Below, in pieces: positions 1 to 64,000 of a stretch of DNA of 64,000 nucleotides (its first letter is position 1; every line of letters begins with the position of its first letter). Location of the stretch: the NCBI GenBank assembly GCA_963667175.2, contig CAXXXF010000003.1, positions 448,001-512,000 of the forward strand. Reading direction: 5' to 3'. The notes below the pieces were generated by a model, which saw only the letters and a program-made list of their open reading frames with translations, was not told the origin of the DNA and ran no database searches. The translations under genes were made by a program, and so were the position numbers. This DNA comes from Candidatus Latescibacterota bacterium. GTDB taxonomy: Bacteria; Latescibacterota; UBA2968; GCA-2709665.

Positions 1-1091
1 AGAACGACGGCTTTATCGATGAACGGCGGGATCCGGAAAAGTCGACGCGTGCCGCAATCCGGCATATCCGTCACCTTTACGGGCTTTTTGGCGACTGGCG
101 TCTTGTCATTGCCGCGTACAACTGCGGGCAGGGCCGTCTCCAACGCATTATTCAGCGTTCGCGAACGGACGATTTCTGGAGACTGAGGGGCTTGCCCGGG
201 GAAACGCGGAGACACGTCCCAAGATTCATGGCGGCCCTCATCATCTCCAAAGATCCCGAGTGGTTCGGGTTTAACGACGTGGTGTATCAGACACCTGAGA
301 AATACGACTCAGTGCCGGTGATGGAGTGTGTCGACCTTCGTGTGGCCGCCGAATGTGCGGGTACGTCCTACTCGCGCATGCGAGTCCTGAATCCGGAACT
401 CTATTCGGGTTATACGCCGCCGGGCAGGCGGAGGCCCTATTATCTCAGAATTCCGGCGGGCGCGGCCGACAGATTCAGAGTCAACTACGCGCGCGTTCCT
501 GCCAGCCGGAAACATGGAATGGTCGAATACACGATGCGTTACGGCGAAACCGTTTCCGGAATTGCCCGCCGGTTCCGTACTTCAATCAAAGCTGTGCTCG
601 CGGCGAACAACATATCGAATCCAAGGCGGATTCGCGCGGGCACAAGGCTGAAGATTCCCATCTTTCCGAACGGCCGACCCACGCGGGCAGTGACAGCGAC
701 TGCGCGCGTGGCGGCGCCCGATCCGGACACGCACCGGAAGGTCGCGCATCGTGTGAAGAAGGGGGACACCCTGTGGGGAATCGGACGCCGGTACGGTGTC
801 ACCCCGAGTCAGATCCGGGCGTGGAATACCCTCAAGAGGCATATTGCGCCGGGCGACCGTCTGGTCATCTGGAGGCCGGAGGCGCATCAGTTTGCTCTGG
901 CCAATCCTTCGGACCAGCGACGCGGCGAATTCTATATTGTCCAATCGGGCGATACGCTCTGGGACATCGCGCGCAGTTTCAGAGTCCGGGTCAACGACCT
1001 CAAGAAATGGAACCGCATCCGGAAACCCGGAAGTCTGCGGGTGGGCGCCCGGCTACTCATACGACAGTCCGGATCCCGGGCTGTCGACTGA
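1..1091 (+). CDS. mltD: Lytic murein transglycosylase with LysM repeats (MltD-like), 5' truncated by window
   Basis: Frame open from base 3: IDERRDPEKSTRAA...DWRLVIAAYNCGQG (SLT domain), then LPGETRRHVPRF and three LysM repeats (GETVSGIA, GDTLWGIG, GDTLWDIA). Confidence 0.85.
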   Translation, partial: NDGFIDERRDPEKSTRAAIRHIRHLYGLFGDWRLVIAAYNCGQGRLQRIIQRSRTDDFWRLRGLPGETRRHVPRFMAALIISKDPEWFGFNDVVYQTPEKYDSVPVMECVDLRVAAECAGTSYSRMRVLNPELYSGYTPPGRRRPYYLRIPAGAADRFRVNYARVPASRKHGMVEYTMRYGETVSGIARRFRTSIKAVLAANNISNPRRIRAGTRLKIPIFPNGRPTRAVTATARVAAPDPDTHRKVAHRVKKGDTLWGIGRRYGVTPSQIRAWNTLKRHIAPGDRLVIWRPEAHQFALANPSDQRRGEFYIVQSGDTLWDIARSFRVRVNDLKKWNRIRKPGSLRVGARLLIRQSGSRAVD

Positions 1092-1125
1092 GTCAACCGG
1101 CAGAACAAAGAGGGAGGGCTCGCTC

Positions 1126-1653
1126 ACGCCCCAACTGTCGCTCCTGAGAGTCCTTCGAGACCTTTTTCTGATCGCCCTGGCGCTGCTCATTCAGACCTCC
1201 TGGGCGCATTCGGTCCGAATTCTGGACGTCGGCCCGGATCTTGTTATCATCGTGCTGGTGTACCTGGGCATAAACGGAGGGCAGATTGAAGGCACATTAT
1301 ACGGATTCGCATCCGGCTTCCTGCTGGACGTCTACAGCCCCGAGACGATGGGCATCAACGCGCTTGCAAACAGCGTGGTCGGATTTTCCGTCGGCCATTT
1401 CCGATCGGGCGTCACAATCGAAGATTTCCGCATGCAGGCCCTGCTGCTCTTCCTGGCGGTTCTGCTGCACGATGTGATCTATTTTGTTTTCGCTAACGTT
1501 CTCTCGAATCTGGATGCGATTCCAGCATTGATCGTCCGGTTCGGGATCGGGACGGCATTATACACCGCGGTCGTTGGAGTCGGCATTTCGCTGGTATTGT
1601 CCATTCGCTTCAACAAGGGGATTTACCTCGATGCACGACGACTTTATGGATAA
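1126..1653 (+). CDS. mreD: Rod shape-determining protein MreD (start uncertain)
   Basis: Hydrophobic protein with GPDLVII, GF.SG.LLD motifs, directly upstream of PBP2; no canonical start before the PDL motif. Confidence 0.85.
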   Translation, partial: TPQLSLLRVLRDLFLIALALLIQTSWAHSVRILDVGPDLVIIVLVYLGINGGQIEGTLYGFASGFLLDVYSPETMGINALANSVVGFSVGHFRSGVTIEDFRMQALLLFLAVLLHDVIYFVFANVLSNLDAIPALIVRFGIGTALYTAVVGVGISLVLSIRFNKGIYLDARRLYG

Positions 1654-3523
1654 CGGCTTTCGGAAGACCCGGGCACGATGGATGATGTCTGTGGTGATCG
1701 TCCTGTTTGCCGTTCTGTTTGTCGGCGTGTTCCGGCTGCAGATTACAGACAGCGAACGCTACAGCATCCAGTCCAAGAAAAACACGATGCAGGTGGTGCC
1801 CATCGAAGCCGGCCGGGGCCTGATTACGGATCGCAACGGCGTACTCCTCGTAGACAATCGGCCCTCGTACACCATTTCCGTCCTTCCGCAACGACTGCGT
1901 GGTAATACCGATCCGACGGTTCGCGGGCGCGTGGTCAACCGGCTCAGTCAGGTTGCGGGCCTGCCTGTACAGCGCATCAACCGAAAACTCGAGGACCGAA
2001 ACCGCCGTTTCCACGAGCCTGTAAGACTGATACGAGACGTTGGATTCAACATCGTGTCCGTCGTGGAAGAAGAACGCCACGATCTGCCGGGCGTGGAAAT
2101 ACAGTTTGAAGCCCGCAGAGGATATCTCAGCCTCAGCCGCGGCTTCCCTCTTGCGCCTCATATCGTCGGATACGTCGGATTGATCGACCCCGAGACCTAT
2201 GAGCGTAAGCGGGAGATGGGTTACCGTCTGGACGACCAGATCGGCAAACGGGGGATTGAGCGCTTGTGCGAGTCTGTACTGAGGGGCCGGGAAGGCATGA
2301 AATTCATCGAGGTCGACGCCTTCGGCAGAGAGGTCGGCAGCTTTCCCGAAAGGACAACCCTGCCGTTGCGAGGTAACGACGTTCAGCTGACCCTGGACTG
2401 GCGATTGCAGCAGGCTGCGGAACTCGCGTTTGCCGATTCGCTGAGAGGCAGCCTGGTGGCGATGAATCCGAACAACGGGGAGATCCTCGCCATGGTCAGC
2501 AAACCCGGATTCCATCCACAATCGATTCGCGACCTGCGCCAATGGCGAACCCTGCAGGCCGACAAGTCAAACCCCCTGCTGAACCGAAGCATAAAGGGCG
2601 AATACCCTCCTGCCTCGGTTTTCAAGATGGTTACGGCGATTGCCGGTCTTGAAACGGGCCTGATCGACTCCGAAACAGCGCGATACCGGTCTTGTGCCGG
2701 CGGGATGAAGTTCGGAGACCGGGTGTTCCGCTGCCACAATGCGACAGGCTGTGGACGGCTCTCGCTGCGTGGCGCGCTCATCCGCTCCTGCGACGTCTAC
2801 TTTTACCAGTTGGGGCGCAAGGTGGGGATTACCAACTGGAATCGGTACGCCAGAACGCTCGGATTCGGTCAGCCCACTGGAATCGACATCGCTGCCGGAG
2901 GCGATGGCGAGGCTTCCGGACTCGTCACCGACCGTTCGTACTACACGGCACGCTATGGGCACTGGGCGGACGGGTACATGCTGAATCTCGCAATCGGCCA
3001 GGGCGAGACCTCCGTGACCCCCGTACAGACCGCCCGTTACATCAGCGCGCTGGCTGTGGGCACACTGCCGCGACCCCGTGTCCTGAAGAGTACGGCCCCC
3101 GAGTTCACGCCGGTTCAGATTTCCGCACAGACCCTGAAGACCATACGTAGCATCATGCTGGACGTCGTCGAGGCTCCGTACGGCACAGGAAAACGCGCCA
3201 GGGTGGAAGGGGTACGGGTGGCGGGTAAAACCGGTACGGCACAGAATCCTCACGGTGAAGATCACGCCTGGTTTACCGCCCTTGCACCGGCGCATTATCC
3301 TGAAATCGTGGTCGCCGTCGTGGTCGAAAACGCCGGCCATGGCGGCGCGGTCGCCGCTCCGATCGCGGGGCGGGTTCTGGAGACGTACTTCGACCTGACG
3401 CGGCCGGAACAGAAGACGGATACGATCGTCGCCGCGCGCGTCGACAACGAACAATCACCTGAAGCGAACGACTCCGATCCGGCGCCAGCGGGGAGCACGA
3501 CGCCCGCGGTCGTCTTGCGATAG
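1631..3523 (+). CDS. mrdA: Penicillin-binding protein 2
   Basis: N-terminal TM, RGLITDRNG, SVFK (SxxK), SCD (SxN-like), KTGT motifs; lies between mreD and rodA. Confidence 0.95.
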   Translation: MHDDFMDNGFRKTRARWMMSVVIVLFAVLFVGVFRLQITDSERYSIQSKKNTMQVVPIEAGRGLITDRNGVLLVDNRPSYTISVLPQRLRGNTDPTVRGRVVNRLSQVAGLPVQRINRKLEDRNRRFHEPVRLIRDVGFNIVSVVEEERHDLPGVEIQFEARRGYLSLSRGFPLAPHIVGYVGLIDPETYERKREMGYRLDDQIGKRGIERLCESVLRGREGMKFIEVDAFGREVGSFPERTTLPLRGNDVQLTLDWRLQQAAELAFADSLRGSLVAMNPNNGEILAMVSKPGFHPQSIRDLRQWRTLQADKSNPLLNRSIKGEYPPASVFKMVTAIAGLETGLIDSETARYRSCAGGMKFGDRVFRCHNATGCGRLSLRGALIRSCDVYFYQLGRKVGITNWNRYARTLGFGQPTGIDIAAGGDGEASGLVTDRSYYTARYGHWADGYMLNLAIGQGETSVTPVQTARYISALAVGTLPRPRVLKSTAPEFTPVQISAQTLKTIRSIMLDVVEAPYGTGKRARVEGVRVAGKTGTAQNPHGEDHAWFTALAPAHYPEIVVAVVVENAGHGGAVAAPIAGRVLETYFDLTRPEQKTDTIVAARVDNEQSPEANDSDPAPAGSTTPAVVLR

Positions 3524-3586
3524 CCGGCGTGCAATCCACCGGTACAGGCCGGAAATGCCCGAATTGAGTTAAACAGGAATCTACGC

Positions 3587-4807
3587 GTGGTCCTCTCCCG
3601 TTTCTTCAAACAGGAACTCGATCTGCCGCTGCTGCTTTCGGTTGTACTTGCCACGCTGTTCGGCATTGGCGCAATTTACAGCGCCACGTACAGCTGGGAA
3701 CACGGCGCGGCCGGCAGGATTTACGAAAGGCAGATCATCTGGAGCGCGGTTGCCGTTGCCGCCCTGTTTCTCACCCTGTTCGTGCCGCCGAAATATTACT
3801 ACGCCTTTGCGTACATTCTCTACGGCATCTCAATCTGTCTGCTGGTTCTGGTTCTGCAGTTTGGGGATCAACGCTGGTTCGATCTGGGCCCGTTTCATAT
3901 GCAGCCGTCGGAACTGGCGAAAATAGCCACCATTCTTGCCCTGGCAAGGTACCTTTCGACGCGCAACCTCGACCTGGACCGGCCCCGCTCACTGATTACG
4001 CCGTTTTTTCTGGTTTTGCTTCCGGCGGTTCTGGTATTCAAGCAGCCCGACCTGGGTACCGCGCTGGTGTTCATCTCCGTACTCCTGCCCATGTTCTACT
4101 GGGCCGGCATGAGGCCTGTCGTGCTGTTTTTTCTGATTTCCCCCTTGCTGAGCGTGATCTGCGCCTTCCACTACGTTGCGCTTGTTGTCCTGGTTCTGGC
4201 GATTGCGGGCGTTGTATTTCTGGTTCGACCGGGCCGGTTGATGGTTGGCGCCATTGTCGTGGTCAATCTCGCGGTCGCGGTTGGCGCGCCATTTCTCTGG
4301 GAAAACAAGCTTCACGACTATCAGCGCCGACGGATTCTGACCTTTCTGAATCCCGACCTGGACAAACTCGGCGCGGGCTACCAGGTCATGCAATCCAAGG
4401 TGGCGATCGGCTCGGGCGGCCTTAACGGCAAAGGATACCTGCAGGGTACTCAGACCAAACTCTCCTTCCTTCCCGAACAACACACCGACTTTGTATTCTC
4501 CGTAATCGGCGAGGAGTTCGGATTCGCCGGCGCGACAATCGTTCTCGCCATGTTTCTCCTGATCATCTGGCGCGCAATCCAGATCGCGGGCCTTGTCAAG
4601 AGCCGTTTTTCGAGCCTCGTAGCCATTGGTCTTGCCGCCATGCTGACCTTTCACGTCTTTGTCAATATAGGCATGACCGTCGGCGTGGTGCCGGTTACCG
4701 GTCTGCCGCTGCCGTATTTCAGCTACGGCGGTTCTCACCTCGTTGTCAATCTGATCCTGGCCGGACTGCTGCTCAACATCTATGCCTACAGGCACGAATA
4801 TCATTAA
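3587..4807 (+). CDS. rodA: Rod shape-determining protein RodA (SEDS)
   Basis: QPSELAK, QPDLGTA, LPEQHTDF, GLPLPYFSYGGS motifs. Confidence 0.95.
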   Translation: MVLSRFFKQELDLPLLLSVVLATLFGIGAIYSATYSWEHGAAGRIYERQIIWSAVAVAALFLTLFVPPKYYYAFAYILYGISICLLVLVLQFGDQRWFDLGPFHMQPSELAKIATILALARYLSTRNLDLDRPRSLITPFFLVLLPAVLVFKQPDLGTALVFISVLLPMFYWAGMRPVVLFFLISPLLSVICAFHYVALVVLVLAIAGVVFLVRPGRLMVGAIVVVNLAVAVGAPFLWENKLHDYQRRRILTFLNPDLDKLGAGYQVMQSKVAIGSGGLNGKGYLQGTQTKLSFLPEQHTDFVFSVIGEEFGFAGATIVLAMFLLIIWRAIQIAGLVKSRFSSLVAIGLAAMLTFHVFVNIGMTVGVVPVTGLPLPYFSYGGSHLVVNLILAGLLLNIYAYRHEYH

Positions 4808-4958
4808 AAGCCGCCTGACATTTCTGTTATCCACGTGAAAACGGCGACCAAACGGTCGCCGTTTTCGTTGTCCCTCGACAGGCGCGCGCCCGCGCCGAAA
4901 AATGTGAGCAGGTTGCCTGAAACGCCGGAGGGCATCCGCACGGTGGTCCGTCGCGCGC

Positions 4959-7900
4959 TCAGGACTTCTGGGATACCCAGGCGCGCCGTTCTCCCAGAAA
5001 CGCGCAAATTTCCGAAAACAACGCGTCAGATGGCGACACGGTAAGCGCCCGGGATCGAATGACCTTTGTTTCTCCGTTGCCCAGTTCAAGGTGCAGAACC
5101 ACCTTGCACCCGCCCCGGTGACCTTCCAGCATCGCTTTCAGCTGTTCCAGCGGCTCCGGGTCCAGCATCTCGGCCGGAAGTTTCACGTTAAGCGTGTCCC
5201 CTAGCGTCTCCCTCGCGTGCTCGATCGCCAGAATCTCCTCCACGACCAGCGACTGGCGACCATCGCGTCCCGAAAGCCTGCCCTGGACCACCACCATCGC
5301 GTCGGTTACAAACGCAGCCTTGACTCTTTCATATGCGTCTGGAAACACCACCAGATCCATGGCGCCATCGAGATCCTCAATGGCGCCGAACGCCATCGGC
5401 CGTCCGTTTCGGTCGGTATGCGATCTCGTTTCGGAAATCAGCCCCCCGAGTTTCACGTCGGCGCCCTCAGGCAATTTGCCGGCATCCTGAGACGAACGGA
5501 TGCCCAGCGCGACCAGGTCCGTGCGGTACCTTTCCAGCGGATGCCCGGAGAGATAGAATCCGAGCATGTCTTTTTCGTGCGCGAGCCGCTCGGGTTCCGT
5601 CCACTCCGGCTCATCGGGAAGCACATGGTTGTTGATTACCGCCGTCTGGTCCGCGAGGACTTCCATATCGAAGAGCGAAATCTGACGTCGCTGCCGCGCT
5701 GCCTGTGCGGACTGGCCCGCGTCCAGAGCCCGATCGAGACCCTCCAGGAGTTGCGCCCGATGCCCTGAAAGGCAATCCATCGCTCCGGCGCGGATGAGGC
5801 TCTCGATGGCGCGGCGGTTTACCGTGCGCAGGTCCACGCGTTCACAGAACTCGAACAGGGAATGAAACGGACCGTGTGTTTCCCGCGCGCTCACAATGGC
5901 CTCGACCGCGCCGCGGCCCACGTTTCGCACCGCCGCCATCCCCATCCGAATCGCCGTTTCCGAAGCCTCGAAATTCACGTATGAGGTATTCACGTCGGGC
6001 GGCAGGACCTCCAGCTTCATCCGCCGGCACTCTTCGATCACGACCACCATTCGTTCGATGTTCCCGATCTCGCCATTCAGACTGGCAGCCATGTATTCCT
6101 GAGGATAATTCGCCTTGAGGTAGGCGTTCCGGTACGCGACAACCGCATACGCCGCGGCGTGTGCTTTAGGAAATGCGTACCCTGCGAACACTTCGATATT
6201 GGCGAAGATCTTCTGCGCCAGTTTCCCGTCCACCCCGTGCGAATCGCATCCCGCGATAAACGCGTCTTTCTGACGGGCCATCTCCTCGGGTTTCTTTTTG
6301 CCCATCGCATCGCGCAGGATATCGGCCTGCCCCAGACTGAACCCGGCCAGGACCTGCACGCCTTGCATCACCTGTTCCTGGTAGACCATGATTCCATAGG
6401 TTTCTTTCAGGATGGGTTCCAGCTTCGGATGGTCGTAGGCTACCTCCTGCTGCCCGTGCTTGCGCGCGATGAAGTTCGGAATATGTTGCATCGGGCCCGG
6501 GCGATAGAGCGCGTTCATGGCGATGACGTCATCGATACAGTCGGGCTTCAGCTGCACGAGGTATTCGCGCATGCCCGGGCTTTCGAACTGAAACACGCCC
6601 ACGGTGTCGCCACGACCGAACAGATCCAGGGTCTTTCTGTCGTCTTCAGGGATTTTCGTAAGGTCGAATTCCGGTTCTTTCGTCCGGATCAGTTCCACAG
6701 TCTCGTCGGCAAGCGATAGCTCTTTGAGGCCCAGGAAATCCATCTTCAGAAGCCCGATATCCTCGCAGGTCGGTCCGTCGAACTGGGTGGTCACCTTGCC
6801 GTCTTTAGGGGACTTGTAAAGCGGCACGAATTTCGTCAGATCATCGGGCGCGATAATCACGGCCGCAGCGTGTACCGAAGCGTGCCTTGCCAGTCCCTCC
6901 AGGGCCCGCGCGTGCCGGATCAACTGCGCCTCGCCGCCGCTGCCGTCGGCCATTTCCTTCAGTTCGGGCACCTGTTGTATCGCCTTGTCCAGTGTCATTT
7001 TCAAATCGTTGGGCACCAGCTTGGCGATACGATCGACATCGCCAAACGGCATGTCGTGAACCCGCCCCACGTCGCGGATTGCCGCCTTCGCCTTCAATGT
7101 GCCGAACGTGATGATCTGGCAGACGTTGTTCTCGCCGTATTTGTCGGAAACGTACCTGATCACCTGGTCGCGTTTCTTGTCCGAGAAGTCGATATCGATG
7201 TCCGGCAGACTCAGGCGCTTCGGATTCAGGAACCGCTCGAACAGCAGGTTGTACTTCATCGGATCCAGGTCGGTTATGCGGAGTGAATACGCAACCAGGC
7301 TTCCCGCGCAGGAACCCCGCCCGGGCCCCACCGAGATCCCATGTTCCTTCGCGTATTTGACGTAATCCCAGACGATCAGGAAGTATCCGGCCAATCCCAT
7401 TTCCACGATCAGGTCAAGTTCGAACTCCAGGCGGTTCCGGAACTCCGTCGGGACGGTATCGAACCGCCTCTCCAGGCCCTGTCGCGCCAGATGTTTGAGG
7501 TATTCATCCGCCGTGGTGAATCCCGCGGGCAACGGAAATTCCGGCGCGAGGTAATTCCCGAACGCGAACTCCATATTGACCTTCTCCGCGATCTCGAGAG
7601 TCCGCTCGACCGCATGCGGCAGGTCGGAAAACAGCGTGTGCATCTCGTCCGCTGTCTTGAAATAGACGTTTGTCGGATAACACATTCTGCCGGGGTCTTT
7701 CAGCGTCTTGCCGGTCTGTAGCGCCACGAGAACGGCGTGGGACTCGTGATCGTCGGCTCCCAGAAAATGGGAGTCGTTCGTCGCCACGAGCGGTACCCCC
7801 ATTTCTGAGTGAATCCGAATCAGCCCGTCGTTTATGCGGGGTTCCCTGTCGATGCCGTGCCGCTGAATCTCCAGGTAGTAATCCTCGCCGAAAATGTCCA

Positions 7901-8393
7901 TGTATTGTTCCACCGCGGCCATGGCGGCAGGAACGCCTTCACGCTCGATCAGATGAGGCACCTCGCCGCTCACGCATCCGGAGAGGCAGAGCAGGCCCTC
8001 CGAGTGTTCCCTTAACAGGTCCTTATCGATCCTGGGATGATAGTAGAACCCTTCCGTGTAACCGGCGGAGACCAGCTTGACGAGGTTGGCGTACCCGCGC
8101 GTGTTCTTCGCCAGCAGCACCAGATGGTTCGAACCGCTGGGGACGCCCCGGGCGGGCTTTTTTTCCAACCTGCTTCCGATCGCGCAATAGACCTCGCATC
8201 CGATAATCGGCTTGACGTCCACCGCTTTCATGGCGCGATAGAAGTCCACGGCGCCGAAGAGATTACCGTGGTCGGTAATGGCCGCCGCAGGCATCCCGTA
8301 TTCGGCGGCCCTCGCGGCGAGGCTGTCTATTTTGCAGGCGCCGTCCAGAAGGCTGTACATGCTGTGGCTATGGAGATGCACGAATTCGGCCAT
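4959..8393 (-). CDS. dnaE: DNA polymerase III alpha subunit
   Basis: FVHLHSHSMYSLLDG PHP domain, GRGS.AGS, PDIDID, LKMDFLGL, OB fold. Confidence 0.97.
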   Translation of the reverse strand: MAEFVHLHSHSMYSLLDGACKIDSLAARAAEYGMPAAAITDHGNLFGAVDFYRAMKAVDVKPIIGCEVYCAIGSRLEKKPARGVPSGSNHLVLLAKNTRGYANLVKLVSAGYTEGFYYHPRIDKDLLREHSEGLLCLSGCVSGEVPHLIEREGVPAAMAAVEQYMDIFGEDYYLEIQRHGIDREPRINDGLIRIHSEMGVPLVATNDSHFLGADDHESHAVLVALQTGKTLKDPGRMCYPTNVYFKTADEMHTLFSDLPHAVERTLEIAEKVNMEFAFGNYLAPEFPLPAGFTTADEYLKHLARQGLERRFDTVPTEFRNRLEFELDLIVEMGLAGYFLIVWDYVKYAKEHGISVGPGRGSCAGSLVAYSLRITDLDPMKYNLLFERFLNPKRLSLPDIDIDFSDKKRDQVIRYVSDKYGENNVCQIITFGTLKAKAAIRDVGRVHDMPFGDVDRIAKLVPNDLKMTLDKAIQQVPELKEMADGSGGEAQLIRHARALEGLARHASVHAAAVIIAPDDLTKFVPLYKSPKDGKVTTQFDGPTCEDIGLLKMDFLGLKELSLADETVELIRTKEPEFDLTKIPEDDRKTLDLFGRGDTVGVFQFESPGMREYLVQLKPDCIDDVIAMNALYRPGPMQHIPNFIARKHGQQEVAYDHPKLEPILKETYGIMVYQEQVMQGVQVLAGFSLGQADILRDAMGKKKPEEMARQKDAFIAGCDSHGVDGKLAQKIFANIEVFAGYAFPKAHAAAYAVVAYRNAYLKANYPQEYMAASLNGEIGNIERMVVVIEECRRMKLEVLPPDVNTSYVNFEASETAIRMGMAAVRNVGRGAVEAIVSARETHGPFHSLFEFCERVDLRTVNRRAIESLIRAGAMDCLSGHRAQLLEGLDRALDAGQSAQAARQRRQISLFDMEVLADQTAVINNHVLPDEPEWTEPERLAHEKDMLGFYLSGHPLERYRTDLVALGIRSSQDAGKLPEGADVKLGGLISETRSHTDRNGRPMAFGAIEDLDGAMDLVVFPDAYERVKAAFVTDAMVVVQGRLSGRDGRQSLVVEEILAIEHARETLGDTLNVKLPAEMLDPEPLEQLKAMLEGHRGGCKVVLHLELGNGETKVIRSRALTVSPSDALFSEICAFLGERRAWVSQKS

Positions 8394-8547
8394 GGAGGGG
8401 CGCTCCGATTGCGCTGTTCGAGAGGGTCTTGTTCAGGAGAGAAACGCGCCGCCTGGGGAAAGCGGGGAACATCCGGGGGATAACCGCTAATCAGATTCGC
8501 GCGGGTGTCGTTGACGCGGCCGGCACGGGTTTCCCGGAAACGGAACC

Positions 8548-8576
8548 ATCTTAATTCGAGCCCGCCCAAAAGTCAA
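8548..8576 (-). promoter_or_regulatory. sigma70-type promoter for dnaE
   Basis: TTGACT-N17-TAAGAT on minus strand. Confidence 0.55.
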
Positions 8577-8734
8577 GCGGCAGATTGAGAGGACACTGGA
8601 CGGCCTGTACCTCGAACGGCGCGGGCACGCAAAAAGGCGTTTTCCGTTGAACTTTTAGCGCCTTTGGGTTATTTTATCCTGACTCCGGGAGTGGACGAGA
8701 CGACAGCCGTCCCGGATGGAGGTACCCGCGCTCT

Positions 8735-10015
8735 ATGACCGATTCCCTTGAAATCCAACCCCTGTGCCATCCCGTCGACGCAGACGTGACGGTACCCGGC
8801 TCCAAGTCGTACACCAATCGAGCGCTGTTGATCGCGGCGCTGGCCAATGGCCGGAGCCGCCTTACGGGCGCGCTCGAAAGCGACGACACGAGGGTTATGG
8901 GCGACGCGCTCTCAGCCCTCGGCGTCGACGTCCGGGTCGAAACCGACGACACATTCACTGTCCGGGGCGCGGACGGCCGCGTTCCCGGCTCGAACGCGAC
9001 ACTTTTCGTTGGGAACTCAGGAACCACCGCACGGTTTCTCACGGCCTACCTCGCCCTGGGTTATGGCACGTACACGCTGGAGGGAGCGCCGCGCATGAGA
9101 GAGCGGCCGATCCAGGACCTGATCGACGGTCTGGGACCGTTGGGGGTTCGCGCGCGGAGCCTGGCCGGAAACGGGTGCCCGCCCGTCGTCGTTGAAGGAT
9201 CCGGCCTTGAGGGCGGGCGCACCCGGATGCAGGGCGACCGTAGCAGCCAGTATCTCTCCGCCCTTCTCATGGTTGCGCCGTACGCGCGGAAGGACGTTGA
9301 GGTCCGCGTTGCCGGCAAGCTCGTATCCAGGCCCTACGTCGCCATGACCGTTCGAATCATGGGGGACTTCGGCGTCAGCGTCGTCGCGGAACCCGAAAAC
9401 GTCTTCCACGTGGAGGCGGGACAGCGATACGAAGCCGCCGATTACACCATCGAACCGGACGCCTCCAACGCATCCTATCTCTTCGCCGCGGCTGCGCTTA
9501 CAGGCGGCCGGATCAGGGTTCGCAACCTTTCCTCGCAGTCCGCGCAGGGGGACGTGGGATTCGTGGATGTACTGGAACGAATGGGCTGCGCCGTCAACTG
9601 CCGCCCCGATGGCATCGAAGTCCGGGGCCCCGAGAGGCTCTCCGGCATCGACGTCGACATGAACGCAATGCCCGACGTGGTCCAGACCACGTGCGCACTG
9701 GCGCCGTTTGCCTCCGGGCCGGTCACGGTGCGCAACGTCGGCAACCTGCGCATCAAGGAGACCGACCGCATCGCCGCGATCACTGCCGAACTGCTCAAAC
9801 TTGGCGTGCGCGTCGAGGCCCGGCCCGACGCGCTGACGGTCTATCCCGCCGAGCGCATCCATCCGGCCGAAATCGATACGTACGACGATCATCGGATGGC
9901 CATGAGCATGGCGTTGATCGGCCTGAAAGCGCCGGGCGTCGCCATACGGGATCCCGCCTGCGTCGGAAAGTCATTTCCGGCGTTCTTTCAATGTCTGGAC
10001 GCGCTCAGGCAATAG
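8735..10015 (+). CDS. aroA: EPSP synthase
   Basis: PGSKSYTNR, GNSGTTAR, SSQYLS, LRIKETDRI, DDHRMAM. Confidence 0.97.
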   Translation: MTDSLEIQPLCHPVDADVTVPGSKSYTNRALLIAALANGRSRLTGALESDDTRVMGDALSALGVDVRVETDDTFTVRGADGRVPGSNATLFVGNSGTTARFLTAYLALGYGTYTLEGAPRMRERPIQDLIDGLGPLGVRARSLAGNGCPPVVVEGSGLEGGRTRMQGDRSSQYLSALLMVAPYARKDVEVRVAGKLVSRPYVAMTVRIMGDFGVSVVAEPENVFHVEAGQRYEAADYTIEPDASNASYLFAAAALTGGRIRVRNLSSQSAQGDVGFVDVLERMGCAVNCRPDGIEVRGPERLSGIDVDMNAMPDVVQTTCALAPFASGPVTVRNVGNLRIKETDRIAAITAELLKLGVRVEARPDALTVYPAERIHPAEIDTYDDHRMAMSMALIGLKAPGVAIRDPACVGKSFPAFFQCLDALRQ

Positions 10016-10042
10016 ACCCGCCAACTGCCTCGGATCGAGTTT

Positions 10043-10906
10043 CTACCGCCGCCGCGGTCTTCTCTTACCCTTCGCTTTATTTTCGCGGCGTGTCCGCTCG
10101 CGCTCCAGGATTCTTTTCTTTATCACCCGAAACGCGAGGGTATCCCTGGTCAAGCCCGCTTTGGAGGGCAGTTCTCGGATCTGAAACCGCACGTTCTCCG
10201 CCCGCTCCCGGCTGGCAGGATGGCTGGAAAGCCAACGCTCCAGCTGTCCGGGTTCTTTCTTCCGCATCGCCATCAGCTTCTCGAAAAACGTGGCCGATCC
10301 CTCCGGATCGATCCCCGCCGCGTACGTTGCTTCCACGGCGAACCCGTCGGCTTCCCGTTCGGCGTCTCGCCCGTATTTCAACAGTCCTACACCCGTGAAA
10401 ATGCCGGCGATCTTCCTGAGCGCCCGACGCTGCAATGACGCGTCCTTTCCTCCAATGGTCGCGTCCAGGATTGCGGCCGCGCCGAACCTTATGCTGATTG
10501 CCCTGGCGCCGTGTTTGCCGTCCACGTGCCCGATTTCATGTGCGATGACCCCCGCAAGCTCCGATTCGTTCTCTGCCGTTGTAATCAGTCCACGGTTGAC
10601 GTACAGCCAGCCGCCGGGCAACGCAAATGCGTTGACTTCATCCGTATCCACGACCTTGAAGTGGTACTTCAGATCCGAACGGTGTGAGTGCCGCGCCAGC
10701 CTCTGGCCGAGCCGGTTGACGTACGCGGCGACAAGGTAGTCCTTATAGAGCTTGAGGTCCCGCTCAATGTCCCGCGCAGCATGCCGGCCGATCTCGACTT
10801 CCTGTTCAGTACTCAATATATTGATTCGGCCCACCGCCGCGCAGGACGTCATTGCGCCAAACAGGCACACGGCGATCAGCGAACGCACGTATGGGTTTCG
10901 CATCAT
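10043..10906 (-). CDS. M48 family metallopeptidase, putative lipoprotein
   Basis: VNAFALPGG, HEIGH, EREAD, SHP; lipobox-like MTSC. Confidence 0.9.
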   Translation of the reverse strand: MMRNPYVRSLIAVCLFGAMTSCAAVGRINILSTEQEVEIGRHAARDIERDLKLYKDYLVAAYVNRLGQRLARHSHRSDLKYHFKVVDTDEVNAFALPGGWLYVNRGLITTAENESELAGVIAHEIGHVDGKHGARAISIRFGAAAILDATIGGKDASLQRRALRKIAGIFTGVGLLKYGRDAEREADGFAVEATYAAGIDPEGSATFFEKLMAMRKKEPGQLERWLSSHPASRERAENVRFQIRELPSKAGLTRDTLAFRVIKKRILERERTRRENKAKGKRRPRRR

Positions 10907-10941
10907 TGCCAGGACCACCTTTCACGATACGAGACGGGCCG

Positions 10942-11847
10942 TCATCCACCGGTCTCGATGCGCAGCGTCCCCCGGTTTCCATCCACAACAGCCGGGAGTC
11001 CGATTGGCAGCACCCGGCGTCCCGCCGTGTGTCCATACGGGAGCCCGCAGAAGACCGGCGCTGCAACCGAATTCGAAAAATCCCTTAGAACGTCGTCCAC
11101 GGCGCCTTCCTCCGCCCGTTCGGGATCGCAGCCTTCGAACTGCCCGAATACCACACCGGCCGCGCGGTCGAAGAAACCCGCCATCCGCAGCTGCGCCAGC
11201 ATGCGGTCCACGCGATACGGGGCCTCGTTCACGTCTTCCAGAAAGAGCAGAGCGCCGCTTGTAACCGGCAAATACCCGGTGCCCGCGAGTGAGGCGACCA
11301 CCGAGAGACAGCCGCCCATCAACGTCCCTTCCGCGGTTTGCCCCCGAAGCGGCTCGACACCGGTGATTGCGTCGAAGCGCCCGGCGGTGAGCGCGTTCCA
11401 CAGCGAGGTCTCGGTTGCTTCCGGCATTCCCGAGTCGGAAACGTCTCCGCACAGCGTCACGCCTGTATAACTCACCATTTCGGTGCGACTGAAGATTCCC
11501 AGTTGTAGCGCGGTCGTATCGCTGAACCCCACCAACGGCTTCGGATATCTTCTGATTGCCGCATAGTCGAGAGACCCCAGCACCCGGGCGGACCCGAAAC
11601 CGCCGCGGGTCGCGAATATAGCCCGGACCTCCGGATCGGCGAACATACGATTCAAATCCGCCGCCCTGGCTGGGTCGTGCCCGGCCAGGTACCGGTCCCG
11701 ATCGTAGACCGCCGAGCCGACTCGCACACGATACCCCCGTTCGCGCAGGTACGCCAGGCCAGGACGCAGTCGTTCCCGTTCGAACGATCCGGATGGCGAT
11801 ACAATTCCAATCAGATCGCCAGGTCGAATACAGGGTGGTACCACCAA
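10942..11847 (-). CDS. ldcA: LD-carboxypeptidase (S66)
   Basis: ATRGGFG, GFSDTT, FLEDVNE, PYGH. Confidence 0.9.
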   Translation of the reverse strand: MVVPPCIRPGDLIGIVSPSGSFERERLRPGLAYLRERGYRVRVGSAVYDRDRYLAGHDPARAADLNRMFADPEVRAIFATRGGFGSARVLGSLDYAAIRRYPKPLVGFSDTTALQLGIFSRTEMVSYTGVTLCGDVSDSGMPEATETSLWNALTAGRFDAITGVEPLRGQTAEGTLMGGCLSVVASLAGTGYLPVTSGALLFLEDVNEAPYRVDRMLAQLRMAGFFDRAAGVVFGQFEGCDPERAEEGAVDDVLRDFSNSVAAPVFCGLPYGHTAGRRVLPIGLPAVVDGNRGTLRIETGG

Positions 11848-11905
11848 TAGACCTTCCCCTCTGCAGATCGGATGACGATGAAGGAGGCCGGCGCGCGTCG
11901 GCGTC

Positions 11906-13270
11906 TCAGGGTGCGAACGATGTCAAAATCCCGTTGGCAAATTCCGTTAACGTGTCGTCTCGCGCCCCCATGATCAGCACCCGGTCGCCAGACCGCGCCT
12001 CTTCCAAAAACCAGCGTGCGACGTCTTCCCGCTCGTCGAAAAACGCCGCATGAATACCCCGATCTGAAATCGCGTCGATCAGGTCCCGGGAAGAAATGTC
12101 GCGCACCGCTGTTCCGCCCGCGTAGAAAATTTCGGGCATCGCCAGCAAATCCCGTCTTTCGAGCCCTTCCGAGAATGCGGAGATCAGCCCGTCTCTGAGA
12201 AATCGCGTCGGCGCGAATCCGGTTGGCTGGAACATCACCAGCAACCGACCGGGTTGTTCCTTGAGCGTGGAGAGTGTGGCCGCAATCTTGTCGGGGTTGT
12301 GCGCGAAATCATCGATCACCGTTACACCGCCGGCCGCGCCCAGTACCTGCAGGCGCCGCCTGATGCCGGCAAAGGTGGCCAGCGCGTCGGCCGATTGCGA
12401 GACCGGCACGCCCAATGCGCTGCAGGCGGCTACGGCCGCGGCGGCATTCGAGACATTATGCCTGCCTGGCGCCATCAGGCGAAACACGACTTCATCGACC
12501 TCGAACGCCACGCCGTCCGGCAGCGGCCGGACCCGTTCCGCGCAGACCTGCGCACGCCGGTTGTCCACGCCAAAGCCGATCCCCGCCACTCCCAATGAAA
12601 CGGATGACTCACAGTCCATGTTGATGACGACCGCCCGGCGGGCTTTCCGCACGAATCCACGAAACATTTCGCACAGTTCCGGAAGCGGCTTGTGATCGTG
12701 AGAAATATTGGTCAGAACTGCAATAGAAGGCTCGTACAGGACAATCGTGCCGTCGCTTTCGTCCGCTTCAATCACCTGCAGGCCCGGATCGCCGCAGACG
12801 GCGTTCCCCGTCAGCGATGGCGACTCGTTCAGGAGGGAGCCCCCGAGAATAGCGGTAGGATTCCGGCCCACCCGCTTCAGAATGTGAGCGATCATGCCTG
12901 TAACGGTCGTTTTTCCGCTCGTGCCTCCGACGGCGATCCCTTCCGCCAGGTTGAACAGCTCCGCCAGCACCTCCGCGCGCTTTCGGACGGGAATCCGCAA
13001 ACGCAGCGCGGCCCGCACGTCGGGAACGTGTTCTTCCACGGCCGCCGACACGATCAGTTCTTCCACGGTTCTGTCCACGCCCGACCCATCCTGGGGAAAT
13101 AACGCGATGCCCTGCGCCCGGAGCTGCTCGAAGAGCTTCCGGTTCTGGCCGGCATCCCGGCTGCGGTCGGACCCGCGCACCGTGCGACCCTGGCGCCGCA
13201 GCACCTGCGCCAGCGCGCTCATCCCGCTTCCTCCGATCCCACAGAAAAAAACCGATTTCCCGGCCGTCAC
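11906..13270 (-). CDS. MurC/Mpl-family Mur ligase
   Basis: GIGGSGMS, GTSGKTT, EADESDG, DDFAHNP; GTG start after AAAGGAGG. Confidence 0.85.
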   Translation of the reverse strand: MTAGKSVFFCGIGGSGMSALAQVLRRQGRTVRGSDRSRDAGQNRKLFEQLRAQGIALFPQDGSGVDRTVEELIVSAAVEEHVPDVRAALRLRIPVRKRAEVLAELFNLAEGIAVGGTSGKTTVTGMIAHILKRVGRNPTAILGGSLLNESPSLTGNAVCGDPGLQVIEADESDGTIVLYEPSIAVLTNISHDHKPLPELCEMFRGFVRKARRAVVINMDCESSVSLGVAGIGFGVDNRRAQVCAERVRPLPDGVAFEVDEVVFRLMAPGRHNVSNAAAAVAACSALGVPVSQSADALATFAGIRRRLQVLGAAGGVTVIDDFAHNPDKIAATLSTLKEQPGRLLVMFQPTGFAPTRFLRDGLISAFSEGLERRDLLAMPEIFYAGGTAVRDISSRDLIDAISDRGIHAAFFDEREDVARWFLEEARSGDRVLIMGARDDTLTEFANGILTSFAP

Positions 13271-13312
13271 GCCGCCTCCTTTCCCGCTGACGCAGAAACG
13301 CACGGTCCCACC

Positions 13313-13341
13313 ATACTAAAGACCGGCGTGCGGAATGTCAA
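13313..13341 (-). promoter_or_regulatory. sigma70-type promoter for Mur ligase operon
   Basis: TTGACA-N17-TAGTAT on minus strand. Confidence 0.6.
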
Positions 13342-13480
13342 GCGGACAGGAAAATCAAAGGGAATCCGAAACACGGGCCTCGCCGTCGCCGTTCAGCAGC
13401 CGGCAGCGTCGACCGGACCGTACGCCGGACGAAGGAATCTGCGCGTCGGTTTCCGGATTCGAATCGGAGGCCTTCTTCCA

Positions 13481-13509
13481 TTGACACACCGGCAGGGGTA
13501 CAGTATATT
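13481..13509 (+). promoter_or_regulatory. sigma70-type promoter
   Basis: TTGACA-N17-TATATT. Confidence 0.6.
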
Positions 13510-13570
13510 TCGACTTCTGGGTCTGAAGCGATTTTGGCAATACAACCTCCTATTATACAAGGAGTTCTAC

Positions 13571-14773
13571 ATGGGCGGCATGTTTCGTCACGTGCTGACC
13601 GACGTGGAACGGTCGCTCTGGACCGAATCCTGGTCCGTTGATGAGGACGCCCTGTCCCTCGGGACCGGATCCGCGTGGAGCGTGAGGAAGAAAACCCTTC
13701 AGGGGGGCCTGCAGGCGGGCATCGACCTTATTGAAGTGGACAACGGCGCCTTCTCATTCTCTATTGTGCCGACACGCGGCATGGGAATCTGGAAGGGCGT
13801 CTACCGGGGCATCCCGATCGGATGGGAATCGCCGGTCCGCGAATTGGTCCATCCCGCTCACGTAGACGCCAACGATCGGGGCGGACTCGGCTGGCTGAAG
13901 GGCTTCAACGAATGGATCGTTCGCTGCGGCCTGGAAAGCAACGGCGCGCCCACGAACGACGTGATCATCGACAATAACGGAAACGAAGCCACGGTATTCC
14001 TCCCGCTGCACGGAAAAATCGCAAACGTCCCGGCGCGCTACGTGGAGGTGTGCGTCGACCCGACCCCACCGCATCGCATCACGGTTACGGGCGTCGTCGA
14101 TGAGGCCATGATGTTCGGTCCCGCGCTGCGATTGACCACTCGTATTTCAACGGAACCAGGCGCAAACAGCTTGTCCATTTCGGACCGGATCACAAATCTC
14201 AACAACAGACCCGCCGAAATGCAGATGCTGTACCACTGCAACTACGGCCCCCCGTTGCTGGAAGAGGGCAGCGCCCTCGTGGCCCCCGCAAGGTCCGTAT
14301 CGCCAAGAGACGCCCGGGCGCAGAAGGACGTCTCCGCGTACGATAAATTCGGCGCCCCGGAACCCGGTTTCGTCGAACAGGTCTATTTTTACGAATTGGC
14401 GGGAAAGCGAGGCAGCGGTCAGACGGCGGTGCTGCTCAAGAACGCCAGCGGAGACCTGGGGTCCAGCCTGCACTGCTCGCTCAAGCAACTGCCCTGCTTT
14501 ACGCTCTGGAAGAACACGGCCGCAACCGAAGACGGATACGTCGCCGGTCTGGAACCGGCGACCAACTACCCGAATCCCAGACCGTTCGAGCGCCAGCATG
14601 GCCGTGTGGCCACACTGAAAGCCGGCGAGTCCCGTCGTATGGACCTTACGGTTGCCGTCCACGACAGCAGGAAAAAGGTCCGAGACGTGGAACGGGCCAT
14701 CGAGCAGATCCGGAAAACCGTGAAAACCGGAGTTTCCGGGACGCCCCTCAAGAGACTGTCCGATGCGGGGTAG
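13571..14773 (+). CDS. Aldose 1-epimerase-like protein (DUF4432-like)
   Basis: PTRGMGIW, LHGKIAN, LYHCNYG, GLEPATNYP; AAGGAG before ATG. Confidence 0.8.
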   Translation: MGGMFRHVLTDVERSLWTESWSVDEDALSLGTGSAWSVRKKTLQGGLQAGIDLIEVDNGAFSFSIVPTRGMGIWKGVYRGIPIGWESPVRELVHPAHVDANDRGGLGWLKGFNEWIVRCGLESNGAPTNDVIIDNNGNEATVFLPLHGKIANVPARYVEVCVDPTPPHRITVTGVVDEAMMFGPALRLTTRISTEPGANSLSISDRITNLNNRPAEMQMLYHCNYGPPLLEEGSALVAPARSVSPRDARAQKDVSAYDKFGAPEPGFVEQVYFYELAGKRGSGQTAVLLKNASGDLGSSLHCSLKQLPCFTLWKNTAATEDGYVAGLEPATNYPNPRPFERQHGRVATLKAGESRRMDLTVAVHDSRKKVRDVERAIEQIRKTVKTGVSGTPLKRLSDAG

Positions 14774-14869
14774 AGCGGCCACGTACCTGCGTTTCAGGAT
14801 CGGCCCTCGGGCTGTCAGGGTGACTGCGCCGTCGGCATCCGCAAGCCGTATGACGGAATCATCGAAAGG

Positions 14870-17800
14870 ATGACATTCGTGATTTCCACGCCGACTTTTC
14901 AGGAACTCATTCTTCGCCTCGAGCGGTACTGGGCGGACCGGGGATGCGTCATCTGGCAGCCTTACAATGAAAAGGTGGGCGCCGGGACGATGAATCCCGC
15001 CACGGTCCTTCGAGTGCTCGGTCCCGAGTCCTGGAACGCGGCCTACGTTGAACCCAGCTTCCGTCCGGACGACGGACGATTCGGCGAGAACCCGAATCGG
15101 ATGCAGATGCACACGCAGTACCAGGTTGTTCTCAAGCCCGAGCCGGGCAACCCCCAGGAACTTTATCTGGATAGCCTGGAAGCGTTGGGCCTGGATCGGC
15201 GGCAGCACGACGTCCGTTTTGTGGAAGACAACTGGGCACAGCCCGCACTGGGCGCGTGGGGCCTGGGATGGGAGGTCTGGCTCGACGGACTGGAAATCAC
15301 CCAGTTCACCTATTTCCAGCAGGCCGGAGGCCTGCCCCTGGACCCGGTGCCGGTCGAAATCACCTACGGCATGGAACGTATCGCGATGTACGTGCAGGAC
15401 GTGAAGGAAGTCTGGCAGCTTCAATGGAACGAACAGGTCTCCTACGGCGACGTTCTCAGACAGCAGGAGGTGGAATACTGCAACTACGCGTTCCACTCCG
15501 CAAACGTGGAGCGCCTGCATACCATGTTCAAACTCTTCCATGACGAAGCCGAAGCCGCCATAGACCGGGGTCTTGTCATTCCCGCCCATGACTACGTGTT
15601 GCGGTGCTCTCACACCTTCAACCTGCTGGACACCCGGGGCGCCGTCGGCGTTACCGAGCGCGCGCGGTACTTCGCGCAGATCCGCGGCCTCGCCACACAG
15701 GTGGCCGAAGGGTTCGCCCGACAGCGCGAAGCATCCGGCCACCCTCTCAAAAGGAAGACCAGAGCCGCAACTGCGCCGAATTCGGGACCGGACGCTGAAC
15801 CGCTGGAGCGCGCCGACCTGCTCATGGAGATCGGATCCGAGGAACTACCGCCTCAAGACGTACGGTCGGGGATCGAACAGCTCGAAACGTCACTGCCCGA
15901 GCTTCTTCAGGAGCAGAGGCTGGGATATGAAGACGTCGATATCACCGGTACTCCCAGACGGCTTGTGGTCAACGTCAGGAATCTCGATGGCCGGCAGCCA
16001 GACCGCAAACGCGAAGTACGCGGACCGGCCGTGAAAGCCGCCTACGACGACGAAGGAAGCCCCACGCGCGCTCTCGAGGGGTTCTGTCGCGGCCAGGGCA
16101 TCTCTCCGGGATCGGTGGAACACAGGCAGGACGGCAAGGGCGTCGAATACGTCTACGCAATGCGTCACGAGCCCGGACGCCAAACACTGGAAATCCTGTC
16201 GGAACTCCTTCCCGGGCTGATTGACGGCCTGAACTTCCCGAAAACAATGCGTTGGGACTCCGACGGCTTCGCCTATCCCCGACCTCTGCGCTGGATTGTC
16301 GCCCTGTTTGGAAACCGGATTATCCCCTTCGCCCTCGCCCGGATCCGGAGTGGACGTACCAGCCATGGTCTGCGGTCCGCGGGCGATCCGCCCGTCCAAC
16401 TGAAGTCCGCCGCCGCCTATCGTCAAGAGATGAATGAAAGGGGACTGATCGTCGACCGCGACCGGCGAAGAGAGTCGATATGGAATCAGGTTCTCGAACA
16501 GGCGCGCGCGGTCGGCGGCAGCGTGAGGGAGGACCCCGAACTGCTCGATGAAGTCACGGACCTCGTCGAAGCGCCTTTCGCGCTTCGCGGCGGTTTCGAT
16601 GAAACCCACCTCGAACTGCCGCAGGAGGTCCTGATCAGCGTACTTGAGAAACACCAGCGCTGCTTCCCCATCGTACACCCGGAGACGGACCGGCTTCTGC
16701 CCTGGTTTGTCGCCGTATCCAACGGCAAGCCGGGGGATCCCGGCCCCGTCGTTCGCGGGAACGAAAGTGTCGTTCGCGCCAGATTTGCGGACGCCGCCTT
16801 CTTCTACAGGGAAGACGGCCGGAAAGCGCTGGAAGACTACCTGCCGCGTCTGGATACGCTCACCTACCAGGACGAACTCGGCTCCGTGAGGGACAAGAGC
16901 GCGCGAATCGAGCGGCTGATCGCTGCGGTCGCGTCCGATCTGGGACTGACAGAGAGCAGTACGAGCACGGCAGGGCGAGCGGCACGGCTTTGCAAAGCCG
17001 ATCTGGCCACCGGGATGGTCGTCGAGATGACGTCCCTTCAGGGCGTGATGGGCCGCTATTACGCGCTGGCTTCCGGTGAGTCCGACGCCGTTGCACACGC
17101 CATTGAAGAACACTACTTTCCGCGCTTTCCGGGCGATCTGCTGCCGGAGAGCGATTCCGGATTTGCGGTCTCCGTCGCCGACCGGCTGGACAGCCTGGCC
17201 GGCCTGTTCTGTGCCGGCATCAAGCCCCGGTCCACCGCCGACCCCTATGGGCTGAGGCGCGACGCGTTGGGCCTCCTCGCGCTGCTCATCGGGAAACGCT
17301 GCCACTTCTCCCTCAAGAAAGGCCTGGAGGCCGCGGCATCAAGGCTGCCTATCCGGATCGATGCGGATCGATTGAACGACGCATATACCTTCATCCTGCG
17401 CCGCCTTGGCGTACAACTGAAAGAGGAGGGCTTTCGCCACGACGTGGTCGAAGCGGCCCTTGGCGGCGGATGCGACGATCCTCTTGGCCTTCGCCACATT
17501 GTGGAAGGCCTCGATCGAATGGTCCGATCGGATCATTGGACGGAGACGCTTCATGCATACGCGCGCTGCAGGCGCATTGTCCGCGACCTGGATGAAGTCC
17601 ATCCCTTGAACGCAGACGCGGATCCGGCCCCCTCTTCCCGCAGCCTCTTTGAAAAGTGGCGGGACGCCCGGAACATGATGGATCGCTCCGATGCAAGGAT
17701 CGACACGTTGGAAAGCGTGCTTGCCGATCTGCGCGGACCCATTAACACCTTCTTCGACGAAGTCATGGTGATGGATGAAGATCCGGTCCTGCGGGCGGCA

Positions 17801-17875
17801 CGCCTGGCGCTGGTTCAGCGCATCGCCTCTCTCGCCGACGGCGTTGCGGACCTGAGCAGGCTGGAGGGGTTTTGA
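14870..17875 (+). CDS. glyQS: Glycine-tRNA ligase, fused alpha+beta
   Basis: Alpha motifs ([28 protein letters not shown]) and beta motifs ([25 protein letters not shown]) in one 1001-aa frame. Confidence 0.95.
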
Positions 17876-17939
17876 GCCGGAACGCCGGCGGGTATTCGCC
17901 GGATCGAACCTCTCCGGAGACGCTTCCATTCTGGTTCGC

Positions 17940-18521
17940 ATGCGTATAATTACGGGAAAACTCAAGGGCCGGACCATCCCCTTCGACGTCGGGAAAAACG
18001 GAAACGCGCGCGTTACGCCGGGGAGGGTGAAAGAGGCCGCGTTCACGATACTGGGCGCCAGACTCGACCAACTTCACTTTCTCGATCTCTTTTCCTGTTC
18101 CGGACAGATCGGGCTCGAGGCGTACAGCCGCGGCGCCAGGGTGCTTCTGAACGAGCCGGATCGTCGCCGGCGCCGCTTTATTTCAAAGCTGCTGACGGAC
18201 TGGGGTGTGGAGCGACAGATCCGACTGTTGGGTCAGCCGGCGGAGACAATTCTGACGTTACTGGAGTCGGAAAAGCGGCACTTTGACGTGATTTACCTGG
18301 ATCCGCCGTACCGGCTGCAAATGGACGGGGCTCCGTTCGCCGTCGCCATCCTTACCCGTCTGAGCGGCTCGATGCTCGTTGCTCCGTCGGGCCATGTCCT
18401 CATCCAACACGTTGCGGACCTGGAGTTGCCCGTCTCCGTCGGGCCCTTTGCGTTGCGGGTACGGAAGAACTACGGCGGAACGTCATTATCCTTCTACCGG
18501 AAGGTGGTCGGCGGCGGATAA
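17940..18521 (+). CDS. rsmD: 16S rRNA m2G966 methyltransferase RsmD
   Basis: MRIITGKLKGR, FLDLFSCSG, YLDPPY. Confidence 0.85.
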   Translation: MRIITGKLKGRTIPFDVGKNGNARVTPGRVKEAAFTILGARLDQLHFLDLFSCSGQIGLEAYSRGARVLLNEPDRRRRRFISKLLTDWGVERQIRLLGQPAETILTLLESEKRHFDVIYLDPPYRLQMDGAPFAVAILTRLSGSMLVAPSGHVLIQHVADLELPVSVGPFALRVRKNYGGTSLSFYRKVVGGG

Positions 18522-18610
18522 GCGTCAGTGCGAAATTTCCACTTGCCCTGGCACGCCAACGTATTTATTTTTTAATGCATCCAACCCCTGTTCGGAAAGG
18601 AGCCGACCCC

Positions 18611-18889
18611 ATGGATACAATGCACGAGTCCATCGAATTTCGCCCCCGGGGCCGAACGCTTGCCATGGGCGGCATCCCCTGGCTGCCGCGGATCACGGAC
18701 AAGGCCCGGGCCATGCTGCGGAACAATATCGGCGACTACGTCTACCCCTGACCCGCCGACCGGAAGTTCCTGGAGGAACTCGGCATATCGGCAGAAAAGT
18801 TCACCCGTATCGTCTCGGAGTGCAAACTGGACGAGGAAGTCATCGAACGCGTCCGCCCCTATTTCGAGAAGTCCCAAAGTCGCCGATAA
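18611..18889 (+). CDS. DUF5069-like small protein with in-frame TGA (codon 47), candidate selenoprotein
   Basis: AAGGAG RBS; MDTMHESIEFRPRGRTLAMGGIPWLPRITDKARAMLRNNIGDYVYP-TGA-PADRKFLEELGISAEKFTRIVSECKLDEEVIERVRPYFEKSQSRR-TAA; family-like sequence continues past the TGA, which occupies the YxCPxD Cys position. Confidence 0.8.
18755..18792 (+). promoter_or_regulatory. Putative bacterial SECIS hairpin
   Basis: GCCGA/TCGGC, CCG/CGG and AGTTCC/GGAACT stems, apical loop TGGA beginning after a 19-nt spacer from TGA (18749-18751). Confidence 0.7.
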
Positions 18890-18896
18890 AACAGGA

Positions 18897-18934
18897 AAGC
18901 CGCCACGCCGTGCGCGGCGGCTTCGCACTTTTTT
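18897..18934 (+). terminator. Rho-independent terminator
   Basis: AAGCCGCC/GGCGGCTT stem followed shortly by T6, just after the TAA at 18887-18889. Confidence 0.55.
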
Positions 18935-18952
18935 CTCCTGATCGGAACGCTA

Positions 18953-19885
18953 TCACGTCCCGCGTTCCGGCAATGCCTGTCTGGCCAGCGCCCTGATCTC
19001 GCCTGACCCCATCCGAAGCAATCCGTCGATCCCGATCACGTCGGCCGCGAAAAGTTGCGGACATTCCTGGGCAGCCAGATCGTATGCTTCTTCGACGTCG
19101 TAGTTGACCCCTCTGTACCTGTAGAGTTGGCCCAGGCTATCCAACTGACCACTGCGTCTCAGTGAATTCGTCACGCCCATCTTGAAGTAATATAACTGAC
19201 GGTCTCTCCTGTCTCCCCACCTCAAGGTATCCGGCTCCGGGACATCCGCCATCGATCGGTCGAGTTCCGCCTGAAAGGCGTCGATCTGGCCGTCGACCAT
19301 CTCCAGCAGCCCCCGGAGGACTTCTCTGCGAGCGGCCTCTCTCTCGTCCTGAAGCATGTCCTGAAGTACCAGCGCTGCCTTTCCGTAAAACACGTAACGT
19401 TCGCGTTTCCCCTCTCCGAACAGATCCATTTCAATGGCTTCGGCCTTTCGCGCCAGGGCCTCCAGGTCAAGGGTATCGTCGCCCACGCCGGCGTAGTCGT
19501 CGTCCCCGCGCGCGACCTGAATGCCGACCAGAAAGGCCTGCTCGATAATTTGCATCATATTCTCGGCCGGATCGAATATCCGCAACTTCCCGGACTCTTT
19601 TCTTTCCGTGCGTACCGGGTCGGCGCCGGGCATGAACCCCCGTCCGACCAGTACCTGCTCAGCTTCTATTCCCATGCGGCCCAGCAGTTCACGGAGCACG
19701 CCGCTCAACGTCGGTTGCCCCGCAGCCGGCAGGAATTCCCCCCGGTCTTCCACGACGAGGTCCGCCATCTCGGCCGCCAGCGTTTCGTCTCCCTCGGAAT
19801 CGCCATTCCTTCGCGTGTCCCGTGCGCGCGTCAGACGGAAGACAATCACGAATATCAACAGGACAGCCACGACGACGTAGACCAT
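18953..19885 (-). CDS. Hypothetical protein with N-terminal membrane anchor
   Basis: 310-aa ORF, GGGAG RBS, hydrophobic N-terminus, no recognised family. Confidence 0.7.
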   Translation of the reverse strand: MVYVVVAVLLIFVIVFRLTRARDTRRNGDSEGDETLAAEMADLVVEDRGEFLPAAGQPTLSGVLRELLGRMGIEAEQVLVGRGFMPGADPVRTERKESGKLRIFDPAENMMQIIEQAFLVGIQVARGDDDYAGVGDDTLDLEALARKAEAIEMDLFGEGKRERYVFYGKAALVLQDMLQDEREAARREVLRGLLEMVDGQIDAFQAELDRSMADVPEPDTLRWGDRRDRQLYYFKMGVTNSLRRSGQLDSLGQLYRYRGVNYDVEEAYDLAAQECPQLFAADVIGIDGLLRMGSGEIRALARQALPERGT

Positions 19886-19907
19886 GTAAAGCGTACTCCC
19901 GTCCTAG

Positions 19908-20027
19908 CAGCCCGTTGAAAAAGCCCATCCGGGCTGCCTGCCTGTGCGTTCGCACGCAGACAGGCGCGTCTTGTCTTCGGCCACAATGACTCGGCCTCGC
20001 CTGCAGAGCGACTTTTTCAACGGACTG
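19908..20027. mobile_element. MITE copy A (120 bp)
   Basis: TIRs CAGCCCGTTGAAAAAG / CTTTTTCAACGGACTG (15/16), flanked by CTAG on both sides. Confidence 0.8.
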
Positions 20028-21725
20028 CTAGGCGCGGAACAATTCTCCCATGCGCCGACCCAGGAACCGTCCGGCCAGAAAGAGGCTGAGCATGAGAAGC
20101 AGCATACCCAGCATGCCCATTGCGCTGGCAATGTACGGACCATCCGCAATTCTGCCCATCAGCGCGTAGATTGCTTTGGTGATCGGGTAATATTGCGCCT
20201 TCAACGCAAGGATCAGACTGTCGCTGACCTCCAGCATGGCGAAAGAAAAACAGAGAATAGACCCTGCGACCAGATTCGCCAGAATAAGGGGGAACGTAAT
20301 CTGCAACGTTGTCCGCAGGGGTGAGGCGCCCACGTTCCGGGCGGCCTCCTCGAGGGCGACGCTGGTTTGCTGGAATCCGGCGTAGGCCGATCTGACCATG
20401 TATGGCAGCCGTCGCACCGCGTATGCGATGACAAGCAACGGAACCGGATTGTGTCTCGCGTCCAGAAAGGTCCCGGAAAACCCGGCCAGATATCCGAACG
20501 CCAGCACCGGGCCCGGAAGGGCCAGGGGCAGCATTGCTACCGTATCCAGCGCGCCCCTGCCGGGGATCCGGGTCCGGGCAAGCAGCCATGCAATGGCGAT
20601 GCCAAGTACCACGTCGCAGATTGTGCTGAGTGTACTCAACATCAGGCTCATTGTGACGCTGGGGCCGGCAATCGGATGCCGATATACCAGCGGGTAGTAT
20701 TTGCCGGTAATCTCCTGGGGCCAGATCGACATGAACCAGCGTTCGGAGATCGAGGTCAGCAAGACACTCAGGTGAGGGATCAGCGCCATGGCCGTCAACG
20801 AAATCATGAGTGCATAGATGAACGCGGTCATCCTGGTTGATGCCCGGCGGCTCGCGGATCCAACGTGTCCACGCGCCCCCATTTCGTACCGCTTTCCGCC
20901 CAACAAGAGTTTGGAAAGGCAGAAAAACAGCAAGGTCAGCAAGAGCAGGAATACCACGAGCGCGTACGCCATGGGGTTTTCGTTGATATCCGATATTGCA
21001 TTGAATATCTCAACCATAACCACCTGACGGTAGTTGAAAATCAGCGGTGTTCCCAGGTCCGTAAACGCCCAGATGAAGACAATGATCGCGCCGGCGAAAT
21101 ATCCGGGCAACATCAGCGGAAACGTAACGGTTCGAAACAGCCTGAAACCGCGGGCGCCCATATTGCGGGCGGCCTCCTCGAGGCTGGGGTCGATATTCGC
21201 CAGCGCCGCCGCCACGTTCAGGAACATAATGGGATAGAGGTGCAACACCTGCAGAATGACGACACCCGCAAAGCCGCCCCCGAACCAATCGACCGGTTGG
21301 TCGATGATTCCCAGTTCGAGCAACAACAGATTGATGGATCCGAATCGGGCGAACATTTGCTTCATCCCGATCGCGCCCACGAATGGCGGCAGGACCATGG
21401 GCACCAGGATCAGACCGTTGAGGACGTTCTTTCCCCTGAAGTCGTACCGTACCAACAGGAACGCGACAGGCAGGCTCAGGAGTGTCGTTGCAACCGTCGT
21501 GAACATGCCCAGGCGAAAACTGTTCAGGATCATTTCTATATAAATCGGATTGCTTGCCATCAGCTCGAAAAATACGAGCGAGGGTTCTCCATTTACCCAC
21601 AGGGCACGCACAACGGCATACCAGAGCGGATAGAACAGGAAGCAGAGGAAAAAGGCAAACAATCCCGCGAGAAACAGGAACCTGGGGCCGTTCAGGTCGT
21701 ATCGATCAAGAAGCGCTGTCTTCAC
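20028..21725 (-). CDS. ABC transporter permease, FbpB/ThiP-like
   Basis: Two EAA loops (LEEAARNMGA, LEEAARNVGA), many TM segments. Confidence 0.92.
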   Translation of the reverse strand: MKTALLDRYDLNGPRFLFLAGLFAFFLCFLFYPLWYAVVRALWVNGEPSLVFFELMASNPIYIEMILNSFRLGMFTTVATTLLSLPVAFLLVRYDFRGKNVLNGLILVPMVLPPFVGAIGMKQMFARFGSINLLLLELGIIDQPVDWFGGGFAGVVILQVLHLYPIMFLNVAAALANIDPSLEEAARNMGARGFRLFRTVTFPLMLPGYFAGAIIVFIWAFTDLGTPLIFNYRQVVMVEIFNAISDINENPMAYALVVFLLLLTLLFFCLSKLLLGGKRYEMGARGHVGSASRRASTRMTAFIYALMISLTAMALIPHLSVLLTSISERWFMSIWPQEITGKYYPLVYRHPIAGPSVTMSLMLSTLSTICDVVLGIAIAWLLARTRIPGRGALDTVAMLPLALPGPVLAFGYLAGFSGTFLDARHNPVPLLVIAYAVRRLPYMVRSAYAGFQQTSVALEEAARNVGASPLRTTLQITFPLILANLVAGSILCFSFAMLEVSDSLILALKAQYYPITKAIYALMGRIADGPYIASAMGMLGMLLLMLSLFLAGRFLGRRMGELFRA

Positions 21726-22797
21726 CGTCGTCCTTCAGAATTGCAATCGCGTCCTGGGCGAACCGGATCCTTACGCGATCGTCAGGAAACGCTTTCTGAA
21801 CCAGCGGATGGCGGTCGACCAGTTTCACCTGTGTCCCGTCGGGCAGGTCCAGAACGTACTGTTCCGTCTCGCCCAGATAGACCGTATTCCGGATCGTTCC
21901 GGTGACGACGTGGTCTGTCTCGCCCGGCCGGCCTTCGAGGAAATCCATGGCTTCGGGACGGATGGCGCATAACACGCGGTCGTCTTTCCGGATGCCGTCG
22001 TAACCCGGCCGGCCATACAGCATTCCGACGGACGTCTCCACCCCGATCTTCTCGCCCAACTGAACGGCCCTTCCCGAAATCAGATTGATTTCGCCGATGA
22101 AATCCGCGACAAACCGGTTGACCGGCTGTGAATACAATGTCCTTGGCGCCCCCGACTGAACCACGCGTCCCGCCTTCATCACCGCGACACGCCCGGCCAT
22201 CGCAAGCGCCTCTTTCTGATCATGCGTCACGTAAATCATGGTAACGCCGAGGCTTCGATGGAGCGCCTGGATCTGCTCACGCATCTCCAGCCGCAGACGG
22301 GCGTCGAGATTGGAGAGCGGTTCGTCCAGCAGAACCACGTCGGGTTCGATTACCAGGGCCCTTGCCAGCGCCACCCGCTGCTGCTGTCCGCCCGACAACT
22401 GGTTCGGGGACCGGTCCCGGTAGGCTTCCATCCGGACCATCTGCAACGCCCGATGGATCCGTTCAGTGCGTTCTTCATGTGTAACGTTGCGCAAGGAAAG
22501 GCCGTACTCCACGTTTTGCCAGACGGTCATATGCGGCCACAGGGCGTAGTTCTGAAAGACCATTCCCGTGTTGCGCTTTTCCGGCGGTACGTCAGTTACG
22601 TCCCGATCGTCAAAAAACACGCGGCCGCGTTCCGGCTTGTAGAATCCGGCGATCGTTCTCAACAGCGTGGTCTTGCCGCATCCGGAGGGCCCCAGCAGGA
22701 AGAAGAATTCGCCTCTTTCGATTTCCAGATCGACGCGCTCAACCGCTGCAACGCTGCCGAATTCCTTTGTGACGTCCATCAGACGAACACGCACCAT
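21706..22797 (-). CDS. ABC transporter ATP-binding protein (FbpC/PotA-like)
   Basis: [25 protein letters not shown]-like C-terminus. Confidence 0.95.
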
Positions 22798-22838
22798 GGA
22801 TCGGCCTCAAGTCAGGGATTCAAGGACACCGGGAGGAA

Positions 22839-24287
22839 TCACGACGCCCGCTTTCGCGAGAACGAAGTACCCCGTCCGACCGTTCGTGGCGAGAAATTGG
22901 CCAGGTGGAGCGCCATGGCGACCGCGAGGCCCAGCGGGAACAGGAGTGTCACCCAATCCAGAAGACGCGTTTGGAACGGTGGGAGGGCGTCGCCGTATTT
23001 GTCGCGGGCGAACTCGGTCCAGGACGCAAGGGTCTTGTTGCGCAGTTCCGAGTCCCGCCAGCGAGCGCCCAGCCGGACGCAGGCGTCCTCGCTGACCGGT
23101 ACCGCAGAAAGCCGGCGAACAATCCCCGGAGTCATGCCGTGTCCGATCGCCGTTCTCCAGGCGTCTTGCAGTTGTTCGTGGGAATCGATCACCATAGCCC
23201 CGATCAGGTCGTTCAGCACGCGCCACCGTGCGGACGCCTTTTCGGAGTCATAGACGAGATCCGACGTCCACTCGAACGGGTTCAATGAAACGGCCGCTTC
23301 GTCGGTATACCGTCGGTAAAGATCGGGCAAGACCGTAAACCGGTTCAACGCGGTTTCCACGGGGCCCCCCGGTACGCCTTTCTTCAGAAACCATAATTTC
23401 TGTCCCGCATCCGACATGACAAATTCGATGAATATCCGCGCCGAATGCAGGTTGGGCGCGCCTTTCAGGATCGCGACCCCGTCGGGATTGACGATGGTCA
23501 GATTGTCGGGCATCGTGAATCCGATATTTTCCGGTCCCACCTGGCTGACCTGGGCCCAGGCATAGAAGTCGATGGACAGACCGTAGGCCACTTCGCCGGC
23601 GGCGACGTCCTTAGGCGCCTGGGCGCCACCCGAGGCGAAGTTGCGGACGTTGGCGCCCAGTGTGGTGATGACCTCCCATCCCCGCTCCCAACCGTATGCC
23701 TGCAGGATCAACTCATAAGCCATATGTACGCTTCCGCTGCTCCGAGGATCGCCCGACCCGACCCACGAATACAACGCCGGATCTCCCAGGTCGGCCCAGG
23801 TTCGCGGCAGCGGCAGACCCAAAAGATCGAGTACCGCACGGTTGTAGACAATGCCGAAACCCGCCAGGGTGGCGCCGTACCAGCGGCAATCGGGATCGTA
23901 AAGAGGCACGCCGCCGATTTTTGCGGGCAGACGATTCAGTAGAACGTCCGGAAGGCGATGGGCCGAGAATAAGCCCGTGTCGGCAAGTTCCATAAACGGA
24001 TCCATGCCGCCGCCGAAAAAGACATCGATTCCGACGCCTGCCGGGGCGCGACCGAACTCCGACTTGATATATTTCAGTATCGAGCTGGTGCCGCCACCGA
24101 CGTCCAGCCATTCCAGGACGATCTCCCGTCCGGTCAGCCTGACATAATGCGACTTGAAAGCCGCCTCGAATTCGTTCTGGACGCCGTCCGGATGCGGCGA
24201 GATCAGCACCAGCCGGTCCATCGCGGCCGTCGTGGCGACGGGATTGAGGGTACAGAAGAAAAACAACGGTAGGAGTCGGATCTTCAC
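22839..24287 (-). CDS. ABC transporter substrate-binding protein
   Basis: Signal peptide, DVFFGGG, DPRSSGS, PDGVAILKGAP; extra C-terminal hydrophobic helix. Confidence 0.85.
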   Translation of the reverse strand: MKIRLLPLFFFCTLNPVATTAAMDRLVLISPHPDGVQNEFEAAFKSHYVRLTGREIVLEWLDVGGGTSSILKYIKSEFGRAPAGVGIDVFFGGGMDPFMELADTGLFSAHRLPDVLLNRLPAKIGGVPLYDPDCRWYGATLAGFGIVYNRAVLDLLGLPLPRTWADLGDPALYSWVGSGDPRSSGSVHMAYELILQAYGWERGWEVITTLGANVRNFASGGAQAPKDVAAGEVAYGLSIDFYAWAQVSQVGPENIGFTMPDNLTIVNPDGVAILKGAPNLHSARIFIEFVMSDAGQKLWFLKKGVPGGPVETALNRFTVLPDLYRRYTDEAAVSLNPFEWTSDLVYDSEKASARWRVLNDLIGAMVIDSHEQLQDAWRTAIGHGMTPGIVRRLSAVPVSEDACVRLGARWRDSELRNKTLASWTEFARDKYGDALPPFQTRLLDWVTLLFPLGLAVAMALHLANFSPRTVGRGTSFSRKRAS

Positions 24288-24466
24288 GGCTGTCCCATCG
24301 GTCTCGACGCAATCGTTGGTTTTTTGTACCGCTGTTGCGGTCGGAATGGTACCGCAGCCCCCCAACCATGTCAATTTCTTTTTCCGGTCTTTCGGCGGCG
24401 CCCACAACAAAAAACGTCCCAATCCACAGGACTGAGACGCATGCGTCGGGCGTTGCGACAGGCGAA

Positions 24467-25657
24467 TCACGGGCCGATATCCTCAACGCTTCCGATCTTG
24501 TTTCCCGTAGGATCGCTAAACCAGATTCTGCCGAGCCGATCAACGGTCAGCCGTCCGACGCCTGAGACCGAAGACGGCAGTTCAAGAATCCGGATGCTGG
24601 AAGCCTCGGGATCGAATCGGGCGATATATCCTGACTGATCACCAGCGTACCAGATTCGGCCGTTCGTGTCCGCGGCCAGCGAGGTTGGATCGGGCCCGTC
24701 TTCAGGCAGCAAGTAGCTCACGAAATCTCCCGTCGCCAGCAGGTCCCACATGTGCAGCTGGAAAGACTCCGTGGAAAACCAGATCTGCCCGCCGGCATGC
24801 AGTACGAACTGCCGTACGGTCAGGTCCTTCGCGGGTACCGCGATCTCCACGATCTCCTTCGTTTCCGGGTTCATCCGGCCGAATTTTCCCGCGGCTCGTT
24901 CCACAAATACCAGCACGCCGTCACTATCGGTAAGTATCTCGTCCAGCCCCGCGGAGGGGGTGAACACGGGATACTCATCGAACGTACTGCGATTGGGATC
25001 GAAACGGCCAATCTGGTTACCGGATTCCTGCGTGAACCAGAGATATCCCTTTCGGTCGAAGACGAGACCGCTGGGTCGGCTTCCCGGCGTGGGTACGGAA
25101 TACATCCGGATCTCCTGGGAAATCGGGTCGAGGCGCCCGATCGCGTTTGCAACGACGTCCGTGAACCAGACAATCCCGCGGCCGTCAACAACCAGCCGCG
25201 TGGGTCGCCCGCCGGGGGTCGGTAACGGATATTCGACGAACGTCTCGGTTGACGGATCGAACCGGCCGATCTGGTTGGCGCCCGTCTGCGCGAACCAGAT
25301 GCGGCCCAGGGCATCCACTACAATATCCCCGGGCTGGCTGCCCAGCGTCGGTACAGCGTAGACGTCCACGGACCCTACAACGTCGTCCTGTTCCACGTGA
25401 GAATGCGTCACCGTATGCTGGGCTCTGTCGTAAAGGCGCGCGAAGATCAGAAAATCCTGAAGATCGACGGCGTCGTCGCCGTTCAGGTCGAAGCGTGTAT
25501 CTTCGGTCCCGAATGCCTGAGCCAGAAGGATGAAATCCCCGAAGTCGATCACGTCGTTTTCGTCGAAATCGATGTCGGTTGTGGTCTGCGCGAACACGGT
25601 CGACAAGAGGATACCGACCAGGAGTGTCCAGACCGCTACTCTTGAAGGAATATTCAT
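24467..25657 (-). CDS. Secreted Vgb (virginiamycin B lyase)-like beta-propeller with N-terminal EF-hand/dockerin-like domain
   Basis: Signal peptide; DFDENDVIDFGDF and DLNGDDAVDLQDF; repeated G.IWF...N.IGRFDP blades. Confidence 0.8.
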   Translation of the reverse strand: MNIPSRVAVWTLLVGILLSTVFAQTTTDIDFDENDVIDFGDFILLAQAFGTEDTRFDLNGDDAVDLQDFLIFARLYDRAQHTVTHSHVEQDDVVGSVDVYAVPTLGSQPGDIVVDALGRIWFAQTGANQIGRFDPSTETFVEYPLPTPGGRPTRLVVDGRGIVWFTDVVANAIGRLDPISQEIRMYSVPTPGSRPSGLVFDRKGYLWFTQESGNQIGRFDPNRSTFDEYPVFTPSAGLDEILTDSDGVLVFVERAAGKFGRMNPETKEIVEIAVPAKDLTVRQFVLHAGGQIWFSTESFQLHMWDLLATGDFVSYLLPEDGPDPTSLAADTNGRIWYAGDQSGYIARFDPEASSIRILELPSSVSGVGRLTVDRLGRIWFSDPTGNKIGSVEDIGP

Positions 25658-25703
25658 ATCTCTCGATCGCAGTCGTAATTGCGTCAATTGAACGACAAGC
25701 GGT

Positions 25704-27185
25704 TCAACCTGTTTCGATTCCCGTGCGGGCAAGTTCAAATATGGCCCTGGCAGCTTCCAGGCGCAGGCCCGGTTCCGCGTCCGTCAGGAACCGGCGAAGC
25801 GTCGCCAACTGATTCAGGTCGCGCGACGTCGCCAATCCTCTCAACGCGGCAGCCTGAAGGATCGCTTCTTCGCTTTGTTCAAGGATCTCGTTCAGTGCCC
25901 TGGACGCCTGAACGTGCGAAATACTTCCAAGCGATTCAACGATCGCTTCCCGGATATCCAGCGACGCCTCCTGATGAAATGCCCCCAAAAGTGTATTGGC
26001 CGCTTCGGCGTCGTTGGTTTTGCCCAGAGCCTGCACAACGGCCCGGCGAACGGAAATATCCTCGTCTCGCGAAAGCGCATTCTTCAAAGCGGGGATCCGT
26101 CTGGCATCGCCGATGATTCCCAGAATTTCCGCGGCCCGCTTGCGAAACGGACGGTGCGCGCTCTTCAAATCGGGTTCCAGTTCCTCCGAAAGCTCAAGCC
26201 CATGACCGAGCTTCGCGAGCGACCAGGCCGCGATAAGCCGAAGCGGTTGATTCTTCGGGCTGTAAAAGGCGGACCGCAGGAGGTCCACCGCCGTTGAGTC
26301 CTGAACCCAACCCAGTCCCTCGGCGGCCAGCAGCCTGTCCATCGCGTCGTCCTCTTCCAGCAGCTGCTTCTTGAGATAGGCGCCAATTTCCGTCGCGGAC
26401 AGGCCTCCAAGCGCCTCGAAGCAGCGGATACGCAGGGACTGTTGCCAGCCTTTCTGTTTCGCCACCGTTTCGAGGTGGCCAATCGCTTCCGTCGTGCCAT
26501 ACGATTCGAGAGCTTCCAGCATGACCAGTGAAGTGGAAAGCTGTTTCGTTTCTTTCAGCGTATCGGCAACAGCGGACAAGCTTTGCAAATCTCCCAGCCG
26601 GGAGAGCGCCAATGCGGCGGAGGATCGTACGACAGGATCGGAATCTTCCCCAAATGCCCGACGCAGCGCCGGAACCGTCGACGAGTTCCCCAGTTGACCC
26701 AGTGCGGCGGCCGCTTTGGACCGGACCATGCTCATCTGACCATTCCCAAGCGTTTCCACGAGCCATGGACCCATCGTCTCGGGATTCAGACGTTCAAGCG
26801 CCGCCGCAACTTCCACTTTCACGAAAGCGCTTTCGGTTTTTTCGAACAGGCCCGTGAGTGCGTCGACGGCGCCCGGACCCTTCAGTCTTCCGAGCGCTTC
26901 GGCTGCACGAAGTACCACGATCTGATCAGGATGGTCGAGCAGAGCGAGAAACGCCGGTTGTGCATCCGCGCTGTCCAGACCGCCAAGGACCGTCACAGCC
27001 TCCGCGACCAGGGCGCCGTCCAGTTCGGCGTCGCGGACCAGGCCGAGTACCGTGTTCAACGCGTCTTTTTCGGCCCGTGCTACTTCCTGCGGGCCGACGC
27101 CGCAGCTCCATGCCCCGACGCAGACCAGAAGGATCCGCCCAACTCGGGAAACCGGCCACCCCCGCCCTTGCATTGACTCACGCAT
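25704..27185 (-). CDS. HEAT-repeat protein, possibly lipoprotein
   Basis: Repeated VR..AA.ALG.LG units; N-terminal hydrophobic stretch ending AWSC. Confidence 0.85.
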   Translation of the reverse strand: MRESMQGRGWPVSRVGRILLVCVGAWSCGVGPQEVARAEKDALNTVLGLVRDAELDGALVAEAVTVLGGLDSADAQPAFLALLDHPDQIVVLRAAEALGRLKGPGAVDALTGLFEKTESAFVKVEVAAALERLNPETMGPWLVETLGNGQMSMVRSKAAAALGQLGNSSTVPALRRAFGEDSDPVVRSSAALALSRLGDLQSLSAVADTLKETKQLSTSLVMLEALESYGTTEAIGHLETVAKQKGWQQSLRIRCFEALGGLSATEIGAYLKKQLLEEDDAMDRLLAAEGLGWVQDSTAVDLLRSAFYSPKNQPLRLIAAWSLAKLGHGLELSEELEPDLKSAHRPFRKRAAEILGIIGDARRIPALKNALSRDEDISVRRAVVQALGKTNDAEAANTLLGAFHQEASLDIREAIVESLGSISHVQASRALNEILEQSEEAILQAAALRGLATSRDLNQLATLRRFLTDAEPGLRLEAARAIFELARTGIETG

Positions 27186-27187
27186 CC

Positions 27188-28573
27188 CTATTCGACTCCC
27201 ACCACACAGCGAAACCCGACGTCTGACCGTCTTTCGTCGGTTTCCGCCCAGGCCGCGCCAGTACATTTCGCCCGCTTTTCATCGTCCAGCCACGAACCGC
27301 CGTAGATCGCACGAAGTTTCCTCTTGTTTCCATACCATCCGTCCACCCATTCCCATACGTTGCCAACCATGTCCTTAACGCCATAAACGTTGGGGGCTCC
27401 CTTTGCCACTTCCGTTGCGCCCGCGTCCCAGCCCAGTCCGGTTCGGCCCCTGGTGGGATCGTAACGGGTGCCGTAGGAAAAAATATCACCCTTGTCGCCC
27501 ATGCATGCCACAACCCACTCCTCAGACGTAGGCAGCCTCTTGCCGAGGGAACCGCAGTAAGCCCGGGCTTGTTCGTGCGTGATGCCGGTGGCCGGCATTT
27601 GAGGGGCGCCCGAAAATTCGTCCGGGATGTAACTCGGATCGAAGGCCCTGAACGCCTCGACGCTGACTTCGTGGGGATCGATAAAGAAGGTCTTGAAAGC
27701 GGAAGTCTCGATTTTCTTCATGCCTTCGACCTTCTTGGCGAAAGCCGCTGCCACTCGCTCCGCCTCGGCCGCGCGGGCCTGTTCTTCAGCCAGTTCGGCC
27801 TCCCGAGCCGTTTTTGCCTTTGCTTCGATTTTGGCTCTCCGGGCCGCCTCTGCCGCCCTGATAGCGGCTTTGCGGCGCGCGGCTTCCCTGCGGACGCGCG
27901 CCTGAATTCTGCGCCGGGCTTCCGCCTCCGCGTCTGCCAGCCGAATCCGATCGGCGTCCGTTAGAGATCGTGCGCACCGAAATCCGTAATTCAGCGATTT
28001 CAAATCGACTTTCGCCCGTCTGGCTGAGCCGCACCGCGTCAACCTGGGACCATCCGTCCAGGAACCGCCGTAGACCTTCTGCATCCCGCGTTCCGCGCCG
28101 GCATCGTCCACCCACTCCCATACATTGCCCGACATGTCATACAGCCCCGCCTTATTCTTTCCGAAGCTCATCACCGCCCTGGGGCCGTCGGTCCAGTTCT
28201 TCCGGCCCACCCGCGCGAGGTTGGGGTCGAAGTTGTTTCCGTAGGCATAAGCCGATCCCTCGAGGCCGCCGCAGGCCACGACCCACTCGTCGGACGTCGG
28301 CAGGCGTTTGCCCTGCGCCTCGCAATACGCTTTTGCCTGCGTGAACGAGATCGCCGTGGCCGGCATCTTCGCATCCTCGAAATAGGTGTAAGCCGGGTGA
28401 TAGTCCGGATCGAACGCCTTCATCTGCTCGACCGTCACTTCGTGCCTGCTCATATAGAATCGTTCCTGCCCGGACTGCACAAGTACCATTTCATCTCCGG
28501 ACGGCTGAGCGGGAACCGCCGCCGGAATGAACCCACCCGCAACCGCTATCGCGAAACGTGCTAGCCACCGCAC
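27188..28573 (-). CDS. Secreted protein with two FGE-sulfatase (SUMF1-like) domains and an Ala/Arg/Glu-rich helical linker
   Basis: Two copies of HEV..., KRLPT.EEW/DEW, DM.GNVWEWV, GGSW, GFRC. Confidence 0.85.
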   Translation of the reverse strand: MRWLARFAIAVAGGFIPAAVPAQPSGDEMVLVQSGQERFYMSRHEVTVEQMKAFDPDYHPAYTYFEDAKMPATAISFTQAKAYCEAQGKRLPTSDEWVVACGGLEGSAYAYGNNFDPNLARVGRKNWTDGPRAVMSFGKNKAGLYDMSGNVWEWVDDAGAERGMQKVYGGSWTDGPRLTRCGSARRAKVDLKSLNYGFRCARSLTDADRIRLADAEAEARRRIQARVRREAARRKAAIRAAEAARRAKIEAKAKTAREAELAEEQARAAEAERVAAAFAKKVEGMKKIETSAFKTFFIDPHEVSVEAFRAFDPSYIPDEFSGAPQMPATGITHEQARAYCGSLGKRLPTSEEWVVACMGDKGDIFSYGTRYDPTRGRTGLGWDAGATEVAKGAPNVYGVKDMVGNVWEWVDGWYGNKRKLRAIYGGSWLDDEKRAKCTGAAWAETDERRSDVGFRCVVGVE

Positions 28574-28574
28574 C

Positions 28575-29571
28575 TCAAAATTCCCCGAGCAATTCCTGAC
28601 GTTCGTCGCCTTCGCCAATAATCAGGCTGATGTCCCATTCGTATTGGCCGTTGGCCGGCGCCACGCCGCAGGCTTTCAATCCCCACGCGGTATCCAGGCG
28701 ATCGACCTGCGAAGTGGAGGGCTCCAGCGCCGCGTGGTGGAGGTTGTTCCATCCGCCTTCGTTTATCCACAAGCCCAGATGCGAGAGCTTTTTGGCCGGA
28801 AACAGGAAACCGATAAATTCCCCGTTCGGATAAACCAGCGCGCAGCGGCCCTGCTCCAGTCGCGTGGAAAAAAGCTTCTCGGCCTCTTTCGTACGACTGG
28901 ACCGGATCGAGGACCGGTTATATTCCTTGTCCAGGGTCAGATCCGTTACTTTGGGCCAGACATGCGGTGTCATTGGCGGCCCGAGACGGTCTTCCGTACT
29001 CATATAGGAGACAACGTCGGTTCCGGAAGGCATCAGGACGCGCGAGCGGGTTTCCACCCTGAACAGCGGGTGGAACGCATAGACGAACGGCATTTCAAAC
29101 GGGCTTTCATTCTGAACAGTGTAAGAAAACCGAATATACGGCTTTTCGCCGCGCGCCAGCGTTTCGAAGCGGACCTCGCGTTTAAACACGTAGGGAAGCC
29201 GCACGCCTCTCACCCACATCTGCAGGCGTCCCTGTTTGACTTCGTACTCCCATGGAAGCGTCCATACCTCTCCATGGTCCGGAACCGGCGTACCCCTCCC
29301 AGGGAAAAGCCGGATATGGACAGGCTTCGACGGTGGGGAAACACTCGTCCGCGCCGTCGCGTTCGTAATTCTCAAAGCGGTCCGCGTAGGCCCGGCGTCT
29401 GTAAGGTATGCTGGTGCGTGAAAGAAACTCACGTCCGGTTGCCTTATTGACGAGTGAGGTTATCTTGCCACCCAGTTCGGGTACGACAACGAGGGAGAAG
29501 AATTCGGTGTCCAGCTTTATTCCCGAAATTTCCGGCGTGAGCTCCACTTCTTCCAGCTTGAATTTATTCAT
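28575..29571 (-). CDS. Galactose mutarotase-like protein, one +1 frameshift near 29294
   Basis: VPELGGKITSL, G.DECFPT, then PDHGEVW, FHPLF, ALEP in the next frame; removing one G restores PWEGTPVPDHGE. Confidence 0.75.
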
Positions 29572-29676
29572 GCTGTCGTATCCTTTTCTTCGCATTAAGG
29601 ACCGAACGGCCGGAGGTCATTCTCGGGGACACGTTGGTTTGACGCACTGCGCAGCGAACCTGTTCCACGAATCCTC

Positions 29677-30642
29677 CTACGGAGGTCGTACGGGAATCCT
29701 CTGGTGAACCAGACGGCCGATCTGTGCAACTCCGAGCAAATCGAAATATTCCCGATCGTCGTCTCGTGGGCGAAAGGGAACGTATTCCAGCATCCGCGCC
29801 AGTACGCTGTTCTGCCTGGCGACTTCCTCCGGTATGGGAATGTTGAGCCGCCCCATCACGGTCTTCAACCGTACCCTTCCTTTACGTATCCATCCGCCGT
29901 CGTACGTGACGTCGAGCGACCCTTGCGCCGTGCGGATGATCGGGACCGGATGCTCGGCCAGTTTCAGGTCTCGCAGTGAGGTCTCGTATACTGCAATCTT
30001 GTAGGCATTCGGGCTCCCATGCTCGTCGTATCCGTCCGGATAGAGCGGTTCCTCGGCCACCATGGGTCCCAGTCCGGCGTAGAGTCTCTCTGTGCCAAGC
30101 GCAGTCGCTTCCAGACTGTAGATCGATTCCCTGCTCTCCACGTGGAAGACTTCCACGCGGAGATTCAGATGCATCCCCTCGAACGGAGAAGACCAGCTGA
30201 AGCCGTCGAAATCGCCGATCCGGTGGCTGCGTTTTATATAGTAGTGCGCCACACACACGGCATCCACGTTCCGGGCCCGGTCGATCACTTCTCGGAGTTG
30301 CAATCCGTTCCAGCCGCCCTGGTGTCTTACCTGGTATCCTCTGGCTTGAAGCGCGGCGCGGATCCCTTCGTAGAGCCGGAGTTCGTACCTGGGCGGCATC
30401 CGAAACGGGTCCCCCTGCAACTGGCGGCTGAATCCCAACACGACTCTCCCGGCGTACCGGAGCCCGAGGTTCGGATCCCGGTCCGACGCCAATACAATGA
30501 GGCCAATCCGTTCGGGCCGATAGCGCGCAAAGGCCGCCGCCGCCGAACTCGCGCCTTCGGCGAAAGCCTCCTTCCTTACTTCTGCAGGCTCGCAAGGCGC
30601 CGCCACGATACACGATAACCCGAACAGAATCAAAAAACGCAC
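29677..30642 (-). CDS. Hypothetical exported protein
   Basis: 321-aa ORF with signal-peptide-like N-terminus, co-oriented within the gene run. Confidence 0.65.
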   Translation of the reverse strand: MRFLILFGLSCIVAAPCEPAEVRKEAFAEGASSAAAAFARYRPERIGLIVLASDRDPNLGLRYAGRVVLGFSRQLQGDPFRMPPRYELRLYEGIRAALQARGYQVRHQGGWNGLQLREVIDRARNVDAVCVAHYYIKRSHRIGDFDGFSWSSPFEGMHLNLRVEVFHVESRESIYSLEATALGTERLYAGLGPMVAEEPLYPDGYDEHGSPNAYKIAVYETSLRDLKLAEHPVPIIRTAQGSLDVTYDGGWIRKGRVRLKTVMGRLNIPIPEEVARQNSVLARMLEYVPFRPRDDDREYFDLLGVAQIGRLVHQRIPVRPP

Positions 30643-30656
30643 ACACGCCCCCGGTT

Positions 30657-31980
30657 TCAGTTGTTGTGCTTCAGGCCATCCAGCAATTCGAGCGTCGCGG
30701 ATTTGATCAATCGTTCGCAGGCCGGCGTTATCATCAAGGTGCCGTAATATCGAAACGCGTGGTCAACCTCGTACCCGCCCTCCGGAAACGCCCCCGCCGT
30801 CGGCACGTATCCGATGCATCCGTTGCTGTACGCCAGCGTAAACGTCTTTTCGAACGGCGACGCCCGATCCATTTCCAGCTGATAGTCCACGAACATCTCG
30901 CCCGGATAAGCCACGAGCGCCGCCTCGCCGATGCGCATCGCCTGAATCTCGAACGCTTCCGGGCGGGGACGCCGGTTCCGGGCGGCGCGCAGATAGTCTT
31001 CCGCCCACTGGATCTGGCCGCGGTACTGACGAATGAGATAGTCGGTTGCGTCGGGGTCCTGCTCTGCCTGCCTTACCCGTGTCTTCTGCTCCTCGAGCGC
31101 GCGTTCCGCCTCGTCTGCCGGGGGAATTCTCGTGGGCAGATGGATCACCTGGCTGGCTGCCTCCAGTCGATTCGACCGCAACGCTTCGGAGCCCCGGGCA
31201 GCGGCGACGGCTGCCTCGCCCAGCAGTTCGCCTTGCCGCATGGACGTCCGCAACGTGCCGTCCATCGGCGTACAGTTGATGTCGCCGCAACAGCCCTGCG
31301 CAAACATTGGCAGCGCGCCGTCCAATTCACGACGGATCGTCCGCGCCGCATATCCCGGAAATTCCGCGCTGAATGCCAGGCCCCGCAGGTTGACGGGATG
31401 GGCCGCCGTCGCATATAGAAGCCCGAGTGCGGATTCCCGACCGGCGGTCGATGCGCAGCACGTCCACCCAGGGGGCTTCGGGGCCCTCCGGGTTGTGTCC
31501 GATTGTCATGCGGCCCGTCTCGTACGGCGCGGCGGTTATGGGCGATTCCTGACGGGAGCGCGTCCAATTCGTAGCGAAACGGCTTCAAGCCGGTCCGCAG
31601 CCATCCGGACGGCGCCTGCCACCTGCCGGCAAAGCACGTCTTCGTATGCACTGTCACGCAGGCCCATGCTGCGAAACGACATCACCGTGGGGCCGGAATG
31701 AGAGTGCGATCCGTTCAACAACAGGGCAGAACCGGGGTACTCTCGCCCCGCGACCGACCAGAATCCGTATCCGCTGAACGAGGTCGGGCGCAAACGAAAT
31801 CAGATCCGACGTTACGATCGCCAGCCGCGTCCGGCCGTCGTCGAGTACCAGCGCGCGTGCGAACAGGTCGTCGTAAACCGTTTCTGCCGGTCCTGCCCGG
31901 TTTCCGAATCCGCACAGTGACATGCCGATTGGCGGCGTAACGTTGACCTCGGCAACGCCGGCCTTCAGTTCGTCCGCCAC
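30657..31980 (-). CDS. Neutral/alkaline ceramidase-like hydrolase, four apparent +1 frameshifts
   Basis: AGVAEVNVTPP, DDLFARAL, SHSHSGP, AHPV, QGCCGDIN, PGEMF, GYVPT..AF.EGGYE spread over several frames. Confidence 0.75.
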
Positions 31981-32011
31981 GGGAACCTCCCAACCCGATC
32001 ACACAGACCGC

Positions 32012-33055
32012 TCATCCGGCTAAGAACTGCCCGTTACGGGCTTCGTACCTGGTTGGCTTGCCAAGCGTCGGGCCTCCATTCATCACCCAGGCAGCCACCC
32101 ATTCCATCATCTCGTCGGACGAGGTCCGGGGCAGTCCCATGAGATCGAACAACGCCCGGGAATTGCCCAGCAGGGCTGTCGGACGCTCCTCGCCCTCAAA
32201 TGCCGGCGCCCGCCCCATCAGCGCGCCGAGCTTAAGCGCGACGTCTCGCACCGGCAGCAGATCGGGACCGGTCAGATTGAGCACCCCGGGCGGGGCTCTC
32301 GCAGAGCGGAAAGCTCCGTGCAAGATAGGCGTTCGCGTCGCCCTGCCAGATCTGGTTTACATATCCCATGTTCAGGTCGATCGGTTTGTCCGCTCCAAAC
32401 CCTCTGGGGCGACGTCCAGAAACACGCCGTAGCGCAACTCCGTTGCGTAGAACAACCGGATAACGGCGAGCGGCGTTCCGTTCCGCTCCGCGTAGTATGC
32501 CGCGAGCCGCTCGCCCCCGAGGCGGGACTGAGCGTATTCCCCGATCGGATCCAGCGGCGACGACTCCACGGAGCCGCCCGTGTCAGGAGAGACAAACCGG
32601 TAGACGTTCCCCGAGGACACATACACGATCCTGGCGTCCGGAAACCGCTGCATCACCTTTCCGGGAAGCAGTGCGTTCATGGCCCAGGTCAGGGGCTCGT
32701 TCCCGGTGGAACCGAATTTGTGTCCCGCCAGCAGGATAATGTGACCCGCGTCGGGCAGACCTCGCAGCGCATCGTCATCAATCAGGTCGCAGCTTACGGT
32801 CCGTATGCCGCGGGCTTCCAGGTAGTCCCGATCGGCCGGATTGGAAAAACGCGAAACCCCGATGACGCCGCTGGCGCCCGATCGCGCCAGAAGCTCGCCA
32901 AGCGTCAACCCCATCTTGCCGGCAATGCCCAGGATCATCACCTCGCCGTCGATTCCGGATACAGCCTCCTGCACCTCGGGAATCGGTTGCGTCATCCGAT
33001 CGACCAGCGCGGTTTCGTTCTCTATGGGATCAAAGGCAAACTTCGACAATTCCAT
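32012..33055 (-). CDS. NAD-dependent epimerase/dehydratase, three apparent +1 frameshifts
   Basis: GIAGKMG, SSGNVY, YAQSR; corrected frame gives GYVNQIWQGDAN. Confidence 0.8.
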
Positions 33056-33347
33056 CGCCGTTCCCTCAGTTGCTGGACTCCCGCGCACACCGCGTCCGTC
33101 CAATAGACCGGCTACAGGGGACGATGACGACATTTCGCCGACGCCGGTCGCAGTGAACCGCCCTGGCCGTTTCTCGATCCGAAGTCCTTTTTGGCCGCGG
33201 GCAGAAATTCATAAGAATATATTTTAAATCAATACACCATTTTATTAACAAAACTAACGTCTTGTGCGCTAGACCACACAATATAGAGCGTAAGTCCTTC
33301 TCATACAACCGAAATCTGGAGTGCGCATGCAGGGGGAGGCAAAAGAG

Positions 33348-33376
33348 TTGACTTTGATTCGACAGAATCATACGTT
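33348..33376 (+). promoter_or_regulatory. Promoter with palindromic operator in spacer
   Basis: TTGACT-N17-TACGTT; spacer contains TGATTC-gaca-GAATCA. Confidence 0.5.
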
Positions 33377-33465
33377 AATCCAATCCCGCGTTCCTGGAAA
33401 GCCGGACCTCGGGTCCGGTTGTGAAGGCAGGAATGCCCGTTTCCCGAGGGGACGGTAAATCAGCT

Positions 33466-35229
33466 ATGGATTTCCTCGTCCGGTTCTACCGCATTCTGGA
33501 AGGCAAACGTCTTCTCGTCGCCCTCACCGTCGCGTGCGGACTCCTGTTTGCCGCCGCCAACCTTCTGCCACCGCTGCTCATCAGAGAACTCATCCGCTGG
33601 CTGACGGAAGGCGCCGCCGGCGCCGATCTGCTTCGGATCAGCCTGCTTCTTGCAGGGGTCTACCTTTTCAGGGGTGCAACCAGATACGGTTATGGATTCT
33701 TTTCCCACATTGCCGCCTATCGCGTGATGCATGATCTGATGGTGAGGATTTACCGACACCTGCAGAACCTTCCCCACCGGTTTTTCAACAAGCAGCGGAC
33801 AGGAAATCTCATCTCAAGATCGATCAACGACGTCGAAGCCCTCGAAGACTTCGTGGCTCACGGCGTCCCTGAGACGGCGCTGGCTGCGATCATACCCCTT
33901 TCAATGACCGTTGTGCTGTTCACCCTGAACCCTGAGCTCGCCCTCATCACCCTCATCCCCATTCCGCTGACAACCTTCCTGGTATACCGATACGTTTCAA
34001 AGGTACGCGCCCTCTGGAGCGCGGTGCGGGCGCACCTGGCCGACCTGATCGCGCTTGTCCAGGACAGCTTCGCCGGCATCCCGGTAATCAAGTCATTCGC
34101 GCAGGAACACCGGCGCGCCCGCCTTGTCGAAGCCCAGAGCCGGAAGTTCAGGGACAGCAGCGTTACTGCCAACCGAATCTCGCTTCTACCCGCCGGCATC
34201 ATCGAGGCCACCGGCGGAATCGGTATCGTTCTGGTGATCTGGAGCGGCGGCGAAATGGCGCTGGAAGGCGTGATTTCTGTTGCGGACCTCTTTGTGTTCA
34301 TCGTCTACATGGGGCATATATATCAGCCATTTCTCCAACTCGCGTCATTCAACGACGTCCTGCAGAAAGCGGCGGCGAGCACCGACCGCGTTACCGAGCT
34401 CCTCGCCGTTGAATCGGACGTCCGTGACGCCCCGGACGCCGTTACGCCGCAAGCCATGTCCTGGGACGTCCGGTTCCTGGACGTCACCTTCGGATACGAT
34501 CCCGGGAATCCCGTGCTCTCCGGCGTCGACTTCCACGCAGACGAGGGTGAAATCATCGCACTTGTCGGGCCCACGGGCGCCGGAAAGACCACCGTTGTCA
34601 ATCTGATCCCTCGCTTTTACGACCCGCAAAGCGGCGGTGTCTTCATCGGAGGGCACGACGTCCGCACCCTTCCACTGGCCTGCCTTCGCTCACGGATCGC
34701 GACCGTGTTTCAGGACGTCTTTCTGTTCCACGCCACCGTGCGCGAGAATCTGCTCTTCGGTCGTCCGGACGCGACGGACCGGCAGGTCCGCGAAGCGGCG
34801 CGTGCGGCCAATGCGGAAGAATTCATCCTGGATCTTCCCGATGGCTACGACACCCTTGTCGGGGAGCGGGGCGTCCGGTTGTCCGGCGGGCAGAAACAGC
34901 GGCTTTCCATCGCCCGTGCCGTACTGAAAGACGCGCCGATCCTGATCCTTGACGAAGCCACGTCCTCTGTGGACGCCGAGACCGAAATCCTCATTCAGGA
35001 AGCCATCGCGCGTCTGACGCGCCACCGCACCACGATTGTGATCGCGCACCGGTTATCGACCGTGCGAAATGCGGACAAGATTCTCGTCTGTGACGGGGGT
35101 CGCATTGTCGAATCCGGCGCCCACGAGAAGCTGATGGACCACGATGGCCACTATGCGCGCATGGTACGGACGCAGGAGATTTCCCGCGGCTGGCGGATTC
35201 CCCAGGCAAGGGAAAACGCGGCCGACTAA
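33466..35229 (+). CDS. ABC exporter, fused permease/ATPase (MsbA/MdlB-like)
   Basis: TM domain plus GPTGAGKT, LSGGQKQR, ILDEATS. Confidence 0.93.
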   Translation: MDFLVRFYRILEGKRLLVALTVACGLLFAAANLLPPLLIRELIRWLTEGAAGADLLRISLLLAGVYLFRGATRYGYGFFSHIAAYRVMHDLMVRIYRHLQNLPHRFFNKQRTGNLISRSINDVEALEDFVAHGVPETALAAIIPLSMTVVLFTLNPELALITLIPIPLTTFLVYRYVSKVRALWSAVRAHLADLIALVQDSFAGIPVIKSFAQEHRRARLVEAQSRKFRDSSVTANRISLLPAGIIEATGGIGIVLVIWSGGEMALEGVISVADLFVFIVYMGHIYQPFLQLASFNDVLQKAAASTDRVTELLAVESDVRDAPDAVTPQAMSWDVRFLDVTFGYDPGNPVLSGVDFHADEGEIIALVGPTGAGKTTVVNLIPRFYDPQSGGVFIGGHDVRTLPLACLRSRIATVFQDVFLFHATVRENLLFGRPDATDRQVREAARAANAEEFILDLPDGYDTLVGERGVRLSGGQKQRLSIARAVLKDAPILILDEATSSVDAETEILIQEAIARLTRHRTTIVIAHRLSTVRNADKILVCDGGRIVESGAHEKLMDHDGHYARMVRTQEISRGWRIPQARENAAD

Positions 35230-35340
35230 AGCAACGGCCGGAATGTCTATGCAGATCCATAGTCGTGCCTCCAATTGCCGGTGTTTCGCAAACGGCACAA
35301 TATATACACGCGCCGCCACCGGAAAAGCGCAAAATGCCCG

Positions 35341-35369
35341 TTGACATCCCGCCTTCCTTGACCTACATT
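35341..35369 (+). promoter_or_regulatory. sigma70-type promoter
   Basis: TTGACA-N17-TACATT. Confidence 0.55.
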
Positions 35370-35390
35370 GCATCCCGCTCGATTTCTTAT

Positions 35391-35459
35391 CAGTCCGTTG
35401 AAAAAGTCGCTCCGCAGGCGAAGCCGGACGTAACCCGGATGGACTTTTTCATCGGGCTG
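35391..35459. mobile_element. MITE copy B (69 bp, inverted orientation)
   Basis: CAGTCCGTTGAAAAAGTCGCTC ... GGATGGACTTTTTCATCGGGCTG match both ends of copies A/D; flanks TTAT/CTAT. Confidence 0.75.
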
Positions 35460-35503
35460 CTATGGTCGCGGCCCGCGGGGTTCGGCAAATACAGAGGCGG
35501 TGA

Positions 35504-36646
35504 ATGAAGAAAGGGAAGTTCGGTTTCGGGATTATCGGCTGCGGGGTGATCGCCCCCACACATCGCCAGGCCATCGATGCCTGCGACGCGGCCGAGCTCG
35601 TAGCGGTCTGCGATACCGACGAAAAGCAGATCCGGTCGTTTCTCGCCGGCATGGATGGCGCCGCGACAGAGATTCGCACGTATTCAGACCACAGAGAACT
35701 GGTTCAGGACCGGAACGTGGACGTCGTCAGCGTCTGTACGCCCTCCGGGCTGCACTGGGAAGGCGTGACCGCGGCCGCGAGGGCCGGCAGGCACGTGCTG
35801 TGCGAGAAGCCTCTCGAAATCGACGCCGGCCGCATGACCGACATGACGGTGACCTGCCGCGAAGCCGGGGTGAAGCTCGGATGCGTCTTCCAGAGCCGCG
35901 CCAGTCCGGACATGATGAGGGCACGCAAAGCCATTCAGGACGGCCTGCTGGGTCGGATGATTCTGGCTGACGCCTATCTCAAAGACTATCGGTCTCGCGC
36001 CTACTACCAGAGCGCGGGCTGGAGGGGCACCTGGTCGCTGGACGGCGGCGGCGCTCTCATGAACCAGGGCGTTCACGGCGTCGACCTTCTCCTCTGGCTT
36101 ACGGGAAGCCCGGTTGAATCGGTATTCGCGCGGGCAGAGCATAAGGTGCGCGACATCGAAGTGGAAGACACGGCCGTGGCCAATCTGAAATTTGGAAACG
36201 GCGCGTTCGGTGCCCTCATCGGAACCACGTCGTGCAACCCCGGCGAAGCCCGCCGCATCGAGTTGCACGGAGACCGCGGCACCATCACGGTAAGCGGAAG
36301 TTCGATTTCCCGCTGGGCGAACACCCGGGAAGAAGACGGCCGCGCCGAAGACACCGAACCGCCCAGAGCAATCGAAACCGAGGGCGCCGTGGCCGACCCC
36401 GGTGACATCGGCAGCGCCGGCCACGTCTTCCTGGTGGAAGACCTTGTCCGGGCAATCGAAGAAGACCGCGACCCCTACGTTAGCGGCGAATCCGCCCGCG
36501 GCGCCGTGGACCTTATCCTCGCGGTCTACGAGTCCGCACGAACGGGCGGGGAAGTCGAAGTCCGGCGCCCCGGGCTGATCCATACGGTACCGGCGCGGCA
36601 TGCCGCGTTCCGACACGCGAAAAGGAATGTTGCACAAAATGGCTGA
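35504..36646 (+). CDS. Gfo/Idh/MocA oxidoreductase
   Basis: GIIGCG, CEKP, GGGALMNQGVH. Confidence 0.93.
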   Translation: MKKGKFGFGIIGCGVIAPTHRQAIDACDAAELVAVCDTDEKQIRSFLAGMDGAATEIRTYSDHRELVQDRNVDVVSVCTPSGLHWEGVTAAARAGRHVLCEKPLEIDAGRMTDMTVTCREAGVKLGCVFQSRASPDMMRARKAIQDGLLGRMILADAYLKDYRSRAYYQSAGWRGTWSLDGGGALMNQGVHGVDLLLWLTGSPVESVFARAEHKVRDIEVEDTAVANLKFGNGAFGALIGTTSCNPGEARRIELHGDRGTITVSGSSISRWANTREEDGRAEDTEPPRAIETEGAVADPGDIGSAGHVFLVEDLVRAIEEDRDPYVSGESARGAVDLILAVYESARTGGEVEVRRPGLIHTVPARHAAFRHAKRNVAQNG

Positions 36647-37706
36647 AGACACCAAACTCGGCTGGGGCATCATTGGCGCCGGCATGATCGCGGGGCATTT
36701 CAGGTCGGCAATCGAAGCCTGCCCGAGCGCGGAACTGGTCGCGGTCTGCAACTATAACGAAGACAAGGGAAGGCAGTTCGCAGCCGAGTCCGGCGGCATC
36801 CGATTCTACAAGCATTATCAGGACCTGGTCGCGGATCCGGACGTGCGGATCGCCGGCATCTGTACCCCGTCAGGCATGCACGCGGACAACGTGATTGCGG
36901 CCGCCGGGGCCGGCGTGCATTCCCTGTGCGAGAAACCGCTGGACGTCACGCGTGAGAAAATGGACCGGATGATCGGAGCCTGCCGCGATGCCGGCGTCAA
37001 ACTCGGCTGTATTTTCCAAAGTCGAACCAGCGATGAAGCCATCAAGGTGCGAAACGCCATCAGGAACGGAGATCTGGGCAATCTCGTGCTGGCCGACGCC
37101 CTGTTGAAGAACTATCGCTCACAAGAGTACTACAACAGCGCGGGTTGGCGCGGCACGTGGAAACACGACGGCGGCGGCGCACTGATGAACCAGGGGGTCC
37201 ACGGCGTGGACCTTCTGCTGTGGCTGATCGACGACGACGTGGAATCCGTGTTCGCTCGCGCCGAACACAAGGTGCGCGACATCGAGGTGGAGGACACAGC
37301 CGTCGCCACCATCAAATACAGGAGCGGCGCGTTCGGAACGCTTATCGGCACGACGTCCTGCAACCCGGGAGAGGCGACTCGGCTTGAAATCCACGGTGAC
37401 TCCGGGACCATCACCCTGAGCGGTACCGAAATCACGCGCTGGGCCACCGCCACCGAGGAAGACGGACGCGCCGTCGACGCGTTTCCCCCGAGGCAGATCG
37501 CCGCGGCCGGCAACGTGGGCGCCGCCAGCGCCGTCGCGCCCGGCCACGGCTTTCTGGTAGACGACATCACGCGCGCCGTCCTGGAAGACCGCGAGCCCCA
37601 TATCCCGGGCGAGTCGGCGCGGAAGTCCGTGGACCTGATCCTGGCGATCTACGAATCCGCAAAGACCGGTCGGGAAATTGCCATGGACGCGTGGCAGACG
37701 TCCTGA
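36639..37706 (+). CDS. Gfo/Idh/MocA oxidoreductase (tandem paralog)
   Basis: GIIGAG, CEKP, GGGALMNQGVH. Confidence 0.93.
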   Translation: MAEDTKLGWGIIGAGMIAGHFRSAIEACPSAELVAVCNYNEDKGRQFAAESGGIRFYKHYQDLVADPDVRIAGICTPSGMHADNVIAAAGAGVHSLCEKPLDVTREKMDRMIGACRDAGVKLGCIFQSRTSDEAIKVRNAIRNGDLGNLVLADALLKNYRSQEYYNSAGWRGTWKHDGGGALMNQGVHGVDLLLWLIDDDVESVFARAEHKVRDIEVEDTAVATIKYRSGAFGTLIGTTSCNPGEATRLEIHGDSGTITLSGTEITRWATATEEDGRAVDAFPPRQIAAAGNVGAASAVAPGHGFLVDDITRAVLEDREPHIPGESARKSVDLILAIYESAKTGREIAMDAWQTS

Positions 37707-37741
37707 TCCGGGGCGGAACACTGCGTCACGCAAACACAGCG

Positions 37742-37784
37742 AAAGGAACAGCCGGTTGCGACACCTGCAACCGGCTGTTCCTTT
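37742..37784. terminator. Bidirectional terminator
   Basis: Perfect 18-bp stem AAAGGAACAGCCGGTTGC/GCAACCGGCTGTTCCTTT between convergent genes. Confidence 0.8.
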
Positions 37785-37806
37785 TCTTTCCTGGTGTACG
37801 GCGGAT

Positions 37807-38880
37807 TCAGGCGCCGGCGTCTCCCAATGCCACGACCCGTCCCGTTTCCGCGGACGCATAGATCGCTTCCACCACTTCCACGGCGCGAAGCCCGTCGATG
37901 CCGGATATCCCAGGAGGTCTCCCGTCCAGAATCGCGTCGACCGTCTCGCTCAGATAGACCCGGCCCGAAACACCGCCGTAGCCCTCTACCGCACCCGAGG
38001 CGACTCTCAACGTCTTCCGCGGTCCACCCGGGAAGTCAGGGTGGTCGCTCACCACGAAGACTTCGTCCGCCGTACCTCCCCAGGCCGGACTCCAGGAAAC
38101 CGTACCCAGGGCGCCTCGAAGGCCAATGAAGAGGTCCCTGCCGGCGGGATAGGCATCCGGTACGGAATAGCTGATGTCCAGCGTGGCTGTTGCGCCCCGG
38201 TTGAATCTTACGATGCCGAAACTGTTGTCTTCAATGTCCAGGTGATGCTGCTGATGGCTCACCATGCCGGTCGCCTGTCCGACTTCGTCCTGAAGGAACC
38301 ACCTGAACAGATCGATCCAATGGGTTCCCAGGTTGTGCATCGGGCCGCCCCCGGCGATCGCCCGCTGATTCAGCCATGGTGAAATTCCGTCATCCAGGTA
38401 CCGGAGGGGGGAGCCCGCGGCGCAACGCCCCTCGAGCGCCACAATCTGCCCCAGAAAGCCGCGGTCGACGAGTTCCTTGATCTTTCTGGATGCCGGATGC
38501 GCGCGCCAGCAGTAGGGCGAGGAGAGCGCCACGTCCGCCGCTTCCGTGGCCGCGATCATGCGCCGGATGCCCCCGGACGTATCGGCCATCGGTTTCTCGA
38601 CAACCACGTGCTTGCCGGCCGCCGCCGCCCGTTCCACCGCGTCGGGGCACTCCGCGTGCGGCAGCAGGATCACCGCGAGGCCGATATCCTCCCGCGCGAG
38701 AAGCCTGTTGTAATCCTCGTACCCTTCGATCCCGGTCTGACCGCACACCCGCTTCAGAACCACCGGATCCGCCTCCGCGACGGACCGCACCTCCGTCCGG
38801 GCGATGGCGTCAAAATGCGGAAGATAGTCCAGGGAATGAAGATGGTGAAATCCGATGATCCCGACCCCGAGCCTCTCCAT
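37807..38880 (-). CDS. Gfo/Idh/MocA oxidoreductase
   Basis: GVGIIG, VEKP, GGGPMHNLGTH. Confidence 0.9.
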   Translation of the reverse strand: MERLGVGIIGFHHLHSLDYLPHFDAIARTEVRSVAEADPVVLKRVCGQTGIEGYEDYNRLLAREDIGLAVILLPHAECPDAVERAAAAGKHVVVEKPMADTSGGIRRMIAATEAADVALSSPYCWRAHPASRKIKELVDRGFLGQIVALEGRCAAGSPLRYLDDGISPWLNQRAIAGGGPMHNLGTHWIDLFRWFLQDEVGQATGMVSHQQHHLDIEDNSFGIVRFNRGATATLDISYSVPDAYPAGRDLFIGLRGALGTVSWSPAWGGTADEVFVVSDHPDFPGGPRKTLRVASGAVEGYGGVSGRVYLSETVDAILDGRPPGISGIDGLRAVEVVEAIYASAETGRVVALGDAGA

Positions 38881-38944
38881 CGAATCGCATTCTCCGTTTC
38901 TGCCGGCCGCGTCTCTTCCGCTCGCGACTTCCGGCGATAAACGT

Positions 38945-40180
38945 TCAGCCGCACCAATCCACGATGGCGCGCGCAAGTACCTCGGCCCCGTCAGCCAGGC
39001 GTTGAACGGGGATCTGCTCCTGGCTGGAGTGGGCTACGCCCAGCGTTCCCGCGCCGATCACCACCGCGGGTACGCCAATCAGATTCGTGTAGAACCACGC
39101 ATCGCACGACGCGGGCATCGCCGCCACCTCGACGGGCTGTCCGCTCGCCAGGCAGGCCCGTTCCAGCGTGCTTACGATGGGATGATCGACAGGGACTTCG
39201 TTGCAGTCGTGCCGGTACATGAACTCCATATCGAAATGGTCCGGGAGCCAGTCGCCACCCTCGGCCTTCAACGCCTCCTCCATCTCGCGCATTACCTCTT
39301 CTTTCGTACGCGTCGGCAGGAATCCGAGAACGCCCTTGAACGTCGCCTTTCTCGGCGCCATTGCCGGCCAGTCCCCTGCCTCCAGCGTGCCAATCGTAAT
39401 GGGCATCGGGTTGTCGTACGCGTCGTAGAGCGGGTGCCCCCTGGATTCCGCCAACAACCTGCCGTGGTATCCCTCCAGAATCTCAATGGCCCGCACGGCC
39501 TCCTTCAGCGCGCTCACCGTTCGCCCCGCCTGACCGCTGTGACCCGCCCTTCCGTAGACGTTAACCGTGAACCATACCGCTCCGCGGACCGACGGAAGGA
39601 TCTTCAATTCGGACGGCTCCAGCACCAGCGCAGCATCGGCGCGGTCGTCGCCGCGCACAAAGGCCAGCGTTCCGTTGCCGCCGCATTCCTCCTCGATCAC
39701 CAGGTGCCCGATCAGATCCCCCTTGAGCTCGATTCCCATCTCTTCGAGGGCGGCGAGCGTCAGATAGAACATGGCGGCCTGACCCTTGCAGTCGCACGCG
39801 CCGCGGCCGAATACGACCCCGTCTTCAACGCGCCCGTCGAACGGCCGGTCCTGGCCCGACGACGCCGGCACGACGTCCAGGTGGGTATTCACGATCAACG
39901 ACCGCCCCCCGCCGGTTCCCTTTCTGCGTACCCTCAGATTCGGGCGATCCGCGTAGGTAATATCCGGCAGCCGGAACGAATAGTCGGGGTCCTCCTGAAT
40001 GGAGTCCGAGACCGGTACCAGTTCGTGTTCGTCCACGACCCCGTTCATCCGCGCGTGCAGCAGGCGCACCGCACGTCCTTCGTCTCCGCGCACGGACGGA
40101 ATGCGAATCAGTTCGCAGAGCAGTCCGACGGCCTCTTCCCTGTGAGTCTCGATTGCCGCTCTCAATTGCCGATTATCCAA
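38945..40180 (-). CDS. M20 / ArgE-DapE family deacylase
   Basis: NTHLDVVP, GRGACDCKG, IEEE, AGHSG, AHSSQE. Confidence 0.9.
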   Translation of the reverse strand: MDNRQLRAAIETHREEAVGLLCELIRIPSVRGDEGRAVRLLHARMNGVVDEHELVPVSDSIQEDPDYSFRLPDITYADRPNLRVRRKGTGGGRSLIVNTHLDVVPASSGQDRPFDGRVEDGVVFGRGACDCKGQAAMFYLTLAALEEMGIELKGDLIGHLVIEEECGGNGTLAFVRGDDRADAALVLEPSELKILPSVRGAVWFTVNVYGRAGHSGQAGRTVSALKEAVRAIEILEGYHGRLLAESRGHPLYDAYDNPMPITIGTLEAGDWPAMAPRKATFKGVLGFLPTRTKEEVMREMEEALKAEGGDWLPDHFDMEFMYRHDCNEVPVDHPIVSTLERACLASGQPVEVAAMPASCDAWFYTNLIGVPAVVIGAGTLGVAHSSQEQIPVQRLADGAEVLARAIVDWCG

Positions 40181-40282
40181 GACCGCACTCCCCGGATCCG
40201 GCCCGCGCCTTCCCCCACTCCGGATCCTCAGTTGCCGGGACGGCATGGCCGGTCGTCCCGTTTCCGACACGGTTCCGCCAGG

Positions 40283-41620
40283 TCACCCGGCGACTTCCGC
40301 CAGCGCACGGTCGAGGATGTCGATGCCCATCTCCGCCTCGCTTTCCGAAATCACCAGCGGCGGCGCGATCCGTACGACGTTTCCGTATAACCCGACCTTG
40401 CCGAGTAGAAGGCCGTGCGCTCCCGCCGTGAGCAGCACCTCGGACGTCAGGTCCGGCGCGGGCGTTTTCTCCTCGGGATCCAGTACGAACTCCAGCCCGA
40501 TCACGAGCCCCTGCCCGCGCACGTCGCCCAGAATCTCGTGTTTCGCCATCAGTTCCCTGAACCGTGCCATCATATAGTCGCCCACGCGTTGCGCGTTTTC
40601 CGGCAACGTCTCCTCTTCCATCACGTCCAGGACAGCGTGGGAGGCAGCGCTGGCCAGCGGATTGCCGCCGCAGGTGCTGGACATCTCACCGACCCCCATG
40701 CACTCGAAAATAACGCTCTCGCCGGCAAGCGCGGACGCCGGCATTCCACTGCCGATGCCCTTGCCCAGACAGACCATATTGGGTTGCAGGTCCTCCCACT
40801 CCAGCGCAAACAGCTTTCCGGTGCGCCCGAACGACGATTGCACCTCATCCAGAATGAAGACCATCCCCCGCTCACGCGCCCACGCCTCCAGCCCCTTCAG
40901 CCACCCGGCCGGCGGAAAGATAAAACCCGCGCCGCCCTGATAGGGCTCGGTGATGACGGCGCCCACGTCGCCCGTGGACGTGGAATCGATGATGCGGTCC
41001 AGGTTCTCCAGGCAGCGTTGCGCGCACTCCTCTTCCGTTTCACTATCGTAAAAATCCCGATAGAAGTAGGGAAACGGCGCCAGTATTCCGCCCGGGAGTT
41101 GCGGGCCGAACGCGCGTTTCGTCTTCATATTTCCAGCCACGCTCATCGGTCCGTACGTGCGTCCGTGAAATCCCCCGTAGAACGAAAGCACCTCGTGCTT
41201 GCCCGTGAACCGTTTTGCAATGCGGATCGCCGCCTCCGTCGCCTCGGCGCCCGTCGTAAGCAGGAAGGTCTGATCGATGTTTTCGGGCAACAGGTCGGTC
41301 AGTCGTTTCGACAGCGTCACGCGTTCCGGCGTCGGAAACGAATAACAGTTCATCAGCCGCCCGGCCTGTTCCCGTATGCTCTCCACGTGGCGAGGGTGGG
41401 AGTGCCCCAGATTGGTGACCAGCACGCCGGAGGTGAAGTCGAGAAACCGGTTGCCGTCCACGTCCCACACCCAGACGCCCTCGCCGTGGTCCCACACCAC
41501 CGGCACCTGATCGGCCATGCACGGCGGCTCGTATTCCCTGGAAACGTCGAGCAATTCGGCCGACCGGGGTCCCGGAATCTTCCGCTTCTCCAATGTGATC
41601 GCGTTCGCCGCCCGCGCCAT
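40283..41620 (-). CDS. Class III PLP aminotransferase (GabT-like)
   Basis: LDFTSG, GAEATE, FHGRT, DEVQSSFGRTG, GKGIGSG. Confidence 0.92.
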   Translation of the reverse strand: MARAANAITLEKRKIPGPRSAELLDVSREYEPPCMADQVPVVWDHGEGVWVWDVDGNRFLDFTSGVLVTNLGHSHPRHVESIREQAGRLMNCYSFPTPERVTLSKRLTDLLPENIDQTFLLTTGAEATEAAIRIAKRFTGKHEVLSFYGGFHGRTYGPMSVAGNMKTKRAFGPQLPGGILAPFPYFYRDFYDSETEEECAQRCLENLDRIIDSTSTGDVGAVITEPYQGGAGFIFPPAGWLKGLEAWARERGMVFILDEVQSSFGRTGKLFALEWEDLQPNMVCLGKGIGSGMPASALAGESVIFECMGVGEMSSTCGGNPLASAASHAVLDVMEEETLPENAQRVGDYMMARFRELMAKHEILGDVRGQGLVIGLEFVLDPEEKTPAPDLTSEVLLTAGAHGLLLGKVGLYGNVVRIAPPLVISESEAEMGIDILDRALAEVAG

Positions 41621-41655
41621 ATCAGATCTCCCGACAGGTTGATGCGCCCGTAAGT

Positions 41656-42645
41656 CTATGCCAGTTCCTTGTTGATCAGAAATCGCGGCGGCCGTCCTTC
41701 GATAAACCGCACAAAGTCCTCCATCACCTTCTCGCGCATGCTCCAGTTCGCCTCTTCCGAATACCACGCCAGATGGGGAGCGAGGAGCGCATTCTCCAGA
41801 TTGAACAGGTCCATTTCAGGATCGGGCGGTTCCTGTTCGTACACGTCGATGGCGGCGCCCGCGATCCAACCCTCCCTCAGCGCACGGGCGAGGGCATCCG
41901 CGTCCACCAGACCTCCTCTGGCGGTATTCACCAGATAGGCGTGGGACTTCATCGCCCGAAGTTCCCTTTCACCGATGAGATGATACGAATTTTCGTCGAG
42001 CGACGCGTGAACCGTGATCATGTCCGCTTCTTTGAGCACCGTGTCGAGGTCCACGACCTGCACGTCCAGTTCCTTCAGGCGTTCTGCGGAAAGATACGGA
42101 TCGCACACCAGGACGTTCACGTCGAACCCCGCCAGTTTCCTGAGCGTGAGGCTCCCGATGCGGCCGCATCCGATAATGCCGACGGTCTTTCCCTTGACGG
42201 AATAGACGGGATATACCTCGGTGAAGTCCCATATCCCGTTTCGGCTCGACGCTTCCAGAATTCTCCGTCCCACGTTCAGCTTCCGCCAGCCAGACAGCAT
42301 CAGCGTAATGGCGTGTTCGGCCACCTCGTCCGAACAGTAGTCCGGTTCGTAGGCGACCCGGATTCCCTTTTTCGTCGCCGCGCTCACGTCCACGTTGTCG
42401 TATCCGACGCCGTGCCTCAGGATCAGCCTGCACCTTTCCAGCTGATCGATCACGCTCGCGGTCATCTTTACCATGTTCACCAGAATCATATCCGCGTCGA
42501 CGATCTTTTCGACCAGGTCGGGCTCGGACCTGAACTTCAGCTGATGATATTCGAAGGTGACATGCCCGTATTTGCCGAGTTCTTCCTCTTCCCATTTCAG
42601 ATCGGGCTCGATATAATCGGTGACCACAATCTTGATCGGCTCCAT
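41656..42645 (-). CDS. D-2-hydroxyacid dehydrogenase (CtBP-like)
   Basis: GVGYDNVD, GCGRIG, NTARG, DVYEQEP, PHLAWYS. Confidence 0.92.
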   Translation of the reverse strand: MEPIKIVVTDYIEPDLKWEEEELGKYGHVTFEYHQLKFRSEPDLVEKIVDADMILVNMVKMTASVIDQLERCRLILRHGVGYDNVDVSAATKKGIRVAYEPDYCSDEVAEHAITLMLSGWRKLNVGRRILEASSRNGIWDFTEVYPVYSVKGKTVGIIGCGRIGSLTLRKLAGFDVNVLVCDPYLSAERLKELDVQVVDLDTVLKEADMITVHASLDENSYHLIGERELRAMKSHAYLVNTARGGLVDADALARALREGWIAGAAIDVYEQEPPDPEMDLFNLENALLAPHLAWYSEEANWSMREKVMEDFVRFIEGRPPRFLINKELA

Positions 42646-42664
42646 AGAACGCTCCTGAGAATAG

Positions 42665-42693
42665 CAGCCCGGATGGACTTTACCAACGGGCTG
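42665..42693. mobile_element. Minimal 29-bp MITE derivative (copy C)
   Basis: CAGCCCG-N15-CGGGCTG flanked by ATAG/ATAG; reverse complement matches the first 29 bp of copies A/D with a few mismatches. Confidence 0.65.
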
Positions 42694-42707
42694 ATAGAGA
42701 TGCGGGT

Positions 42708-43751
42708 TTACCCGCCAAAAGGCAGCGCCACGGGATTGCCCGTCCTCGCCGATTCGTAAATCGCCAGGATAATTTCGATCGCCCGCTTCGATTCCGGACC
42801 ATCGATTTCCGGCTCGCCGCCATTATTCAGAATACGTACCATCTCCGCTATCTGCGCCTTGTGCCCCTCCGTGCCGAACGTCCTGGAATCCGATGCCGCC
42901 CTGGCGACGTCGGTCGTGTCCGCCGCGGCCTCCTCCACGCTTTCGCCCTCCACGTCCCACCTGGCAATCTGGTCCGCTTCCACCACGACCGTACCCCGAT
43001 CACCGGAAAACTCCATGCGGGCGGGCAACCCGGGATACGCCGCGGAAGACGCTTCGATCACACCCAGCGCTCCGTTTTCGTATTCCAGTGTGGCAACCAC
43101 GGTGTCTTCGACTTCGATATCGTGGACGAACGTGCCCATCCTGGCGTAGACGCGCCTGACCGGTCCCATGATCCACTGGAGCAGGTCCACCGTGTGGCTG
43201 CCCTGGGTCATCAGCGCCCCGCCGCCCTCCATCGCCCAGTTACCCCGCCAATCGTCCGCATCGTAGTAGGCCTGCGGCCGAAACCACTTGATATAGGCGT
43301 CGGCCAGCACCATCCTGCCGAGAGCGCCGGATTGAACCGCGGTTCGCACCCGGTTGACGGCATCCCCGTACCGCAATTGGAATACCCCCATGAGTTTCAC
43401 CCCTGCGTCTCCGGCCGCCGCAATAATGCGATCCATATTCTGAATCGACACATCCAGAGGCTTTTCCACGATCAGATGCTTTCCCGCCGCCGCCGCATCG
43501 GTGACGATCGGAATGCGGACGCCGCTGGGCGTGCATATACAGACCACGTCCACTTCCGGCCGGCGGAGAACGGCTTCGTGGTCGGTAAACCAGGGGACGT
43601 CGTGCGCTTCTCCGGCGGCCCTGGCGCGCGATTCACTGCGGCTGTACACCGCGACAAGCTCCGCTCCTTCGGTGTCCTGCACGGCCCCGACGTGGTAATC
43701 CGCCACGACGCCGCATCCGATCATTGCAAAACCGACGGTCCGATCACCCAT
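42708..43751 (-). CDS. Gfo/Idh/MocA oxidoreductase
   Basis: MIGCG, VEKP, GGGALMTQGSH. Confidence 0.92.
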   Translation of the reverse strand: MGDRTVGFAMIGCGVVADYHVGAVQDTEGAELVAVYSRSESRARAAGEAHDVPWFTDHEAVLRRPEVDVVCICTPSGVRIPIVTDAAAAGKHLIVEKPLDVSIQNMDRIIAAAGDAGVKLMGVFQLRYGDAVNRVRTAVQSGALGRMVLADAYIKWFRPQAYYDADDWRGNWAMEGGGALMTQGSHTVDLLQWIMGPVRRVYARMGTFVHDIEVEDTVVATLEYENGALGVIEASSAAYPGLPARMEFSGDRGTVVVEADQIARWDVEGESVEEAAADTTDVARAASDSRTFGTEGHKAQIAEMVRILNNGGEPEIDGPESKRAIEIILAIYESARTGNPVALPFGG

Positions 43752-43845
43752 AGACGAATCCTCCCGGACGATACGTTCAACATGCGTGGAAAACCCCGAC
43801 GCGACGGCGCGCACCCGGCGGCGATGCGCCGCAGCCGACTCTCAG

Positions 43846-44087
43846 CAGCCCGTTGATAAAGTCCATCCGGGCTATGTCCGGCCCTTGTGACCGAAATACG
43901 GCGTTGCCTGCCTGCAGCAGGCAGGCGCTCCCTCCCCGAATCCAGGGATTCGCGTCGGTCGCCTGCCTGTGCGTGTCCGCCTGCCTGCCGAGCACGTCTC
44001 GGCGCAGGCAGGCACGCAGACAGGCGCGCCTTGTCTTCGGCCACAATGACTCGGCCTCGCCTGCAGAGCGACTTTTTCAACGGACTG
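43846..44087. mobile_element. MITE copy D (242 bp) carrying nested hairpin inserts
   Basis: Same TIR family as copy A; right ~75 bp nearly identical to copy A; flanks TCAG/TTAG. Confidence 0.8.
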
Positions 44088-44091
44088 TTAG

Positions 44092-44254
44092 GGGCCTGCC
44101 CGAAGGCCGCGCAATGAACCGGCCCACGCTGATCCGATACGCGTATCCGGATGAGGTCGCGCGGGCCGTGCCGTTCTTCGTTTCACCGCTGGCGAGCTTC
44201 GTGAGCGGGCAGATCCTCCGCGTGGACGGCGGCGCGCAGCTTTCGCCGGCGTAG
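44092..44254 (+). pseudogene. C-terminal remnant of an SDR oxidoreductase
   Basis: PDEVARAV.FFVSPLASFVSGQILRVDGG is the SDR C-terminal signature; N-terminal part absent. Confidence 0.7.
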
Positions 44255-44275
44255 TCCGCCCGGCGACGACGCCCG

Positions 44276-44873
44276 TCAGCGCCTGTCCAGTTCCGCCCGG
44301 TATTCCTCCGGCGTATCGATATCCCGCAACACCCCCCCCATCCTCCACCTCGACCTCGAGCGTGTCGTCCGGGTGCCCCCGCATGACGGGTTTCAGCCCG
44401 TCCTCCCCCTTTAGAGATCGGATTTCAGGGAAATAACGACCCAGATCCACCAGGGCCGGATGTCCCCGTCTGCCCCGGTATACAGGAACGACGATCCCTT
44501 CATTTCCGTTTCGATACGCCGCCGCCACCTTCCTGACCACGCTCTCGCGGATATGCGGCTGGTCGCCCAGGGCGATTAACGCCGCATCGGCCGTTTCTTG
44601 CAGGGTGGAAAGCCCGCACATGATACTCGAAAACATCCCCTGACGGTAGTCGGGATTCGTTTGAAACAGGACGGGCCGCTCCGCCAGACTTGCACGTACG
44701 GCATCCGCCTTGTGGCCGAGCACCACAAGGACGTCGTCCAGTTCGGCCTCCAGCAGCGTATCGACTACGGCCTGAAGTACCGTCTTTCCGCCGAACGGCA
44801 ACAGCTGTTTGGGAGACCCCATGCGTGTCGACGTACCCGCGGCCGGCACGAGCGCGCAAATGCGTTTTGTCAT
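44276..44873 (-). CDS. MocA/MobA-like nucleotidyltransferase, +1 frameshift in G8 tract
   Basis: PAAGTSTRMGSPKQLL, ALGDQP, GHP; DIDTPE motif is restored if G8 (44332-44339) is G7. Confidence 0.8.
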
Positions 44874-45127
44874 CTGGTTATCAAGTATAACATAAAACCG
44901 GCGCGGAGACCACAACTTCTGACCGGCTGCCGGACAGGAAGGGCGCATCCTGCAGATCCGCATTTAAAACAACTACTTAATCGTCACCTTTCAAGGCAGG
45001 TCGCCGGGAGGCCGTTCCGAACCGCAATCCGGCGAATGCGATGACGCCGACGCGGCGCCCTTTCGCGCTTGATCATTCATAAAGATAATAAAAACAATTG
45101 ATTAATTCGTCCATTTCACGCTTTACC

Positions 45128-45155
45128 TTGACTTTTTTCCATTAAATAGTACATT
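45128..45155 (+). promoter_or_regulatory. Putative sigma70 promoter
   Basis: TTGACT-N16-TACATT in AT-rich intergenic region. Confidence 0.4.
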
Positions 45156-45222
45156 ACATCCCTTTAAAAGGAACAGGGGGTCGATTTCCGCACGTCCTCA
45201 GCCTCCCGAGAAGGTGTTTCAG

Positions 45223-45468
45223 GTGCTCTGTGAAACGTGTGAAAAGCGTCCCGCCACACGGATCTCCACCCGGATCATCAATGGCGGGAAACAGATCACG
45301 TATCGTTGCGAAGTCTGCGAATCGCTACCGGAAGCCGGGTCGCAACCTCGTCTGGAGCGCCCTTGCGAGCGTTGCAGGAAGGAAGAGGGCGTTGTCAAGC
45401 TCACGCGACTCGCGGAACGATATCGAACCGTAACCTATCTTTGTGAAACCTGCGCGGCCGGGACCTGA
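45223..45468 (+). CDS. Small double zinc-ribbon protein resembling two McsA N-terminal modules
   Basis: Four CxxC: LCETCEKRPAT...IING.K....CEVC and CERC...LCETCA. Confidence 0.7.
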   Translation: MLCETCEKRPATRISTRIINGGKQITYRCEVCESLPEAGSQPRLERPCERCRKEEGVVKLTRLAERYRTVTYLCETCAAGT

Positions 45469-45537
45469 GTCCCGTCCCGGAAAAATGTCATTCTGCTTCC
45501 CTGCCTGCGCCGCGCCCCTGAGCAACCGGACAGCCGC

Positions 45538-48500
45538 ATGATGGATACCAGCACGTTCCTGAATCCCCCGGCCCCCTATCGAATTCTGCCTACCTGGACG
45601 TGGAACAGCACGATCGAGGAGGGAGAAATCGTGCGTCAGATCCGGGAGATGGGTGAAAAGGGTCTGGGCGGTTTCTGCCTGTCCGCGGGTCCGGGGCTTC
45701 GCATTCCGTACCTTTCCAGAGTCTGGTTTGACCGGGTTCGGGTGGCTGTGGAAACCGCCCGAGAGGTTGGACTTCAGGTCTGGCTGCACGACGATTATCC
45801 CCATCCCCACAGCATCAGCGGCGTCCAGGTGTCGTTAGGCTACCCGCAGTATCGGGCCCAACACCTTACGTTTGACGAAATCACGGTCCAGGGTGGCCAG
45901 CAAGTCGACATGGAGCTTCCATGGGGCGCCGTATTGCGCGCGCTGGCCGTTCCGCTCAAACGCGACCGGTGCCTCTGGGAGGACGTTGCGGATATCGGCG
46001 ACAACATCGGCGCAAACCAACGCCATGAAATATACCGCGAGCACCCGGACGACGCCGTATACCACGACAAACGGTTTCTTGCCCGCCACCTCACGCACCG
46101 CCTCTTCTGGAAGGCGCCGCCGGGACGCTGGAGAGTGCTTGTCTTCATCCAGCGGGAAAACGAAGCGGCGCAGCCCCATGGAATCCACTTCGATCCGTTC
46201 AACGCGGACGCCGTCGCCTGTTTTCTCGAGACCACACACGGACGGTACGCCAGCGGGCTGGCGGACGATTTCGGCCGCGTGATTCAGGGCATTTTTACCA
46301 CCGAGGCGTTTTCCACTCCCGGTAGATGGCCCTGGTCTCCGACGTTGCCCCGGGTATTTCAGGACCGCAACCGGTACGACCTGCTCAAATGCCTACCGGC
46401 ACTGATGACCCATTTCGGCCCGAACACGGCCCGGATCCGGTACGATTACTTCCAGACGCTGAGCGAGATGCTCAGGGACAACTTCCATAGAGCCTTTGAG
46501 ACGTGGTGCGCGAAACGAAACGTGCTGCACGCGGCCGACGTCACCGTCTTCAGAAACGCCCACCGGCGCAACGTACATATTCCCGGTACGTGTGGAGGCG
46601 GCGAAAAGGTTGGCGGGTTCAGAGACGGGGACGCGCACGCCGCATCGTATCGCCGCAACCCCAGGTTCTCTGTTTCGCAGCACGACGGGGATCGCGCGTT
46701 TAACACATGTTTCCAGGATACCGGCTGGTCGCTGACACTCCAGGATATGAAATGGACGATCGACCGGATGGGCGCTCTCGGCGCGAATCTCTTTCATGCA
46801 CGGGGATTGTCTTATACCCTCGACGGACTGCGCAAGCACGACGGTCCGCCCTCCATTTTCCATCAGAACCCGTACTGGAAACATTTCCGGCTTCTGGCGG
46901 ACTACGCCGGCCGCCTCTCCTACGTCCTCAGCCAGGGACGCCGTAAGGCCAATCTGGCGCTTCTGGATCCGGTGACGAGCCTGTGGGCGCACCTGGGCAG
47001 TCCGGGACTCGGATGGGAGTATATCGGTTACGACGAGGATGAGGCCAAGCTGACCCGGCGGCTCGCCGCGGATTGGGCGTACCTGATAGAGTCCCTATGC
47101 CAGATGCAGCGCGATTTCGACTGCCTGGATCCGGAAACCCTCGCGGCGGCGCGCATCGCCGGAAACCGGATGCAGATTGACGGCGCCGGCTACGACGTGC
47201 TCATCCTGCCGCCCATGACAAACCTCGAGCGAGACGCGTTTGAACGCATCAGGCAATTCATCAATGCCGGCGGCATCGTCATCTGTCTCGGCCTGCTTCC
47301 GATCGAAGACATCCAGGAGGGGCCATCCGTTGTCGAGGCTTTCTCCCGCCTGACCGATATGGAGCCCGGCAGAATGAGGCGGGACTATATCGGCCACGAA
47401 CTGGGCGTACATCTCATTCAGCGTGGAAACCTCTACTTCATTCGCACGGGTGGTTCCGTCGAAAAAAACCGCGGCGCCCGTATGCTGGGCGATCTGCTCC
47501 ACCGGATCCTTCCTGCGGACGTCCTTGTCGAGACCGACAAAAAGAACGGTTCGGCGATATTGGCGCAGATACGGGAGACGGCAAACGAAGATCTGTTTTT
47601 CTTTGCCAATACCAACCGAAACGCCTTCACGTCCCGGATCACCCTCGTGGTTCCGCCTCGCAGGCGAAAGGTGGAACGGTGGGACCTGGAAACCGGCAGG
47701 CGCACGCCATTGCCGGTGGAGCGCGATGGCGATCGGGTCAGGCTCAACGTCAACTTCGAACGTTTGCAGTCCCACCTGATTGTCGCGTCAGAAGACAAAC
47801 CGCAGCCTCCCTCCGAATCGGAAACCGCGGCCGTTTTGCGTCCCGACGTGAACGACGCGTGGAAAGTCGATCCCGAAGAGGACAACTGCCTTCGCCTGGA
47901 CCGGTTCCAGATGCAACTCGATCCGCAGAACAAGGGGATCGAACAGGGCTGGCACAGACCGGGCTACCGGGACAATCGCTGGACGTCCGTCACCCCCAAG
48001 CCGGTTGTCGACCAGATCGGAAACCTGCCGTCTCTTTCCGGACTGCCCTTCACGTTCGATAGTGGCGGACCGGGCAAGACTGCCGGTCCCGGTATCGAAT
48101 TTCCCCTGGTCTGCTGGTTCAGAACGGCATTTTCCGCCGACGTCGTGCCGTCCAAACTTTCTCTGGTCATGGACCGCAGCGCCATTTTGGGCAATTACCA
48201 GATCTATCTGAACGGTGTCCGACTGCCTGGCAAGGCTTTTCGTCCCACTTTCAGGTACGACCACAACAACGTCACCTGCGCGGTGGTGCGCCGCGCTACG
48301 ACGGGAAGGAACGTCCTGGCCATCCGCGTGGAGCTGGACGATCTCAATCAGGGCCTCGTCGACGCCTTTTACGTCTTCGGAAAATTCGGCGTGAGGCGCT
48401 GGCTCAACCACTATTTGCGAATGGTTGCCCCGGTCGACCGTGGATTCCCGGGTGAACTCGACGAGCAGAAGATGCCCTACTATGCCGGCACGGTCGTGTA

Positions 48501-48780
48501 CACGAAGGATATGACGTTTATCGAACCTCCCGAGACCGAACAGTTCGTTTTTTCGCTCGAGGAGGAACTCAAGGACGTTTCCGATATCGTAGAGGTGGTC
48601 ATCAACGGCCGCACCCTGGGGACGAGGGCCTGGGCGCCCTACAAGTGGACGGCCAGAACCGAATGGCTGAAACCGGGAAAGAACCGAATCGCGGTCCGGA
48701 TGACCAACACCCTCTCCCGGCTGCTCACCGGCCGTGAATTCGAGGCCCGAACCCACTCCCTGGAGCCGGTCAAACTTTAG
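45538..48780 (+). CDS. Large glycoside hydrolase (GH106/alpha-L-rhamnosidase-like)
   Basis: PYRILPTWTWN, GGF, VWLHDD, RYDYFQT, QNPYW, C-terminal beta-sandwich YYAGTVVY...G.N.I. Confidence 0.7.
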   Translation: MMDTSTFLNPPAPYRILPTWTWNSTIEEGEIVRQIREMGEKGLGGFCLSAGPGLRIPYLSRVWFDRVRVAVETAREVGLQVWLHDDYPHPHSISGVQVSLGYPQYRAQHLTFDEITVQGGQQVDMELPWGAVLRALAVPLKRDRCLWEDVADIGDNIGANQRHEIYREHPDDAVYHDKRFLARHLTHRLFWKAPPGRWRVLVFIQRENEAAQPHGIHFDPFNADAVACFLETTHGRYASGLADDFGRVIQGIFTTEAFSTPGRWPWSPTLPRVFQDRNRYDLLKCLPALMTHFGPNTARIRYDYFQTLSEMLRDNFHRAFETWCAKRNVLHAADVTVFRNAHRRNVHIPGTCGGGEKVGGFRDGDAHAASYRRNPRFSVSQHDGDRAFNTCFQDTGWSLTLQDMKWTIDRMGALGANLFHARGLSYTLDGLRKHDGPPSIFHQNPYWKHFRLLADYAGRLSYVLSQGRRKANLALLDPVTSLWAHLGSPGLGWEYIGYDEDEAKLTRRLAADWAYLIESLCQMQRDFDCLDPETLAAARIAGNRMQIDGAGYDVLILPPMTNLERDAFERIRQFINAGGIVICLGLLPIEDIQEGPSVVEAFSRLTDMEPGRMRRDYIGHELGVHLIQRGNLYFIRTGGSVEKNRGARMLGDLLHRILPADVLVETDKKNGSAILAQIRETANEDLFFFANTNRNAFTSRITLVVPPRRRKVERWDLETGRRTPLPVERDGDRVRLNVNFERLQSHLIVASEDKPQPPSESETAAVLRPDVNDAWKVDPEEDNCLRLDRFQMQLDPQNKGIEQGWHRPGYRDNRWTSVTPKPVVDQIGNLPSLSGLPFTFDSGGPGKTAGPGIEFPLVCWFRTAFSADVVPSKLSLVMDRSAILGNYQIYLNGVRLPGKAFRPTFRYDHNNVTCAVVRRATTGRNVLAIRVELDDLNQGLVDAFYVFGKFGVRRWLNHYLRMVAPVDRGFPGELDEQKMPYYAGTVVYTKDMTFIEPPETEQFVFSLEEELKDVSDIVEVVINGRTLGTRAWAPYKWTARTEWLKPGKNRIAVRMTNTLSRLLTGREFEARTHSLEPVKL

Positions 48781-48881
48781 GTAACCGGGGTCGGCCGGCG
48801 CTGACCCACTCCCTGACCGGAGGAACCGGATGCGCCATGGACCCCCGTTGCCGGCGTCATCTACACTGTATCGGTCAATAG

Positions 48882-48912
48882 AAAAAGCGGCCTCACATCG
48901 AGGTCGCTTTTT
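48882..48912. terminator. Rho-independent terminator
   Basis: AAAAAGCGGCCTC-ACATC-GAGGTCGCTTTTT. Confidence 0.75.
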
Positions 48913-49099
48913 CGTATAATACGAAGGGGAGATTCACCGAACGCGATGCGCGGCGGTCGGGAGGAAATACAGGCGGGAGGGTTGTCCTGTCATCCCTTGG
49001 TTCGCTCCGTTCATGCGTGAAGGGAGAACAGGCCGCGTTCAAGGGGCGCCGTTGACCATTACTGGATTCGGCAGAGTATATCTCAATTGGAGACAAACT

Positions 49100-49363
49100 A
49101 TGAAAAAGGGATGGATCGCAGCAGGCGTGGCAGCCGCGCTACAGGGATTTCTTCTGGTGGCGGCGGGCGTCATCTTCGCCGCCCTGTTTCTCATCAAGAT
49201 CCTCTGGGCGTGGACGATTCCCGATCTGTTTCCCGGCGCGGTGGAACAGGGACTCATCGCGGGGGAGATCTCCTGGTTTGCATCCCTCAAGCTCGCGCTG
49301 TTCCTCGGGATCCTGTCGGCGATCATCGGCGGAGGAAACGTGTCAACGTCGGTTTCGAAGTAA
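49100..49363 (+). CDS. Small two-TM membrane protein
   Basis: GGAGA RBS; hydrophobic helices around WAWTIPDLFPGAVEQGLIAGEISW. Confidence 0.7.
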   Translation: MKKGWIAAGVAAALQGFLLVAAGVIFAALFLIKILWAWTIPDLFPGAVEQGLIAGEISWFASLKLALFLGILSAIIGGGNVSTSVSK

Positions 49364-49396
49364 ACAAACGTCACGCAAAGCAGTGATCAGCTAAAG

Positions 49397-49556
49397 GCGG
49401 TTAGACGGGAGACGCAAGACGGGAGAGGATGAGAGTGCCTGTTCGGTATCATCTCTTGCCGCAGGCATAAAGGAGAAACCAATCTGGCAAAGATGTCATC
49501 TACCGTCTAACCTCTACCGTCTCCCCGTTTTCATCTACCGTCTTACGTCTCACCGC
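49397..49556. repeat. Inverted degenerate heptamer arrays
   Basis: AGACGGG AGACGCA AGACGGG on left; multiple TACCGTC-type units on right, complementary to left. Confidence 0.7.
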
Positions 49557-49638
49557 ATTTTGGAGGGGGAGCACAGCGAAATGTCTTCAAATGATTACAG
49601 TATTTGATACGATTGATGATAGGTGATCGGATACTCAG

Positions 49639-50391
49639 ATGAAATTCGACGACGGGTCCTACTACAGGGCGTACGATCACAACTACCGGGTCGCTTATGA
49701 AGAAGGCCTGACGTGCGCTGGCGAAGGCGGATCGCAGAAGGATCTTGAGCGCCTGCGGCGAATGCTCGGACGCATCCCCCACGATCCTCGCAATACCGGG
49801 ATTCTGGACCTGGGATGCGGCGACGGTACGACGGGTCTTTTCCTGGCCGGGCTGGGATATCGGTACCTTGGTATCGACGTTTCGGAGGCCGCCATCGAAC
49901 GTGCGAAGCGACGCTGCGCCGAAGCCGGCACGGATGCGAGATTCGTGGTGGCGAATGCGCTGGATCCCGATGCGTTTCCCGGTGGAGGCTTCGATATCGT
50001 CGTCGACTGCTATTGCTTGAATATGCTGGCTGTCGACGCCCACCGGAAAGCCTATCTCGAAAACGTCTTGAGAGTTACACGAGACGGAGGATTCTTCATC
50101 CTGTTCGGTGCGCGTGACGAGGATGCCTGTGAGGGTCCGGTGAATTCCTTCGCTGAGTTCTGCAGGAAAACCGGCGCGAACACGTCCGGCGTGCCATTCC
50201 AGAAACGTAAGGGAAACGAGTGGCGGAGCGTCGATGGCAAAACGGTATACTTGATGGGCCGCCCAATGAGCCTGAAGGGCTATCGAAAGGAATTGACCGC
50301 GGCGGGTTTCTCGATCCTGCACCGTGCGGCCTATGGTCGAGAACGGCAATACGCGGGCTTCCTGCTGCAAAGGGTACGGCAGGCGTCGTGA
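49639..50391 (+). CDS. Class I SAM-dependent methyltransferase
   Basis: ILDLGCGDG, GIDVSEAAI, FDIVVD. Confidence 0.9.
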   Translation: MKFDDGSYYRAYDHNYRVAYEEGLTCAGEGGSQKDLERLRRMLGRIPHDPRNTGILDLGCGDGTTGLFLAGLGYRYLGIDVSEAAIERAKRRCAEAGTDARFVVANALDPDAFPGGGFDIVVDCYCLNMLAVDAHRKAYLENVLRVTRDGGFFILFGARDEDACEGPVNSFAEFCRKTGANTSGVPFQKRKGNEWRSVDGKTVYLMGRPMSLKGYRKELTAAGFSILHRAAYGRERQYAGFLLQRVRQAS

Positions 50392-50502
50392 ATGGCAGAT
50401 GGATTCAAGCGGGGTGATTCCATGAGAAATCTCGGCGTCGGCTACTCTCGGTGTTACTTGAGGTAACGCATTCACCTCTTCCTTCAGGTACTGAGGAATG
50501 GC

Positions 50503-50931
50503 ATGCCTGAGCGCGACGACAGTCATACGTGGTACCATGGCTCTCAACAAGCGTTGACGGAACTTCGCGTTGGAAGTTCGATCACGCAGATCCGGGCCTT
50601 GGCGAAGGCGTTCTCACACCGGCCCTCGCTTGTCAGTGTGTCTGACCCGGGCGAGTCGGTTTCCTTCAAGAGTACGGTTAAGCACAACGGCGTCACGCCG
50701 GGTTATCTCTATGCTGTTTCTGAGCAGATCGACCCCGGGGATATCTATCCGCATCCGCACCCGGCGAATGCCGATCGCTGGGAGTGGCTGACCCGGCGGG
50801 AATTGAAGCTGACATTCATCGAAAAGACGATCGTGACGGACCGGGAACGCCTGACCGACGAAGAAATCTCAGTCCTCAGGCGGAAGCAGAAGGAACGTGG
50901 CGAGGAGACGTTCGCGGAGAAGCCTGATTGA
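50503..50931 (+). CDS. Hypothetical protein, possible ADP-ribosyltransferase (Arr-like) fold
   Basis: WYHGS...L..G, GYLY.V, late EWL; GAGGA RBS. Confidence 0.5.
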   Translation: MPERDDSHTWYHGSQQALTELRVGSSITQIRALAKAFSHRPSLVSVSDPGESVSFKSTVKHNGVTPGYLYAVSEQIDPGDIYPHPHPANADRWEWLTRRELKLTFIEKTIVTDRERLTDEEISVLRRKQKERGEETFAEKPD

Positions 50932-51038
50932 AATGGTGCGAAACACGGATTCGGTGCAATTCCCGAGCGCGGCGACGCTGTGCTCAGCCGCAACCAAATA
51001 GGTGGAAGTGAAGGCGCGCGTCCGTTCAACGGTTTAAT

Positions 51039-51123
51039 CACTCCCCCCTTGAGGGGGAGTCGCAGAAGCCGAGCCGATCCCTGAGCTTGTCGAAGGGCTG
51101 GCGATGGCTGATGCGGTGGGGGG
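51039..51123. repeat. REP-like composite palindrome with a nested 19-bp unit
   Basis: ACTCCCCC/GGGGGAGT hairpin followed by a second imperfect hairpin containing CCCTGAGCTTGTCGAAGGG (51079-51097). Confidence 0.6.
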
Positions 51124-51214
51124 ATTCCAACGCCTTTCGTCGGCTGTCAGCAGGAAAAACATGACCGCACGTTGCGTATAAGTCGAACAGTAAGGTCAAA
51201 CAGCCACGGAGTTC

Positions 51215-51373
51215 GTGCACGCCGTCGATGATCTACTGACCTGGAACTTCAAGCACATCGACAATGCGCTGATCAAGCCGCAGTTTCGGGCAATATGCCT
51301 GAAACACGGTTATCCTAGCCCCGAAATCTGCACCCCCCAGGAGATGGTCGGAGGTCTGCCCGATGAAAGATGA
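51215..51373 (+). pseudogene. C-terminal remnant of PIN-domain (VapC-like) toxin
   Basis: DLLTWNFKHIDN...GYPSPEICTPQEM; N-terminal part missing. Confidence 0.7.
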
Positions 51374-51545
51374 AGTCATCGTCGCCCTGTGGAAGATCAA
51401 AGAAGAAATCGCACGGGAGCACGAATATGACGTGGACCGTCTGGGCGCAATGGTCCGCGAAAAAGAGCGTGAGTACGCGTACAGAGTCGTAGACCGGGCA
51501 CGTTCGAAGAAATCGGATACCTGCCAGGATTTCGGAGATTCGTAA
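51363..51545 (+). CDS. Small protein, likely partner of the PIN toxin
   Basis: GGAGG RBS; MKDEVIVALWKIKEEIAREHEYDVDRL; overlaps PIN remnant stop. Confidence 0.65.
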   Translation: MKDEVIVALWKIKEEIAREHEYDVDRLGAMVREKEREYAYRVVDRARSKKSDTCQDFGDS

Positions 51546-51592
51546 TACAAACGTCACTCATCACGCGATCGCCGTAACAGCGAGGAATTGTC

Positions 51593-52279
51593 ATGTCGTC
51601 CCTTCCTGTTGGTGAGGTCGTACAACCCATCGCACGTGTCGACGCGCCTCGACGGACGGACTACGAAGGCGAGTTCATTACCCTGTCGCCGGTCCGCCCG
51701 GAGGTCGATTCCGCGGAATTGTTCGCAGGCTCTCACGGGTCGGGCTTGAAGGAACAGATATGGACCTACATGGGATACGGCCCCTTCGATAGCGAACACC
51801 AGATGCGAAATTGGCTCGAGGAACGCGCAGGGTCGGACGACCCGCTCTTCCTGACCGTCCGCCACCGCGATTCCGGGCGGCGGGTCGGGATGGCGAGTTT
51901 CCTGAACATCGCTTCAGATATGCTATGTCTCGAACTCGGCCACATCTGGTATTCCCCGGATTCCCAGAGGTCGAACGTAAACACCGAGGCTGTCTATCTG
52001 ATGCTTTGCGAGGCTTTCGACAGGCTGAAATACCGTAGGGTTGAATGGAAGTGCGATTCGCTGAATGAACGTTCACGAAAAGCGGCGATTCGTCTCGGTT
52101 TCAGGTTCGAAGGGATCTTCAGACAGCACATGATCATCAAGGGACGCAATAGGGACACCGCCTGGTACGCACTATTGGATAGCCAGTGGCCGGCGGTAAA
52201 GAAAAACCTGCGGACATGGCTGTATCACAACCCGGACCGGCGGCTGTCATTGACTGAGCTCAACAGCAAAACGCCCTGA
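51593..52279 (+). CDS. GNAT acetyltransferase (RimJ/RimL family)
   Basis: ELGHIW, YRRVEWKCD, RLGFRFEG, GRNRDTAW. Confidence 0.9.
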   Translation: MSSLPVGEVVQPIARVDAPRRTDYEGEFITLSPVRPEVDSAELFAGSHGSGLKEQIWTYMGYGPFDSEHQMRNWLEERAGSDDPLFLTVRHRDSGRRVGMASFLNIASDMLCLELGHIWYSPDSQRSNVNTEAVYLMLCEAFDRLKYRRVEWKCDSLNERSRKAAIRLGFRFEGIFRQHMIIKGRNRDTAWYALLDSQWPAVKKNLRTWLYHNPDRRLSLTELNSKTP

Positions 52280-52531
52280 GGCGGGCCAAACGGATGAAAC
52301 GTCCATACCTTGTTTCGGCAGGTGGACAATTCCGCCGAAACACCCTTCGTTTCACAAATGGTACATACGGTTTGCGCAATGGCACTTCCACCGGACAGTC
52401 TTGCAGGCGGAACTCAGTGTGCCACCAGGATCAGTTGGCTTGGAATTTGCCTTGTTGATCCCTGATCGTAAGGGTAAATTTGAATTGTTTCTTACAGATT
52501 CAATTGGATTAAAATCGAAATGGGGCATGAC

Positions 52532-52759
52532 ATGGAAACAAAGGTGGTACAAATTCGTGTTAGCAGTGAAGCAGCTGAGGCCTATCAGACAGCTTACAAA
52601 GCGGAACAACGAAAGATGAATGCCATGCTCAGCCTCAAACTTAGCGAGATCGGACGAGCGAAACGGCCGCTTGAGGTTGTAATGAGCGAGATTGGTCGCA
52701 AGGCGCAAGATCGAGGCATTACGGCGGAGATTCTGGAGTCCATCCTGAATGAACAGTAA
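52532..52759 (+). CDS. Small putative antitoxin-like protein
   Basis: IRVSSEAAEAY...MSEIGRKAQDRGITAEILESIL pattern. Confidence 0.6.
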   Translation: METKVVQIRVSSEAAEAYQTAYKAEQRKMNAMLSLKLSEIGRAKRPLEVVMSEIGRKAQDRGITAEILESILNEQ

Positions 52760-53073
52760 TGCCCGCGCGGCAACGCATGCTCAGGGAGCGGCTCAGGATT
52801 CGAGGTCAATGGTGTGTAATAATGTAGACTGTAGAGTGCTCCGCTTAACCTCAATTCGACAAAAGCAGCAACGCTCCACCGCGACAAGACCTTCCGAATT
52901 GGGCCGAAAAGGTCGTCAGGAAGGACATTTTTTCCGTTTACATCAAGTGACCTGAAGCATCATAGAAATCAGCAGTTAAATCGCCTTTATTCACTTGCAC
53001 AACTTCGAATTAACGTCCCCGAATAATGACGAATCAAGGTTAATGACAAACCAAACCCGGAGGTAAGCGACAT

Positions 53074-53481
53074 ATGACCCCATGGAAGATCAACCTGGAC
53101 GACGTGCCTGAAGAACATCAGGAATGGACGTGGAAGACCGGAAAGTACGAACGCTATCGCCGGCATGTCTCCGTCGCCCTTGGAAACACGCCGGAAACGC
53201 CGCATCCGTTCGACGTGGAACTGACCCGTCTGCCACCGGGCGCGCGTCCCTGTCCGGTGCACTCGCACGACCGTATGTGGGAGTTCTTCATCGTCGTATC
53301 GGGCCGCGCCGTGGTGGACCGCGAAGGGGAATCCACCGAAGCCGTCGCCGGAGACTGCTTCATGCAGCCGGCCTGCACGCGGCACCGGATCCGGAACGCC
53401 AGCGACACGGAAGACCTGGTCTTCTACGTGATCGCGAACGACCCCGGCGTTCCCATCGTGAGCCGCAAATACGAGGTCTGA
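53074..53481 (+). CDS. Cupin domain protein
   Basis: LPPG..CPVHSH...EFFIVVSG, H.I.N; GGAGG RBS. Confidence 0.85.
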   Translation: MTPWKINLDDVPEEHQEWTWKTGKYERYRRHVSVALGNTPETPHPFDVELTRLPPGARPCPVHSHDRMWEFFIVVSGRAVVDREGESTEAVAGDCFMQPACTRHRIRNASDTEDLVFYVIANDPGVPIVSRKYEV

Positions 53482-53620
53482 TCGGGCCGACGTAGCGCAC
53501 GGTCCTCCCGCCGCCGCCATCCGTCGCGAACGCCGAGCCCCCCGCACTGCGACGGGCCGGTCGATCGGTCCCCGTTTACTTCCTTGTCGCAGAATCCCCT
53601 CCTCCGCTCGTCTCGGGTAT

Positions 53621-54538
53621 GTGTTTGCATTCTTCGCCTGGGGATCAGAATTGGGGTTTTCCATCTCCGCCGGTGAGGTTTTCGGACTGACGTGCTCGTT
53701 CGTCTGGGCACTGAACAGCCTGATGGTGCGCACGCAGTCTCAGGCCATCCCGCCGGCGATGATGAACGGCATCCGGTGCGCCGTCGCGTCCGTCTTCTTC
53801 TGGGCGCTGCTCCCATTCGGCCCCCCGCTGTCCAGCTACACCCACGTCACCGGCACGGAATGGGCGCTCCTGGTGGGCGGGCTGCTGATCGGCATGGCCA
53901 TGGGCGAAACGATGTACCTGGCGGCGATCAGGGAGATCGGCGTTTCGCGCGCAATGGCGCTGTCGGGGACCTTCCCGCTGTCCACGTTCTTCTTCGAGTG
54001 GGCCCTGCTGCAGAATCCGTTCAGCCGGCGTTTCTTTCTCGGGATCTGCCTCGTGGCGCTGGGTGTGCTCTTTCTGTCGAGCCGGGCACGGCAGCCGGCC
54101 GGCGAGCGGCCCGACCGGCTGGCGCTGGGCGTGTTCCTCGCGCTGTTCGCCTGTCTGTTATGGGGGCTGAGCACGGTCATGCTCAAACCTGCGATTGCCC
54201 ACATGACGTCGGTGCAGGCCAACAGCGTCCGCGTGCCGCTCACCGCCGCGGTGCTCTTCCTGGCCCGGGCATGGGCGGGTCCGGTGATGCGCATCCGGGA
54301 TATCGATCGGCGTGCGCTGTTGATCGTGGCCGCCAGCGGCATCGTCGGCGTAGGCGCCGGATCCCTGTTCTACGTGATGGCGATCGACCGGATCGGACCC
54401 GCGAAGATGGCTACGCTGGCTTCCGTCTCTCCCGTCACAGGGATGTTGATGGCGGTTATCTTTCTCAAGGAAAAGCTGACGCTACGGCTGGTGGGTGGGG
54501 TGGTGCTGTGTGTGGCGGGGGTGTGGATGGTCCTTTAA
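53621..54538 (+). CDS. DMT/EamA family transporter
   Basis: About 10 TM helices in two repeats; IFLKEKL. Confidence 0.88.
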   Translation: MFAFFAWGSELGFSISAGEVFGLTCSFVWALNSLMVRTQSQAIPPAMMNGIRCAVASVFFWALLPFGPPLSSYTHVTGTEWALLVGGLLIGMAMGETMYLAAIREIGVSRAMALSGTFPLSTFFFEWALLQNPFSRRFFLGICLVALGVLFLSSRARQPAGERPDRLALGVFLALFACLLWGLSTVMLKPAIAHMTSVQANSVRVPLTAAVLFLARAWAGPVMRIRDIDRRALLIVAASGIVGVGAGSLFYVMAIDRIGPAKMATLASVSPVTGMLMAVIFLKEKLTLRLVGGVVLCVAGVWMVL

Positions 54539-54651
54539 GGCACGGGGAATGGCATGACCACGCACACTTGTGTGTGGATTGTTCCGCCGGGGACTCGTTT
54601 GCCATGACGGCATGCCTTTCTGTTTCGACTGGAATGGTGAGGAGTGGATCC

Positions 54652-55371
54652 ATGTTTCGCGAAATGATGGACGGTCTGTTTACCCGGGAATTGCTGGACG
54701 CACACACGGATGAATGGGGTATCGCCGGTTATTGCGGCCATCCGACGGCGGTGGGGTACTCGACCACGATCACGCCGGATGTGATTCGGACGGCGATTGA
54801 TCGCGGCGTAGACCTGATTGTCACCCATCACGATGCCTGGGATTTCATGTTCGAGCAGCGCGAGGAGGTAAGCGCTCTGCTGCGCCAGGGCGGGCTAACC
54901 CACGTCTGGGCGCACCTCCCGCTCGACCTGGCGGAATTCGGGACCTCCGCGATGCTGTTGTCGGAGTTGGGTTGCGCGCCTGTGGCGGTTCTGCAACACG
55001 CGGAAGGACGGGTGGGCGAACTTCCCGAACCCGAACCTCTGAACGCGGTGCGCGAGAGACTTTACGGATTGTTATCGGAGGAACCCTGCAGGGTACAGGA
55101 TGCGAATCGGTCCGTGAGGAGGGTAGCCACCGTAACGGGTGCCGGGTTTTATACGGACATCCTGAGAGACGCGCTGCAATACGATATCGACCTGTACGTC
55201 ACGGGGGAGACGAATCTCTATCTGCTGGAGTACGGGAAATACCGGAAGGTGAACGTGCTCGTGTACTCGCATAACTACACGGAGTTACCCGGCGTACGGG
55301 CCTTCGCGGAAAGAATCGCCGGCGCGCTCGGGCTCGAGCTGAAGGGACATCTGGGGGATTCTCATTGGTAG
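54652..55371 (+). CDS. NIF3-like dinuclear metal protein
   Basis: DLIVTHH, AHLPLD, TGAG, YVTGE, SHNYTE; GAGGAG RBS. Confidence 0.85.
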   Translation: MFREMMDGLFTRELLDAHTDEWGIAGYCGHPTAVGYSTTITPDVIRTAIDRGVDLIVTHHDAWDFMFEQREEVSALLRQGGLTHVWAHLPLDLAEFGTSAMLLSELGCAPVAVLQHAEGRVGELPEPEPLNAVRERLYGLLSEEPCRVQDANRSVRRVATVTGAGFYTDILRDALQYDIDLYVTGETNLYLLEYGKYRKVNVLVYSHNYTELPGVRAFAERIAGALGLELKGHLGDSHW

Positions 55372-55501
55372 TGGAATGTATTTCGACGACAACTCACGGA
55401 ACTACGGATGAATGATCTTCCGAATCACTGAATCTGCGTACGCCAGTCTATGAAATTTGGGAGACACGCAACCACGGAATTCTATGGACGGAGATTACGC
55501 G

Positions 55502-55762
55502 ATGTCGGATCGAGAGCGAAATACGATAGAATTGGAAAAGGTTGTTTCACGACATCCTGAAATTCACAGTGGAGACCTCGTTTTTGCAGGTACGCGGGTA
55601 CCGGTAGACAGCCTTGCCAATTATCTCAAAGAGGGGTACTCAATCGACGGGTTTCTCGATGATTTCCCTTCAGTGCAGCGATGGCAGATAGAATCATACC
55701 TCGATCTTGCGTCCGAGGGACTGGATTACCTGAGGGCTCAGAACGAGAGTGCTTCGCGTTGA
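55502..55762 (+). CDS. DUF433 family putative antitoxin
   Basis: PEIHSG..VFAGTRVPV...G.SID.FLDDFPSV. Confidence 0.85.
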   Translation: MSDRERNTIELEKVVSRHPEIHSGDLVFAGTRVPVDSLANYLKEGYSIDGFLDDFPSVQRWQIESYLDLASEGLDYLRAQNESASR

Positions 55763-55824
55763 AGATTTGGCGATTGACAGACACAGTCGTAGATGTTTCC
55801 TTTTCTGCTATCCCATTTGCGATC

Positions 55825-56313
55825 ATGGAAATGAGCCTTGCCGTCAAAATTCGGCGCGCCGTCAAGACGGACGTCCCGGCGCTTATTGACCTGGCGCAGC
55901 GGTCCTGGCTCTCCGGAAACTGCGAACTCGCCCCGATCGACGCGGTACAGGACTGGATGGAAACGGACCTCGAGACGAGGCGATATCCGGAGATATGGCC
56001 GAACGTCACGGTTGCGGAGCACCGGTCACGAATCCTGGGCCTCGCGTATGCCGACGGCCGGGAGGTCGCAGAACTGTGGGTTCACCCTTCATTTCAGAGG
56101 CGGAGCATCGGGAGCAGGTTGTTGCAGGCCTGCGAGCAGGAAATGCTCCGCGCGGGTCACGACGCCTCAAGACTGCAGTACTCAGAGTATAACGTGGCCG
56201 CGCCACACTTCTACCGTGCTCGCGGATACGTGGAGGTGAGCAGGTCGCGGGGCAGACTTCCATCCGGAGTGGAACGGGACATCATTGTCATGGAAAAAAT
56301 GCTGAACACCTGA
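55825..56313 (+). CDS. GNAT acetyltransferase
   Basis: LWVHPSFQRRSIGSRLL, FYRARGY. Confidence 0.85.
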   Translation: MEMSLAVKIRRAVKTDVPALIDLAQRSWLSGNCELAPIDAVQDWMETDLETRRYPEIWPNVTVAEHRSRILGLAYADGREVAELWVHPSFQRRSIGSRLLQACEQEMLRAGHDASRLQYSEYNVAAPHFYRARGYVEVSRSRGRLPSGVERDIIVMEKMLNT

Positions 56314-56403
56314 AAGACTCACGCGCCGTTCGCGGCCGATTCACCGGCGCTACCGCCCGGATAACGCAGCGCGATTCAACGTCTCGGGAGGAGGGTGCGA
56401 TCC

Positions 56404-56787
56404 GTGAAAGTCAAAGCGATTGACTTCGTGGTTTCCCACGTGACCGATACGAGGGAGGCGGTTCGTTTCTACCGGGACGTGCTCGGGATCGATCAGGACT
56501 TTATCGACGACGGCGGGATTTCCGGGGACGGCTCGAAGGACAGGTGGACGGAGTTCGACACCCGCCCGGTGACCCTGGCGCTTGCCCGGTGGGAAGAACA
56601 CGCGGGGCGTCCGGGGATCGCGCTCGCCGTGGACGACGTGGACGAGGCGGCGGAGGAACTGCGAGGGAAGGGCGTCGAAATCGTGATGGAACCGGCAGAC
56701 AGCGGGAGCTGCCGGATGGCCTGGATCAAGGACCCGTGGGGAAACCTGCTCTGTATCCATCGTCGAGACGACGGTTCGTGCGGATAG
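56404..56787 (+). CDS. VOC/glyoxalase family protein
   Basis: FYRDVLG, LAVDDVD, DPWGN. Confidence 0.88.
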   Translation: MKVKAIDFVVSHVTDTREAVRFYRDVLGIDQDFIDDGGISGDGSKDRWTEFDTRPVTLALARWEEHAGRPGIALAVDDVDEAAEELRGKGVEIVMEPADSGSCRMAWIKDPWGNLLCIHRRDDGSCG

Positions 56788-56840
56788 GCACGAACGCACT
56801 TTGGGTCGAAGTCCTATAGTCAGACTCTACGACGCGACAA

Positions 56841-57821
56841 ATGCACAGCTACGAACCACGAAAAAGGAGAAACAAGTTGATATATCAACCACCTGCAGAA
56901 TTACGGAGCCGAGCCCTGCAGTTGTTCTTCAAAGACGGTAGATCTGACGGCATGAGGACGGCCGAAATTTTCAATTGGTCCGGCCACGTGCTGATATCAC
57001 CACGCACACGTATCGGTGAAGCCCTGAAACGAACCGAAGCCAGGTATACCGGCGTATACCTTCTAACAGGTGATAAAGACGGTAAAGCATGCGTCTATAT
57101 TGGGGAAGCGATCGAATTGAGCGAGCGCATACGGCAACACGCCAGCAAGAAGGATTGGTGGAATACGGCGGTGATGGTTACAACTAGCGCGAACAATTTG
57201 AATAAAGCCCACGTGATGTTCCTGGAAGCGTGCCTGTTAGAGCAAGCACAGAAAGTAGACGAAGTTATCATTGACAATGACAGAACACCCAATAAACCCG
57301 AACTTTCAGAGCCCGACGAAGCAAACATGAAGGAATTCCTCGATTATACATTTATGGTCCTACCTGCAATAGGAATCGACTGCTTTATTCGGAGGACTCG
57401 GCCGCCGACTAAAGAGACCGGCGGTTCCGGCGGCGAGAACGAAACACAAAAATTCGAGCTATTCAATCGGAAAAACAACATTACTGCATACGCAAGGCTT
57501 GAAAACGGTGAATTTATCGTTGAGACGGGATCCCGCGCGAGATCTTCTTGGGCCAGCCAGCAGTCGGAACATACGTATGCGAGGTTGCACTCACAATTGC
57601 TGCGAACGGGCGTGATTGAGGAAAAGGAAGGCCCAAAATCACGGACTGATCAATCGAGAATCCACGTCTTCAGCGAGGACTGTGTATTCCAGAGTCCGAG
57701 TGCAGCTGCCGCCGTTGTAAACGGACGCCCGGCGAACGGCAGGACGGAATGGAAGATCAGGGGGCAAGACACAACATACGAACAATGGGAGAGGGATCAG
57801 CTTGATTCTCTAGTAATATAG
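56841..57821 (+). CDS. GIY-YIG nuclease family protein with DUF4357-like C-terminus
   Basis: GVYLL...YIGE...RIRQH..KDWW; F.SPSAAA.VV.GR.ANGR.EWK; lower GC. Confidence 0.85.
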   Translation: MHSYEPRKRRNKLIYQPPAELRSRALQLFFKDGRSDGMRTAEIFNWSGHVLISPRTRIGEALKRTEARYTGVYLLTGDKDGKACVYIGEAIELSERIRQHASKKDWWNTAVMVTTSANNLNKAHVMFLEACLLEQAQKVDEVIIDNDRTPNKPELSEPDEANMKEFLDYTFMVLPAIGIDCFIRRTRPPTKETGGSGGENETQKFELFNRKNNITAYARLENGEFIVETGSRARSSWASQQSEHTYARLHSQLLRTGVIEEKEGPKSRTDQSRIHVFSEDCVFQSPSAAAAVVNGRPANGRTEWKIRGQDTTYEQWERDQLDSLVI

Positions 57822-58160
57822 AGACCGGTCAAATGTCGTCATCGGCAATCTGTCACGCTATAGGTAGCACACAGAAGCGTAAACTTCGGTACAAATTCCG
57901 TGTCTTGAGTAAGTTGGGGTAATTCGCGGAAGGATGCCATCACCGTAGGCCGGGGTTTGGTCGCAATCTTCCTCAGCGCGATCGTTGCGAGGCCGCCGAA
58001 GAATTCGTGAAGGCAAGGGTACAAACACTTCCTAGGGCTTGCGCACCGAGCGGTTGTTGGGGAAGAGTCGATGGGACGATTCGAGGGCTGCAAAACAAAG
58101 CCTGCCAATAGCTATACTGGCAGGCAGGTTTTTGACGAAGCTATGAAGTGCGGTGAATTC

Positions 58161-58391
58161 TTAATCTTTTGTGTCTAACCTTGTTTCGTTTGCGGCGATG
58201 CGTTCCCCGAAAGAATCCAGGCGTTCGTCGATCTTGTCGAGGCGGACTTCGATTCTGTCAAAACGCTTGTCCAGCCGTTTTTCCAAGTCGCTTGTTATAT
58301 AGTATGCAAAACCAAAGTTGGACGCCATTAACGTAGCGACAGCGACAAACATTCGCATGGTCTCGACGGACCAAAACTTCCTTTCTTCCAT
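58161..58391 (-). CDS. Small membrane-anchored coiled-coil protein
   Basis: GGAGG RBS; hydrophobic helix then heptads LEKRLDKRFDRIEVRLDKIDERLD. Confidence 0.65.
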   Translation of the reverse strand: MEERKFWSVETMRMFVAVATLMASNFGFAYYITSDLEKRLDKRFDRIEVRLDKIDERLDSFGERIAANETRLDTKD

Positions 58392-58592
58392 CGTTAACCT
58401 CCGCAGTTGTCTTTTGCGCAACTCTTACATAAAAGTACGGCAAGGGAGTACTGTTTGTCAAGTGATTTTGCAAAAGTACCAGACTGTACGTTTGGCCGTG
58501 AGTACGTCGAGAATGTCGACCAGAAGCGCGACAATTCTTCCTCTCTAACCACGTCAGTTTCCGATATTCAGCTTTAAACGGGCCGATTTTCC

Positions 58593-59423
58593 ATGGTCGA
58601 CGAAATTTCTTCACGAAGCGACGACGAGACGACGCTCGGCGATGACGTCACAGGCGGTCTCGGCGAATTCCGGCTCATGCATCCGCCGGGGACGACGCCG
58701 GTCACGCCGGCCAGCAAGATTTCCATCGAGGCGATCGGCGCACATGGAGACCTGCTCGAGGGGACCGGCATCGACTGGGGAAGCGGCGGCGGCTGCCTGT
58801 CCATCATGGCCGCGCGGACACCCGGGGTAACCCGCGTTGTGGGCCTCGAAATCGATGAAACAAACGTATCCATAGCGAGGAGGAACGCCAGGTTGAACGG
58901 CGTCGAAGACAAAGTCACCGTCATGCGTTCGGATTCATACACTCCGTTCGCGGAGGGCGACAGGCGGACGCTCGATGCGGTGAAGGGGCGAGCGGATTTC
59001 CTCATCGCGAATCCCGATGCCAGCGACGATGACGACGGATTCGGATACAGGCGGGCCGTGCTTCGCGGCGCCAGGGAATATCTGCGCAACGGCGGCCGGG
59101 TCTTCCTGAGCATATCGTATCAATACGGCCAGACGAGGATTAAGGGGCTGGAGGAGGACGTCCCTGGATTCTACCACGAAGGCGTCCTGGCGAGAAGCGA
59201 GTGCGTCCCTTTCGATCTGGGGCGATCCGACCTGCTGAACTGCCTTAAAGTGTATGCACGGGAGGAATCAACAGGGGGCCTCGAATACGCGTTCTGCAAT
59301 CCCTTGCGACCGTCCCAGACGATGAACGCGCGGGCTTCGCTTGCGTTCTACGAACGGACCGGAAAATGTCCGCTGTCGCAGTGGCAGACGCATCTCTTCA
59401 GGTACTTGCCGGTCCGCCTGTAG
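58593..59423 (+). CDS. SAM-dependent methyltransferase (HemK/MTS-like)
   Basis: IDWGSGGGCLSI, GLEID, LIANP. Confidence 0.8.
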   Translation: MVDEISSRSDDETTLGDDVTGGLGEFRLMHPPGTTPVTPASKISIEAIGAHGDLLEGTGIDWGSGGGCLSIMAARTPGVTRVVGLEIDETNVSIARRNARLNGVEDKVTVMRSDSYTPFAEGDRRTLDAVKGRADFLIANPDASDDDDGFGYRRAVLRGAREYLRNGGRVFLSISYQYGQTRIKGLEEDVPGFYHEGVLARSECVPFDLGRSDLLNCLKVYAREESTGGLEYAFCNPLRPSQTMNARASLAFYERTGKCPLSQWQTHLFRYLPVRL

Positions 59424-59470
59424 CCACCCCTGCAGTGGCTTGTCCGGACATTGAGTGAGCGGACCTGAGG

Positions 59471-59528
59471 GTGGGGCCTGCCTGCAGCGCAGTTCGCTGC
59501 GCAGGCAGGCAGACATTCCTGTCTGCCC
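59471..59528. repeat. REP-like hairpin interrupted by a 33-bp CCTGCCTG...CAGGCAGG unit
   Basis: Removing 59477-59509 leaves GTGGGGCAGACATTCCTGTCTGCCC, a clean palindrome. Confidence 0.7.
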
Positions 59529-59570
59529 TTTGCATTCGCGCACGCGGGGAGCACACCTGGGGGCGCGGGA

Positions 59571-60332
59571 TCATCCCGATTTCGCGTCCGATTTGTGTAC
59601 GGCGACGAACTTGTCGATCTGGCGGAAGATCCTGTGCAGGGTCGCGACGTCGCGCCGGTCCATGGACAGGCGGCCGAAGAGGCGCCGTATGGACCGCGGG
59701 AAAGCCCTGGGCATATAGTCGGCCGGGAAGCCCAGCTTGTCCAGGCCGGACGCGATGTGGGCGTATAGGGACTCCATCTCTTCGAAGGACGGGTGATCCA
59801 GTTCCGGTTCTTCGCGGGGATCTGCCGCCGCGCGGTATAGTTCGTACCCGAAGATGAGCACGGCCTGGGAGAGGTTCAGCGAGGGATACCTGTGGGCCGT
59901 GGGGATATTCGCGATGATGCTGCACAGCCGCAATTCATCGTTGGTCAGGCCGTTTTCCTCCCGGCCGAAGACGAGGGCGGCTTCGTTGTCTCCCGGCAGG
60001 GAAACCAGCTTCTCCGCCGCGTGCCGGGGCCCGTACATGACGTCGAAGTGCTCCCGTTTCCTGTGGGTCGTGCCAACGGAGAGCACCGTGCCGGAGAGGG
60101 CTTCTTCGAGCGATTCACAGACGGTGGCGCCATAGAGTACGTCGCCCGAACCGTGCGCCATCTTTCGGGCGTCTCCGCACGTGTGGTCGGGCGGGTCCAC
60201 GAGGTAGAGCCTCGAGAGTCCCATGTTCTTCATAGCGCGTGCCACCGAGCCGACGTTGCCGGGCTCCTTGGCGCCCGTCAGGACAACGCGAACGCGGTCG
60301 AGCGCTTCCGGCGCCGTCGATTGTTGCCGCAT
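59571..60332 (-). CDS. trmJ: SPOUT RNA methyltransferase, TrmJ/LasT family
   Basis: PGNVGSVARAMKNMG, VFGREENGLTN, SLNLSQAV. Confidence 0.85.
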   Translation of the reverse strand: MRQQSTAPEALDRVRVVLTGAKEPGNVGSVARAMKNMGLSRLYLVDPPDHTCGDARKMAHGSGDVLYGATVCESLEEALSGTVLSVGTTHRKREHFDVMYGPRHAAEKLVSLPGDNEAALVFGREENGLTNDELRLCSIIANIPTAHRYPSLNLSQAVLIFGYELYRAAADPREEPELDHPSFEEMESLYAHIASGLDKLGFPADYMPRAFPRSIRRLFGRLSMDRRDVATLHRIFRQIDKFVAVHKSDAKSG

Positions 60333-60435
60333 TTGCTGCTCCTTGACTTATTTCGCAGCCGGCGCGCGTTCCCTGAAGGCGCGCTGTGAAGGCCGGTTCC
60401 CGCGCCTCCGTCGCGGCGTCGGGCCCGCCGGTCGG

Positions 60436-61650
60436 CTACTGACTCAACAGGCGTTTCCATCCCCGTGGGACGGCATTGGTTTCCAGCAGCATCAGCACCG
60501 CCTGCCGCTGCGCGGTCTTCAGGCTGTCGTCCCGGGCCTTCCAATAGGCGTCTCCGCGGCGGGTGGCGTTCGGACGCATCGAAAAAGCGTCCCGGCTGAA
60601 GACGGAATCGAGTAGCGCGGGGTTCAGCGAATAGCCGCCAATGCGGGTGGTCTGTTCGGCCACGGCGCCTGTGCCGGTGGTAATGCGCACGGTTTGCAGA
60701 ACCGGCAGCCAGTAACGGTCGTAGTAAAGCGCGTTTTGCTGGTAGGTGCGCAATTCCTCGACGCCGAGCGGTTTTCGCCCCCTCTTGTTCAACCGCAGGT
60801 CGTAGCCCACCAGCGAGAAGTCGTCCGCGGAGATCCAGATCGCCCCTTCAAGTCCGGGGCGCCTCTTCTTACTCGGCTCGACGCGAATCCGGTGCACCGC
60901 CACGTCGCCCATCTGTACGGTTCCGACCAGACGATAGCGGTAATTCTCCCGGGCGTCGGAGGCCAGCGGAAGCGGACCCACGTCGAAATCGCGGCCATTG
61001 AGGCGGCCGCTGCGGATATTGACGATCACGCCGGGATGCATGCCGAACTGCTGCGCAGGCGCCTGTCGCGACCGGTACGCCGTGATGACCTGGACGATCT
61101 CTCCCGGACTCCGATAGTACCCCAAACCATCGAACTCGATGCGAGCGAGGACACTTGAACCGGCGCCGGCGGCGGCGTACAAGGTCTGAGTACCCCGCAA
61201 CGTGAAACGATGCGTTTGGAGATCCGCGTAGCGCGTATGGAAGACGTTCTCGCGGGGTTCCCGGCCTGCTTCGTCGAGGAGCGCCTTGAGGGACGGTCGC
61301 GGAAGGTCGACGTGTGACTTGAGGGGAATGGGAGACGGGGAGAGCAGGATGTCCAGCGGGCTCTCCGGAGCCGCGGCCGAGTCAATCTCCCGCAGTGCGG
61401 TCCGATAGCCCACCAGGGAGACCCGGAGGCGTATCGGGCCCGCGGGCAGGTCGGTGAGCGAGAATCGGCCATGGAGGTCCGTATGGTCTCCCCGCTTGAG
61501 TTCCGGCAGGATGACCGTGGCGTACGGAAGCGGCGCGCGCGTCGCACTGTCTCTCACGGCGCCGGTCAGGGTCGCCGAGCGCGTGGGCGCCTGAAGGAAG
61601 TGCAGCGCGAACAAGCCGGCGATGACGTTAGAAAAATGCCGTGCGGACAT
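60436..61650 (-). CDS. Exported protein with carboxypeptidase-regulatory-like domain (DUF5686-like N-terminal region)
   Basis: Signal peptide, G.VRD..T..PLPYATV, SLVGY, G.IWI..DDF, YWLP. Confidence 0.7.
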   Translation of the reverse strand: MSARHFSNVIAGLFALHFLQAPTRSATLTGAVRDSATRAPLPYATVILPELKRGDHTDLHGRFSLTDLPAGPIRLRVSLVGYRTALREIDSAAAPESPLDILLSPSPIPLKSHVDLPRPSLKALLDEAGREPRENVFHTRYADLQTHRFTLRGTQTLYAAAGAGSSVLARIEFDGLGYYRSPGEIVQVITAYRSRQAPAQQFGMHPGVIVNIRSGRLNGRDFDVGPLPLASDARENYRYRLVGTVQMGDVAVHRIRVEPSKKRRPGLEGAIWISADDFSLVGYDLRLNKRGRKPLGVEELRTYQQNALYYDRYWLPVLQTVRITTGTGAVAEQTTRIGGYSLNPALLDSVFSRDAFSMRPNATRRGDAYWKARDDSLKTAQRQAVLMLLETNAVPRGWKRLLSQ

Positions 61651-62812
61651 CGGCCAGTGCCTGAATGAGACGGTTGATATCTTCCTCTGCGTGGTCGGCC
61701 ATGAGCGTGAGGCGAAGACGGCTCTCTCCTTCCGGCACTGTCGGAGGCCGGATGCCGCTGAGGTAGATCCCCTCCTCGAAGAGATGGTCCGAAATCGCCG
61801 TCGTACGCGTCGCGTCGCCGATCAGTACGGGGATGATCTGGGATCGGGAGTCCATGAGATTGAAATCGAGGGCTTTCAGTGCGTTATGGACGGTTCGGAC
61901 GTTTCGCCAGAGTCTGTCTCGCAGGTCCGGACGCGTTTCGATGAGTCCCAGGGCGGCGGAGGCGGCCGCGCAGGCGTCGGGTGGCAGGGCCGAGGTATAG
62001 ATGAAAGCCGGCGCCCGATTGATCAGCAGGTCAATGAGTTCCGCGTTTCCGGCGACGAATCCGCCGTAGGCGCCGAGGGCCTTGCTGCCGGAAGTCGTCA
62101 GAACGTCGATACCCTGTGTGATGCCGAAATGGTCGTGTATGCCCCGGCCGGAAGCGCCCAGGACGCCGGTTCCATGGGCGTCGTCAACCATCAGTATGGC
62201 CTTATGCCGGTTCGCCGCGTCCACAAGATCCGACAGCGGGGCGAGGTCGCCGTCCATACTGAACAGCCCGTCGGTGACGATCAGCCGGCGCCGGTAATCG
62301 ATCCGGGTCCGGAGAAGCTTGTCAAGATGGTCGACGTTTCGGTGGCGATAGACGAAGGTTTCTGCGCGGGAGAGCCGGCAGGCGTCGATGATGCTGCGAT
62401 GGTTCAGGCGGTCGCTGAAAACCGCATCCTCCTCGCCTGCAAGTGCGCTCACCGCTCCCAGGTTCGCCATGTAGCCCGTGGGAAAGCAGAGGGCTGATTC
62501 GGTTCCCAGGAATCGGGCCACCCGGCCTTCCAGCGTCCGATGCGGTTCCATGTTTCCGGAAATCAGGCGGGAGGCCGCCGCGCTCAGCCCGTACGTGCGC
62601 AGGGCGGCGTCCGCGTCTTCCTTAAGGGCAGGGTGATTTGCAAGCCCGAGATAGTTATTGGAGCAGAAGAGGAGACGTTCCTTGCCGTCGATACGGACCC
62701 TGGGACCCTGCGCGCCTTCCACCAGATGGAGGCTGCGATACAGCCCGCGTGATCTCAGATTGTTCAACTCTGTGTCGAGATGAGGAAGCACTGGACGGAC
62801 ACCGATGCGCAA
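61628..62812 (-). CDS. bioF: 8-amino-7-oxononanoate synthase
   Basis: SNNYLGLA, GYMAN, DRLNH.S, DGLFSMDGD, DDAHG, SKALG, IRPPTVP. Confidence 0.93.
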   Translation of the reverse strand: MRIGVRPVLPHLDTELNNLRSRGLYRSLHLVEGAQGPRVRIDGKERLLFCSNNYLGLANHPALKEDADAALRTYGLSAAASRLISGNMEPHRTLEGRVARFLGTESALCFPTGYMANLGAVSALAGEEDAVFSDRLNHRSIIDACRLSRAETFVYRHRNVDHLDKLLRTRIDYRRRLIVTDGLFSMDGDLAPLSDLVDAANRHKAILMVDDAHGTGVLGASGRGIHDHFGITQGIDVLTTSGSKALGAYGGFVAGNAELIDLLINRAPAFIYTSALPPDACAAASAALGLIETRPDLRDRLWRNVRTVHNALKALDFNLMDSRSQIIPVLIGDATRTTAISDHLFEEGIYLSGIRPPTVPEGESRLRLTLMADHAEEDINRLIQALADVRTAFF

Positions 62813-62895
62813 GGCAGTTCAGGGACACGAAACTCGGACGGAAATTATGGAAATCCCCCGGGATTGTCAAGCCGGTGGCGGGGAGTGGTACCGGT

Positions 62896-62923
62896 TTGAC
62901 AAAGGGGTTCATTCGCGTATATT
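62896..62923 (+). promoter_or_regulatory. Putative promoter for lnt
   Basis: TTGACA-N16-TATATT. Confidence 0.45.
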
Positions 62924-63068
62924 CTAATCCGGATTTCAGGGCGGGGTTCAAACGGACCGGTTGGCGGATCTTACTGCTTGCGTCCAACCGGTTTTTCTGT
63001 CCCGCAACCTGAAACAGGAAAACGAGGCCGCCCGGGAAACGGCGGAAGGGGTCGGAGGAACCGGAATC

Positions 63069-64000
63069 ATGACGGAGGCACGGCAAGGCGAAAACTGGAA
63101 ATGGATGGTTTTGTTTCCGGCGGTTTCCGGCCTTGTCCTGGGCGCGGCATTTCCGCCTCTGCCTCTGGGGTTTCTGTCTTATGTCGCGCTGATCCCTCTG
63201 CTGCTTTCGGCTGAGCGGCTACGGGGCCGGGCGGCATTCGGCGCCGGGTTCATTCAGGGGATCTTCTTTTACGGTGTCACGCTATACTGGATCGGAACGA
63301 TCACGCCGCCCGGCATGGCCGGAGCGGTTTTTTATATGTCCCTGTTCCGCGGCCTGTTCACGTTGGGGTTCGCCCGCGTTGTTGCGCGGTATGGCGGCGC
63401 CGGGTTGTGGAGCGCGCCCTTCCTCTGGGTGGGGTTGGAATATTTCAACTCTCTGGGCGATATGGGGTTTCCATGGGTCGTGCTGGGAAATTCGCAGACG
63501 GCCTGGCTGTGGCTGATTCAGTATGCCGAAGTGACGGGGGTGTACGGGGTTTCGTTCTGGATTGTGGTGGTCAACCTGAGCGTGCTGATGCTCTGGAGGC
63601 GCCGGGCGCGGCGCAGGATATGGGTTGCGGTTCTGGCGGCGCTTTTCGCGGGACCGGCGGCAAACGGGTATCTGGCTCTGAAGAACGTTCCAGATGAACA
63701 ACCCGTGACCGTCGGCCTGGTCCAGCCGGATATGCCGCCCGTGGCCAAGGAATACCGGGGATTCGATTACAATTTCGGCAAGCTGAAGCCGATGACCGTC
63801 GAGGCCGCAGGGCAGGGGGCAGGGCTCGTGGTGTGGCCCGAGACGGCCGTGGGCTATCTGAAAGGGGAATTGTACCGGCGCCATCGCGAGCGGGTGCAGG
63901 CAATGGTGGACTCGCTCGGCATCCATCTCTTTACGGGCGCGTACAGACTGGAGGCCGGCGACCCTGTAAAGGTCTTCAACTCCTCGTTTCTGTTCGCGCC
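63069..64000 (+). CDS. lnt: Apolipoprotein N-acyltransferase, 3' truncated by window (absent from ORF track)
   Basis: MTEARQ...AAFPP...LYWI, GFPW..LG.SQ, GVYGVSF, LVQP, VVWPETA, FNS. Confidence 0.92.
   Translation, partial: MTEARQGENWKWMVLFPAVSGLVLGAAFPPLPLGFLSYVALIPLLLSAERLRGRAAFGAGFIQGIFFYGVTLYWIGTITPPGMAGAVFYMSLFRGLFTLGFARVVARYGGAGLWSAPFLWVGLEYFNSLGDMGFPWVVLGNSQTAWLWLIQYAEVTGVYGVSFWIVVVNLSVLMLWRRRARRRIWVAVLAALFAGPAANGYLALKNVPDEQPVTVGLVQPDMPPVAKEYRGFDYNFGKLKPMTVEAAGQGAGLVVWPETAVGYLKGELYRRHRERVQAMVDSLGIHLFTGAYRLEAGDPVKVFNSSFLFA

What the first reader, a model, noticed from the sequence alone, without database searches (positions are those of the whole stretch)
18611..18889. Hidden candidate selenoprotein: DUF5069-like gene with UGA at the conserved Cys and a SECIS-like hairpin
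Seen: RBS AAGGAG, ATG 18611, 46 codons, TGA (18749-18751), 45 more sense codons, TAA, then a terminator. It reads GGIPWLPRITDKARAMLRNNIGDYVYP-U-PADRKFLEELGISAEKF. From recalled family knowledge, DUF5069 proteins read approximately L.RM.DKARA...G.IGEY.Y.CP.D..FL..LGI....F, so TGA falls on the conserved Cys. Directly 3' is a three-segment hairpin with a perfect AGTTCC/GGAACT upper stem and a G-containing loop (TGGA) after a 19-nt spacer, fitting bacterial SECIS geometry. The apparent errors elsewhere in this window are indels, not substitutions. Inference: a small standalone selenoprotein, implying redox or metal chemistry at this residue in a family of unknown function. I cannot confirm whether it is already catalogued.
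Basis: partly seen in the sequence, partly recalled or inferred. Interest (0 to 1): 0.9.

Follow-up and report, generated by a model that had tools for sequence, protein, structure and literature searches.

The report
Uncatalogued selenoprotein in the DUF5069 family
This small gene almost certainly makes a 92-residue protein containing the rare amino acid selenocysteine, is shared by two groups of uncultured bacteria, and is cut short at that codon in public gene catalogues.

Summary
ATG 18611 to TAA 18889 reads through TGA 18749-51 to give 92 aa. The product matches Pfam DUF5069 across the TGA.

- **Conservation:** the TGA is kept in 35 of 37 full-length orthologues among 41 related genomes; the other two have TGC.
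- **More distant homologues:** these, and the solved structure 3OMD, have Cys at this column.
- **Coding constraint:** the sequence 3' of the TGA is under purifying selection (pN/pS 0.35).
- **Hairpin:** the four codons forming the apical hairpin are the only 4 of 36 invariant-residue codon columns with a single codon.
- **Sec machinery:** the genome has selA, selB, tRNA-Sec and a Sec-containing selD.
- **Second phylum:** 80 of 80 Candidatus Poribacteria loci carry TGA at the same column. They share the hairpin core and have one compensatory base-pair swap.
- **Public gene calls:** several stop at the TGA.
- **Prior record:** a 2026 table of 119 prokaryotic selenoprotein families has no DUF5069 entry.

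The biochemical function is still only inferred. This is a new member of a known kind.

The parts
18597..18602 (+). Shine-Dalgarno AAGGAG, 8 nt before the start codon
   Evidence: Read directly. GAAAGGAG or AAGGAG is kept upstream of the ATG in the orthologous loci.
18611..18889 (+). Selenoprotein gene: 92 codons with Sec at codon 47, then TAA. Short form of DUF5069.
   Evidence: Translation. Pfam PF16798 at 56.5 bits, residues 12-82. 35 of 37 orthologues carry one in-frame TGA. pN/pS is 0.23 5' and 0.35 3' of the TGA. AF2 model pLDDT 90.8.
18749..18751 (+). UGA codon 47, read as selenocysteine
   Evidence: TGA in 28 of 30 and 38 of 58 fetched loci. TGC or TGT in the Cys forms. Aligned to Cys of 3omd_A.
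18755..18792 (+). SECIS-like three-segment hairpin inside the reading frame
   Evidence: MFE fold. The lower stems are only 68% paired across orthologues, with CG/UA/AU exchange at one pair.
18765..18780 (+). Apical stem-loop AGUUCC-UGGA-GGAACU, the likely SelB-binding part. The loop starts 19 nt after the UGA.
   Evidence: Codons 53-56 use one codon each in 43 unique Sec genes. The other 32 invariant-residue columns use 2-6 codons. 5 of 6 pairs never vary. Pair 20-35 is UA 70, AU 34, GU 5 across the two phyla.
18896..18924 (.). G+C-rich hairpin between the convergent genes; terminator-like
   Evidence: 13 pairs, 9 GC, called on the minus strand. On the plus strand a T6 run follows about 5 nt later.
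17940..18521 (+). Upstream neighbour: RsmD-like methyltransferase (PF03602). Synteny only.
   Evidence: Found upstream in most Latescibacterota Sec loci. Absent from the Poribacteria loci examined.

Best explanation
Window 18611-18889 is a genuine selenoprotein gene. UGA-47 is decoded as selenocysteine by SelB carrying Sec-tRNA(Sec). SelB is recruited by a SECIS hairpin that lies inside the coding sequence. Its apical part is GUUCC-UGGA-GGAAC, with the loop 19 nt after the UGA. The product is a 92-residue protein with no signal peptide apparent on inspection, so probably cytoplasmic. It is mostly helical and is a short form of the DUF5069 fold.

The selenol sits immediately before helix 2, after the conserved Y-x-Y-P turn and three residues before the near-invariant Asp50. 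I infer that it is the reactive centre. No second Cys is conserved. The most likely chemistry is therefore a single-selenol redox or nucleophilic step recycled by an external thiol.

Shown here: the recoding signals, their conservation, the Sec machinery and the Sec/Cys pairing. Inferred: Sec rather than another residue at UGA, and all of the chemistry.

The confidence value refers to 'genuine Sec-encoding gene with an in-frame SECIS'. My confidence in a redox or nucleophilic role for residue 47 is about 0.5.
For: **Sec/Cys pairing**
- The DUF5069 match spans the UGA.
- Codon 47 is TGA in 35 of 37 full-length orthologues in 41 related genomes of two families. It is TGC in the other two.
- 17 more distant homologues have TGC or TGT.
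- PDB 3omd_A has Cys at the column.

**Translation continues past the UGA**
- pN/pS is 0.348 for codons 48-88 and 0.379 for codons 58-88, against 0.231 for codons 1-46, over 903 pairs of 43 unique genes.

**RNA element**
- Of 36 invariant-residue degenerate codon columns, only codons 53-56 (TTC CTG GAG GAA) use a single codon.
- pS of the hairpin codons is 0.16, against 0.58-0.64 elsewhere.
- The two Cys orthologues inside the Sec clade carry synonymous changes that weaken the stem (GAG to GAA, AAG to AAA).
- Cys forms at about 69% identity read FLEK or FLER.

**Second phylum**
- 80 of 80 Poribacteria loci have TGA at the column and the same core.
- The next pair is swapped A-U to U-A through K to M/L/V and L to H changes. 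Covariation score 0.145 against 0.043 shuffled; 0 of 500 shuffles reach it.

**Machinery**
- selD (with its own TGA), selA, selB and tRNA-Sec next to selB are in the genome.
- selB and an adjacent tRNA-Sec are in 4 of 4 Poribacteria genomes checked.

**Geometry within this genome**
- The loops of selD, an Fdh-like gene and this gene start 17, 18 and 19 nt after the UGA.

**Structure**
- The AF2 model (pLDDT 90.8) puts residue 47 directly before helix 48-57.

**Assembly error**
- Contigs of three runs from two studies cover the TGA with no listed difference. One run may be the source sample.
Against: - There is no direct evidence of selenium in the protein, or of expression.
- The hairpin is not more stable than shuffled sequence (z 0.18).
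- Its loop UGGA differs from the GGUC and GGUCU loops of this genome's selD and Fdh-like SECIS.
- The apical stem hardly varies within a phylum. The covariation rests essentially on one swapped pair between two clades, which may be a single event.
- The lower stems are poorly conserved: 68% paired.
- No Rfam family matched. From memory, bacterial SECIS elements of this kind are not modelled in Rfam, so I expected no hit.
- For function: the column holds Ser in 29 of 172 sampled domains. That fits a nucleophile or a structural role as well as a redox one.
- Gene neighbours differ between lineages.
- Only one fold relative exists, and its function is unknown.
Confidence: 0.93

Rival explanations
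1. The TGA is a true stop. The gene is a pseudogene, or an assembly or sequencing error of a Cys codon.
For: Gene callers end the protein at ...DY[VI]YP in public sets (P0017, P0018, P0020, P0023, P0026, P0030). A long-form DUF5069 in G099 has a singleton TGA at the same column while its 5 orthologues have TGT or TGC. Isolated TGAs at this column therefore do occur.
Against: The TGA is kept in 43 unique gene sequences of one phylum and in 80 of 80 loci of another. There is purifying selection 3' of it. It is present in contigs of separate runs. No in-frame ATG, GTG or TTG follows it in the window.
Confidence: 0.02
2. UGA-47 is read through, but by something other than Sec-tRNA: near-cognate Trp or Cys, or a reassigned code.
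For: One public gene call (P0021) reads W at the column.
Against: - Orthologues L032 and L041 end this same gene with TGA, so TGA is a stop in these organisms.
- The column is Cys in relatives.
- A conserved hairpin at SECIS distance and the full Sec machinery are present.
- P0021 is most simply a call made under a TGA=W table.
Confidence: 0.03
3. It is a real selenoprotein, but residue 47 is a metal or metalloid ligand, or a selenium or sulfur carrier site, rather than a redox catalyst.
For: Only one chalcogen residue is conserved. The 2026 table lists several small bacterial selenoproteins as metal-binding. DUF5069 is fused to cupin domains in 2 of the 10 longer relatives scanned.
Against: No His- or Cys-rich motif lies nearby. 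Ser replaces Cys in 29 of 172 domains, and Ser is a poor soft-metal ligand.
Confidence: 0.2
4. It is a real selenoprotein in which DUF5069 is a small sensor or regulatory module: a redox switch that controls partner domains or proteins, not an enzyme.
For: DUF5069 occurs as an N-terminal or tandem module. It is fused to an AI-2E family transporter, a NuoF-like flavoprotein, cupins, a methyltransferase and a dienelactone hydrolase. It also occurs as triple repeats in which only the middle copy has Cys.
Against: From memory, known Sec residues are catalytic rather than regulatory; the 2026 review says only that most uncharacterised selenoproteins probably serve redox functions. The short form here stands alone, with changing neighbours.
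Confidence: 0.25

Closest known systems
DUF5069 (Pfam PF16798), Cys forms, including PDB 3OMD (Leptospirillum rubarum, 'unknown function')
   Same: Sequence family: 56.5 bits; E 1e-13 to 3omd_A with a profile. Same fold: TM 0.78 normalised to the query, rmsd 1.6 A over 78 columns. Cys of 3OMD aligns to U47.
   Different: Sec replaces Cys. Only profile positions 4-74 of 133 are matched, so this short form (92 aa) lacks the C-terminal third. The coding sequence carries a SECIS.
Bacterial selenoprotein genes with an in-frame SECIS directly 3' of the UGA (fdhF and selD type)
   Same: A UGA aligned to Cys in homologues. A hairpin whose apical loop starts 17-19 nt after the UGA, as in this genome's selD and Fdh-like genes. 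G in the loop. Dependence on selA, selB, selC and selD.
   Different: The loop is UGGA, not GGUC or GGUCU. The protein family is absent from the 119 families tabulated in PMC13188914. It matches no NCBIfam model.
Other small, function-unknown bacterial selenoproteins listed in PMC13188914 Table 1 (DUF- or 'hypothetical'-type families)
   Same: A small selenoprotein of unknown function, like the DUF- and 'hypothetical'-type entries of the table, and found by the Sec/Cys-pair approach the review describes. That such families are often truncated in databases is stated for one of them in a 2022 preprint abstract; the truncated calls here are.
   Different: No CxxU, UxxC or CU motif; the local motif is Y-x-Y-P-U-[PG]-x-D. 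The fold is helical, not thioredoxin-like. The table gives no entry with PF16798.

Membership tests
DUF5069 (PF16798) | Score above Pfam's gathering cut-off | tested here: met
   56.5 bits against 27, E 4.2e-15.
DUF5069 (PF16798) | Full-length domain (133 profile positions) | tested here: not met
   Only positions 4-74 are matched; the protein ends at 92 aa. Many other short forms of 86-99 aa exist, so this is a short subfamily rather than a fragment.
DUF5069 (PF16798) | Same fold as the solved member | tested here: met
   Foldseek hit to 3omd_A: E 5.7e-4, TM 0.78 (query), rmsd 1.6 A. Model pLDDT 90.8.
Bacterial selenoprotein | In-frame UGA aligned to Cys in homologues (Sec/Cys pair) | tested here: met
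Bacterial selenoprotein | Protein-level conservation on both sides of the UGA | tested here: met
   pN/pS 0.231 5' and 0.348 3' of the UGA. The Pfam match spans it.
Bacterial selenoprotein | SECIS hairpin just 3' of the UGA, with the apical loop at a suitable distance and a G in the loop. The numeric criteria (16-37 nt; G in the first two loop positions) are recalled from the bSECISearch literature, not from a call. | tested here: met
   Loop UGGA starts 19 nt after the UGA. Synonymous sites are frozen. There is a compensatory pair between phyla. bSECISearch itself was not available.
Bacterial selenoprotein | Genome encodes SelA, SelB, SelD and tRNA-Sec | tested here: met
   all over the curated cut-offs. 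tRNA-Sec (73.4 bits) lies next to selB. The tRNA-Sec model also passes its cut-off in 5 of 14 control genomes, so the adjacency to selB matters.
Bacterial selenoprotein | Selenium shown in the polypeptide | not testable with these tools
   Needs 75Se labelling or mass spectrometry.
Any of the 119 catalogued prokaryotic selenoprotein families | Listed domain identifier or matching NCBIfam model | tested here: not met
   PF16798 occurs 0 times in PMC13188914. The two places where the string '5069' occurs are inside accession numbers. Table 1 was read in full. NCBIfam release 20.0 gives 0 families at E up to 1.

The most novel reading that the evidence does not exclude
DUF5069 is a new, non-thioredoxin, helical redox or nucleophile module. 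Its catalytic residue is the Cys/Sec at the N-terminus of helix 2.

The conserved F-L-E-E motif, written as TTC CTG GAG GAA, is self-complementary. That may have pre-adapted the family to gain a SECIS. If so, the Sec forms of the two phyla whose near-identical sequences turn up in sponge metagenomes arose convergently or by transfer. In Poribacteria the Sec and Cys forms alternate at one locus, upstream of pheA.
Probability: 0.3. Interest if true: 0.7.

Novelty: new member of a known kind. Interest (0 to 1): 0.6.

Why it matters
- **Function of a DUF.** The finding assigns a probable reactive residue to a family of unknown function that already has a crystal structure (3OMD). That makes the function directly testable with the Cys orthologue.
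- **Selenoprotein inventory.** It adds a family to the prokaryotic inventory from two little-studied candidate phyla, Latescibacterota and Poribacteria.
- **Annotation.** Current gene catalogues systematically truncate it at codon 46, often with spurious N-terminal extensions. Annotation pipelines would need a new model.
- **Evolution of recoding.** The frozen FLEE codons, and the amino-acid changes that keep an RNA pair, show clearly how a SECIS constrains protein sequence.

Tried and rejected
- **Hairpin energy.** Not significant on its own (z 0.18), so I used conservation instead.
- **Rfam.** An E-value scan of 18500-19000 gave only chance-level hits (E 1.4-6.7, far below gathering scores).
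- **Neighbours as a guide to function.** They differ by lineage.
  - Latescibacterota Sec loci: glyQS and rsmD upstream, an ABC transporter opposite.
  - Poribacteria: UPF0182 upstream and pheA downstream.
  - Some Cys lineages: an FNR-like protein (PF00175) plus a GT2 glycosyltransferase.
  - Chloroflexota: FabF and a MaoC dehydratase upstream.
  - No common partner emerged.
- **Fold search.** Only 3omd_A matched with E up to 0.001. The other 28 matches have E of 2.7 or more.
- **Homodimer.** A test of a natural Cys orthologue alignment (2 copies) returned 'no answer' (score 0.03, mark 0.42). It is neither for nor against binding.
- **Single origin of the Sec forms.**
  - The free quick tree separates the Poribacteria and Latescibacterota Sec clades, each with 98 support.
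  - The AU test does not reject holding them together with the six nested Cys rows (p 0.599; the constrained tree is 3.73 lnL better).
  - The group was named after seeing the tree, so the origin is unresolved.
  - Rows dropped: one search kept 24 of 70 unique Poribacteria proteins. One search kept 12 of 70 of those and 17 of 34 unique Latescibacterota Sec proteins, and left out L115, L213, P0028, P0029 and P0046.
- **Other truncated calls.** P0163 led to six loci: five Cys forms and one more Poribacteria Sec form. Its own source was not found. P0126 was not followed.
- **RNA evidence.** Nothing can be said about expression.
- **Literature.**
  - 'DUF5069': 0 papers.
  - 'selenoprotein' with 'Latescibacteria': 3 papers, 2 listed, none relevant by title or abstract.
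  - 'Poribacteria' with 'selenocysteine': 3 papers, none about this family by title or abstract.
  - The '3OMD' search hit only 3-O-methyldopa papers.
  - Of PMC13188914 I read Table 1 and the surrounding text of section 7 (parts 1 and 2 of 3) and found passages.
  - The papers it cites were not read: Deng et al. 2026, Xiao and Zhang 2025, Haft and Tolstoy 2025. Their supplementary candidate lists may contain this family, and supplements are closed.

Full report
**What is in the sequence.** The coordinates are exact.
- AAGGAG lies at 18597-18602.
- ATG is at 18611. 46 sense codons follow, then TGA at 18749-18751, 45 more sense codons, and TAA at 18887-18889.
- The ORF listing starts the frame at an earlier ATG (18575). 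The conserved GAAAGGAG 8 nt before ATG 18611, and the common MD... N-termini of the orthologues, favour 18611.
- No ATG, GTG or TTG follows the TGA in frame in the window. A separate downstream gene is therefore unlikely.
- The read-through product (92 aa) matches Pfam DUF5069 at 56.5 bits (cut-off 27) over residues 12-82, that is, across the TGA.
- It matches no NCBIfam model.

**Is the organism able to read UGA as Sec?** Yes. All of the following exceed the curated cut-offs:
- selD, itself with one in-frame TGA, on C13;
- selA and selB, adjacent on C6;
- a tRNA-Sec (73.4 bits) next to selB.

The tRNA-Sec model also passes its cut-off in 5 of 14 control genomes. The position beside selB is what makes this hit convincing. 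Record titles of near-identical loci name the lineage Candidatus Latescibacterota.

**Is the TGA conserved, and what replaces it?**
- Among 41 genomes of the same order (two families), 37 have a full-length orthologue. 35 of these carry exactly one in-frame TGA and 2 carry none.
- In the 30 loci fetched, codon 47 is TGA in 28 and TGC in 2.
- A scan of one genome per species found 58 loci. 38 have TGA, 19 have TGC or TGT, and one distant hit has CGC.
- All TGA loci fall in one Latescibacterota clade (99/90 support; 34 unique Sec and 2 Cys proteins) nested among Cys forms.
- The solved homologue 3omd_A reads YTYNCPLDQ at the site.
- In 172 domain instances from a search of 1.84 billion representatives, the column is C 127, S 29 and other 16.
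- Two of those 'other' cases are W, in the context YIYPWGADKK. These are most simply TGA=W gene calls of Sec forms.

**Is the part after the TGA translated?** Over 903 pairs of 43 unique Sec-form genes:

| Codons | pN/pS |
|---|---|
| 1-46 | 0.231 |
| 48-88 | 0.348 |
| 58-88 | 0.379 |

This is purifying selection on the protein.

**Is the hairpin a functional RNA element?**
- By energy it is ordinary (z 0.18).
- By conservation it is not. Of 36 codon columns with an invariant, degenerate amino acid, 32 use 2-6 codons.
- Only four columns use a single codon. They are the contiguous codons 53-56, TTC CTG GAG GAA, which form the apical stem-loop.
- Synonymous divergence there is 0.16, against 0.58-0.64 elsewhere.
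- Five of the six apical pairs never vary. One varies AU to GU. The lower stems are only 68% paired.
- The two Cys orthologues inside the Sec clade have synonymous changes that weaken the stem.
- More distant Cys forms do not even keep FLEEL; they read FLREM, WLQKT or LLQAL.
- In this genome the SECIS loops of selD, an Fdh-like gene and this gene begin 17, 18 and 19 nt after the UGA. The loop letters differ: GGUC, GGUCU and UGGA.

**A second phylum.**
- Eleven public gene calls end exactly before the column.
- One of them, P0117, led to 120 relatives, of which the best 80 were kept. Nearly all carry Candidatus Poribacteria in their record titles; a few are labelled only 'uncultured bacterium'.
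- 80 of 80 have TGA after YIYP. 39 more codons follow (42 in one locus), then TAA or TAG.
- The retrieval patterns lie 5' of the TGA, so the loci were not selected on it.
- They encode (M/L/V)-F-L-E-E-H and have the same core GTTCC-TGGA-GGAAC.
- The pair below the core is U-A in these loci and A-U in Latescibacterota.
- On 111 distinct rows that pair counts UA 70, AU 34, GU 5 and other 2. The covariation score is 0.145 against 0.043 in shuffles (0 of 500 as high), and it far exceeds the slid controls.
- This may be one evolutionary event. It is achieved through amino-acid changes on both sides, which is hard to explain without an RNA constraint.
- Two one-sided changes keep wobble pairs (L134, L148).
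- 4 of 4 Poribacteria genomes checked have selB with an adjacent tRNA-Sec.
- In Poribacteria both the Sec forms and the Cys forms lie upstream of pheA. The two states therefore alternate at one locus.
- Whether Sec arose once is unresolved.

**Artefact?** Contigs of three public runs from two studies cover the TGA with no listed difference. Near-identical sequence occurs in sponge metagenome runs. One of these runs may be the source sample. The cross-genome conservation is the stronger argument.

**Structure and function.**
- AlphaFold2 on a 108-row alignment gives pLDDT 90.8 and pTM 0.81. There is a short beta hairpin and helices at 25-36, 48-57, 61-70 and 74-91. Residue 47 sits directly before helix 2.
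- Only 3OMD, of unknown function, shares the fold.
- Across 108 sequences K31 is invariant. P12, R13, R27, D30, R33, A34, D50 and D74 are nearly invariant.
- No second Cys is conserved.
- Of 10 longer relatives scanned, 7 carry DUF5069. Six of these pair it with another domain:
  - an AI-2E family transporter;
  - a NuoF-like flavoprotein;
  - a cupin (two proteins);
  - a methyltransferase;
  - a dienelactone hydrolase.
- The window's own genome has a triple-repeat protein in which only the middle repeat has Cys.
- From this I infer a reactive selenol, redox-active or nucleophilic. A helix N-terminus placement is common for reactive thiols (established knowledge, not tested here). I could not measure 3D contacts because no coordinates are returned.

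**Known or new?**
- 'DUF5069' occurs in no paper of the searchable library.
- The 2026 inventory of 119 prokaryotic selenoprotein families, whose Table 1 I read in full, has no PF16798 entry.
- NCBIfam has no model for it.
- Public proteins are 'hypothetical' or truncated.
- Limits on this claim:
  - supplements are closed;
  - look-ups cannot find U-bearing records;
- I therefore call it a new member of a known kind, with the caveat that it may sit unnoticed in a supplementary candidate list.

**Verdict.** My confidence that this is a Sec-encoding gene is 0.93. Confidence in its chemistry is low. Interest is 0.6: solid and useful, but new bacterial selenoprotein families are found regularly.

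Noticed in passing
L128-L207 and L212 (Candidatus Poribacteria MAGs): A second clade of short-DUF5069 selenoprotein genes. 80 of 80 loci, plus L212, have TGA at the same column and the same hairpin core. They lie between UPF0182 and pheA. Cys forms occupy the same position in other Poribacteria (L098, L100, L102, L106, L110, L114).
   Followed up: yes
G000:C13:163286-164209 (-) = L001; G000:C16:77163-77900 (+) = L119: The genome's selD is itself a selenoprotein (CG-U-AAK). An Fdh-like molybdopterin enzyme also has one in-frame TGA. Both have GGUC-type SECIS loops 17-18 nt after the UGA.
   Followed up: partly
L116/L122 (G099:C322:26811-27215): A long-form (135 aa) DUF5069 has TGA at the same column (YVYN-TGA-SLD). 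Its 5 orthologues in related genera have TGT or TGC. This singleton could be a young Sec form, a nonsense mutation or an error.
   Followed up: partly
G000:C4:287560-288807 (-) = L024-L026: A 435-aa open frame holds three tandem DUF5069 domains. Only the middle one has Cys at the column (YVYNCPID). The outer two read YGDDSGLD and YAEESGLD. Triple and double repeats are common across the phylum.
   Followed up: partly
G091:C1:5573015-5573323: A DUF5069 match with both a TGA and a TAA inside it; probably a pseudogene.
   Followed up: no
window 14870-17875 (+): A single 1001-aa frame fuses the glycyl-tRNA synthetase alpha and beta subunits (PF02091 + PF02092 + DALR).
   Followed up: no
P0017, P0018, P0020, P0023, P0026, P0030, P0117, P0126, P0144, P0156, P0163; P0021: Public gene calls of this family stop at the Sec codon and often start at spurious upstream codons. 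P0021 reads W there, presumably a TGA=W call. P0126 and P0163 may mark further Sec lineages that I could not trace to DNA.
   Followed up: partly
window 18896-18924: One G+C-rich hairpin lies between the convergent selenoprotein gene and the 310-aa gene on the minus strand (18953-19885, no Pfam match). It has T-runs on both sides and is probably a bidirectional terminator.
   Followed up: partly
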